The notes beneath the pieces are model-generated. The model saw only the letters and a program-made list of their open reading frames with translations, was not told where the DNA came from and ran no database searches. A DNA stretch of 64,000 nucleotides. Source: Octopus vulgaris (taxonomy: Eukaryota). Location of the stretch: the NCBI GenBank assembly GCA_951406725.2, contig OX597819.1, positions 44,454,001 to 44,518,000 on the forward strand, written 5' to 3'. Every line of letters starts with the position of its first letter. Position 1 is the stretch's first letter. Shown here piece after piece: positions 1 to 64,000 of this stretch. Position numbers and translations under genes: made by a program.

Positions 1-115
1 GCTGATTCTCTCCTCTCAAAATTTGCTGCACTTGAATTTAAATTAAACTAACACCAGCAGCAGCAGCAGCAACAGCAGCTACAATAGCAGCAACAACAGC
101 AGCAACAGCTGCAAG

Positions 116-315
116 GTGGAGGCGCAATGGCCCTGTGGTTAGGGCAGCAGACTCGCGGTCGTAAGAACGCGGTTTTGATTCCCATACCGGGCATTGTGAG
201 TGTTTATTGAGCAAAAGCACCTAAGCTCCACGAGACTCCGGCGGGTGGGGGGCGGTGAACCCCGCTGTACTCTTTCACTCTTTCAACTTTCTCTCACTCT
301 TTCTTCCTATTTCTG
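116..315 (+). mobile_element. tRNA-derived SINE, family C (3'-truncated)
   Basis: Pol III A-box-like TGGCCCTGTGGTTAGG and B-box-like GGTTTTGATTCCC, followed by a non-tRNA body. The reverse complement of the same sequence is at 56780-57091. Confidence 0.8.
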
Positions 316-597
316 CCAAAAAAGCAGAGGAACCATGGTGTAACCCACTAGGGTGTGGTAAACTTTCAGACCCTAGTCTAGATTGCGAATCCTCTGTACC
401 CCGGGTTGGTTCAGCTCTCCACCCGTTAAAAGCCACTATTTACGGAATGAGGGTAACAACATAGCTTTCGCGCCCGTGCAACAGCCAGTGTATCGCGTGT
501 GGTGGGTGGATCTTCAAGTTGCCACACGCATCTTTAGTAGCTTAGAGTAGGCTCGAATTAGAGATTATTCTTTGTGGCTAATGGCGAGTCCTGATTG

Positions 598-1082
598 GAA
601 GAAGAAGAAGAAGAAGAAGAAGAAGAAGAAGAAGAAGAAGAAGAAGAAGGGGCATCAGCAGAAGCAGCAACAGCAGTAGGGGCAGCTTAAGCAGGGGCAG
701 GGTGCAGAGATATTACCACCACCACCACCACCACCACCACCACCACCACCACCACCACCACCACTACCACCACTACCATCATGATCATGATCATGATCAT
801 CCAGGGAGGTACAGGAGTCAGTGATGTCGACTGACTCTCCGTACTCGGAATTGTTGCCCTTGAACTTAAATTAAACCATCACCATCACCACCACCATCGC
901 CATCACTACCATCACTATCAACAGCAACATGAGCAACAATAACAACATGAACACCAACACTGCCGTCGTTACCATCATCAACATATCATGATCATCATCA
1001 ACAATCATCATCATCATCGTCGTCGTCATCGTCGTCGTCGTCGTCTTCGTCATTATCATCATCATCATCATCACCATCATCA
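598..1082. repeat. Trinucleotide microsatellite cluster: (GAA)n, (CAC)n, (CAT/CGT)n
   Basis: Directly visible: GAA run at 598-648, CAC run at ~715-775, CAT/CGT run at ~875-1082. Confidence 0.95.
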
Positions 1083-2139
1083 AAAGCTCTAGCAGCATTT
1101 CGGGGCTCAATTATGTGTCAGTATGTCCTTAGTGAACCAAATGTTTTGACCCGGTTTCAACTTTCAGCTGGAGCCACTTCAGTTGTTTCGCTAATGCTCT
1201 TGGGAAAAGAATGAGAAACACAATTTTCCGTTCTTATTCCTCGATGTTTGAATTATGCAGACAGCAATACCGACAGCAGCAGCAGCAGTATTAGTAGTAT
1301 CAATGTAGTAGTAGTAGTAGTAGTAGTAGGTCTTTGCTGTTATTTTTATTGTTGTTGTTGCTGTTGTTGTTGTTAGCTTGGTCGTTTGAAGTCGTTGGTT
1401 ATGGTGATGTGATATTCATAACAAGCAGAATTCGTAAATAGCAAATTGTGTACCCAGTGCCTTAATGTACAGAATACAGACGAAAAATGCAAAATATTTC
1501 GCAGTACAATCTGTATGTAAATACTAAAACATAAAAGTAACCCCCCACCCCCACTAACTCTCCACTATTCCCCCCAGAGATTGAAAAAAAAAAAGAATGA
1601 GAATATATGACAACGAATATGTCCTTGGGCAGAGATTGCCTTCAGTACGAAATTTCATAAATATAATTGCTTCTAACATAGGAATAGAGGCAGAAATTTA
1701 GAGAGAAGTGTAAGTCAGTTAAATCTTAACTAGTACTTCTCCGGTTTTTTTTTTCCTTTTATTTTATCGAGCCAGGAAAGATTTAAGGCAAGGTTGATCT
1801 CGGTATGATTCGTACTCAGAAAAACCTACCTCATGCCATTTTGTTCGACGCTCCAATTATTTAATGCATCGTCCTTATATATATTCTTTTCTCTCCATGA
1901 AGCAATTACGTGTCCTTATACATGACTGGACCCTATGCAGTTCTATATTTCTCTTGATTCCGTTCTGATTTTTTCTTTGGGTTTCGTTTGATGTTTGTTT
2001 TGTCGTCTTACTGTCGTCTTGGACGTCTTCCAAATTGTTTCTTCTTATTTCTTGTATATCACTCGACAAATGCACAGGCCCATCAGTGCACGTCTGACCA
2101 TGTTTAGATACGACCGGCAGAAGGTAGTGATATCGATAT

Positions 2140-2640
2140 ATCTGCATGCAGATATTGTCCTTTAGTTCCTGTATTATGAGCGAATTTTTTTCGTACACTA
2201 TGATATTCAAGTGACCCCAGAGATAATGATCCTAAGTTTAAAGGTCACGAGAACGTGGTGACCACAAAGTTTTGCTAACTGTGTGTTCTGCAGGAAAGAT
2301 CTCATAGATAGGCTGCATGGACACCAGAGAAATGTGCAAGACACTCCGTTCTGCTGGGAGAAAATGACTTGTCTTTCATCTTTAGTGAGTTCAGCGTAAA
2401 ATTCGCCCAAAATTTTATGCAGACCTCTGTGTTAAGAGCACTATCGAGAAATATCGCTCCATTGATGCATGTCCCTGAAACAACACCCCAAACACTGAAT
2501 TTTGATTGTGGAGTGGCTGCTCATATACAAGATGAGGATTCTCCGCCACCCAGTACCGTGTGTTTTACTTTAATTTACGTGGCCGGAAAGATGAAAGCAT
2601 GCCTCGTTATTCATTCTGTACAGGAATCGGTGTAGCTCAC
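2140..2640 (-). pseudogene. Degenerate Tc1/mariner transposase (rosa/DD41D-like catalytic domain)
   Basis: Frameshifted minus-strand peptides NEACFHLSGHVN..RYWVAENPH, PLH..FSVWGVVSGTCINGAIFL, SQQNG and WSPRSRDL*T*DHYLWGHLNIIVYEKNSLIIQELKDNI. These match the family motifs FSDEAHFHLSG, FQQDGA and WPPRSPDLxPxDFFLWGxLK. Stops and frameshifts present. Confidence 0.8.
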
Positions 2641-2738
2641 CATTAGCAATGCTATTCAGAAATCCTGTGCTGTAATTTACTCGTTTGCTCTTGTCATCCA
2701 CTTTTAATTGCTGTATACATGTGAAATGGCATGGCTAC

Positions 2739-2740
<2 letters not shown>

Positions 2741-2769
<29 letters not shown>

Positions 2770-2817
2770 TGTATGTATGTATGTATGTATGTATGTATGT
2801 ATGTATGTATGTATGTA

Positions 2818-2848
<31 letters not shown>

Positions 2849-3047
2849 ATGTATGTATGTATGTATGTGTGTCTGTATGTATGCATGTATGTATGTATAT
2901 AGGTATGTATGTATGTATAATCTTTGTGGATTAACAAATGATACTGATAACCACCATTTTGAATTGGAACGCTTGAAAATACAGTTTTTGCATAAAACTA
3001 TTGGCAGCACTGTTAGTGGACAAATAAGGAATACATACATACATACA

Positions 3048-3119
<72 letters not shown>

Positions 3120-3246
3120 TATATGTATGTATATATATATATATGTGTGTGTATGTGTATGTATTATTTAAAACAGTTTCATTTGGCTGTATGCGACTTA
3201 AAGTTTCACGGGTTTTTAAATTGAACCTGTCTCTTTCAAGCTTAGA

Positions 3247-3281
<35 letters not shown>
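2741..3281. repeat. (TATG)n, (TACA)n, (TA)n and (CA)n microsatellites
   Basis: Directly visible; explains the YVCM/HTYI pseudo-ORFs. Confidence 0.95.
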
Positions 3282-3282
<1 letters not shown>

Positions 3283-3982
3283 TCATATTTCTATAAAACA
3301 ATAATAGCAGGATGGTACGTTATAATCGTACACACGTTGAATCATATAAAGATACACATTTATACTTAGACAAGTTCAATTTAAAACAAGAAATGCTTAT
3401 TTTAGTGTTTTATATTTTTATGTATCTTTCTGGTAAACTTACTCATCGTTTTCTTTACACGTTACAAAGATCACCTTATGATTGGTCAAACATACCAAGT
3501 GACAATTCTACAAAGTGTCATAACTAGTATCAGATTTTTAGAATTATGAGTTATGAATATTATTCGCGGTATAATGTAGTAAACGTGATAAATCAATAGT
3601 ATTTCTCTCGTCTTTAATTTCCTAGTTTGAAACAAACTTATTATTCTCCAATGTATCGAAGGAAACGTGTTGCAATAGTTTTGTGAATGCTTGTGACAAA
3701 GGGAGGAAATAGAAAATGCAGCTTATGTATAGATCTCCCAAATATAGGTTCTAATTACTCTGGTTTATCATTTTGATTCGTAGATAACACGTGATTGTTG
3801 GACACTAAAATTGGCTGCAAAAAGTTCATGGCATAATTCGTGGCCAGTAGCCAGATATCTTTTCGTAAATATTATACATAGTTAGTAGCAAAATAACATT
3901 GGCAATATCCTTATCTAATTTGGCATTTTGTTATATTTAGATAATACATGGTTAGTTTTTTAAATCTCACAGGATCGTATGT

Positions 3983-3984
<2 letters not shown>

Positions 3985-4036
<52 letters not shown>

Positions 4037-4092
4037 GCAATAATAATAATAATAATAATAATAACAACAACAACAACAACAATAATAATAAT
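3985..4092. repeat. (AAT)n/(AAC)n microsatellite
   Basis: Directly visible. Confidence 0.95.
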
Positions 4093-4978
4093 GATATTTT
4101 CCGTCTAAAACATATTTTTAATTGCATAATAGTTTCTCAAATCCTTCTTGGCATAGCAGCTGGTTTGCAGGAAATAACGTTTGATGATATACTGGTGATA
4201 CTAATATACATTTTAATAACATACTGAGAAATTAAAAAGAAAGAAGAAAAAATAACAGGAATTCGTTTGTGTATATGGACAGCACGACGATGAGTGTAAA
4301 GTGATGGGTACCATATGGGACCCTATAGAGAATTAATCAACTGCGTAGAACTTCGTTCGAAAGTTCTGCACCACTTTCTTATACTTACCATTCATATTCT
4401 TCTCTCTCATCATAACTCTGGTAACAAGTATTGCATAATGACCAAAGGTGATTTGGATACAAAGTCACCTTTGCTTGCAGTGAACACATCGAAAATTATT
4501 CGAATAAAAACGTCCGTAAATTGTCGGAGAAACGTATTTAGTGGGGAAGCTGTTTTTGGTCAAATGTGGGTAATAGTGAAATTGGTGCTTAATAAAATAT
4601 CAGTCACATCATTTAAAAGGAATCTAATACTCAGGTAACACCACCAGTTGACCCCTTAGGTACTTTTAGCAGAGTCTACAATATTGGAGATATTTAAATC
4701 AATTATCGAATCGAAGGGAAACTGAATCTCTTCTATTTTTCACAATGGTGTTGGCGATTTTATAAAATGATGATAGCTGGTGCTCCGTCCTTCCAGATTA
4801 AGTTGTAAAAACGGATGTGTGAATGAGGTTGCAAGTCTCAAAACCTTGCTATTATTTTAAACTTATTTAAATCTTGTAAGTTCAGTTTGATATGAAATGA
4901 AACAGGCCAGCAACCTAGACATTTAAAATACTCGAATCTAACTTAAATAGTGTAATCGATAGTAAGACCTAGATATAT

Positions 4979-5575
4979 GTTTCTTTATAAGCCACACAGG
5001 GCTGAACACACAGGGGACAAAATAGAAAGTAGTGCTTTTCTTTTTGGGAAGGAAAGGAAAAAAAGGGTGTGGGTAGAATTTCGATCAAAAGGGATCGTGA
5101 AAAGAAAGAAAAAGAAAAGCCGATCAAGAGGGATCGTGTATCACAGAAATGTCATAATGTAAAAGTGGAAACAAATTAGGTTTATCCGTGGAAAGAAAAG
5201 CCTACAGAAAAGACCACGGTAACCTCGGGCAATAATGTCATGCAAAAAGCACATTACAGTAAGTGACTCTTTTTCCCTTTCTTTTTCTGGTTCATAGGAT
5301 TATGCTCAAGGTGGCTCCGTCATTCACACGTGCCATCCTTGCTACATTCACTCATCCTTTTTTGAAACATTCACTCGACAAAACTTCTTTCTCTACTCTC
5401 ATCTTCCTCCTCAAGTGATACTTGAAGAAGTTAATGAGAGATTCACCATAGAGGAAAGTGTTTGTCTCAAGACCTTTCAGACGCGTCCACCATACACATT
5501 CTTTCGCCATAGCCACAAGTACGATGAAAATGTCTCTTCCTTCCCGTTTCAAGGAAGGAGGCGCGACAATATCCA
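4979..5575 (-). mobile_element. 5'-truncated non-LTR retrotransposon, Tx1/L1-like ORF2 C-terminus plus 3' UTR
   Basis: ORF 5352-5576 (IFIVLVAMAKECVWWTRLKG...FKKG*) resembles the Tx1-clade C-terminal LxxxAKxxIWxxR...FxxxW pattern. It is followed by a T-rich 3' UTR ending ...CAGCCCTGTGTGGCTTATAAAGAAAC. Confidence 0.7.
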
Positions 5576-7360
5576 AACTCCAGCCAGACCATCATGAAAT
5601 GGAATGTGCATTACTCAGACGCGATATTACTATATAACTATACTTTTGAAAATAAAACAAAACTATTTTGACATCACTTCTACCTTCCAAATATTAACAA
5701 CATCAGCCTAAGTAACGTGCAAGAACATACAAGATAGAGACAGGACATACTTTCTCCATTGTGTTGCTGTTGTATAGCGCTCGATCACTTTGATCAATCG
5801 GATCTTTGATCAAAGATATTTCTAAATATGACCGTTTCGTAGATTTTTAGATTATGATAATATTAACTGATGTGCCTTTCATCCTCTCAGTTGAAAGTGT
5901 GTGATTTGAGGCTAATCTCGCTGTATTTCTTGCAAATCGAGCTATTGTGGGACTCCTTCTTTAGCTTATATATAACAAAATTTATTGTATTCGGAGACCA
6001 TATTCCTTCTCAGTGTTATATCCACTGTTGAAATTGAACTCGAATCTGGTGATAAACGTAAATCTAGAAAATTTTACGTCATTTACTGCACACTGGTTAT
6101 TGATACGTATTGGCCCTTCATGATGGTCCATATTTTTTTCCAGCTTGGTTAACCGAGACATTTGGAACTTCAGTTACATAGTAACAAATATAGTAGAGTT
6201 CCAATAACAACTGAGCAGTTGGTAGTTTGTTCATAACTCTTTTCACACTGTCAGTGGTAGTCTCATAAATGATACTGTAGTGTGTTTGAAATCCATTTGA
6301 AATCAACATAAATCTATTGATGCAATAATTGGACAGCGTTGTGTTCTAGAGGAACAAGGTATTTTGGGTCTTACAATAACGCGCTTTCAGCCAGGCAACC
6401 CAACGTAGTTTGATCAAATCCAGGTCGAAGTACCTGTGGCGTTCATCGCGTGACATCAGTAATCACCTCTTTTTAGCCAAAGCCATTTAATTGCTTTCTC
6501 ATTAGCTGCTACGTAGTTCTTTATGACTCTTTTACTCATTCCTATAATGTCTAGGTTTCCTTAGATTTTACTGCAGGAAAGACTTTAAATGAGTTCGATT
6601 GTCATGAAGGTGACGTAAATGCGAACGTTTAGAGCAGGTCCTTTCAACGGAGTAAAAAAAAAAATCAAATTGCATTTGATAGTGCTGAATAAACAGGTAT
6701 CAAGTCATGTAAGCGATTTTTTACGTTGTTTTGTATGTCGAAACCAAAGTATGCACAAAACTTCACAACTCATACCTCAACCACATCGTACAAAACTTAT
6801 TAACTTTATCACCTGATATATACCCACTTAGACCGCCGCTACGTGCTTTCGAATCGGGCATTATTTTATGTTTTGTTTTTGCAAAAATTTGTTTTTATCG
6901 TTATATCAGAGCGTGGGTGAATACTCTCGTGACAAAAAAAGAAGGTTGTAGGAAGTGAGATTTGAATAATCTTGGGCTTCAACAAAAATGAATGATGGTA
7001 AAATATGAGAATATAACGTTGGAAAGCAATAGAGAAATTGATAGAGTGGGGATTATAGGAAATAAGAACGTTGTGTAACGTTTGGTGTAGATTTTGGGGG
7101 TAGGAAAACATAACATGGGGCGGGGGTGGGGGGTGAAACAGCTAGGTGAATATTGTGGGTTGGTTCGTAGGTTCATAAAATATCTATTGATCAATGTTTT
7201 TTTATTGAATCTGTCACAGTAAAAATAATTCTTGAATAAAAATAGTGTTGCAATAAATATGAAATGACAGAGAAACAGAGAAAATATAATTGAAAAAAAC
7301 ATGTGGAGATGTGTAAAATATATTTTGCTGATGCACGAGTGATAGTAAATCATATTAGAA

Positions 7361-7361
<1 letters not shown>

Positions 7362-7411
<50 letters not shown>

Positions 7412-7422
7412 GCGAGAGAGAG

Positions 7423-7493
<71 letters not shown>

Positions 7494-7530
7494 GAGAAAG
7501 AGATAGATAGATAGATAGATAAATAGATAG
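7362..7530. repeat. Compound microsatellite (TA)n-(GA)n-(GAAA)n-(GATA)n
   Basis: Directly visible. Confidence 0.95.
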
Positions 7531-8371
7531 ACAGATGTGGTTGTTTTTTTAGTTCCAACGTGTGTACAATAATGCCCGTAAGGGAAGCAGGTAGCAAATG
7601 GACAAAGTAGCACTGTCTGGGAAGCGCACGACTCAGTTAAGAGTGGTGGATTCTTGATTACTACACAGTGTCAAAGCTTGCCCACCAAAGGCCACCAAAT
7701 GCATGATTTGTAAAGAGAATACACCAAATAACAGCAAAAATCGTACATATTAAAAAGAAACAGTAGTTAAGTCACATTTTCTCTTGTTTTCAAAGCTTAG
7801 ACAATAAAGAGCATTTATAACATGGCAGAATTGGTGTTTCACTAATTGGAATTTGTACCTGGAATCAGACGAAAAAAATAAAAATAAAATAAAGGGATAT
7901 AAACAGACACTAAATATGTATCAGAAAATGAAACAGCGATCAAACTATGAAACGCCGATGCTGGTCGAGTGAATGAAGACATTTTGGAAGATGTTGTTGT
8001 CAAGGATCACCAAGTGAGGAAATACCTTTTAGTCAAAGATGATATTGTATATCCCAATAGGAGAAATTATCCATATATTAAACGATTAGAAAAAAGAATG
8101 TGTCAACTAAAACCAGAAATAATTCTGATAATAGAACGTGACTCGAGAAGAAGTAAAAACATGCAAAAAAATGCACAATCAAAATCCAGAGCTTACAAAT
8201 ATAGACAACATAACATTAATAGACAGCAGATACATATCATGTGACATATTTTTAGTACAGTAGAAGATACAAACACATACAAAATATTCTACATACAGTA
8301 GAACATAGACACAACTCCGCCTCGTAGTGCAAGAAAAGACAGACTACGGTCCAGCTTTTGTTGCACTAGCA

Positions 8372-8565
8372 ATAATGGTTTCAAATTTTGACACAAAACC
8401 AGCAATTTCGGGGGAGAGCTCAGTTGGTACTTATTTTACTAACCCCGAAAGGATGAAAGGATAAGTTGACCTCAGCGGTATTTGAACTCAGAATGTAAAC
8501 CCGGTCGAAATAGCACTATGCATTTCACCCGGCGTGATAACGGTTCTACCAGCTTGCCACTCCTT
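8372..8565 (-). mobile_element. SINE family A, older tail variant
   Basis: Contains the family core (plus strand CCCCGAAAGGATGAAAGG..GACCTC.GCGG.ATTTGAACTCAG). Confidence 0.75.
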
Positions 8566-8623
8566 CACTTGCTGCCTTAATAATAATAATAATAATAATA
8601 ATATAATAATAATAATAATAATA

Positions 8624-8700
<77 letters not shown>

Positions 8701-8701
<1 letters not shown>

Positions 8702-9197
8702 TGTTATCATGTACATTGTTTTGTCTTGGTATAAAAGATGGGCTACAGCAAATATTCTGCTCAATACCTCAGATTTACTTGTCAGTTGTTTGACCTTAAC
8801 CAGTTGAGCATGTCCCTTAGTGGCTGACGATATGTGCATCTCTAATCACGAGCAGAAGTAGTGGGGGAGCATCATAGCCATGTGTTGAGAGGGATTCTTT
8901 GGGGTTTGAATAGTTCACCTCTGGAAACATGGGTGGTTCTTTCAACATCCTTAAACAACCCTTATTCAGGGAAGTTGTGAGCGGGATGGGCTACTCAACC
9001 TGAAGAAAATTCTAACTGGGCCCCACCTGCAAGGTCATGTGCTGTTTATCTTGATATGAGATCACCATGTCGCGCACATATGGTTGTGATGCATGTGCCT
9101 GGTGTACCTTTATCAGACGGGTAGTCATGATGGGTATATTGGGCTTCGTATATTTTACCCCAGTGTCACTTTGATGGCATGAACTGCTCTCTCACTC
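8701..9197 (+). mobile_element. ~500-bp interspersed element embedded in (AAT)n; probable 3' end of a microsatellite-targeting non-LTR element
   Basis: Higher-GC segment with (AAT)n on both sides (8580-8700 and 9198-9260). A diverged partial copy lies at ~17595-17730. Confidence 0.6.
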
Positions 9198-9260
<63 letters not shown>

Positions 9261-9663
9261 CCTTTCTCCTGGTAGCACAAGACCTCAAATTTGGGAGAAG
9301 GGATTAAATCGATTGCTTCAACACCAGTGCGTAACTAGCACTTAATCTATCGACTCCGAACAGATGAAAGGCAAAGTCGACCTCGGCGGCATTTAAACTC
9401 TGAAGGTACAGACAGACGAAATATTTATTTCTATTTCTTTACTACCCACAAGGGGCTAAACGCAGAGAGGACAAACAAGGACAGACAAAGGGATTAAGTC
9501 GATTATATCGACCCCAATGCGTAACTGGTACTTATTTAATCGATCCCGAAAGGATGAAAGGCAAAGTCGACCTTGGCGGAATTTGAACTCAGAACGTAAC
9601 GGCAGACGAAATATCGCTGAGCATTTCGCCCGGCGTGCTAACGATTCTGTCAGCTCGCCGCCT
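9261..9663 (-). mobile_element. SINE family A nested dimer (young copy followed by older body and tail)
   Basis: tRNA-like head GGCGGCGAGCTG..GAGTTCAAATTCC and central GTCGACTTTGCCTTTCATCCTTTCGG..TCGAT..AAGTACCAG (Nin/Deu-domain-like). Two bodies with different tails join at ~9424. Confidence 0.85.
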
Positions 9664-9671
9664 TAATAACG

Positions 9672-9730
<59 letters not shown>

Positions 9731-10250
9731 CCTTCCTACTAAAAGCACAAAGCCTGAAATTTGGAACTCAACTGGAACTTATGCTATAGACCCCGAAAGG
9801 ATGAAAGGTAAAGTCGACCGCGGCGGAATTTGAACTCAGAATGTAAAGACGTAATATTAATGATAATAAAGGTTTCCAATTTTGGCACACGGTCAGAAGC
9901 TTTTAAAGGGAGTTGGAAGTTGATTACATCGATTCCAGTACCTAACCAGTACTTTTTTTATTGACCTCAAAGAGATGCAAGGGAAGGTGGAACTCTGTGG
10001 AATTTGAATTCAGTGCAGGATGAAATGCCACTAAGCATTTTGTCCAACCTGCTAACAATAATATTGATTTCAAATTTTAGCACAAGGCCAGCAAGTTTGT
10101 GGGGAAGAGGTAAGTCGGTTACAGGACCCCTAATGCTCAACTGGCAGTTATTTTATCGACCACGAAGGGTTGAAACGCAAAGTCGATCTCGGCAGAATTT
10201 GAACTCAGCGCAGGAAGAAATGCCGCTAAGCACTTTGTCCGACGTGCTAA
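9731..10250 (-). mobile_element. Cluster of three decayed SINE A copies
   Basis: Repeated core variants ...AAAGTCGA..CGGCGGAATTTGAACTCAG at ~9800, ~9980 and ~10180. Confidence 0.75.
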
Positions 10251-10517
10251 TAATAATAATATTAACGATGATGATGATTATATTTAAACGGTAATTTGTC
10301 GATTGGAATGGAATTATCGTTTGACTTCAATCTGTAATGTTATTAAGAAGGTCATGACCCGCTCAGAAAACGGTCTGAGTGAATAATTGTCGCGCTGGTC
10401 ATATTAAATTACGTTTATTTTAACACACCCTAGTTTGGTTATATCAAAGCTTTAATTTTATCATCGGATCAAAGGGCAACAATTCCCCTACACTCTGTTT
10501 GCCCCAACCCCATGCTT

Positions 10518-10560
10518 TCTCTCTCCCCCTCTGTCTCTACTTCTGTCTGTCTCGCTCTCC

Positions 10561-10592
<32 letters not shown>

Positions 10593-10666
10593 GTTTGTCT
10601 CTTTCTTTCTCGCATGGTACTCCTTAATTATATCTAATGGCAAACTTATTTGCTGGTGTATATGAA

Positions 10667-10699
<33 letters not shown>

Positions 10700-11019
10700 T
10701 GTATGTATGTATGTATGTGCATGCTTATATATATATGTGTGTGTGTGTTGTGTGCGCGCGTGTGTATGTATGCATAGAATACATACAATACAGAGATTGA
10801 AAGATAGATATGTCGGTACACCAATAATAGACATATTTACATAATAAGCCTCAGTGTGCGTGCGCGCGTATACGTACATAATTATATACATACATACATA
10901 CATACACACACATATATAAGCACACACGCACACACACACACGTATATAAGTATATGTATTTATATAAGTATAAGTATATATACATATTTATACATGTGTG
11001 TGTATGCGTGTGTATGTAC

Positions 11020-11057
<38 letters not shown>

Positions 11058-11247
11058 ATGTGTGTGTATGCATATATATATATATATATATATATACACG
11101 AGTGTGTGGTGGTGATAGAAGGATGTAAGAAAACATATAGGAGAGAGCGAGAGAGAGAGGGAGGGGGAGGAAGTGAGAGAGAAGTTGTGTAACTGAGAAA
11201 AAGAGAGTAAAACAGAAATAGACCGATGATATAAGTAGAAAAAAAAA

Positions 11248-11299
<52 letters not shown>

Positions 11300-11530
11300 G
11301 TATGAAAGCAATCAAAGTAAACAGGCAGAAAAATATCGTTCGAATTAGGCACAAAGAAAGAGAGGAAAAATAAATAGAAGCGTAAGTAAAATTGATAGAG
11401 TAGTGAAGAGAGAAAGAAATGAACAGAGAAGTGAAGGGGCGTGAGTGAGAGATAGAGAGAGAGAGACTGAGAAAGAAAGAAAGAGAGAGGAAGAGTGAAA
11501 GTGTGTTTATGTGTGAGGGAGAGAGAGCGA
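10518..11530. repeat. Low-complexity/microsatellite block (CT, TATG, TA, TG, AAT, GA)
   Basis: Directly visible; explains the 200+ aa low-complexity ORFs. Confidence 0.9.
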
Positions 11531-13997
11531 GAGATGCTAACTCGTATCTTCCGACATAAAAAGTGTTGCAATAATGATGCCATTTGAACCAATGTTGTAA
11601 AACTACATTTGCTTGGTTTATTTTCAATTCGTGAACGGAATTGAAAAAAAGGGAGGTAACAGCACTTGAATTTCATCCGATGTAGTGAAGGGTATCTTTA
11701 TATTAAATCTCCGATCTATATTTGCTTTGATGAGATTTAATTCCGAGTGGTGTAATAAGAAATTGCTATAAACTGATGTTGGGATAAATATTACGTCAGT
11801 GAAGCGATATTTTAAGGGTGCTGTTCAGAATTCTGATATATTTCTTTTATCTTTATTTGTTTTCCCAAATCAAGCATTTGGTGATAGGTTAATGGTAAAA
11901 ACATTTGATCTGGATCAAGGAAGCATCCAGTTCGTTCGTAGTCAGCTTAACTCGAGTGTGTTTTTGTATATTTGTGTATTTGTGTATGTACGAACGCGTG
12001 TGTAGTTGTGTATGTATGAAGGCGTATGCATTTGTGTAAGTATGTATGTATGAATGCTGTAGAGAAGTAGAGATGGTGTTGGTGTATCTGTTCATGTACT
12101 TAAATATAAGGATATGCGAATGGTTGGGTGTTGAAAAACGTCTAATCAACGACATCAAACAAATGGGTAAATGGGAAATGTTAACTGACCAAAATAGTAA
12201 TGAGAGTCTGATCACACATTCGAATAACTATAGTAACTTCCATTTCGACGGTATTCTGCTATGATACGTTTATTTGATAAATCCGCTCTCTGAACTTCTG
12301 TTGATGATTCATACAGTCGGTTATAATTTAGTTTTAGTTAGCTATAGCGGCAAGGAGACGCTGTTATACTGCAGTACGCATGTGCAGTGAGCATCATAGT
12401 GAAGTTACTAGACACAGACGATACGGTTGACAAACAGACGCTGGAACTCTGTTTGTGCAATGTTGAATAAACTTTTAACTAAAATTCTCAATTAATTCTA
12501 GTAAACCTCTTCGTAGACACTCGGTTAGCCACGTTTGCAGTCTTTTAAAATTGTACACAGTTGATAGTGTAGTTAGTTTATCAGCAGGAAAAAAAATGAC
12601 TGGATGGCCATGACTGGAATGGCGTACATGATTCGTCTGACTGATCAAGGCTAACTTAGAACTGAACAAGAATAACAAGGTCCATAAACTATGCACTTTT
12701 CCTGCGTTGGTTTCTGTTGCATTTAGATGTCGAAAGAACATGTTCTTAAACAGGACACTAATACTGAGTGAAATAACAACGAGAATATTGACAGAGGAGG
12801 AGGCATATCTTCAAATAAAAACGAGAGAGAGAGAGAAGGTGGGAAGAGAAAAAGAGCGTTGGGGTGAAAAATGAGAGAAAGAGCGACGAGGTGAAAGAGG
12901 AGAAAAGGAGAGAGAAAAAGAGGGAGAGAGAAGGAAGGGGAGAGAGAGGAGAGGCTGAGAGAGAAAATGAAAGCGGAGAAAGGAAGAGAAGAGAGAACGT
13001 ATGGCTAAGCATTAGTTGCAACCAGGCGCTTGTCAATAATGTTTAGAAGGTGAAAGGTCAACAGATTCAAGAGGAAGTTTCTGATATTGTTGAGAGAGAA
13101 AGGTTGACGCAAATCTGTTAGAGAAATCGCTATATTTACGGGGGCGTGGGGACAGATAATCAGACATGTGTGTGTGTGTGTGTATTTGTGTCTTTGTTTG
13201 CCCCTCTCCTCAACCGAGTGATAACCGGTGTTGGTGTGTTTACGCCACTGTAAATGCGCTACTAGGCCAGAAAGAGCGATAGAATGTGTCAGGCTTTCAA
13301 ACTATAAATACTGGGATAGATTTCTTCGAAAAGAAATTCCTCTAGGCAGTGTCCCAGCATGACTGCAGTATAATGACTGAAAAAAGTAAAAGTAAAAAAC
13401 AACGGTACATACATATGTGTATATACATCTGTCTATCTCACTCCCTCCCTTGTTCTTCATCCTTTCTGGTTTTCTCTCCCACCCTTCGCTATATTTCTCC
13501 TCTCCGCTTCACCGTTCCCTCTCTCTCACTCTTTCTCCTTGGCTCTCACGTCGCTGACACGTAGCTGTTCATTTCCTTCCTAAAGACAACATGTGCTTAT
13601 ACCTGTCTCCTCTCATAAGCTCGTCTTCCTAGCGTTCATAGTAATTTTACTATCGTCTTGGCTTAACAGCCCTCATCGTTTGTTTTTACTGTCTTGTTCT
13701 CACTGTCCTGTTCGTTTTACCACTTCCACCCTCCGCAAAATAATCCCAAATTTTATTTAACTTACTTTGCGGGAAGGACAGTTTCAACGAAGTCGCGTGT
13801 TGTCCTTGTCTTTGAAACGTGGAGTAGATGAAACAGCGACAACTGAAGAAGGGGAATATTCTTTATGTTGCATGTCTCGTTTCTCTGTTTTGTCTTTCGT
13901 TGTTCGAAAAAAAGTTCGTTTACCATGTTTTTGTTTTTGTTTTTGTTTCTCATTGTGTTCAACGGTTCTTTGATGTCCTGTATCTATATATGCATGC

Positions 13998-14040
<43 letters not shown>

Positions 14041-14158
14041 TATATGTATGTATATATGCTTCAACAACGACCTCCAGACGACTTCAGAATCTCCTACAAC
14101 TCTTCTCTGGCGGCAGTCTAACCATTGCACCCTGTATATATATATATATATATACATA

Positions 14159-15302
<1,144 letters not shown>

Positions 15303-15801
15303 TGAAAGGGCTCTTAGAGACTGTTCTCCTTTGTCTAGTCCTCAAAATTGGCGAAGTGGAGGCAATGGTAGAAAATACGCTAAGTACTACATAGTCGGAT
15401 GAATCCTGAAGTAAGCCCCTTAACCAGACGGTCATGTCTTTCTAATCTAAACATAAAAGTACATATTTTGCGTGAAGCGACAGTTGACGCAATTTATATC
15501 ATCAGTCCTAGAAAGGGTAGGAGACGGGATTGACTCCTGCACAACTTGAACCGATAATATAAAGGGTCGTAACTAAATACCGTAAATATTTTTGTCCCGC
15601 ACTCAGATGGTTCTACCCATTCACCGTAATTATGATTTTATTTTTTACTCGAGGTTTTGCCATATATTATTCGTGCTATTTGTGACCGACATTTAAGAAA
15701 TGGACGTTTTGGTAAAGGCGCAGGTGTGGCTGCGTGGTTGGGAAGCTTGCTTCCCAAACACGTGGTTAGTTGCAGCGTTAGTGTAATAAATATTATCAAT
15801 A

Positions 15802-16219
15802 GGCGTAGGAGTGGCTGTGTGGTAAGTAGCTTGCTTACCAACCACATGGTTCCGGGTTCAGTCCCACTGTGTGGCATCTTGGGCAAGTGTCTTCTACTAT
15901 ACCCTCGAGCAGACTAATGCCTTGTGAATGGATTTGGTAGACGGAAATTGAAAGAAGACCGTCATATATATGTATATATATATGTATGTGTGTGTATATG
16001 CGTGTGTGTCTGTGTTTATCCCCCAACATCGCTTGACAACCGATGGTGGTGTGTTTACGTCCCCGTAATTTAGCGGTTCGGCAAAAAGAGACCGATAGAA
16101 TAAGTACTAGGCTTACAAAGAATAAGTCCAGGGGTCGATTTGCTCGACTAAAGGCGGTGCTCCAGTATGGCCGCAGACGGATGGCTGAAACAAGTAAAAG
16201 AGTAAAAGAGTAAAGAGAG
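15802..16219 (+). mobile_element. tRNA-derived SINE family B, full length
   Basis: A-box TGGCTGTGTGG, B-box GGGTTCAGTCCC, internal TA/TG tract and (GTAAAAGA)n tail. Closely similar to 39954-40352 and 42830-43200. Confidence 0.9.
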
Positions 16220-17331
16220 TGACCACATATACTTAACACATCCAGTCAGTGTATTTGCCGGCAGGTTGCTACGGCGTGCTGGAGAATACTCTCTTAAAAC
16301 GCCGTGTGTTAAAACATCTTAGAGTGATGGACAGGCGAGAAAACTCACCTTTGATCCCATCTAGGAGTGATGGACATCGATGTTTCGCCATTTTACTGGT
16401 TTGTCAACATCACGTATCCGACAGGATTGGAGACGAATCATTTCGGTAGTTCACGATTTATGTGCTTATGGCGTGCAAAACTATGTAGGGTATGCCCCAT
16501 ACTCTGGTTACGTATGTGTTATTAGTGCTAGTTATTTATTTACTTTTTTATCTAGAGAGGATGGAAGACAATATTGATCCTTACAGAATTTGATTTCAAG
16601 AAGTAAAAAGACATAATTCAATATCTTAACGTGGTTTGCAGCTGTTTACAATCACTGTTTACATCTTTGATATGAATGATATCGTTTTCTAGCAGAGATA
16701 CAAGGCTGTACGTTTACAGGGGCAGGGGTGTAGTCATTTAAACCAACCCAGTACCTCATGTGTACTCAGGAAATATAAACCTTGTCAACTGTGAAAGTAG
16801 TTGAACTTAGAAGGTACAAACTGAATGAATGCAATTTACTGAATGAGCGCTCTATCACCTCTTTGTTTCATAACGATTACGACTTCTGATTGAGACACAA
16901 GACAAGATATTTCACAAAATGATAACGTTGCTTAAACTTCTCTCAGAATGAAACTGGCATTTTATTTCATCTATACTGGAACGATATATGGCAAAGTCGA
17001 CCTTTGTGGCGTTTGAACTCATCTGAAATTGACTATACCAGTTATTCTTGCCCATAAACTAGTGGTTGTTTAATGAATCCTTTTAAAGTGTCTACGGGTT
17101 TGTCTCAATATATATTACTGCTATTACACCGTATAATGAAATTTTATTTATTTATTTATTTTTGGCAAGTAAGTGTTAATTTCTATTTGCTTCTATCTAG
17201 AAATCAAAAGAAATGACTATTATTTCCTTCAAACTTTGCTTTTGTGACCGTGATATCAATGTTTTGAAACTGACCTATTTTCCATTACATTTAAGGCAGA
17301 TTCAGTGCTGAGTTGTTGAAGTAGAAATATC

Positions 17332-17543
17332 CTTTTCTAGTCTAGGCACAAGGCCCGACATTTTTGGGGAGGAGGTCACTCGGTTAACACTGCGCAACTA
17401 GCAGTGGTAATCGACTTATTTATCGACCCCAAAGGGATAAAAGGCAAAGTCGGCCTCAGAATTTGAATTCAGAACATAGAGACAGACGAAATACTGCTAA
17501 GCATTTCGCCAGGCGTGCTAGCGTTTCTTCCAGCTCGCCGCCT
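17332..17543 (-). mobile_element. SINE family A, older tail variant
   Basis: Head ends CAGCTCGCCGCC on the plus strand; core and old tail (CTAGGCACAAGGCCCGA..TTTTGGGGA) present. Confidence 0.8.
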
Positions 17544-19032
17544 TTTAAAGCGGAAATATCGTTATAGCAAATATATCCTGGTCGATACTAGAGTTTTGCT
17601 TGTCATTTGCTTGACCCTAACTACTTGAGTATTTCCCTTAGTAGCTGACAATATGTGTATCTCTGATCATGTGCAGGAGTAGTGAGGAAGCATCACAGAC
17701 ATATAATGAGAAGGATTCTTTCGGGTTTGTATAAATGTAACAAATGCAAAATTTGAAGGAAATATTAGCTATTTTTTATACTTTCTAGGGGTAAACAAAT
17801 AAGAAATAACAGTTGCGACCCATGTACAAATATCATGTCACACAGTGTTATTTGTGAGTGAATGTATAAGGTGGTGAACTGGCAGAATCGTTAGCTCGAG
17901 GGAAAGTATACTGAGCAATATTTCTTCCGGCTAATACGTTCTGAGTTCAAATCTCATTTGTGTCAGCTGTGCCTTTCGTCCTGTATGGGTCGATAAAATA
18001 AGTACCAGTTGAGGTCTAAGTCAAAACTGCTGACCTTGTACTAAAATTAGAAAGAAATTTTTGTGAATAAAGATCGATGGCTATCACTTGTAATGTTATC
18101 GCTTAAATCATTTGAGCCTAAAATATGTCTTAAGAAATCATTACTGTGAGTGAGAACTCATTAAATTCCTGCCAAACAAATCTGTGAACTATTTGCAATT
18201 CAGGATGTCATTCGTCCACTTTATAATGAATTTCTCTCGTGCTTTTATGAGCGGCTTACTTGTATATATATATATATAAGATATACAAGATATTTAATTA
18301 GATTCATAAGAAGTAACTAATATGTTAGTTTAATCTGTTGCAGACCAATTTAGATCAATCGTTCTACCTTTATGATAAGGAACCTGATGAAAAATAAATG
18401 TATATAAATGAAAAAAAAAAACGGGAAAAAGAAATATCCGTGTGTAAGTAAATCGATGGATATGAAAAGGAGTTAATATATTTTGGTATGGAAACAAAAC
18501 TGAACCTTTTACGAAGTTGCAGCCCAATATAACTGTTATGCAAGCTAGAAATGTAATATGGCGAAATGTAAATTTGGTGGTCTCTGCTACTGTTTGACTG
18601 TAGAATAGGAAGAGATTGGAAATTAAAGAAAGCTGTGAAGTAAGAAAATTTGAAGGAAAGAAAAGAGTAATGAAAGAAATGAAAAAGGAATTAGAGGTTA
18701 AGAAGTAAAGTTTGAAAGAAGCAAAATTGTGGAAGATTAAGGAAAATTAATAAAAGAAATAATTAGGAAAAGAAATTTACAAAGAATGATTAAAGAAGAA
18801 TAAATATTTGAATGAAAGGGGGTAAAAATAGCAAAGTATAAAAAGAATGAAACTTAATATTTAAAAAACGAAAATGTAAAGGAAGTGAAAAATAGTGAAA
18901 GAGTAAATGAGATAAAGAAGAGGAAATGAAAGAAAAGAACGAAAGACTGAAGAAAAGAAAAGATGAAAAGAAACGAAGACGGAAACAAACAAGCATTGCA
19001 CCAAAAGAAAAAAAGAAAAAATTACCCCCCCC

Positions 19033-19073
<41 letters not shown>

Positions 19074-19489
19074 CAGATGTGCGTGTGCGTGCGTGTATGT
19101 ATGTATATGTATGTGTATTTCACATTCACGGAATACATATATTTTTTTAGGGTTTTATGCAATTTACATATCGTCATATACCTCTCATTCATTGGTTTTT
19201 TTCTTTCGTTTATCCCTCCTCTTTCTATATGCTACCTTTTGCGTTATATCCTCTAATGTTTTTTTTTAAAAAACTTAATAGCGTTCATTTCATCATTTTA
19301 CATTTCCATCATATTCTGTTAAAATGTCTTATTGACAAGTTTTATTTCTTCATTTCTCTGAAGAGATTTCATTGTTTTACACCATTTTATTCCTTCGGAA
19401 TAATACCAGTGATATCTTCGAAACATGTGTCGGAGGTAAAAGTATTTCAATAACACTTGCGTTTAACTCCATTTATATATATATATCTT

Positions 19490-19535
<46 letters not shown>

Positions 19536-21524
19536 TACTTATATATGCATGTGTACGTGTGTGTGTGTGCATTTGTATGTGTATACGTATATCTCTGTAT
19601 GCACAAGAAGATGCATTAATTCATAATCATATTTCTTTCTTCTATAGACACAAGACCTGAAATATTTGTGGGCAGCGGTCCATTATATCGACTCCAGTAC
19701 TTTAATTGTACTTTATTTTATTGTTCCCGAAAGTGTAAAAAAGGCAAAGTCGACCTCGGCAGTTATTGAAACTAGTTAATCATACTGAAGTGCAGTTGTG
19801 TATGCCTATGTTTGTCTATACATGTGTGAATGTATCTCGAAGAACTTTGTAGGGACGTCAAAGAAGCAACATGTTCTGCTTCCTTTGAAATATTTGAGTT
19901 GCCATATTGAAAGCATCGAAATTGGTTTGTGGAGAATAACTTTGAAATCAAGCTTCATTTCGATAGATTGTAAAAAGACTTTAAGTATTGGGACATATGT
20001 GAAGAAAAAGTATCAAGTAAATAAAAAGAATTAATCTGAGAACCAATAGGCCAGTAGAAATATATTTAAGCAATATGAGAAGCATTATGAACAGTTTACA
20101 ACCCCGTGGTTGCAGACTGTGATTCAGTCAGCAATCACGGTGTATGCTATTAAGGTATTTTACGATATTTCAATTTGTCCCTTGGACAAGCTTCAAAATA
20201 TCTGACAATCAAATATTTAAGTATTAAGGAAGCTGAACTTCTAGGCGTGTGTAGAGACGAGTCTTTTCAATAGATATGAAAGCTGGAGTACGAATAAGAA
20301 ACTTTTAAATCTCTTTCATGTTACGTATAGCGGGCTTCCAATATGAACTCAAAATAACAAATGGTGTGACACACGAGACCAAAGAGATTATGGACATATT
20401 CGATACACTTCTACTATTGTTTCTCAATCATCTTATATGATTTACACACCAGCCCATATAAGATGTTATATTGTAGATACTTATGTACCTCTAATAGAAT
20501 ACGAAGGCTACTAAACTACATTGACCCTATTAGCAGAGACAAATGAAGCAATTTGAAATTAATTACCAGGCAGATCGAATCGTGGGGCAGAGATTCCTGG
20601 AGTGACATGGTGAAACCCATTATAATTGTAGTGAAAATAAAAGAAGGTATATAAAAGGTCAGTGAGCCACAGTTCTTTAGGTTATTGCCTCCTCTGATTA
20701 CTGAAAACGTGTTTGTCTGTCGGAGGGACGACGATGTGACCAAGTGCTGCATGCCCTCAGCTTCTCTCTCTCGTCCCTGACCATCTTCAGTCCAGTCGCA
20801 AGACCACGCCAAGACGACTGGAAATGGAAATGGATGACCGACATGTCATATCTCATCTTGCTCTCTGTACATCACAATGTGCCTACCATTCCGTTAAGCC
20901 ATGAAGTTTTCTTTCGCAGGTCCGTCACATCCAGTCTTTACATGCACAGGTGGGCAAGCCCTGATATACAAAGTTACCCATTGCTGGGACCCTGCTAAGT
21001 GCTACTCCGGATCAGAGTAGGTTTGGGAACAGTAGTGGCTAAGGGGGAGCTCTACATTCCTTCTCAGAACACCGGAACTTTCGAACCAGGGTTCCAAGAA
21101 CAGTTTAAGACCAAACTCAGAGTACTTACTGATGATACAAACAAAAAATCGCATTTAGTTCAGCCAGCATTTTTTCAATGTGTTTAAAGATGAGACAAAC
21201 ATGATAGCTGAATAAAATAAGATTTTACAAAAATGTAAGAACTTTTTAAATACTGACTCTGATTCAATAAGCATACATTCAATCTCGCTGTCTACAGAGG
21301 TATTTTCATCAAATCACGGGGATCACTGTACAGAATGAATTCGGGAACTGCACGACTAGTTTCGTGTACGTATTGCCATCTAATAGGGTGTGTGTTTATT
21401 TGTATTCGTCATACAGGGAAAGCCAGCTGCTTCCAGCTTACATATAAGAGTACAACGAGTAACTGACTTCGGTTTTACTCATTTACGTGGTGATGTATTT
21501 AGCGGTAGGTTGTATTAAATAATA

Positions 21525-21579
<55 letters not shown>

Positions 21580-21938
21580 GGTTATGAGAGATAATTGTGT
21601 CAGTAGGACACCATTACTTCTCATAAGGTGTCAGGAAATGCTGAGTAAGTGCTATGGTTAGACCATACTTAAGCTCCAGGTTGCTTAACCATTTTCTCAC
21701 ACCGTCTCCGATGTACGGTTATAAAAAATATCCTGGAAACAGCTGTAAGGCCTTCTATTTATAAATGTTCTAAAATCTTCACAGCCTTGGTTGGGTTTTT
21801 TTATCTCATTCGGAAAAAAATTTACATATATATATATATATGTGTGTGTGTGTAAGTATGTGTATGTATATACAAACATGCATACATACACATACAAATA
21901 CACAAACACACATGCACACACACATACACGCACACACA

Positions 21939-21980
<42 letters not shown>

Positions 21981-22334
21981 GAGGCTCACAAATATACAGT
22001 CAAACTTATATATAACATATAAGTAAAATTTTGAAGTCTGTTATGTTGAAGTGAATGAGATAATGTGAGTGAAAAAAGCGATAATTCGTTTTGTGTTGCA
22101 TTTAAAATATTTTTTTTCAAGAAAAAGGCAAAAGCGGTTAAAGAAAAATATCTTTGATGTAAGTCTCAACTTAAAGAAAGTCATTAGACTGTCAACCAGC
22201 TGCAAAACGGAATGTAATTTTTCATTTCGATCCTACTAAGAAAAGGCTGAGGCAAAGCAAAATAATCAAGGAATATTAGTTACGCCGATAAGAGAAAATT
22301 ATTATTCTTGTTTTACAAAAATTTGAAATAAATA

Positions 22335-22365
<31 letters not shown>

Positions 22366-22898
22366 CAACCAAGTATAGAAACTAAAAATCTAAAATAAAG
22401 TAAAATACAAAAACATGAAAAAACATGAAAACAGAAATTAAAGATCTAGTCTGAATTAGTTTTAGCGTACCGGAAGTAGCATAGGTACATATATACATAT
22501 ATACATACTTGCATATCTATCTATGGATCTCTAAATACGCACACACACACACACACGTTTTGTGCTTCTATTTTCGCTCAAGCTTAGCCAAGAACCTCTC
22601 TTTCTGTATTGCTCTCTCATTCAACTGGGTTTTGGTTCTCCCCTCTCTCTAGTGTCGTGGACTGTATTTTTTCTTATATAAATGTTTTGCCAGTCTTTTT
22701 TTTTGTTTTTTGCCAAGGTTTATTGTACTTGTGACATTCTATCGCTCATCTTCGCTTTTATATACTCCAGCAGCTTTTGCTGTTGACGCCACCACGTTGA
22801 ACAATATTGTCGATGAGGCATAAAAATTGTGATGATTTTTGGTCTACAACTGAAGTGGGATATGTGGCTCTACATCCTTTGTGTACTTATATTTATAC

Positions 22899-22929
<31 letters not shown>

Positions 22930-22976
22930 GATGTATAGGTGTATATATTATTGTGTGTATATATTTTTACTCAGAA

Positions 22977-23035
22977 GGCGCAGACGTGTCTGTGTGGTAA
23001 GTAGCTAGCTTACCAACCATATGGTTCCGGGTTCA
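22977..23035 (+). mobile_element. SINE B head only, truncated within the B box
   Basis: GGCGCAGACGTGTCTGTGTGGTAAGTAGCTAGCTTACCAACCATATGGTTCCGGGTTCA matches the first ~60 nt of 39954, then runs straight into the VNTR. Confidence 0.85.
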
Positions 23036-24107
23036 AGCCAAAAGGAGAGCAAGCAAAAGGAGAGCAAGCCAAAAGGAGAGCAAGCTAAATAGAGAGCAAG
23101 CCAAATAGAGAGCAAGCCAACTGTAGAGGAGGCTAGCTGGGGAGCAGCAGGTCAGCTGGAGAGCAGCAGGCCAACTGGAAAGCAAGCCAGCTCGAGAGCA
23201 GGCCAACTGGGTAAGCTGGGGAGCAGGCCAACTGGAGAGCTGGCAAGCTGGAGAAAAGGCCATCTGGAGAGCAAGCCAAAAGGAGAGCAGGCCAAATGGA
23301 GAGCAAGCCAAAAGGAGAGCAAGCCAACTGTAGAGGAGGCCAGCTGGGGAGCAGCAGGCCGACTGGGGAGAAGGCCAGCTAGAGAGGAGGCCAGCTGGAG
23401 AGCAGCAGGCCAACTGGAGAGCAGGCCAGCTGGAGAGCAGCAGTCCAACTGGAGAGCAGGCAAGCTCGAGAGCAGGCCAACTGGGTAAGCTGGGGAGTAG
23501 GCCAACTGGAGAGCCAGCCAACTTGAGAGCAAGCCAAAAGGAAAGCAAAAAGAAGAGAAAGTCCATTGGAGAGCAAGTCAAAAAGAGAGGAAGCCAAATG
23601 GAGAGCAAGACAAAAAGAGAGCAAACCAACTGGAGAGCAAGCCAACTGGAGAGCAAGACAACAGGAGATAAAGCCAAAAGGAGAGCAACAGGCCAGCTGG
23701 AGAGCAGCAGGCCAACTGGAGAGCAGGCCAGCTGGAGAGCAATCCAGCTGGAGAGCAGGCAAGCTGAAGAGCAGAGAAGCTGGAGAGCAGGCGAACTGGA
23801 GAACAAGCAAAAGGGGAGCAAGCCAACTGGAGAGCAAGCCAAAAAAAGTAGAGCAGGCCAGCTAGAGAGCAGGCCAACTGGAGAGCAGGCAAGCTTGGGA
23901 GCAGGCTAAATGGAGAGCAGGCAAGCTGGAGAAAAGGAGAGCAAGCCAAATTGAGAGCAAGCCAAAAGAAGAGCAAGCCCAATGGAGCAAGCCAACTGGA
24001 GAGCAGGCCAGCTGGTGAGCAGCAGGCCAGCTGGAGAGCAGCAGGACAACTGGAGAGCAGGCCAGCTGGTGAGCAGGCCAACTGGAGAGCAGGCCAACTG
24101 GAGAGCA
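23034..24107. repeat. Purine-rich minisatellite/VNTR, ~16-bp unit (GGAGAGCAGGCCAACT / GGAGAGCAAGCCAAAA) with 19-bp (+CAG) variants
   Basis: Directly visible, ~1.07 kb, with blocks of variant units repeated. Confidence 0.92.
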
Positions 24108-24119
24108 TAGAGCACATGT

Positions 24120-24307
24120 GTATTACATTCAGGATAAAGTATGAAGGACAGGTAAGTGATGCTAGCGGATGGGGCCGTTAGCATCACATTCATTTTTCAT
24201 TTATCATTTTCATATTTCATTTTCCATATTTATGTAATTGTGATGTTTTATGTCCCCAATGTTTGTATTGTCCCCTCTGTGTAGCCCTTTATGGGTAAAA
24301 AAGAAAC
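24120..24307 (+). mobile_element. Non-LTR 3' UTR/tail of the same type as the 4979 LINE and SINE A
   Basis: Hairpin GTGATGCTAGCGG-ATGGGG-CCGTTAGCATCAC, then a T-rich stretch, then TTGTCCCCTCTGTGTAGCCCTTTATGGGTAAAAAAGAAAC. Confidence 0.6.
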
Positions 24308-24326
24308 GATGTGTTCTCTGTAAAAA

Positions 24327-24409
24327 CATCCTGACGAGGGGAGTGTCAATTTTAAATATATGATATGTTTCATATTAATTGGTGCATCTCCGAAATTCAT
24401 CCGTAGATG
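24327..24409 (+). ncRNA. Putative minimal type I hammerhead ribozyme (Penelope-like relic)
   Basis: CATC-CTGACGA-[GGGGA..TCTCC extended stem II]-GAAA-TTCATCC-GTA-GATG. Intact core, stem I CATC/GATG, GUA cleavage triplet, minimal stem III. Confidence 0.55.
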
Positions 24410-24541
24410 AACTTTTATGTATTTTTGTAAGTGTGTATATTTATCTTCTATGTATTTTTCTCCAGAATTTTAATTCGTCTTTTTAATATGTTATTGTATG
24501 TTTTATTACCCCAAATTTTTAATTTAACAAATTTATACCAA

Positions 24542-24582
24542 ACTAGCACTATAACCCGGCAACGCCGGGTCATAATGCTAGT
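24542..24582. repeat. 41-bp palindrome with a Helitron-like 3' terminus on both strands
   Basis: ACTAGCACTATAACCCGGC-AAC-GCCGGGTCATAATGCTAGT, arms 17/19 complementary; GC hairpin followed by CTAG-T. Confidence 0.6.
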
Positions 24583-24588
24583 ATATAG

Positions 24589-24650
<62 letters not shown>

Positions 24651-24980
24651 TAGTATATGTATGTGTGTGGGTTGGTGGGTGTACATATATCTATCGCTCA
24701 ATTTCTCTGTATCTATTTATTTATGTATATCTGTGTGCGTGTCTGGGTGTAAACAGTAGTTGGTTCAATTTGAGGCGAAGGGTTTTTTACCGGCTTTTTG
24801 TTTTATATGCAACATGCATAACTTTACCTCGAATTTTGTGAATTTCTATTTGTCTCGAAAATGCGTCCTTCGGGGAAACTTTATCCTGGATCTGTTTCTT
24901 TCATTAGCGCAGCGATAACACAATAAAATGCGACATATCTCCTGTTCCATAACACAAAATATGTTACGTTGAAAATGTCA

Positions 24981-25756
24981 TTACCTCCGCGAAGGAGGGA
25001 GGTAATGTTTTCATTGGCGTTGGTTTGTCCGTCTATTCGACTGTGTGCAAAATAACTCAAACATTTGTGAACGGTTCTTGATGAAACTTGCAGGAAAAGT
25101 TGGTAATGACACAAGGAACAGAAGATGAAATTTTGATAGTGATCTGGGAATTTTTATGGATTCTTGCAGGATTTTTCATTTGTTATATTTACTTTACATG
25201 AAATATTAGTGTTGCGTTCCTTGAAAACACATCGTTTCCACGTCACCTATGGTGGCATCTCTGTTTAGAGATAGTGTTGATGATGACGATGGTCGAGATA
25301 AGTATGGGAGGAGGATAAAATAGTATCGGTGGTTATAAATGGGATAGGAGCGGTGTGATGTATGATGCTGAAGTGATGATGATAATAGTGGTGTTGATGA
25401 TTGTATTAGTTGTGTGACGGTGGTATTGCAGTGGTTATACTGGTTGTGGTGGTGAGAGTGACTGTCAAAAGTAACCGTGATGATAACGTTGATGGCGGTG
25501 TATGTGGTTGAAGTGGAAGCAATGACAATGCTGCTGATGATGTTGGTGGTTGTGAACTGCTTCAGATTATTTCTGTTTTTAAAGGTTCTTTTTTCTTAAA
25601 ATCATATAGCTGTGTTATTTTATTTTTAGCTCCGCCAAAGAGGTCATGTTTTAGCCGGCGTTGGTTTGGGAAATTGGGCGATTTTCAGCATGCTTGTATA
25701 TGGGTGGAAATGAGCTGCTTGGCGGAGGTCTGCGCTCTCCGAGTGCTTTCCTAGTT
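24981..25756 (+). mobile_element. Non-autonomous Helentron (HINE/DINE-1-like) element
   Basis: Subterminal inverted repeats ACCTCCGCGAA (24983) and TTGGCGGAGGT (25719), a 3' stem-loop GCGCTC-TCC-GAGTGC then CTAG, and TT flanks. A second internal 5'-end copy lies at ~25627. Confidence 0.72.
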
Positions 25757-27947
25757 TATTATAGCAGCCACGGTGAAAATACACTTTGGATCATTCAGTT
25801 TGAATAATATTTTCGGAATAAAGAGCCGAAATATTTGAAGATTACGTCCTTAATAAGGACACAAGTTGCAACAACCATCACAATTATCAAATTTTCTTTT
25901 TTATCGGAGTAATATAAAGTTTTTACTTGTGAGTGGTGAACATACCGCTAATTTAAAGGCTACAAAGAAATCACACGCTGAATATAGTAATAATAATTTA
26001 TAACCACATAAAGTTAAGCTTAAAATTCTTATTGCACATCTTGTAGCGAAGGTTTGCTTTCAATTTCAGACTAGAGTTTCTTTAAATGGGAATTACACAA
26101 CAGCGAGTTTGTGAGGACAGCAAGTTACTTGGCATAGGAAGAAGGGAGATATTTGGGGACAAAAGGCAGGGGTTTATATCGTCACCTAAATCTAATGACT
26201 AATGTGTATTTTTTATATTGTCTGAAAAATGAAAGGCAAACTCAGATTTGAACTCAAAATGTAAAATGATGTAACTAAATTCCGCAAGGTATTTTGTCCG
26301 ATGCTCAACTAACACTGCTCTCCAGCGTATACATGCATACAAACATACACCCCACACACATATGTGGGACAATTATATACATAAATATATATATATATAT
26401 ATGTATGTATATGTATGCATGAGTGTGTGTGTAAGTATGCATGTGTGAAAGTGTGAGCATGTGTATATTTGTGCACGCGCGTGTGTTAAATGCGACCAGT
26501 ATTGTTGAAATGAATAACATTTGCATTTCCTTCCATGGCAATTTCCATTACCATTGAAAATTCTCTGTAACCCGATAAGGAAATCTCCTAGCTACACAGA
26601 AAATCAACAATGTTTTGTTTACAAGAATAACCACTTAATCTATAGAGATAAGCATTAATTCCTCATTTCCGAAAAAAAAATATTCTAAATAAAAGTATAA
26701 AAAAAAGGTACATAATCGATTAGGATCGATTATCTTCACTGCGTGTTATCATAGATCCGATTCGTCCACATATATCGTTTACTTATTATTATAGGTTTCT
26801 GTTTATACGGCTGCTTTGTTTTTCTTCTTTTTCCAAACATCTAATTGATTGGCCGTTATACCGTCCAGCGCCAAAGCAAGCAAGCAAAAGCTTTATTTAG
26901 TTATTTATATACTTGTTTATTTTTGTATTGAAAGCAAAGAGTGGCTGCATTCTTGCTATGTTGAATTGTCCAAGACTATATGTCGAGGGAAGAGAGAGAA
27001 AGAGAAGGTAGAAAGAGAGAGAGATAGAGAGTGAGAGAGTAACAACAACACGGGTAGTTATGTTGGTTTCTGTAGAGTAGTAACCGGCTTCACTAACAGC
27101 AACAACAACTACAATAGCAAGAATAATTAGCAACCGAGTAAGCCTCTCTAAGATACCACTCAAATGGCTACCAAATGGTCGCCAAATGGTTGATAAACCT
27201 GTTTCCAAATCGTATAAAACCATCTCAAAAATGAAAGGATGCGCTGAATTTATTGGTACTAGGTATAGTATACTGCAAAAAAAAAAAAAAATTATTAAAT
27301 GTGGTGGTGGACAGGTCTGTTCCCCACCCACCGATTTCCAAATGGTATTGATTTGTTTACTTCCCTGTAACTTAGAGGTTCGTCGTATGAGAGCGTTAGA
27401 GTCAGTACTAGACTTTAGTTGTAAGTACTGGGAGTGATTTGTAAAACCCTTCAAGGCTGTGCTCGCAGTCAAATGACTGAGAAGATAAAAGGTGACAACG
27501 GCTGGAATCCCTTTGATCATAAGCCTACCCTGCATATCTGGTTTACAAGTAATCAAAGACAACGATGCCAAAAACATCTTTGAGTGTTATCCGGTTATAA
27601 ATTATAGAAATCCAGGCATGTATCAATAACTACGAACGGTAGATACATAGCTAAACGTGAGACGTAATCAATTTGGGAGATGCATGTGACACACACACAC
27701 ACACACTTGCATACATTCACAAACACACATGCAATAGAGTAATATACACACACGTTGTTTTTCTTTTTTTTTTACCATACGTTAGCTTCTGCCACTGGAC
27801 TAGGACCATCATGTGGTGGTGTTCAATTTTTCACTTCATGGCATTGCAACTGAAAACTGATTTCAGTTTAGTAATTATTTTATCGAATTCTGTTTGCCAA
27901 ATAGCTACGTAACGGGACACCTCAATCGCATGAACTACACCTGATTT

Positions 27948-28023
<76 letters not shown>

Positions 28024-28068
28024 CACAGACACGAAAGCACACACAAGTAAAACAGTAAAAAGAGTAAA

Positions 28069-28275
28069 GACTCCCTTTCGGTTATGAATGACCATGGGAC
28101 TGCACCAAGAAAGTTCCCTCCAAATCACAAGTCCGGGGAAGGCTGTTTATGGAAGACTATCAGTCGCCCATGCATACCAGCCTCGCCCCTCCACGCCACC
28201 GATGTTACCCAGGGTAATGAAAAGACCGATACAGCCGCCCGGTCCGGGAATCGAACCCACCATCACATGATTGTA
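28069..28275 (-). mobile_element. SINE family D (tRNA head remnant plus RTE-like body)
   Basis: Homologous to 56584-56779; B-box remnant GGGTTCGATTCCC on the minus strand. The RTE relationship is recalled, not tested. Confidence 0.65.
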
Positions 28276-28377
28276 TATAAGTATATATCTATAAGGAAGA
28301 GCTGACAAATCAAACATCCATGATTTTCATGCCACTAGGCATTCAACCGATGGTTTCAAAATATCTGAAGCAGTCTA

Positions 28378-28462
28378 CAGTAGTCTCTCGACTATCGCGG
28401 GTATTACGTTCCAAACCGCCCCGCGATGGACGAACAGCGATATGGCAAGGGATTACTGTACT
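28378..28462 (+). mobile_element. Tigger/pogo-like MITE terminal fragment
   Basis: TA-CAGTAGTCTCTCGACTATCGCGGG..TTACGTTCC..CCCCGCGAT resembles Tigger-type MITE ends; no matching other end found. Confidence 0.5.
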
Positions 28463-28614
28463 GATAAGTTTTGTATGCGTTGGTTGCGCATGTGCATAGG
28501 ATTTTAGCATAGAACAAGTAACGTTTCTCTAGTTAGCGAATTACATCTTTCCAACTCAAGAAGGGGGTTGGCATATGTGTTAGTAGTCGAAAAATACCAT
28601 TTTTGATAGTAATA

Positions 28615-29135
28615 CTAGTTAGAGCATTTTAAATGATATACGTATTCTGTGTGCTTACTTTTGTAGTGAGGCCCAATGGATATCAGATTTGCTTGTTTTT
28701 TTAGCTTGGAAAATAAAAATGGACGACTCTGTAAAACAGTAGTTCTCAACCAGGGCCCATATGGCCCCTGAAGATCCATATATTATTTTGTGGACTCCGC
28801 AGGACAATATAGTAAATTGCGGACCAGCAATAGTATTTTAAGGGCCCCTGGAAAAAATTTGCTTTAGATGTATGTATTGGTATACATTGTAAGGATCAAA
28901 ATAGGAATTTTGAAAGAAGTTTCTATAAAACTAGTTTTAGACATCGAATGGCTACGGGAGTCCACCAGAATAAAATAGTAATCAAAGGGGTCCGTAGATG
29001 AAAAAAAAAATGGGGGTTGAGAACCCATGCTGTAAAAGTATATTTGAAAGGCAGTTAACTTTGAAATACAGGAGAAAATGAATATCATATTCATTCTCTC
29101 CTGTATATGTACATCATTTAAAATGTTCTAACTAG
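28615..29135. mobile_element. Unclassified inverted-repeat-bounded element hosting the hAT MITE
   Basis: 30-bp inverted repeats at 28615-28644 and 29106-29135, 27/30 match. Confidence 0.5.
28737..29029. mobile_element. hAT (Charlie-type) MITE
   Basis: TIRs CAGTAGTTCTCAACC and GGTTGAGAACCCATG; perfect 8-bp TSD CTGTAAAA at 28729-36 and 29030-37. Confidence 0.88.
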
Positions 29136-29143
29136 ATATATCT

Positions 29144-29373
29144 GTTTCTTTATTACCCACAAGGGACTGAACATAGAGGGGACAAACAAGGACAGACAAA
29201 CGGATTATGTCGATTACATCGACCCCAGTACGTAACTGGTACTTAATTTATCGACCCCGAAAGGATGAAAGGCAAAGTCGACCTCAGCGGAATTTGAACT
29301 CAGAACGTAACGGCAGACGAAATACGGCTACGCATTTCGCCCGGCGTACTAACGGTTCTGCCAGCTCGCCGCC
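29144..29373 (-). mobile_element. SINE family A, young full-length copy
   Basis: Complete head, core and tail; TSD CTAACTAGATA(T/A)ATC on both flanks. Confidence 0.92.
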
Positions 29374-30211
29374 TAACTAGATAAATCACTATGTGATATA
29401 TCTCCATAAAATGTGGCTAACATGTTTCTATCTCCAATTAGCTAGAAGCTTCTTTCCGATCTATCTACAGTTACTGAAACGTCTCAGTCACACATTTAAA
29501 TAGCTACTAAGGCTTCTGAATATAAGATTCTTTTTCCACAACTTTCGAAAGCCAAGAAAATTATCTTCTCGATTTGAACATAGCTGACATCTTTCAAGAA
29601 TTTTCGGTTTGATGTTGAAGTAATATGTTTTCTTTTTTTTCTTTTTTTTTTCATGTCGATCTTTTGCTTCAATATTCTAAGCTTTAATTTAGCTTTAATT
29701 ATTTTTGCCACATAGTGCTAAATGTATATCAGCGTTAGAGGCAGTATTAATACCGGGAGGTGTTTTAATGTGGTAGTTACCATGAAAGAATCTCTCATTG
29801 GCTTTTGGCGCAAAATGCACTCCTGTTTATATCGATAGTAGAGAGACAAAAGACCCCGATCACTCCAGTACCGAGGCCACCAGATCATCTAATTTCGACT
29901 TTCTTCGGTCTTGTCAATAATGGACGCTGTTAAATACACCAGTCTCAGAGAGTTATCTGCCCTTAGCTGAGTGGCTAGCAAAATATTCAGTCCATTCTTG
30001 TGTCACCAGGTAAGAGACGAGCTGACAGAATCGTTAGCACGCTGGAGAAAATGGTTAGTGGCATTTCGTCTCTGACTTTATGCCCTGAGTTCAAATTCTG
30101 TAGAAGTCAACTTTGCTTTCATCCTTTTGGAGTTGATAAAATAAGTACCAGTGGAGCAATGGGATCGATGTAATCGGCTTACCTCTCCTCTCAGAAATTA
30201 CTGGAAATATA

Positions 30212-30441
30212 GGCGGCGGGCTGGCAGAATCGTTACACGCCGGGCGAAATACTTAGCCGTATTTCGTCTGTCTTTACGTTCTGAGTTCAAATTACGTCGA
30301 GGTCGACTTTGCCTTTCATCCTTTCGGGGTCGATAAGTTAAGTACCAGTTACGCACTGGGGTCGATATAATCGACTTAATCCCTTTGTCTGTCCTTGTTT
30401 GTCCTCTCTATGTTTAGCCCCTTGTGGGCAATAAAGAAATA
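30212..30441 (+). mobile_element. SINE family A, young full-length copy inserted in the tail of an older SINE A (30012-30480)
   Basis: TSD AGAAATTACTGG at 30193-30204 and 30442-30453. Confidence 0.92.
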
Positions 30442-31673
30442 AGAAATTACTGGCTCTCTGCCAAATTTTAAAACCATTATTATGTCAGCATTTTAAGGTG
30501 GTTAGTTAGTAGAACTGTTAGTACGCCGGACAAAATGCTTAGCTCAGATGTCAATGGGATCGACTTTACCGTTTACCGATTCGTCTTCTATAAGATAAGC
30601 ACCAATTGAGCACTGAGATCGATGTGATCGAACGATCCTCCCACCATGAATGTTTAACGGCATTTGATCTATCTTTACATTCGGAGTTCGAATTCTGCTG
30701 AGGTTGACTTTGCCTTTCATCTTTCGGAGTCGATAAAATAAGTACCAGTGGAGTACTGGTGTCGATGTAATCGACTCATCCCTTCTCCCACAAATATCAA
30801 GCCTTGTGCGTACAGTAGAAATAATTATTATGCTACCATTTTCCATGCGCGTTCTGTTGTCATAGAATCAATTTGTCGATGCTTTTTCTCTACGATAGAC
30901 CGACAGAATTTTAAGGTCTAAGACCATCTCATGAATGTTTACAAAGTTTGAGATTCTAGCTCTAGACTTCAAAATTACCATACCGTCACCATATCTCATA
31001 AATATTTTACAGATCACAGGCACTGTTAATCATGCGATTTTTGAACGCAGCGCGCTTTGATACAGAACAAAGTCTGTAAAACGATCGATCCAAAGTTTTA
31101 ATTATTCGGCCACTGCACTACCCTACTTTCAGAAATACCATGACTGAAAAATGAACACATTGCCCCTGCTAGGACAACTTTGATCATAGATCTGCTCCAA
31201 CAATGCTAAATTTTGGTTAAACAACATTAACAACATCTACAAGAACATCGACAACAACTTAATTGCGATAGAATTGTGACGGATTCAATAACATATACGA
31301 TAGATCTGATCATAAGTATTGATTTTAAGAAATTACAATTACATTTGTTAGAGTTTATATGCCGGTAGCGTCTCATTGGTTTGCTTTAGATATATCATGA
31401 CGCCTTATGCAATTATTTCACAAGAAGTAGTCTGAACGTCTCAGCGAAAACAAAAATATTTATTTATATAGAGAGCTTTCAGTTCACTGAATATTATAAA
31501 AAAAAAATATATATATATATATTCATGCACACACACAATTGCACACGCACACACATACAGGCAGACACACACAATGGCGCGCGCGCACAATCCTAAGTAA
31601 AATCCAAGTTGTTAATATGAACAATTATAAAAGTTTGATATTAGTAGTTTTCAGGGAATGTTTTTGTTGTATA

Positions 31674-31674
<1 letters not shown>

Positions 31675-31749
<75 letters not shown>

Positions 31750-31775
31750 ACACACACACACACACGCACACACAC
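31675..31775. repeat. (CA)n microsatellite
   Basis: Directly visible. Confidence 0.95.
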
Positions 31776-34700
31776 GCAAATTTAATGGACACTATATGGA
31801 TTTAACTAATCCGGTAGTACTCATAAAAAAGCTCTTCTCTTTTTTTATATTTTATATATGTGTGTGAGTGCGTGTGCAATGCGTATATAAATATATGTGT
31901 TTATATACATATGTATGCGCATAAATATATGTAAACATACACACACGCACACACATACACGCATATTACATCAAAGAATAATGCTATACCTTTTCGTAGA
32001 TTATATGTTCATTAAGCTTTTACAAGAAACGGGGTGACAGTGATTTCGAAGTTCCGGTCTGCTTCAGAGTGTACCCGGGCCTTACACAAGCATCTAAATC
32101 TCAGAATCCCAAAGAAATATGTGCTCTTAACGTAATTTCCAGGCAAGATATTCGTGATATACCTTTTATCTTTTACTTCTTTCAATCATTATACTGTGAC
32201 CATACTTGGGCACTGCCTTAAATTTTTAGCCAAATGACGGAAACACACCAACACACACACATATATATATATATGTATATATCTATCGGCTTTAATCTTA
32301 TTTGCACCAAGCACATACATTACATATATAGTTATTTCTTATATTCAGGTAAGAACTTAATCCTCATGTTTGAATATATAAATATTATAGTCTAACCTGA
32401 TACCAGGTGTTTGCCTTTTTTATACTTTTATTGTATCATACATGAACCTGTTCAATTGAGAAACCGCCTATATCCTATCGTTAATCAGCTATAATATCCC
32501 AGCTTTTTGTTGCAGTTCAAGATGGAGTTCTAGGCAGTTAGACAACCTGAGCACTAGTTCTATGTACCTATTAAGGTATGCGTGTATGCTGAAAATGCCT
32601 CACTGAGTGACGACCATGCCCTGCATATTGTATATTTACGGGCTGACATTTAGCAAGGCATAGCATCCGTTCAACCATTCTTCCAGGGATACGGCTGGAG
32701 AGGTAGCGAAAGAGCTCAATTGAGCCAACGGTGCTTGTTACGTTGGTGCTGAGCGGAAAAGTCCTAGAAGATCAAGTTATATCAAGAGGTCAACAGTAAC
32801 ACATCCATAGGTAATTGTGTGTTTAGCTAATGAAAGATTACTATGACTCAAGCTCTCAATTGAAATCCTTAATAACGGAATTGGATGGCGACAGAAGGTC
32901 ACGGGAATCCGCGAAAGCAGCGAAAGAAGAATTACCTTACACTATCAGACGTAATATTACCTAAGTAAATACATATATCGCGTCCAGTTTCTTGCCTTTG
33001 ATCTTAATGCAAGGAGGATCTGAAGTGTTATGTCTCTTGACTCGTGTCTTCTTGAGACTGAGTGAGAGAAGAAATCGCTAAACAAGCTCTTGAGAATCCG
33101 TCTATAATGGCTTATAAGCCGTTTGTTGTGATTGAAGAGATGCAGCATCACCAGTAAAGAACATAGCTTCAATTGAAACTTTCTCTTACGTTGAAGAAGA
33201 CATCAGTGGGTGGCGGCTCTCACTTCTCTGGACATAGATCTGTCATTATGCACAGTGTTCATCGTGTCATCATAGGACTTCATTAATGCTTGGCATCTTA
33301 AAGTTGGCCTCAGCAATATGTTTCCGAAGCAATTACTTTCTTTAGCTACCCTTCTATATTTATGTCTTAAATCACTGGGGCATTGTATATATCAGATTAG
33401 TAGCCAGAATAATTTAGAATTACCTATAAACTAGTGGTAAGGCTTTCTAGTACTGGTAAGAAAGACTAGTGGGCATAGGGTTGATACTATATGTTTGTAG
33501 GAAAGAGTCATCGTTTATAATATATTATATTGTTTGGCGAGAAATCTCAATTATATAGCGATAAATTTTATTGCACTCTGTTGAATAGAAAATAATATCC
33601 CAACCTATGAGAGAGCTCCTACATTGTCACTCAAGTTGCTGGTAATAAGAGTCAAACCATCAAATCACACCTTACTATGTTAATGTGAAAGTATACATTG
33701 GATAACATTTACGCCGAGACACTATGTTTGGAAATAAAAGAGGGAGTATCCACGAATGGAAAGCCTTTGAAGACAGAGCCGACCGATTAGGTCTGACCCG
33801 GTGTAATAAAACCAACTGCAACAGCAACGACAAAAAGAGCCGATTGGAGAGATTCTATTCAATCGTTTTACCTGCTCGTAGCCAGCGGAAAATCATATCC
33901 AACCATCTTAAAAAGGGAAGAACGCAATAGACAATACAATCAAAAGTACTTTGTGTCTAAAAACCAAAAGTGGGGATCGTCCTGACTAGAACGCATTTGT
34001 GATAGACCGAAACTAAATATCAACAATTGTCTGTCGACCTCAGATTTATTTTTAGAAGTTGCTATTGTATGCTTCTGGTTCTGTGTAATTTTAAGTTTAT
34101 TTCCTGACAAGCGACAAGAGATTTCAGACGGTACTTAATTATTATTCCTGTAACTTTGAGCAGAGAGACAGAAAGAGTGGAGAAAGAGAATGAATCTTTT
34201 ATTGCATAGCGAGATCGTCTGCCTTGAGTAACTTTTGTAATTACGTTTGCAATCATTTCTTCAGGTTTGTAAAAACAGAAATGTAAAATTCCGCATCTTG
34301 CCCACAGTCACAGCAATAAGCTCACGGCCACAACAACACTGACCACATTGAATGATATATATACATAGATACACACGCACAAATCTGCATATATATCTAT
34401 ACCCCTCCCCCCCCCACACACACACAAATACAGATGGACAGATAGATAGACAGACATGTACGTTGTCAAAGATAAGAAGCTAATGTGATTGATGTTCGTA
34501 CCAATTTCGTGTCAGTGTAATGGTGAACATGATACGGTTGTGTGTTGTCTGTAATGACTCTAACAACTGCCGACAAATAATCACAAAGCGTAAGTCATTA
34601 AGAAACAGGGAGAATAGGTTACAAGTAGAACGGTAAATGGGGCAAATGATAAAGTGTACTATTAAAGGACAAGGAAATTCATCTTATGCGAGGATGAGTG

Positions 34701-37482
34701 AAATTTGGGATTTAAATAAAAAAAAACGTTTTAAATTACGAAATTAAAATTTTCTTGCCAAATATCAACGTTTTACGTGCCTTTATTGACTTTATTAATA
34801 TTTTATTTTATTTAAACTCCAGACGATAAAATTCAAATTCGATAAAATTTTGAACGTAAATATAAATTGATTTTTTGCGCAATAAACGACCCGCTACATT
34901 TAATGAACCATCTGTTTCATATTTGACTAAGAGATCTGCTAAGTTTAAACTATTCATTGGCCTATATTGTTGCTGTTTCGATCCAGATCACTCCTGATGC
35001 TGCAGGCCTATACTAAAAGGTATCCCCAACCTGGATGAATCTGTGTTTGCTTCAGACACATACTGTATTTTCAGGTGCCTAGTATACCACATTTTCCTAG
35101 ATCTCGAAAATTTACTGTGCCTCCCAGGGAGCAAAAATTACGCCTTTCGTAAGCCAGTTTCAAGCCTAAATAAGGGTTATCTAAGTTTAACTTACGGTTC
35201 CTCCATATTGCAAAACTAATAGTCATTAATTCATGCTATGTGTTCGACATGTAAGAAATCGAATGAGAGTTGAGCAACAGGTCTTTGAAGAAGAAGTTTC
35301 CCCTTATGCAAGTGTTTCGGTATCTAGGTCATGACTCCTTGCTACCTCCTGCTGTTGTACTTATTGCTACACGTTTGCGTATAGGCAGCACATTACTGGG
35401 TGGTCAAGGTGCTCCAGAGACAAGGTACCTTGGAAGCCGTAACCACTTCGGTCTGAGACATCAGTTGAATGAAGGGTAAACTATACTATGTGAAGTTCCC
35501 TTTTCAGAGCAGATCCAATTGGAACACTTCTTGGCTGCTTCTGATCTTGTCTTTAGAACTTTAGTCCACTTTTGAACTCACATCATAAAGAGCCGGAAGA
35601 AAAATACATTGGTATTTTTCCGACGTTCTACCAAATCTAACAGATAGGTATTTTAGTTTTCGTTGTTTACAATGGTTCCTGCAACTTTGAGGACAGGGTT
35701 TGGTCAATCCCAGTACTCGACTTACTTTACTTTGTTGAAGCCGAAAGGATAAAAATATAAAGTTCAGCGGGATTTGAACTTAATACATAAGGAACCAGAA
35801 GAACGCCCTGAAAGTACTTTTTCTACTGTTCTAACAATTCTGCCACCGTGTCACCTTTTTCACTTTGCTAATAATTTTCAGAAATATATCACAGGCTTAC
35901 TGTGAGTCCATTCAATGTAGCACAGTGGTCTGTATATTAACAGATAAGCAAGAAAGAGCAACAAATTCTAATTTAAATGACATCTAGCCATGTAAAATAA
36001 GAAAGAGCGATATATAACAGTAAGAAATCAAGTAACCCTATTTTCAAAGACACTCCATGAATAATGACTGTAATTTTGTATACTGGCACAGATGCCTAAA
36101 GAAAGAGTTTGTATGTTTGAATATGATTGATTGAATCGATCGCAGCATATTACTGGTACAAACTTTATAGACAATGAAGGAAAAACAAAGCAAAACAATG
36201 AAACTGAACTTCTAATGAAGACAAAGGAAATTAAATATTGTATGTCATTCCGACCATCGATGCGCCATTTATACCAACCAGTTCATTTTATAATTTTTAG
36301 TGCAAAAAGACTGAATTGTTATATTCACTTCTCGAACGTTACTTGAAATATCGTCGTAAATACAAACTGTGTTTATTTTCATGTCAAAATATGAAATAAG
36401 TGTCAAACATTTTGAACTCTATAACTTTTAATTATCTTAAACTGGACTAAATTAGCCCGAATAAGACTATTAATTTAACAGAACTTGCTAAATTAACTGA
36501 AATAGAAAAGAAAAGAAAAACATATATGACTCAGCTGCTAGAGTAAAGGTTAACCTGTCTAGAGGTCAGCAGTTCGTATCCAGTCTAGTCCAATTAATGC
36601 TCTGTCGTGTGCCTGTGACAAAGCATTTAACTATAAATTATCGATTCAGAACATCTTGTTGAAAATGGGCACTGAGAATAAGAATGACCTCTTGCTCTGT
36701 CGAATGTTTCTTACAAGGAGTGGGTAACAAGTTGAGGTTGAAAAAGAAGTGAAACAATTACCATGATTAATCTTTTCTACTGTACGAAGAAGGGCCGAAA
36801 TCGAGTGAGTCGATTACATCAACTGATACTCATTTCATCGACTCCAAAATGAATGAAAAGCAAAGTCAGCTTTGGTGACATTTGAACTCAGAACGTGAAG
36901 ACGGGCGAAATTCCATTCAGCTTTTTTTTTTCAGGTGTGCTAACGATTCTGCCAGCTCACTTTCCGACTTTTAGACATGACCAACACTATAACGAAGGAA
37001 GACGAGTTATATGGATATAAATTATTTATTCCCGTTAATGGGTGCAAAGCAATATCCCAGATATGTTTGGTGGAATGGGGTGAGAGACTGGTATTTATTA
37101 GTTTGAGAACTCTGCTTAGGAACAACGGCGAAACTAAAACTGACTACTGGTTCGTTAACTTGAAGTGCTAGGATCAAATCATCCAATTGTAGTGTAGAAG
37201 GCATTTATCTGCATAGACTCATCTTAGTTTGACTCACATTGTTCCGATTCACCATTTGGACTTGAGTACAAGTTGATGTTACACTGTTTGATATAGTGTG
37301 TTATCTTTTGCATCAAGTGGGCATCTACGTCGATTCCCAGGAGAAGGTAGTCGAGTAATACCTTAAAAGCCTACATCCCAGTTCGCCGGATTACGGATGG
37401 CAACATCCATCTCCAGCATTTTCCTACACCTTACGCGCATATAAACAGAGTCATGTCTACTCACACATGCACAATATATATG

Positions 37483-37550
<68 letters not shown>

Positions 37551-37649
37551 TAATCCAAACATGAAAGCACAAAAAAAAAACACAACAACGCGAGGACGTG
37601 GAACAAATATAGTATTATTGGACGCTCAGGAAAGAAGGAAAGAAGGAGG

Positions 37650-37684
37650 GTCCAACGTTTCGAGCGGAGCTCTTCGTCAGAAAC
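37650..37684 (-). ncRNA. Putative minimal hammerhead ribozyme variant in a Penelope-like relic (~37560-37760)
   Basis: Minus strand GTTT-CTGACGA-A-GAGC-TCC-GCTC-GAA-ACGT-T-GGAC. Core with one extra A, 4-bp stem II, palindromic ACGT stem III, weak stem I. Confidence 0.5.
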
Positions 37685-37952
37685 ATAGGAAAGGAATGAT
37701 CCAGAGAAGGGAAGACGGAGGAAAAAAAATCGCCAACTGTACATACGCGGTCACATTTTGAATGTGATATATATGTTTTATATATATACTTTCTTAATAA
37801 AGCTGAAAAGACATCACACTCACAAAAAATAACTTACTCTGAGTAAGAATTTTTGTGATATCTTTGCAACTTTATCAATAAAGCATATTACTCTACCTCT
37901 AGTGTTTGAGTACTATTTACTCCACCTTGTTTCACATTTATGTCCTTACTCT

Positions 37953-37996
<44 letters not shown>

Positions 37997-39014
37997 AAAA
38001 TAGTAAGGGATTATGAATCCGGGCAAAATACTTTCTTTAGTTAATAGATGCAGAGATTTAGTCAGACGATGAAGGGCAGTAACCACACCTCTTACAGACC
38101 CTGTTAGACTGATTATAGTAAGACAGTTGATGCCTAACATGATGATTTATAGGTTAATGCCATCAAAATATTATTGATGGAGAGGGAACCAAAGTGTGCT
38201 CTGAATGCGAAACGACCCCAGTAACTAAGGAGTGGAAGTTAAATGGAGCGATGTGTTAAGCTTGCAAAACTGATTTCATAATGCTGTTGTTATTTTGACC
38301 TACGCCAGTGCGCTTGTCAAGCGGCCCCAATTAAAAGCATTTCTATCACATCTATTTTCTAGGTATTGCATACCTAGAACTATATTATTCAGTATACCAT
38401 TGTCTCCACTTTTTAAGGGCAGTGTATTATTAAAACAGTGTTTCCTATCCAGGTGTAAGTCCCCTACGAAAGGGGACTGAAATTCATTTCAGCGGGTATC
38501 TACCACTCAGTACCACAATTAAAGGTTGAAGGAAGAATACTATCTGATTCGGTATGCCATCAGAGTTGGTAAATTGGAGAACTTACAAAATCTTCGAATA
38601 CATAACATTAGAATAACTCCCCGACTGTTACTTATTGCTGATAACGCATCTGCGATGAGATACCCACGGAGATCGGACCGCCCATCATACTTATAAACAT
38701 GGCCACCTTGGTTTTGTTGGGTGTTTAAATTGTAGTAAGGGTGGTAGTAGTACTAGTGGTGAAGTGCCAAAAGTAATTTGTATCTCCAAGTTCACCAAAA
38801 GATGTAAAATATGTGTACCAGTTCAACTAGTAAGTTCAGTGTAAAGCTGAGAATATTGTCGCGACAATCTAACAAGGTAAACATATTAAAACGGTTATAC
38901 CGACTTCTTTTGATCGTTCTGATGATTTAGAAATATGTGTACGTAGCTAAATACACACAAACACACATCACGTACGCGCGCACACACGCACATACACACA
39001 TAACAGTGTATAGA

Positions 39015-39249
39015 ATATATATATATATATATATAAATATATATATAAATGTATATTGATATATATATATATATATATATATATGTATACGTACTTGAAA
39101 GTAGTGTACATATACTGTATATATGTACATATATATATATATATACATATATAATATATATATACATATATATATATATACATACATATATACCTACATA
39201 TATATACATATATATACATATATATATATAATATATATATACATACATA

Positions 39250-39290
<41 letters not shown>

Positions 39291-39397
39291 ATACATACAT
39301 ATATATACATGCATATATATACACACATATACATATATACATATACATACATACATATACATACGTACATATACATATATGCATACACATACACACA

Positions 39398-39451
<54 letters not shown>

Positions 39452-39543
39452 GAGAGAGAGAGATTGATAGATAGAAGTACATGCACTGTATATAAACGCG
39501 TATTCATGAATATATACATATATACATTTATGCTTATAGTATA

Positions 39544-39600
<57 letters not shown>

Positions 39601-39640
39601 TACATATGCGCATACAGTATATACACAGTATACATACACA
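39015..39640. repeat. Long degenerate (TA)/(TACA)/(CA) microsatellite block
   Basis: Directly visible. Confidence 0.95.
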
Positions 39641-39953
39641 CGTATTTGCGAATGCGTGCGTGTGCATATGTGTGTAGGTATAGACACACACCTATATAAG
39701 GGCAGACGTATTAAGTGATGCCACCTGCAACCTCCCCCTTAGACTTTCATTATCGAATACCACACAAAACGGCCTCTTTCTTTTCTCGTTTCCTTGTGTC
39801 CTCCCACTGTTATTTTTTGCTTTTCTCTTTTCTCTTCACTCATTTTTTCTCTTCTTGCTCCATATTGTTACTTATGTTTTTCTTTTCTTCATTTGCACAC
39901 TGACGTAATTACAAATTACACACGTATGTAAATCGAATATATATATATATGTA

Positions 39954-40350
39954 GGCGCAGGAGTGGCTGTGTGGTAAGTAGCTTGCTTACCAACCACATG
40001 GTTCCGGGTTCAGTCCCACTGCGTGGTACCTTGGGCAAGTGTCTTCTACTATAGCCTCGGGCCGACCAAAGCCTTGTGAGTGGATTTGGTAGACGGAAAC
40101 TGAAAGAAGTCCGTCGTATATATGTATATATATATAAATGCGTGTGTGTGTCTGTGTTTGTCCCCCTAGCATTGCTTGACAACCGATGCTGGTGTGTTTA
40201 TGTCCCCGTTACTTAGCGGTTCGGCAAAAAGAGACCGATAGAATAAGTACTGGGCTTACAAAAGAATAAGTCCCGGGGTCGAGTTGCTCGATTAAAGGCT
40301 GTGCTCCAGCATGGCCGCAGTCAAATGACTGAAACAAGTAAAAGAGTAAA

Positions 40351-40352
<2 letters not shown>
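39954..40352 (+). mobile_element. SINE family B, full length
   Basis: Best-preserved copy; used as the in-window reference for the split copy at 44912/51332. Confidence 0.92.
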
Positions 40353-40391
<39 letters not shown>

Positions 40392-40420
40392 CACACACAC
40401 ATAAAAGAATTACATGAGAA

Positions 40421-40651
40421 GGTGGTGAGCTGGCAGAAACGTTAGTGCACCGGTCGAAATGCGTAGCCGTATTTCGTCTACCGTTAACGTTCTGAGTTCA
40501 AATTCCGCCGAGGTCGACTTTGCCTTTCATCCTTTCGGGGTCGATAAATTAAGTACCAGTTACGCACTGAGGTCGATATAATCGACTTAATCCGTTTGTC
40601 TGTCCTTGTTTGTCTCCTCTATGTTTAGTCCCTTGTGGGCAATAAAGAAAT
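40421..40651 (+). mobile_element. SINE family A, young full-length copy
   Basis: Perfect 17-bp TSD AAGAATTACATGAGAAG at 40405-40421 and 40652-40668. Confidence 0.93.
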
Positions 40652-41371
40652 AAGAATTACATGAGAAGAATTAAATGAGAGAATTACTATTCTCCGTATG
40701 TATGTGTGTGTGTGTGAGTGTGTTACGTGTGTGTGTGTGTGTGTGTGTAGTCATTCTCTTTTAAATTATTTTAATATTTTTATGAGAAAAAAAAGGTAGC
40801 TTTCGTGAAGCAAAAGTTGGCAAAAGGCAGCACAAGTATCCATCACTGATGTCATGTGACAAAAACGATGACAGTTACACGTTGAAATTTAGAAAAGTCT
40901 TGTGTATCTTTACCGCTCCACTCACAGAATACTTTCGCAAGTATGTGTTATTTGCTCACTGTATTTACAGGGAAACTTTAGCTGTTCGAGCGTTGTAAAC
41001 ACCTGAACGTAGTCAAGTACTGCAATGGTTATTACAAGAATTACTTACCTTATAATCTGAGTACAGAGGAAGTAAGCTCTCTTTCCTACTGAATTTGAAA
41101 GAAATGCTCAAATCTGCACAGTTGCTTACCTCAATGACTGTTTTCGTTTCTTAAATATCCATGGTAGCCTGTTAGATTTCTACATGTCGAAACATTTGAT
41201 GTGAATGTTACATCAATATTTCTTGAGTAAAGAGATCTGAGTTGGTTTTCGACAACATAGATATTTTCTGAATTTATCACAGAGAATTTTGTCTTTCCTG
41301 CAAATGGCATTGTAATTTTGGTTTTAGCAACATCATGCCTCATTGGAAGCTAATATCTTAATGACATCTTA

Positions 41372-41578
41372 GGGCGGCGAGCTGGCAGAATCATTAGCAC
41401 ACCGGGTGAAATGCTAAGCGGTGTTTTGTCCGTCCTTATATTCAAATTCCGCCGAAGTCGACTTTGCCTTTCATCCTTTCAGGGTCGATAAAATAAGTAC
41501 CTCTTGAGCACTTGGTCTATGTAATCGATTTACCCACTCGCCCGTAGTTGTTGGCCTTATGTTAAAATTTGAAACCAA
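41372..41578 (+). mobile_element. SINE family A, older tail variant
   Basis: GGCGGCGAGCTGGCAGAATC head, family core, tail ..AAAATTTGAAACC. Confidence 0.85.
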
Positions 41579-41609
41579 TAATTACATGTTTGGATAGTCG
41601 ATGGTTACG

Positions 41610-42290
41610 CGTAAAGTCTTCCATAAAGCTGTGACATAATCAACATTCTGGTGTCCACTGCTGTACCCACTTCTTTACAACAACTTTCACCTCGTATTTG
41701 TCATCAAATTATTCTCCTTGAAAACTGTCTTTCATTTGACCTAAAAGGCGGAAGTCGGATGGCGCTTGATCCGGATTGAATGGTAGATGGGAAACCACTG
41801 ACCAGATCCATTTACCGATTGCCTGATTTGTTGCTCGTCAAAGATGTGTGTGGTCCTGCGTGATCAAGGTGAATACGGAGCGTTTTCAAATTTTTCCTTT
41901 GACCCTTTCTTCTAATTGTTTTTCTAAGCTTTTTGGGTGCTTCAGTATATCGCTCGTTCTTTACGGTTGAACGACATTCCAGAAAATGAAAGAGGATGAC
42001 TTCTTTGTTATTCTCCCAAACACTTACCATGGCACTCTATACAGATTAGAGGATCTTGAAATTATTAGGCCTTGAAGAATAAGTATGACGCTTTCCATGG
42101 ACTTGTCTTATTTTTCTGAATTATGAAGATACAGCCACATGTTAACCCATTAACAAATCAGAAAAAAAAATTGTCTTCACTGGTTTTGAGCGCTTACAGT
42201 AGACCAAGTTTCCACCCTTTTGTCCTTCAAATGGGAGTGAACCTCTGAGATACCCACTTTGCACACACTTTCCGATACCCAAGGTCTTCT
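41610..42290 (-). pseudogene. Degenerate mariner (DD34D-type) transposase
   Basis: Minus-strand LGYRKVCAKWVS (WVPxxL motif region), MVSVWENNKEVILFHFLE..RYTEAPKKLRKTIRRK..HLDHAGPHTS (HHDNARPHT) and HLPFNPDQAPSDFRL (HPPYSPDLAPSDF). Frameshifted. Confidence 0.85.
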
Positions 42291-42319
42291 GCTATCTTCT
42301 GTAATGCATTATAACCACA

Positions 42320-42518
42320 ATCTGTCTCGCTGTGTGTGTGCACACAGATAATTATATATGTTTATACGTATTTTTCTATGAATTATATATAAGAGGTTCG
42401 TAAATCTTAGCTTATTTTAATAGCTCTGGCCACCCAGTGATTAGAACGACAGCTACACACCCTATCTTCTAATGGGTCTCCACCTTCATTCATGTGTACA
42501 TCCTAATATAATCAAGTT
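42320..42518 (+). repeat. ~200-bp dispersed direct repeat, copy 1
   Basis: Near-identical to 44467-44671. Confidence 0.9.
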
Positions 42519-42829
42519 GTTCAGTAAATCACGTACGTACGTCCATTCGGTGGCGATTCGTGTCAGTAGTTGCAGGTAATTGTCTCCTACAATGTGGCTT
42601 GTCTTTGCTGCTGGTTTCTCCTGTAAACTTCTCGCTTGATACGTGCACCTTACTCTTGACTATGGTGTCATTCCCGTGAACAATCTACAGTCTTCTCTGG
42701 ATTACGGGCATTTTGCACTTCCCCTTCAGCTAGAACACAATAAAAGTACGTTGGTCTAACTTGGAACCCATTAATTGTCTGCAATAAAAAAGAAAATGAT
42801 GAGTTACTTCAGAAAAGCATTCACATATA

Positions 42830-43200
42830 GGCGCAGGAGTGGCTGTGTGGTAAGTTGCTTGCTTACCAACCACATGGTTCCGGGTTCAGTCCCACTTCGG
42901 GCCGACCAATGCCTTGTGAGTGGATTTGGTAGACGGAAACTGAAAGAAGCCTGTCGTATATATGTATATATATGTATATATGTATGTGTGTGTATATGTT
43001 TGTGTGTCTGTGTCTGTCCCCCTAGCATTGCTTGACAACTGATGCTGGTGTGTTTATTTCCCCGTCACTTAGCGGTTCGGCAGAAGAGACCGATATAATA
43101 AGTTCTGGGCTTACAAAGAATAAGTCCCGGGGTCAATTTGCGCGACTAAAGGCGGTGCTCCAGCATGGCCGCAGTCAAATGACTGAAACAAATAAAAGAA
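42830..43200 (+). mobile_element. SINE family B with a ~35-bp internal deletion after the B box
   Basis: Aligns to the 39954 copy but lacks the GCGTGG..TATAGCC segment. Confidence 0.9.
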
Positions 43201-44321
43201 AGAAACAACAAAAAAACTCCACTAATTTGTGCAATGTTATCGACCTATATCAATTAATGCATGCATCTACCTATCTATGGTCTGTCACCGACCCTCCACA
43301 CTCATTAAGCGGGAAGTAATTCCGGTCTTCCTAACGTATAAGCAGCTGGGAGTACAATTCTTCCCCACTAAACAGGACAATCTGTCCGTCTAAATTCTGA
43401 TCTCCGAATATTTCTGCTGCTAATTTTCTGCTGAAAAAACAGTAATGACCTGTTTTAATGAAGAATATAGCGTTCCTTTCGGCTTGGAAATCGAAATCAT
43501 AATCTTAACATTATAAGTCACCCCCCCATACACATACAATACTTAATACATCATGTAGCAAAACTAAAAATCAACAAACTGTGCTAATTATCACTAATTA
43601 TTAGGCAGTCTATCAATATAAATCTTTTAAATACTATCGTAGATATGTTTGTTTAGAATTATTGCAATTCATAAAAATATATGTAGATCAAACGAGACAC
43701 TCCACAAATATTAAGGATTAAAAAATACAACCCAAATAAACAAAAAAACAAATAAACAACAAACAGTTTTCATAGTATTGATTAAATAATCCTATACAGA
43801 TATTGATTATTGATTTTTAAGAAGGCTCGCATATCTTTTGGTAGAGGACGTCACAACGGATTAATTAATCCAAAAGTTAATTATACAACAAAACATTACA
43901 AACATTAATTATTGGAATCTAGCAGTAGGAAGAGGGTGGTACAGATTGGCTACATGGTTAAAGCATACGAAAATGTTCTGGGAATTTGCGAGGCGAGTTC
44001 AAATACTGATGGGATTGAATTTGTTTTTTTACATTTCTGGGTATGACAGAAATAAATTACCTGCTGAGTACTGCCTGGTCGAGATAACCGACAGTTTCTT
44101 TACCCACATAAGTCATACGTCTGGTCTCTTAGAAGTAATAAAAGAAAAAAAAAAAAAGCAATTTATTCTATAGGCACGGTAATGGCTCTGTGAATAAGAA
44201 GGTTGCTTTGCAACCACGTGATGTCGTGTTCAGTCCCGCACTGCAGGACACCTTAGGTGTCTTCCACTATAACAATACCTGTGACAGTGAATTTAGCAAA
44301 CAGAGAGTGAAAGAAGCCCAT

Positions 44322-44398
<77 letters not shown>

Positions 44399-44466
44399 GT
44401 ATATATATATATATTACACACATACACACACTGAAATATAGATTTAATGATAAATCAATTAACTTT

Positions 44467-44671
44467 ATCTGTCTCGCTGTGTGTGTGCAAACAGATAATT
44501 ATACATATATATGTTTATACGTATTTTTGTATGAATTATGTATAAGAGGTTCGTAAAGCTTAGCTTATTTTAATAGCTCTGGCCACCCAGTGATTAGAAC
44601 GACAGCTACACACCCTATCTTCTAATGGGTCTCCACCTTCATTCATGTGTACATCCTAATATAATCAAGTT
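44467..44671 (+). repeat. ~200-bp dispersed direct repeat, copy 2
   Basis: Near-identical to 42320-42518; TAAATCAAT occurs on both sides (44451 and 44671). Confidence 0.9.
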
Positions 44672-44911
44672 AAATCAATGAAGGTACAGGAAGGTACTGT
44701 GTTCAGGCAATTAAACATACACAAACACACACACAAGTCTACATACACAAATGCATACCTCTGCATGCACGCACACATACGTTCATATGTGTCTGTATAC
44801 ATACATATATAAACACATACATACATACACACACGCACATACATTTATATACATACACACATGTACATACATATATATATACATACACACATACATACAC
44901 ATACAAATATA

Positions 44912-45003
44912 GACGCAGGAGTGGCTGTGTGGTAAGAAGTTTGCTCTCCAACTCCATGGTTCCAGGTTCAGTCCCACTGCATGGCACCTTGGGCAAATGT
45001 CTT
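44912..45003 (+). mobile_element. SINE B, 5' half (split by a 6.3-kb insertion)
   Basis: Ends ..CACCTTGGGCAAATGTCTT; the SINE resumes at 51332 with AGTGTCTTCTACTATAGCC. Confidence 0.9.
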
Positions 45004-45131
45004 CAGTGGCCCAGCAACAAAATTTACTAAGGGGGTGCAAACCCAGGTCCTAATTTTTTTAATGAAAAATCTGGATTTTTCCAATGTTAACATTAAAACA
45101 AATGCAGGTATAATAATAATTTTTATTATTA

Positions 45132-45380
45132 TGAGGGTCGGCTGAAATGTTCATAATCTGAGCAAGACACTCTCAATGGAATGTGACCAAATGAAGTTCA
45201 TTTTCTAACATAGTTCCTCTTACTGTCCACACACTTCCATTAGTAGTTGCAGTGCTTGGGTCGCACAGGTGAAGAAGCTTTTCTCTTGATCAAAATGGTC
45301 ATCAGCAACAGATAAGATGTTCTCATCATAGTGATACTGGTGCTCAGCTGAGTGTTTTTCTATGTTGGGAAACGGATGTT
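45132..45380 (-). mobile_element. Mariner 3'-end fragment
   Basis: TA-TGAGGGTCGGCTGAAA mariner-type TIR and minus-strand remnant of WxKCVDxxGxYV (WKCVDSKRNYVRK). Confidence 0.55.
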
Positions 45381-45384
45381 GTAT

Positions 45385-45737
45385 ACAATTTTAAATAGAT
45401 AACTGGAGAGTGGCTGACAAAGGTCCTACTGAGTGATGCTAGCACCACCTCAGCCTTTTTGACATTCTTAGATATGTGGTTTGTCCAATGCAGATTGTTG
45501 TTTACAATAATACCCAGAGCATGTCCACCAGAAGACTTTTTGCGATTGGTGTCGGTGAGGGATTATGTAAAAGCTGGATTTTTCCTCCCAAATTGCATGG
45601 TGACACACTTGTCTACAGAGAGCTTGAGTTGCCAGTCAGAGATCCAGTTCTGCAGTGTATCCAGATCTGATTCAGGATTGTAAAGGTTCTTTTTATTTCA
45701 AGGTGCAGCTTGGAATCATCTGCATATTTCAACACTA
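45385..45737 (-). pseudogene. CR1/L2-like LINE reverse transcriptase fragment (YADD region)
   Basis: Minus strand VLKYADDSKLHLEIK..DLDTLQNWISDWQLKLSVDKC..ALGIIVNNNLHWTNHI..LSRTF..LKLYTT. Confidence 0.85.
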
Positions 45738-47901
45738 AACTTTCCAGGAAGTTTTCGACAAAATTTCCCGGAAGTTAGAAAATCCCCGGAACTTTCCAGG
45801 AAGTTATCGACTAAATATCCCGGTAGTTAGAGAATCCTCGAAACTTCACAGGAAGTTTTCGACCATATATCCCTGAAGTTAGAAAATTCTCGGAACCTCA
45901 CAGAAAGTTTTCGAACAAGTTTCCCGGAATTTAGAAAATCCTCAGAACTTTACATGAAGTTTTCAAACAAATATCCAGTAAGTTAGAAAATCCTTGGAAC
46001 TTTCCTGAAAACTTCCGACCAAATATCCCCGAAGTTAGAAAATCCTCGGAACTTTCCTGAAAATTTCCGACCAAATATACCGAAGTTAGAAAACCCTCAG
46101 AACATTCCAGGAAAATTTCAACCAAATTTCCCGGAAGTTAGAAAACCATCGGAACTTCCAACGAAGATTTCGACGAAATTTCCCGGAAATAAGAAATCCT
46201 CGGAACTTCCCATGAAGTTTCGACGAAACTTCCCAGAAGTCAGAAAATCCTCGGAAAATCCCAGGAAATTTCCGACGAAACTTCCAGGAATTTAGAAAAT
46301 CCTCGGAACTTCCCAGGAAGTTTTCGACGAATGTTCCCGGAAGTTAGAAAACCATCGGAACTTCCCAGTAAATTTTCGACGAAAATTCCAGGAAATTAGA
46401 AAATCCTTCCCCGAAGTCAGAAAATCCTCGGAACTTCCAAGGAAGTTTTCGGCGAAATTTCCCCAAAGTCAGGAAGTTAGAAAATCCTCGGAACTTCCCA
46501 GGAAATTTTCGACCAATTTCCCCGGAAGTTAGAAAATCCTCGGAACTTCCCAGATAGTTTTCGACGAAACTTCCCGGAAGTCTGGAAATCCTTGGAACAT
46601 CCAAGGAAGTTCTCGACGAAACTTCCCGAAGGTCTGGAAATCCTTGGAACAACCAAGGAAGTTTTCGAAGAAACTTCCCGAAAGTTATAAAATACTTGGA
46701 ACTTCCCAGGAAGTTTTTGACTAAACTTCCCCGAAGTCAGAAAATCCTCGGTACTTCCCAGGAAGGTTCGAACAAATTTCACGGAAGTTAGAAAATCCTC
46801 TGATCTTCCCAGGAACTTTTCCGACGAAATTTCTCGGAAATTAGATATATTTTGGAACTTCCCAGGAAGGTTTCGATCAAGCTTCTCGAAGTTAGAAAAT
46901 CATCGGAACTTCCCGGGAAATTTTCGACGAAACTTCCCGGAAGTTAGAAAATCCTCGGAACTTCCCAGGAAGTTTTCGACGAATGTTCCCGGAAGTTAGA
47001 AAACCATCGGAACTTCCCAGTAAATTTTCGACGAAAATTCCAGGAAATTAGAAAATCCTTCCCCGAAGTCAGAAAATCCTCGGAACTTCCAAGGAAGTTT
47101 TCGGCGAAATTCCCCAAAGTCAGGAAGTTAGAAAATCCTCGGAACTTCCCAGGAAATTTTCGACCAATTTCCCCGGAAGTTAAAAAATCCTCGGAACTTC
47201 CCAGATAGTTTTCGACGAAACTTCCTGGAAGTCTGGAAATCCTTGGAACATCCAAGGAAGTTCTCGACGAAACTTCCCGAAAGTCTGGAAATCCTTGGAA
47301 CATCCAAGGAAGTTTTTGACGAAACTTCCCCGAAGTCAGAAAATCCTCGGTACTTCCCAGGAAGGTTCGAACAAATTTCACGGAAGTTAGAAAATCCTCT
47401 GATCTTCCCAGGAACTTTTCCGACGAAATTTCTCGGAAATTAGAAATATTTTGGAACTTCCCAGGAAGGTTTCGATCAAGCTTCTCGAAGTTAGAAAATC
47501 ATCGGAACTTCCCGGGAAATTTTCGACAAAACTTCCCGGAAGTTAGAAAATCCTCGGAACTTCCCAGGAAATTTTTGACCAAATTTTCCGGAAGTTAGAA
47601 CATCCTAGAAATTTCCAAGAAGTTTTCGACCAAATTCCCCGGATGTTAGAAAATCCGCGGAACTTTCCAAGAATATTCGACCAAATTTCCCGGAAGTTGG
47701 AAAATCCCCGGAGCTTTCCAGGAAATTTTTACGCAATATGCCGGAAGCTAGAAATCCTCCGAACATCCCAGGAAATTTTCGACCAAATATCGCGGAAGTA
47801 AGAAAAGCCTCGGAACTTCCCAGGAAGTTTTCGATCAAATTTCCTGGGAGTTAGAAAGTCCTCGGAACTTTCCAGAAACTTTTCGAGGAAGTTAGAAAAT
47901 T
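45738..47901. repeat. 52-bp tandem satellite (~41 monomers), consensus about GGAAGTTAGAAAATCCTCGGAACTTCCCAGGAAGTTTTCGACGAAACTTCCC
   Basis: Period read from TTAGAAAA at 46292 and 46344. Higher-order duplication offset is 652 bp (46344 vs 46996), then ~599 bp. Confidence 0.95.
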
Positions 47902-48996
47902 TAACTGAAGTTATTTTCCCAGTGAACATTCCTTGTAACCTTTCAATTTCTTCTGTGAGACTGGATGAGTATGAATATTAAAATTTAAGCAGTAATTTAT
48001 ACTGCTCTGAACTAGGGTTTTCCCTGAAAATAAAACTAACTACCGGTTCCCTTGTCATGAATATTCGTAGGATGCAGCCTATGAGTTTGTTGCATTTAAA
48101 GGTTACTTTGATAATATGTCTGATAGAAAATGCATAATTTGACATGATTACATCTAAGTCCTGTATGTCATTAGTGCTCTGAATCATTATGTTACCTTGT
48201 CTCAAATATTGCGATTTCGTTTGTAATGAAGAAGCTGAAACTTTGATGTACTAATTTTCGTATTTTTTCTTGTTTAGATCCAAGCCATCGATATTCTTGT
48301 GTAAGTCATTCCCTGATGTATACGACGTATTACAGGTATCTTAGAGAGAAATCCATTTGCAGTAATAGGTTGACTCCTACCATATAGAGAGTTAAAGAAC
48401 CATTCTCCGACTTTTCCTGTGATACCAAGATTTCCTAAATTATGACAGATGATTCCATGATCAGTCTTGTCAAACGCCTTAACAATATCAAGGTTTTAAC
48501 AGTCAATGATCTTACCCCTTAAGAGATTATTAGAGGTAGTGTTATGATGCTGTAAGAATTGTGACAGGCAACTTCGTTCAGTCCGAAACCTATACCGAGT
48601 GTCATCTAAGTTGTTTTCCTCCAGGTATGTTATTACTTTTTGTCTTCGGACAAGGCATTGGATAATTTTAGACGTGTAAGACGTGAGGGAAACAGGTCTG
48701 TAATTTTTAGCTTCAGCACTGCTACCTCCCTTGTACCTATATAGGTTTTATTATAACTTCTTTCAATAGTCTCGGGAATATGGCGGTATCTGACGACTTT
48801 TGAAACAGTACCTTTAATGACTTCATGAGGTGTTTTTTGCATGTTTTTAGCAATATAACCGGAATACTATTTGGTACAGATGCTGAGTTTGGGCCTAAAT
48901 CATTAATAGCCGCAAGTATATCAACTTCCATGATATTAATTTTAAGTTGTGTCTCTGCACTTGAGTTGTGGGATCAAAGAATTCGCTTGGATTATG
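47902..48996 (-). pseudogene. Old CR1/L2-like LINE ORF2, RT region (decayed)
   Basis: EVDILAAINDLGPNSASVPNSIPVILLKTCK..LFQKSSDTAIFP, RSCLSQFL, DIVKAFDKTDHGI..LGITGKVGEW and IGCILRIFMTRE; many stops and frameshifts. Confidence 0.85.
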
Positions 48997-50071
48997 CACG
49001 GGGCTGCGATACGGATAGAGAATGCGGCCTTCCGCCTGTTGAAACGAAAGTGTTGGGGATAGAGTTTGCGATCATGCCCACGCAGACCTCTATCCGGCGC
49101 AGGGGTGAAAATCTCCGCAAATGGTAGGCTTACATGTCCGTTGAATATGTTGAAAGTCGGATGAGATCTCCCTGCATCCTCCGTCGTTTGAGTGAAGGCA
49201 ATACCAGCCGTCGGAGATGTTCCTCTTACGCAAGCTTAGACAAGCCCGCGCCCATTCGGGTAGCCACGTGCTGAACCCATTCCAGGTGCTGAATGTCTTT
49301 CTGGAGATATGGGTTTGAGGTATGGATGTAATATTCAAGGATGGGTCGAACTAGAGTGATATATACAGGCCAAAAGACGTCCATTGAAAGGTTAGCAAAG
49401 GATCGTTGGATGAGGAAAAGATTCCTTCTGGCTTTGTTCGCCGCCTCGATACCCTGCCGTGGCAGTTTGAAAGTAGTATCGATCATTATGCTGAGATCCT
49501 TTTCTTCAGTGACCATCTTAAGATGTTGATGTTTGTGGCCAATAGTCAAGGGAGAGTTTGGAGGTGAACCTATTGGCAAATGGCTGCATTTTGTGGCGTT
49601 CAAGTTCAGATTCCATTCTTCCGCCCAATTCCAAGCTCGGTTCAGCGACAATTGGGGTATGTCGTATTGATTCCCAGGTGAGACGAGTTTGACGTCGTCT
49701 GCAAATAGGAGAACTCTTCCATCAAGAAAATCTGACAGGTCGTTGATATAGAGAAGGAAAAGTATTTGCCCCAGCACCGACCCCTGGGGAACGCCGTTGC
49801 ATGCATTCGTCTCCGCTGAGAGATCTCTATTTATCTGCACCCAAAAGGTGCGATAGCTCAGGAAGGAAGAAATCCACAAAGTCAACAATGGATGAATCTT
49901 GAATGCTCGAAGTTTGCGCAAGATAAGTCAGTGATTAACGGAGTCAAATGCCTTTGCGAAGTCCAAAAATACCACGCCCACCAAGTCTTTTGCACCCATG
50001 GTCCTTGTAATCCATTCTTCAAGAAGGAGAAGATTTGTTAGGCAAGATCTTCAGGGTAGAAATCCATGCTG
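48997..50071 (-). pseudogene. Younger CR1/L2/Jockey-group LINE RT fragment, truncated at both ends
   Basis: QHGFLP*RSCLTNLL..VFLDFAKAFDSVNH*, GVPQGSVLGQILFLLYINDL..LLFADDVKL, YITLVRPILEY and RRKAAFSIRI; 231-aa open stretch at 49226-49921. Confidence 0.93.
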
Positions 50072-50560
50072 CTAGTCGGATATTTCTTTGTACCATATAC
50101 AGATAATTGTATAATGCTTTGGTTGGAAATAGCTGTGGGAATGACATGAACATTGAGAATAAAAACAAAGTCGAGTATGCTGTTTTCCCCTAATTGGACA
50201 GGTAATAATTTGTTGTATGGGAAAGTCTTTTGTTGTATCGAGGAAAGTATTCATATCCCTCCACATCAGTTGCTTGGTTCCAGGCTGGATATAATTCTCG
50301 GACCAGCTAAGATTAGTAAAATTAAAGACCCCTGTTAAAAGCATATTCGCCTGTGTGCTGGCCTCAGCTAAGGTTAGACTTGTGAGTAAAAAAAGCACCT
50401 CTGAAGTGATCTTCGTGATTAACCGCGTCAGGATGACGGTAGCTAATGCTTTTAATATCATTTCCTTTTTATATAAATTAGTCTGAAATTGTTCTTTGCA
50501 AATTTCTTTGCAAATTAGGTAATTTCAGGGTTGGTCTGCAATCATTTATAGTTAAATGTT
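50072..50560 (-). pseudogene. APE endonuclease remnant of the old LINE
   Basis: LLTGVFNFTNLSW (GDFNxPxIxW) and QQIITCPIRG (QxVxxPTRG) motifs. Confidence 0.65.
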
Positions 50561-50606
50561 TCCTTTCAAAATCTTTTTTTTTTTATTAAACTGGACTAGT
50601 ATTTCG

Positions 50607-50685
50607 AATGAGCAATAAGTATCAAAGCATTTAACAATGAGCATTAAATATCAAAGCATTTAACAATGAGCATTAAATATCAAAG
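50607..50685. repeat. 29-bp tandem repeat, ~2.7 copies
   Basis: AATGAGCATTAAATATCAAAGCATTTAAC units start at 50607, 50636 and 50665. Confidence 0.9.
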
Positions 50686-51331
50686 ATAAAAATAAATCAT
50701 TTTGTTCTCTTGTCAAACTTTAGACCTAACAACCTAAATGAGAAAACCGATATGACTGAAAGAACTTTTAAAGGGCTTTTATTTTTAGGCTGAGGTGAAA
50801 CAGTCGAATCCATTCAACCATGTCGTCAGTCTTTAGCAACATCAACTACAAAGAACTTGAGAGAGGTGACAGACTGAGAGAGGACAAGAACCTTCACACA
50901 TTTTCAGCATTGCAAGATTTTGGAGTTATTTTTGTCAGAATAGAGCTGTCTTCAAGAATCCAAGTAATGCTATGTATTGAAGAGTAGCCGTAGATGCTGG
51001 TCATATTGTTGTTCTTGTTGTTTGGTTCTACTGTTGTCGTTGTCACATACTTTTTATTTTGATGCTACTTTGCTTCAGAAGTTGGTTAGTCATAAATTCC
51101 CTTGGGAATTTTAAGCCCAGCTTCATCACTTTTATTTATTTATTTTTGTTCTTTGTTTTTGCTTTGAAACGAAATCTAGCTTCAAGCATCTTATACAGAT
51201 AATTTTTTAGACACTATTTTCGGAAACTGGTAAAATTATGTAGGGGGGTGCAAATTTTGATCTTGCACCACCTGAAAATTCCAAAGAGTGCAGGTGCACC
51301 TGCTGCCCCCCCCCCTGTTCCCGGGCTCTTG

Positions 51332-51426
51332 AGTGTCTTCTACTATAGCCTTGAACCGACCAAAACCTTATGAGTGGATTTGGTAGACAGAAACTGAAAG
51401 AATCCCGTCGTATATATATATATGTA

Positions 51427-51492
<66 letters not shown>

Positions 51493-51630
51493 CCTATCAC
51501 CATCGCTTTCCAAATGATAGAATAAGTACTAGGTTTACAAAGAATAAGGTGTCTGGTCGATTTACTAGACTAAAGGCGGTGCTCCAGCGTGACCGCAGTC
51601 AAATGACTAAAACAAGTAAAAGAATAAAAA
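51332..51630 (+). mobile_element. SINE B, 3' half
   Basis: Continues the 44912 head exactly at the TSD; expanded TG tract; tail ..GACTAAAACAAGTAAAAGA. Confidence 0.9.
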
Positions 51631-51826
51631 AAGAATAAAGGAATACACACACACACACACACACTTTATATATATATATAAGCACAAACACACATACACA
51701 TGCATATATATATATATACACATGTACATATATATATATACACACACATAAACACATACGCACATATACATACATACACACACACACACGCACATATAAA
51801 TACTACACACACACACATACACACAC

Positions 51827-51871
<45 letters not shown>

Positions 51872-51964
51872 TACACACGTACATATATATATATATAGAT
51901 ACACATACGTACATTATATATATATACACACACGTACATTATATATAGATGCCCACGTACATTG

Positions 51965-52015
<51 letters not shown>

Positions 52016-52206
52016 TTAGAGACAAAACCACTATAAAATTGGATTTAATCCTAAATCTGATTTTTTCCCTGTAATTTTGGATTTATTCCCTAATATTTAT
52101 TATTATTATATATATATATAGAGAGAGAGAGAGAGAAAGGGAGAGAGAGAGATCACACACACTCATACACGCATGCATGCATACATGCATACATACATAC
52201 ACACAC

Positions 52207-52248
<42 letters not shown>

Positions 52249-52964
52249 AGAGTGCAAGTATTTTGTCTTGATATGCTTTTGCCGCTGGTTTCTTCATGCG
52301 TAAAGTACAATGACAGAGATCCAGAACAGAAAGCACTCGTATTGTTTGTAACAATGTGCTTTTGTAGACTGACCACACTTGTGCCCTCTATACAAATCGA
52401 CAGAAGAATGTGTTTTTTGTCAAGTGAGCGACAAGCACAAAAGACATTCCATTTTTTTAATCCAATGGGGAGCTATTCCCTATTCTCGTTGATCTGTAGG
52501 GGAGTAACGGTCATTTATCATTGCGGTTGTTTTTCTATAACAAGGTTGTGGAGAAAGATTAAAATAATTGTTGGGATAGGAGCTGAAGTTTGATATCAAC
52601 CAAGCGTGTCTCGGCAGATGAATTAATGAGGTGACAACATTTGCTCACTGCTATTTAGAGTAATGCTAGAGAGCAGCTAATACAGGTGCTACTGTTGAAG
52701 CTGTTGGGCCGAACTGTTGTTTAATAATCGATTCGTTCCTGTTCATCGACAAGGGTGGTCACATACTTTTCCTCTGAATGGCAATCTTTTCAAAATATGG
52801 CAATAGCCGCAAAAACACCAGTAGTGGTAGTAAGATGGCGATAGTGAGTAGAAATATTTGTAGTATTACTAGAAGTATTAGCTGTAGGAGTAATTGTAGT
52901 AGTAGTGATAATTGTTTCTAACATAGGTACAAGGTCACAAATTTGGTGGAGAAGGGCTAGTCAA

Positions 52965-53852
52965 GGATCTTTTCAATTCTGAAGCCAGGACCACAGATCT
53001 TTCTACTTAACTAAATATTCTGAAACTTCGTATGCTGATAGAGTCTAGCAAAACAAGACACAGGTTGGAACTAGTTTATTTGAGAAAAATCTATTTTATG
53101 ACTTTAATCGTAGATTAAAACTGCGAATTTTAACCAATCAGATTGTTTGTTTTCATGTGTAAAACTTGACTGCATTCTATTAGTGTGACGTAGAAAGCGC
53201 TTTTGCGACGTACTAACGTTCGGAAAACTGTAAACAAACACAGAACGTAACGGCAGACGAAATACGGCTACGCATTTCGCCCGGCGTGCTAACGTTTCTG
53301 CCAGCTCTTTGCTTTTTTAATATTAAATTTCTTGCCTTTTGCACAAATAAATACAATAAGTGAAATGAAACGCATTAGCTTAGAAACGAAATCTTGTTAG
53401 AAGCCTCGTCACTGAGATGCCACTTCTTAATAGCAAACGAAAGCAAGTACTAACAGAATGGAAACATTTTCAATTTAATACATGTGGCTTATTAACTAGT
53501 TTTAAATATTGTTATTAGAAGGTGGCTGACTATAGGATCCTGGAAACATGAGTACGTTAAATAATTAGAAGGAGATTTCACGGAGACATGCGGCTTGTTT
53601 ACATTTAAGATGTTTAATACGTCACCAAATTGGTGGTCGAGACGGAGTAAATAAAATAAAGCCGAATGACGGAATATCATTGGTTAAAATTCTAATTATT
53701 AAACAACGTTAAACTTAGAAGTTACAATTCCGTTTTCATTCTGGTTTACAATTAAGTTTACTTTTGACACATTCTACCAGTATACGAAGTTTCAAATTGT
53801 TTGGTTCAGTAGGAAAAATTTGAAAAAACTGGCTTCAGAATTGAAAAGATCC
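52965..53852. mobile_element. Merlin-like MITE (GG..CC termini, 8-bp TSD) inserted in a SINE A, with a SINE A fragment inside (53241-53307)
   Basis: Perfect 24-bp TIR GGATCTTTTCAATTCTGAAGCCAG and perfect TSD CTAGTCAA at 52957-64 and 53853-60. Superfamily inferred from termini and TSD only. Confidence 0.82.
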
Positions 53853-54246
53853 CTAGTCAATACCATCAAACTTGAGTGGTACTTTATTTTACCTACCCTG
53901 TCAGGATTAAAGGCAAATAGAACATTGCTGGTATTTGAACTTACTATATAAACCCGAAACAAATACGAAGCATTTTGTCCGACGCTCTGAAAGCTGTGCC
54001 AATCCGTCATGCTAACGCTAGATATAAATAATAAAATATATTAGCTTTTATTGTGACGTGGCCGAAGAATACGTTTTCAGTTTTGCTTCTATGATCTCTC
54101 AAAGAAATATAAGCATATAGCAACCGCCTTTAAGTAAACTGTACAACAGGCGAAAAAACTGTAACATAAAACGTGAATTGAAATCACATCAGAAACATTA
54201 ATCTGCAGAAGTGTGTTGTCAATCAATAAAATTATCTATAATAATA

Positions 54247-55645
54247 TTTCTTTATTGCCCACAGGGGGTTAAGCACAGGGGACAAGCAAGGACAGACAAA
54301 TGAATTAATTCGATAACATCGACTCCAGTGCGTAAGTAGTACTTATTCTTTTCTACTCTAGGCACAAGGCTCGAAATCTTTGGGGAGGGTGCCAGTGTGA
54401 TTAGATCGACCCCAGTACGCACCTGGTACTTAATTTATCGACTTCGAAAGGATGCAAGGCAAACTCGACCTCGGCGGAATTTGAAATCAGAACGTAAAGA
54501 CAGACGAAATACTGCTAACGATTCTGTGAGCTCACCGCCCCTTATCTATAATAATATTGACTGCATCATTTTTGGCATATGTTTAAGTATATTAGAGCAA
54601 CTAAAAAGCAGTATTAGAGTAGAAGCGGACAAAGTAGAGGTTATGTATACTTCGTGAAAATTGGTCTGTTGCTCTACTATTTCTGTAAATTGTTTCATTG
54701 TAGGAAGAGTGCGGGGGCGGGATAGGAAAAATAGATCAACACATGTATATTACTGGTGTTTAATTAAATTATCTCTGCACAGCGAAAGACAGGGGGGACC
54801 ACCAGAATAATAATAAAACTACCTGTAATATATTTCAGTAAAACCTGCGCTCATGCTCTCCTACAAGTTTATACAAGTATTTGTCGTAAAAGTAGCAGTG
54901 TTTTTTTTTTCTTTTCTTTTTGTTTACATGGGACAAAGATTTACATAGATTCTTCGTTCGTATTTATCTTATCGATCCCAAAAGAATGAAAAGCAAAGCC
55001 GACCTCAGCGGAATTTGATCTTTGAACGTAAAAAGAAAACAAACATAGCCAATTATTTTGTCCTACACTCAGATGATTTTTGCGAATCTAACAATCATTT
55101 CTACTATAGGCACAAGGCCTCAAATTTGTTGGGAGAGGGTATGTCGATCTCAGTACTTGAGTGGTGCTTAATTCATCGACCTCGAAACGATAAAAAGCAA
55201 AGTTGACTTCGGCGGAATTTGAACTCAGAATGTAAGGAGGACGAAAATAACAACTGAACGCAATGTGATTCGAATACACAGACTGCTGATGAGCAGTCAG
55301 ACACCGGGCGAAATGCTTAGCCGTATTTCGTCTGCCGTTACGTTCTGAGTTCAAATTCCGCCGAGGTCGATTTTGCCTTTCATCCTTTCGGGGTCATTAA
55401 ATAAGTACCAGTTACGCACTGGAGTCGATATAACCGACTTAATCCGTTTGTCTGTCCTTGTTTGTTCCCGCTGTGTTTAGCCCCTTGTGAGTAGTAAAGA
55501 AATAGGTATATTGTCTGTCTTTAAATTCTAAATTCAAATTCGGTCGAGGTCAAATTTGCTTTTCATCCTTACGGATAAAATGAGTGCCAGTTGAGCAATG
55601 GAGTAGATGTAATCACTTCCCCGCTCCATCGAATTTGAAACCAAT
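54247..55645. mobile_element. Cluster of SINE A copies in both orientations (young plus-strand copy at 55302-55504)
   Basis: Family core at ~54440, ~54980, ~55180 (minus) and ~55370, ~55550 (plus). Confidence 0.85.
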
Positions 55646-56583
55646 AACAATTGACATTAAAGTCAATTCGTATATTAAATAAAACATATAGGAAAGTGTT
55701 TTCAACTATGTAGAGTAAATGTAACAAAATTATTAAAAAAAAAAATGTGGAGGAAAAGCAGAGATGTTACACACCTTGAATTGTTTTGATTATGTCAAAA
55801 CAAATTTGTTTAAAAAGTGATATAACTACAGAAAACAAGAAAAGAAATAAGATAACCCGACCTCGCACCATAGCCAAGTTCATCTCTGATCACATGGTGG
55901 GTTTCAATCTACTTGAGTATTTGGTATCGTATATATTTTTTCTTTTCTCTTGCATCCAAAATCTTTTTCCTATTCCAGTTTCGTTCTTTGGCGAATTAAG
56001 CTTCATTGTACAGTACTTTGTTTGCTGTCATTTCGATTTATATTTCTACGCTTTTCAGGTATGTGCTTTCGTTTGTCTCTCAATAGGTAATATTGTTTTG
56101 CTTGTTTGTTTCCTTTTCACTCGTGTTATTTGTATGATAACTTTATCCTTACGAAAAATAATTCGTCGCTACTTCTTGTATTAACGCAAACAACTAGTAT
56201 ATGTATATGCACAGAAGTAGATGTGAGTGTCTGAATGTGTGTATACGCCATTCAGCCTCGTATATCGATATAAAAACTCATGCATCGATGTGAAACTGAT
56301 AAACTAGTACTTTCCAACTAGATCCCATATTAAATCTGTTGTCTAATTTGCACGTACAAATCCGTATCACTTTCATCTCATAAAAGAAGGAAGTCAGAGG
56401 GTGACCCATTTGAGAAACCCGGTGCTAATAACGCTATTCTTATATATGAAACAAAAGCTAGAAACAATCTAATCGTTACCCAAAATAAAACCTACATAAA
56501 AACGACTCTACTATTTAAGGCCTTAAACGAAACCTCATATCATAAAAGAATCTGAGTAGAACAAATATTTTTTACACTGTTGT

Positions 56584-57091
56584 GACCCCCTTCGGTCATG
56601 AATGACCATGGGATTGCACCTAGAGAGTTACCCTCCGAGGCACAAGTCTGGGCAAGGATGTTTATGGAAGGCCAGCAGTCGCCCACGCATACCAGCCTCC
56701 CCTCTCCACGCCACCGATGTTATCCAAGGGAAAGGCAAAGGCCGATACAGCTTGGCACCAGTGACGTCGCAACTCATTTATTAACGTGCAAGTGGCTGAG
56801 CACTCCACAGACACGTGTACTCTTAACGTAGTTCTCGGGGAGATTCAGCGTGACACAGAGTGTGACAAGGCTGGTCCCTTTGCAATACAGGTACAACAGA
56901 AACAGGAAGAAAGAGTGAGAGAAAGTTGTGGTGAAAGAGTACAGCAGGGTTCACCACCACCCCCTACCAGAGCCTCGTGGAGCTTTAGGTGTTTTCGCTC
57001 AATAAACACTCAGAATGCCCGGTCTGGGAATCGAAACCGCAATTCCTACGACCGCGAGTTCACTTCCCTAACCACTGGGCCATTGCGCTCC
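56584..57091 (-). mobile_element. SINE C (56780-57091) fused to a SINE D body (56584-56779)
   Basis: Head homologous to 116-315; distal part homologous to 28069-28235. Confidence 0.82.
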
Positions 57092-58536
57092 ACATTTTTT
57101 TTTTTTACACTACATGCATATTACTTGATAATGTCCCACTAAAAAGTGGCAACCATAATAATACATATGTTATTTGTGAAGAAACATCCCAGGTCTAGAT
57201 GTAAATATCGAAACAAGAAAAGCTAATATCTTAAGTGTTCAGGCGACGAGAAGGCAGAATCGTTACCTCGCCGGGGAAAAATGCTTTACGTTCTGAGTTG
57301 AAATTCAGCCGAAGTCGACTTTGCCTTTCATCCTCTCGGGCTCGATACAATAAGTGCCAATCGAGAATTAGAGTCTATGTAATCGATTTAGCTCCATCCT
57401 CAAAACTGCTGGCCTCGTGCGAAAATTCGGAACCAGTGATTATGTGTTTCGGAACGAGTATGAAATCTACATTTCTTCTTGACAAACACTTGGTGGGAGT
57501 TTTTTTCCATTAATTCTTGGGATAATCTTAACTGATAAATCTCTCTGTATTACATTTGTGTGATCCTACTTCTGTCTATGAAAAAGAAAAAAACAAACTA
57601 CTAATCAAGACTATTGAAAATGTTGCAAGACGCAACGAAAATTTTAGGAAAATAAAGGAATAAGTGGAAATTTTACCGGTGAGTGTGTTAAATTATAAGG
57701 CACAAAAAGAAAATCACTCTCCCCAGACACAACAGAAACAAATAAAACAGAACGTAAAATCAAGTGCTTAAGAGGCAGAAATAGAGCAATTAAAAGAAAA
57801 AATATGTAATAAATAAGCAAAAAAAAAATGAACAGAATAAATAACAAGGAAACAAAACTACAAAGAACGCGAATAAAACCATTAAAACTAGAAGTAACAT
57901 TAAAAGCATTAATCACGAAGACAGTACGCTACATGTAAAACAAAAAAACATATAAAGTGACAAAACAAAACCGCCAACACACCTACAAGTTATCGACCAA
58001 TAAAAAAAAAAACGTAACCGGAACTACAAAAGAAAAATATGTATAAACGGCTATATAACAAAGCTGTACGAGAAGAGAAAGTTCTAAAGCAGGAAGTTTT
58101 TAATATGACAATAATCTAAAGGTAGAAAAGTTTATTAAATCATAATTGATAGTAAATCTTCCTAGGAATCAATAACATACTCTCTCAAATGGTAAAACTT
58201 AATGACGAAATATCAGCACAAGGCCAGTATGTTTGGGAAAGGGGCTGAGTCGATCATATTGACCCCAATGTTCAATTGGTACTTATTTTATCAACCTCGA
58301 AGGGACGAAAAATAAATTTGTTCATGGCGGAATTTGAACACAACGTGAAAAGAGATGAAATGCCGCTAAGCTTTTTTCCTCGACGTGCTAACGAATCTGC
58401 CAGCTTGATGCTTGACTTAATAATAAAATATCAACAACTATGAAATAAATGTGCAAATATGGCTATCATATATGTACTAGAAATTATTTTGAACGTTAGT
58501 ATTAACCAGGAGAAATCAACTAATCTCTGTAATACC

Positions 58537-58955
58537 TATTTCTTTAAAACCCACAAGGGGCTAAGCCCAGAGAGAGGACATACAAGGACAGACAAACGGA
58601 TTAAGTCGATTACACCAACCCCTGTGCGTAACTGGTACTTATTTAATCGACCCTGAAAGGATGAAAGGCAAAGTCGACCTCAGCGGAATTTGAACTCAGA
58701 ACGTAACGGCAGACGAAATACCTATTTATTTACAACCCACAAGGGGCTAAACCCAGAGAGAGGACAAACAAGGACAGACAAGCGGATTAAGTTGATTATA
58801 TCGACTCCAGTTCGTAACTGGTACTTAATTTTTCGACCCCGAAAGGATGAAAGGCAAAGTCGACCTCGGCGGAATTTGAACTCAGAACGTAACGGCAGAC
58901 GAAATACGGCTACGCATTTCGCCCGGCGTGCTAACGTTTCTGCCAGCTCGCCGCC
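58537..58955 (-). mobile_element. SINE A tandem dimer (head-body-tail-body-tail)
   Basis: Junction at 58722; 16-bp TSD-like flanks TAATCTCT(G/C)TAATACC at 58521-36 and 58966-81. Confidence 0.9.
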
Positions 58956-59193
58956 TTGTTGGTATTAATCTCTCTAATACCAACAATGATGAGGGAAGAG
59001 AGTTATTATCTTACAATTTCTTATATACGAATGTCAAAACCCAAAGAAGCAAATTTTGAAAAGAAACCAACTCTGCAAATGAGAATCACAATAAAGTACA
59101 AACGAAAGACAGAAATAGGTATACTACAGTCACTCTGTCGGTTAGGTTACAACGATGGGGGTTCCATTTGATCCGATCAAAGGAACATCCTGC

Positions 59194-59813
59194 GGATCTT
59201 TTCCTTTTGAACGGCAGATGTCAACACAATTTTTAGTTAACTAAACACTTTTAAACTTCGTATACTGGTAGAATGTGTTTATAAAACATCATTTTCTCTT
59301 GGTTTTTATTGAGAAAATTCTATAGTTTGTAAGATATTTCGTCTGAAAATCCGAGCATTTCGGTAATTTTAACCATTCGATTACCTCCATTCAACTAAAA
59401 TCATTTGCTGCGTCTAAAACTGAGACAACATCCTGTAACTAACCCTAAACCTCCCCCTAACCCTAACTTTTTTTCTTAATTGTTAAATTAATTTAATTCC
59501 ATTGCTTTAGTTTTTTTTTACACGCGTAACAATTAAATTAATTTAACAATTAAGAAAAAAAATTAGTGTTAGGGTTAGGGTTAGGGTTAGTTACAGGATG
59601 TTGTCTCAGTTTTAGACGCAGCAAATGATTTTAGCTCAAAAAAAGCATAGGATTGGTTAAAATTCGAAAAATTAAACTACGTTAAACAAATTACAATTTT
59701 CTCAAGAAAGCCAAGAGAAAAAAATGTTTTATTTTGACACATTCTACCAGTATACGAAGTTTTAAAGTGTTTAGTTAACTAGAAATTGTCTGCCGTTCAA
59801 AAGGAAAAGATCC
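59194..59813. mobile_element. Foldback MITE related to 52965-53852, with internal telomeric-type repeats
   Basis: TIR GGATCTTTTCCTTTTGAACGGCAGA; arms complementary over most of the length; (TTAGGG)3+ at 59569-59590; interrupts a SINE C-related element (59120-60050). Confidence 0.88.
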
Positions 59814-60069
59814 GAGCACTACACAGACACACGTACCCTTAATGTAGCTCTCAGGGAGATTCAGCAGGACACAGAATGCGACAAGGCTGGCCCTTTTGAA
59901 TTACAGGTATCACTCATTTTCGCCAGTTGAGTGAACTGGAGCAACGTTAAATAAAATTCTTTGCCCAAGGACACAATGCGCCGTCAGGAATCGAACTTAT
60001 GCACTTTAATCGTGAGCCGATACACTGACCACTAATCCACGTGCCTTCGCTACAGAAATAGAAATACAT

Positions 60070-60425
60070 AGGTGCAGGAATGGCTGTGTGGTCAAGAAGC
60101 TCACTTTGCAATCATGTGGTTCGGGGTTCTGTCCTAGCACGCAGCACCTTCAGCAAGTGGCTTTTTCTATAGCTCCAACTTGACTAATGCCTTGTGAATG
60201 AATTTGGTCGACGGAAACTGTGTGGAATCTGTCGACATATGTATATTTGTCCAATACCACCGCTTGACCACCGGTGCTGGTTAACATCGTAACCAGGTGG
60301 TTCGGCAAAACTGACGCTGATAGTACCAGATTCTAAAATAAGTAATGGGGACGATTTATTCGAGTAAACTCTTTAAGATGGTGCTCCAGCATGGCCTCAA
60401 TCCAACAACTGAAGCAAAATATAAA
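60070..60425 (+). mobile_element. Diverged SINE B
   Basis: GGTGCAGGAATGGCTGTGTGG head and GGTGCTCCAGCATGGCC tail. Confidence 0.8.
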
Positions 60426-62639
60426 AAAATGCATTACAGAAATATATAAATATTAGGTTTAAACATCTGAAGGCGCATGACATCGTAATTAGAATGTTCG
60501 CCTCTGATCATTAAGGGCGTTGGTTTAATTCCTGCCGGCTTGTTCTGCACTTTAATTACATTTTTTTAAATGAGTAATGATTGATAAAATAAGTACCAGT
60601 TGAATACTGGGGTCAATATAATCGACTCAACCTCTTCTCCAAACATACTGGCTTTGTTCCGATATTTCATCATTAAATTTTACCATTTGAAAGAATATGT
60701 TATCTATTCCTAGGAAGATTTACTATCAATTCTCTACTTCTCGCATGCTAGACATTCCGTTGGACCAAGTGTTAAGGCTCTGAGAAGCCCAGATGTCTAC
60801 GTCTGTGGCGATACAGGCACTTCAAACGATGAAATTAGGGGAAGATTGTTACGTGTTACGTCAAGACACTCGTGTGCAAGTGACAGTTTCAGTGTATTTT
60901 GACTAACTTTCTGAAATGCAAGAGCCCTAAGATAAGAATTCCTTGCTAAAATACAAAGATTTCACCAATCGGTAGTATTTCTGGAAAGATATATTTCGGT
61001 TCCAAATTCAAACTATGTTCACCAAGAATTAGTGAGTACATGAGTAAACAAAAAGAAAAAGAAACAAAGAGAGTTGTAAAAATAAAGACTAACTTTAAAA
61101 GAGAAATAATTCAAAGAGAATTCTCTCTCTTTCTGCACACTTCTCCTGTATCGTTCGAACACCTTTAATCAATGTGCTAAAATCGGGCTCAATCATGGTA
61201 TTAAATCTACAAAATGACAATCAGCTATCACTTTTTGTTGAGCTAAAACTGTTATGTTGCAGATGTCCCTGTTGCATACGATGCATAAATCCTGTAAAGA
61301 AGTTGAAAAAGATTCGATTTCAAGGAGAGAAAATATTAATAAAAATCTGTTTGATTTATCAAGAGAGTGTGTAAAGATTTATAACTATCCTCGGAGAGAA
61401 TTTGTCCGAGAACAGTTTTAAATCTTTAGACATTAATGAACTAGACAAAGTACTCTAGTGAATATGAAAGAAAAGTTTGGAAGGACAATAAGAGTCGCAT
61501 TAAATACTTTAAACTAAATGCTAAAAATTAGGTAATATATTAATAGTCATGTTTTAGTAAGATACTGTTATAATATTCTCTAATAGAAGTTAAGTAGCAA
61601 GATTTGATAGGAAAGTAATTACAGTATTTAGAATACAGCAGCCAAAACCATTACACATAAATATATTTAATCCAATTAAAAGCTATCAGCAAATTACAGT
61701 AACATAAGATATCTGGCAAAGAAAAAAGAGAAATCAATTGAAGTAACAGCAAATTGTGAAAAATGGCAGCGATTTGGCAATTCCTAGTGTATCTGAGCAA
61801 TGCCTAGCGGTATTTTTCTTGAGTCTTTGCGCTCCGCGTTCATATTCCACCGTGGTCAACTTTGCTTTTCAATCTTTCGTGGTCGATTCAAAAAGTACTA
61901 GCTCAGGGCAGTGGATTCGCAGAATTTTTAGAGTATCAAACGGTATGCCTCGTAATATCGATTCTGGTTCTGTGCTTTCTGAGTTTAAAACCCTCCCCGT
62001 CGCCGAAAAGGCGGTGACATGTGATTGACAGATATACTGACAGCAACCTGAAAACCCTGTGCAAGTAGATTTTTGTTTCTATTGGAAGGTGAGTACCACC
62101 CCCTTAAGAACGAGACTACATAACTAATTTCCGTATGCAAAGATGCCAACAAATATGAAACGGGCTAATGTAACTGGCAGTTATTCTAAGTTCAGAAAAG
62201 GATATTTGGAAATCTAAAAGTATTAAATTTCCGAGTTTAGTCAGTAATTTTGAAGGGTGGAAATTATTTGACACCTTCGGCATAAGTACTTTACAACCAC
62301 TTTATTTCATCGTCCCCTGGTGGGGATGAAAGGCAAAGTCGATTTCGACATTATTTGAGTTTAGAACCTAAAGACCTAGAAGAAATGTCGCAAAATATTT
62401 ATTCCAACTCTCTAATGAATTTTAGATCGACCCCAGTACGGCGGGATTTGAACTCAGAACATAACGGCAGACGAAATACAGCTACGCATTTCGCCTGGCG
62501 TGCTAACGTTTCTGCCAGCTCTCCGCCTTCGTAAGACCAATAAATCACGCCACACTGCTCAGTCTTGGGAAAAACGCAATATATATGTGTGTAGGTGTGA
62601 CACAAAGTGAGGAGTATTACACTTTGAAAAAAATATCAG

Positions 62640-63050
62640 CGTTACAGTATCCCCGTAGAAAGAAAGTGTTAAAAGTAATGGGATAGGATTATCAGAGAAG
62701 GAAATCATAAAACAAGTGCATTTAAAGTGTTACAAATGCTCGGTATTTAGGAAGATGTAGAAAATTGTATACAAATACTTAAGAAACTGACATGAATGTT
62801 CACAAAGAAGTATTTTAGATTAAAAATAATGATTAAATCTAAGATAAATGATAAAAATAAGAATCTTAGTATTAATATATGGTCCATATTTCTTTTGAAG
62901 TAAAGGAAGAAATCCTAGAAGGGTGTTTTAGATCCGAAAACTTAAAAGCTATGAGTATATAAGGAATTATGGAATATTCCATTCCCTAAAGTAGTGTTAG
63001 TAAGATTTATATGCCATTTTTTTTTAAAGAGCGAGATGATTAATTAGTTG
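62640..63050 (+). pseudogene. Highly decayed non-LTR RT C-terminal region, possibly R4/Dong-like
   Basis: Remnant peptides RLKIMIKSKINDKNKNLSINIW and, across a frameshift, H.PKSSVSKIYMP resemble KILKSKLNxxNKxxAINTW and HPKxxVxRLYxP. Confidence 0.4.
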
Positions 63051-64000
63051 TGATGAAAATACTGTGGCAGGGTACATATCGAAGTAGGAGTGAAATGGTA
63101 AAGTCACCGGAGAGTCGGACGAACAGCCTTGTTTTATATGTTCTGTCGTTCTGCCTTCTGAGATCGAATCTCAGTGTGGAATTGCTTGAGCGTTGGACAG
63201 GGTCCCTTGGAATGTTTGTTTCGACTCTGCATTCTGAGTTCAAATCCTACTGACGGTTACAAAAAGAAAAAAATAAATGAGAAAAAAAAAATAATAATTA
63301 GCGGTGAAACATCTTTTGGGAGCTACAACCACTGAGAGATAGTATCAGAAACTGATGAAAAATGATTGGAAAAGTAGTTCAATGCTTTGATCGGAAATTC
63401 TACTCAGATACAAATACATAATGAATAATGTAAAATCCAGTGATGGAAAAGATTGGGAAAGTTGGAATTTTTAAAACTGAAAAATTCATCTGACCAAGTA
63501 GTTCTATGATATATCAGGTTAAAACATATCAAAAGAAGTTCCTAAATAGCCAATGGTCGACCAGATTGTGTAGGGTTGAACAAACAATATATATAACGAA
63601 AAAATATCAAAATATAGGATTTGAAAACAGATTTCTAACCACAGTTTAACGGAAATATGTTTAATGAAACTATATAAACCGTAAGACCAATAAATCATAC
63701 TAGACTGCTCAGTCTAGGGGAAAAACACAAGATGTCTGTATATATATATATATATATATATATGGCACCCAAAATAAACAGGGAATTTGACAATATATAT
63801 AAAATGGTAGACATATGATGTTGTTTGGCGCCAATTCAGTCCCTTAATCGAGCAGTGCTATGATTAAAGATATTTCAGCCGTGATTACCCTCTCTTTATA
63901 CATTCGTGTGTGTGTAGAATAACCAGTGTAAAATATTTGACTTACACTTTGACAGTATGGCAAATACTGTGACAAAAACTGTAATATAACTGGAGGAAGT

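What the first reader, a model, noticed from the sequence alone, without database searches (positions are those of the whole stretch)
45004..51331. 6.3-kb TIR/TSD-bounded composite carrying LINE fragments and a satellite splits a SINE
Seen: SINE B stops at ..GGGCA-AATGTCTT (45003) and resumes 6328 bp later at AGTGTCTT-CTACTATAGCC (51332). The intact SINE at 39954 reads GGGCA-AGTGTCTT-CTACTATAGCC, so exactly 8 bp are duplicated. The insert ends are inverted (CAGTGGCCCAGCAACA vs revcomp CAAGAGCCCGGGAACA). Inside are a mariner end, three separate RT fragments, an APE remnant (all minus strand) and a 2.2-kb satellite, but no hAT transposase. Established: 8-bp TSD and CAG-type TIRs characterise hAT elements. 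Inference: either a small MITE later became an insertion sink, or a Pack-type element moved pre-assembled cargo. The cargo LINE looks more decayed than the host SINE, which favours cargo capture and would make the element a vehicle for dispersing the satellite.
Basis: partly seen in the sequence, partly recalled or inferred. Interest (0 to 1): 0.75.

Follow-up and report, generated by a model that had tools for sequence, protein, structure and literature searches.

The report
Jumping gene ferrying satellite DNA cargo
This insert is one copy of a broken cut-and-paste jumping gene, found on many chromosomes with the same load of dead retrotransposon pieces and tandem-repeat DNA; it likely gathered that load step by step, then spread it in one burst using an enzyme borrowed from a relative.

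Summary
The anatomy is confirmed (8-bp duplication with one mismatch, imperfect 16-bp inverted ends, split SINE, RT pieces, 52-bp satellite), and the mobile-composite reading wins. The genome holds 80 exact left-end 24-mers. Of 24 two-ended copies seen, 22 carry 22 different 8-bp duplications, 14 hold the satellite, and the internal junctions recur. Ends and cargo all lie about 3% from the family majority, so they spread together. Corrections: the frame is a deleted hAT that keeps a transposase N-terminal remnant, not a MITE; the window copy has a private 1.67-kb deletion; the mariner piece and one LINE entered by ordinary nesting, seen stepwise in sister lineages; the one datable cargo LINE is not more decayed than the host SINE. 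The satellite is older and also lies in free arrays: 23 of 42 satellite loci examined sit in this element. Two copies appear to have moved with the left end of a related hAT. No matching autonomous element or donor locus was found. It works like maize filler-bearing Ds, multicopy Pack-TIRs and oyster Cg_HINE: a new variant of a known kind.

The parts
44912..45003 (+). 5' part of host SINE, ending in the left target-site copy (44996-45003)
45004..45128 (+). hAT left end: 16-bp imperfect TIR and subterminal region
   Evidence: 80 exact 24-mers in the genome; aligned with five related end types
45129..45378 (-). 3' end of a mariner-like element inserted at a TA of the hAT; about 500 bp in undeleted copies
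   Evidence: empty site in relatives L281 and L282; label from recalled motifs, no Pfam hit
45378..45379 (.). breakpoint of a 1.67-kb deletion private to this copy (rest of mariner piece, hAT backbone, 190-bp repeat insert, 3' end of LINE-a), 2-bp microhomology
   Evidence: junction found only in the window among 130 loci
45379..45737 (-). LINE-a RT fragment; its natural 3' tail abuts the hAT backbone in undeleted copies
45738..47890 (+). 52-bp satellite array, about 41 units; same majority unit as free arrays elsewhere
47900..48995 (-). LINE-b RT fragment, broken frames; joined to the satellite by a deletion shared with 4 other copies
48996..50071 (-). LINE-c RT fragment cut at both ends, one dead copy of a free LINE family
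50075..50450 (-). LINE endonuclease-like remnant; right limit approximate
   Evidence: recalled motifs only; no Pfam or tblastn hit; shared by family copies
50459..50579 (-). remnant of the N-terminus of a hAT transposase
   Evidence: 68-76% nucleotide identity (best E 5e-14) to all 30 hAT loci tested; tblastn E 2e-5, and 1e-12 in copy L286; the reference protein carries PF14291 and PF05699
50580..51331 (-). hAT right end (5' region of the former gene) with TIR at 51316-51331
51332..51629 (+). right target-site copy (51332-51339) and 3' part of host SINE

Best explanation
The insert is one copy of a multi-copy, internally deleted hAT transposon whose copies share the same load of repeat fragments and satellite; it likely gathered the load stepwise and was likely moved by a transposase supplied in trans. 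Shown: shared junctions, distinct 8-bp duplications, equal divergence of ends and cargo, sister lineages with fewer inserts, older satellite and LINE-c. Inferred order: coding hAT; mariner insertion at a TA; LINE-a retrotransposition; entry of the satellite, an 800-bp spacer, LINE-b, LINE-c and the endonuclease piece (by nesting plus deletion or by template-switch repair; not resolved); then a burst at about 3% divergence. Further deletions were inherited by sub-lineages, so copies went through more than one round of transposition. Arrays then likely grew or shrank in place. One copy nested in a related hAT, and the pair likely moved on with the outer left end and the inner right end.
For: 24 two-ended copies in 130 loci plus the window: duplication exact in 16 (one only with a 2-base shift in an AT run), one mismatch in 6, worse in 2; 22 distinct; 14 with satellite. 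LINE-b/c junction crossed by 40 of 40 scored hits, 36 over nearly the whole query. Eleven segments 2.6-4.8% and a twelfth (190-bp repeat, mixed with free copies) 4.8% from the majority. Star-like clade of 52 right ends apart from 8 sister-family ends, support 100/100. Empty mariner site and transposase core remnants in relatives L281 and L282. L287 has mariner and LINE-a but lacks the 190-bp insert. LINE-a keeps its 3' tail. Window's LINE-a/satellite junction in 11 other copies against 5 with the longer form; its satellite/LINE-b junction in 4 others. Outer-left plus inner-right duplications, 7 of 8 bases, at two loci.
Against: No autonomous element with these ends among 50 transposase loci fetched of 122 matches; the intact 720-aa family has a different TIR. 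No donor locus for the satellite-LINE-b-LINE-c block was identified. Most copies are one-ended: 2 of the first 20 left ends had a right end within 10 kb. Loci were picked by likeness to the element, so fractions are not genome-wide. Several duplications lie in AT or CA runs and are weak singly. The hybrid-end claim rests on two loci, and 1.85 kb of one was not viewed. No read or contig shown spans this locus's SINE/TIR junctions.
Confidence: 0.9

Rival explanations
1. One-step Pack-type capture: a deleted hAT copied a ready-made block of satellite and dead LINE pieces from another locus by template switching, then amplified. This may hold for the satellite-spacer-LINE-b-LINE-c-endonuclease block only.
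For: LINE-c is cut at both ends and lacks the tail of free copies; the family ancestor was already 4.8% from the free-copy majority and its majority sequence has 3 stops and a frameshift. The satellite is older than the burst (8-19% within-array divergence). No intermediate with part of this block was seen.
Against: Mariner and LINE-a entered the hAT itself. No donor locus was seen. Nesting followed by deletion gives the same cut ends, and deletions are frequent in this family.
Confidence: 0.35
2. A small MITE inserted into the SINE and later collected insertions at this locus alone.
For: The 45378 junction is private to this copy.
Against: All other junctions recur elsewhere with other duplications; no short empty form was seen (shortest two-ended copy 1740 bp).
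Confidence: 0.01
3. The satellite arose inside this hAT lineage and seeded all free arrays.
For: Identical majority unit in element-borne (880 units) and free (352 units) arrays; 7 of 42 loci are isolated arrays that could be orphans.
Against: 12 of 42 loci lie beside 34-bp or 59-bp satellites in satellite-rich stretches; units are far more diverged than the element; sister family B shows no satellite.
Confidence: 0.1
4. The copies are segmental duplications or assembly artefacts.
For: Two one-ended copies on C18 (L225, L226) share flank hits.
Against: Similarity stops at the TIRs, with different flanks and duplications on many contigs; contigs of two independent runs cover every bin of both stretches laid.
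Confidence: 0.02

Closest known systems
Maize Ds2 and Ds-l4 elements with filler DNA; compound Ds and Ac/Ds macrotransposons (PMC3260210, passages read)
   Same: Non-autonomous hAT with unrelated internal DNA, nested transposons, multi-copy filler clusters, and movement with ends from two elements.
   Different: Animal genome; cargo is LINE pieces plus a genomic satellite; roughly 100-200 copies (estimate) of a 2-11 kb element; assembly steps survive as sister lineages.
Multicopy Pack-TIRs such as Pack-hAT-N8_XT and Ssk-FB4 (PMC8277862, passages and section 14 read)
   Same: TIR element that acquired internal sequence and then transposed repeatedly with distinct duplications.
Cg_HINE non-autonomous Helentrons of the Pacific oyster (PMC7492417, abstract and outline only) and DTC84 MITE of Donax (PMC3879986, abstract and outline only)
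   Same: Mollusc mobile elements that scatter satellite-like arrays of variable length, some related to classical satellites.
   Different: Those have the repeat as their own core; this is a hAT with 8-bp duplications that likely took in a pre-existing satellite along with LINE debris.
Tetris, miDNA4 and Xmix/Xstir (listed in PMC9659126, passages read; PMC4079207, search listing only)
   Same: TIR elements linked to satellite arrays.
   Different: There the satellite is described as born from the element; here it appears older than the element.

Membership tests
hAT superfamily, non-autonomous | 8-bp target-site duplication | tested here: met
   22 of 24 two-ended copies, at most one mismatch
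hAT superfamily, non-autonomous | short terminal inverted repeats (length range recalled) | tested here: met
   11 of 16 bases in the window; relatives 14 of 16
hAT superfamily, non-autonomous | homology to a hAT transposase | tested here: met
   N-terminal remnant 50459-50579; core remnants behind related left ends, E 5e-9; reference has PF14291 and PF05699
hAT superfamily, non-autonomous | autonomous partner with the same ends | tested here: inconclusive
   none in 50 of 122 transposase loci fetched
MITE | short, no coding remnant | tested here: not met
   two-ended copies 1740-9260 bp; transposase remnant present
Pack-TIR (Tan et al. 2021) | internal sequence flanked by ends of one TIR element; recurrent transposition | tested here: met
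Pack-TIR (Tan et al. 2021) | unique parental copy not associated with the element | tested here: inconclusive
   only free family relatives at 84-89% for LINE-c; no donor locus seen; genome not scanned exhaustively
Pack-TIR (Tan et al. 2021) | internal sequence 100-5000 bp (operational limit) | tested here: not met
   about 5.3 kb in the window and over 7 kb in fuller copies
Helentron (Cg_HINE type) | no 8-bp duplication; asymmetric subterminal repeats (recalled) | tested here: not met
   8-bp duplications and terminal inverted repeats present
Tip100/Ac branch of hAT | placement of the full transposase in a hAT tree | not tested
   only remnants; the branch name for PF14291-bearing hATs is recalled

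The most novel reading that the evidence does not exclude
This hAT lineage is a growing ferry: it gains length by nesting and by swapping in the outer end of related elements, and it is the main route by which a satellite from satellite-rich domains reached the rest of the genome, including the orphan arrays, which then grew in place past 5 kb. Because each unit spells STAT- and ETS-like sites (names recalled; not preferentially conserved), it would also have scattered clusters of signal-responsive binding sites.
Probability: 0.25. Interest if true: 0.65.

Novelty: new variant of a known kind. Interest (0 to 1): 0.45.

Why it matters
It gives a countable case of a satellite dispersed by a cut-and-paste transposon in an animal. 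Arrays that began from one source at about the same time now range from 95 bp to over 4 kb, so rates of array growth, loss and homogenisation can be measured. It shows that multi-copy cargo-carrying TIR elements, reported as rare in animals, can be missed when the cargo is itself repeats. It also warns that fragment-wise annotation would count and date these LINE and mariner pieces as many independent insertions.

Tried and rejected
Autonomous partner: PF14291 search (122 matches; 50 fetched) found an intact 720-aa family with different ends and no locus with these ends. Pfam on mariner, endonuclease-like and right-end frames: no informative family. Sister family B as the empty ancestor: rejected, because its junction also lacks hAT sequence that family A keeps, so it is a deletion junction. 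A second carrier element around free arrays: no TIR pair with a credible duplication at 13 loci; one array (L198) lies between inverted repeat copies. A 35-mer satellite pattern was too strict (7 hits). Direction of satellite transfer from unit sequences: majority units identical, uninformative; unit picking favours the reference. Binding-site conservation: motif positions not more conserved than others, p 0.54-0.95. Raw-read runs X22, X23, X24 laid 7, 4 and 0 reads: no test of polymorphism. Run X12 (organism C) gave very low summed depth over LINE-b and the transposase remnant; this hints at absence of the family but depth is not copy number. Sequence look-ups in earlier findings gave only unrelated phage notes or nothing.
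Full report
Observation. The window is G000:C6:44454001-44518000 of a 2.8-Gb genome in 227 contigs; octopus is inferred from earlier scan notes and not tested. The host SINE is split between AATGTCTT (44996-45003) and AGTGTCTT (51332-51339); the intact SINE has the 8-mer once. The ends are inverted at 11 of 16 bases. The 52-bp array spans 45738-47890. Three RT pieces lie on the minus strand, with Pfam support strong for one and weak for two. The mariner and endonuclease labels are recalled motifs without a tool hit.

The composite is a family. Exact patterns gave 80 left ends and 54 right ends, controls 0; some right ends belong to sister families. At about 3% divergence an exact 24-mer survives in roughly half of copies, so I estimate about 165 left ends. 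Among 130 loci of 10 kb, chosen by likeness to the element, plus the window, 24 copies had both ends. Their duplications were exact in 16, one base off in 6 and worse in 2, with 22 distinct sequences; lengths were 1740-9260 bp and 14 held the satellite, 95-4342 bp long. Junction counts in those loci: left end/mariner 54, LINE-b/c 26, LINE-c/endonuclease 39, and the 45378 junction 1, the window itself. A genome search across the LINE-b/c junction scored 40 of 119 candidates; all 40 cross it. Most copies are truncated: 2 of the first 20 left ends had a right end within 10 kb.

One burst, several rounds. Twelve segments from end to end lie 2.6-4.8% from their majority (n 11-48 each; hits under 84% identity or 85% cover dropped); the window copy lies 1.6-5.9%. 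Right ends form a near-star of 52 rows apart from 8 sister-family rows; the bootstrap had not settled. With the octopus rate quoted in PMC13282606 (0.0036 per million years), 3% is about 8 million years, if that rate applies. Internal deletions are inherited: the window's LINE-a/satellite junction occurs in 11 other copies while 5 keep more LINE-a, and its satellite/LINE-b junction occurs in 4 others while most keep part or all of an 800-bp spacer.

The frame is a deleted hAT. Window 50459-50579 matches all 30 top transposase loci at 68-76% and aligns to residues 24-47 of a 720-aa protein bearing PF14291 and PF05699. Related left ends in L281 and L282 run straight into transposase core remnants. 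The intact family has other ends, and no autonomous partner was found in 50 of 122 loci.

How the load was gathered. L281 and L282 show the empty TA site of the mariner piece. L287, 82-88% like family A, has the mariner piece and LINE-a but not the 190-bp insert. LINE-a keeps the tail seen in three free relatives, next to hAT backbone. These two therefore nested into the hAT. LINE-c is different: 8 free relatives at 84-89% were found; the cargo copy is cut at both ends, was 4.8% from their majority before the burst (free copies 4.6-9.2%, leave-one-out), and its majority has 3 stops and a frameshift. Whether the satellite-to-endonuclease block came in one capture or by nesting and deletion is open. 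Sister family B shares backbone and right end at about 70-80% and shows no LINE or satellite load, but its junction is itself a deletion.

The satellite. A 24-mer gave 139 matches; the 100 listed fall into 42 loci by my grouping. By my reading lie in or against pieces of this element (one behind the related outer end), 12 lie beside 34-bp or 59-bp satellites, and 7 are isolated. Units diverge 8-19% within arrays and have the same majority inside and outside the element, so the satellite is likely older than the burst. One element-borne array reaches 5.1 kb (L216). The unit holds TTCNNNGAA and CMGGAAGT motifs (43 of 59 and 21 of 23 window matches; STAT and ETS names recalled), but these positions are not more conserved than the rest.

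A second tier. A related left end lies 0.5-1.0 kb upstream of the family-A left end at 5 of 30 loci, with the same junction printed for 4 of them. At two loci the flank of the outer left end matches the flank of the family-A right end at 7 of 8 bases (C7, 10.9 kb; C21, 1.1 kb). This suggests movement with ends from two elements.

Other runs. Contigs of organisms A and B cover 30 of 30 bins on both stretches laid, and each has a 175-base piece identical to 45563-45737.

Literature. Read: PMC8277862 (passages, section 14), PMC3260210 and PMC9659126 (passages), PMC3879986 and PMC7492417 (abstract, outline), PMC13282606 (parts 1-2 of 3; its one supplement was listed, not opened; its repeat library is outside reach and may hold this family). 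PMC4079207: listing only. Eight searches showed no description of this family or of a hAT carrying a cephalopod satellite; Repbase and Dfam were not searchable.

Verdict. A real, mobile, non-autonomous hAT composite. Every ingredient has a precedent; the combination, copy number and preserved assembly steps make it a new variant of a known kind. Interest 0.45.

Noticed in passing
L252, L253, L254, L255, L258; L261, L241, L251, L286: A related hAT left end upstream of family-A sequence; two loci have duplications that pair the outer left end with the family-A right end.
   Followed up: partly
L131, L133, L136, L137, L140, L149, L150, L151, L154: Sister family B, about 90% alike within, with other nested inserts, including a telomere-like repeat-bearing insert behind the left TIR in L140, L149 and L154.
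   Followed up: partly
L101-L130: A young hAT family with open frames up to 720 aa (PF14291, PF05699), copies 96-99% alike; possibly recently active.
   Followed up: partly
L191, L195, L196, L199-L203, L208, L209; L192, L193: The 52-bp satellite abuts a 34-bp satellite (arrays over 4 kb) or a 59-bp satellite, with strand switches inside some arrays.
   Followed up: partly
L062 oriented 3822-4200; L169: Variant arrays with 21-, 47- and 73-bp periods derived from the 52-bp unit inside element copies.
   Followed up: no
L158 (C3:58199500-58209499): Left-end and right-end pieces of the element in opposite orientation, about 2.4 kb apart.
   Followed up: no
L213:5546-5880: A 52-bp array followed by a sequence that looks like the end of a different hAT (recalled pattern).
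   Followed up: no
window 45129-50579: Mariner piece, all LINE pieces and the transposase remnant read on the same strand.
   Followed up: no
window 23034-24107: 1.07-kb array of a 16-17-bp unit with long stop-free frames on both strands.
   Followed up: no
window 59193-59814: 620-bp stretch that is 78% self-complementary.
   Followed up: no
window 42320-42518 and 44467-44671: 200-bp direct repeat at 95% identity, 2.1 kb apart, just left of the host SINE.
   Followed up: no
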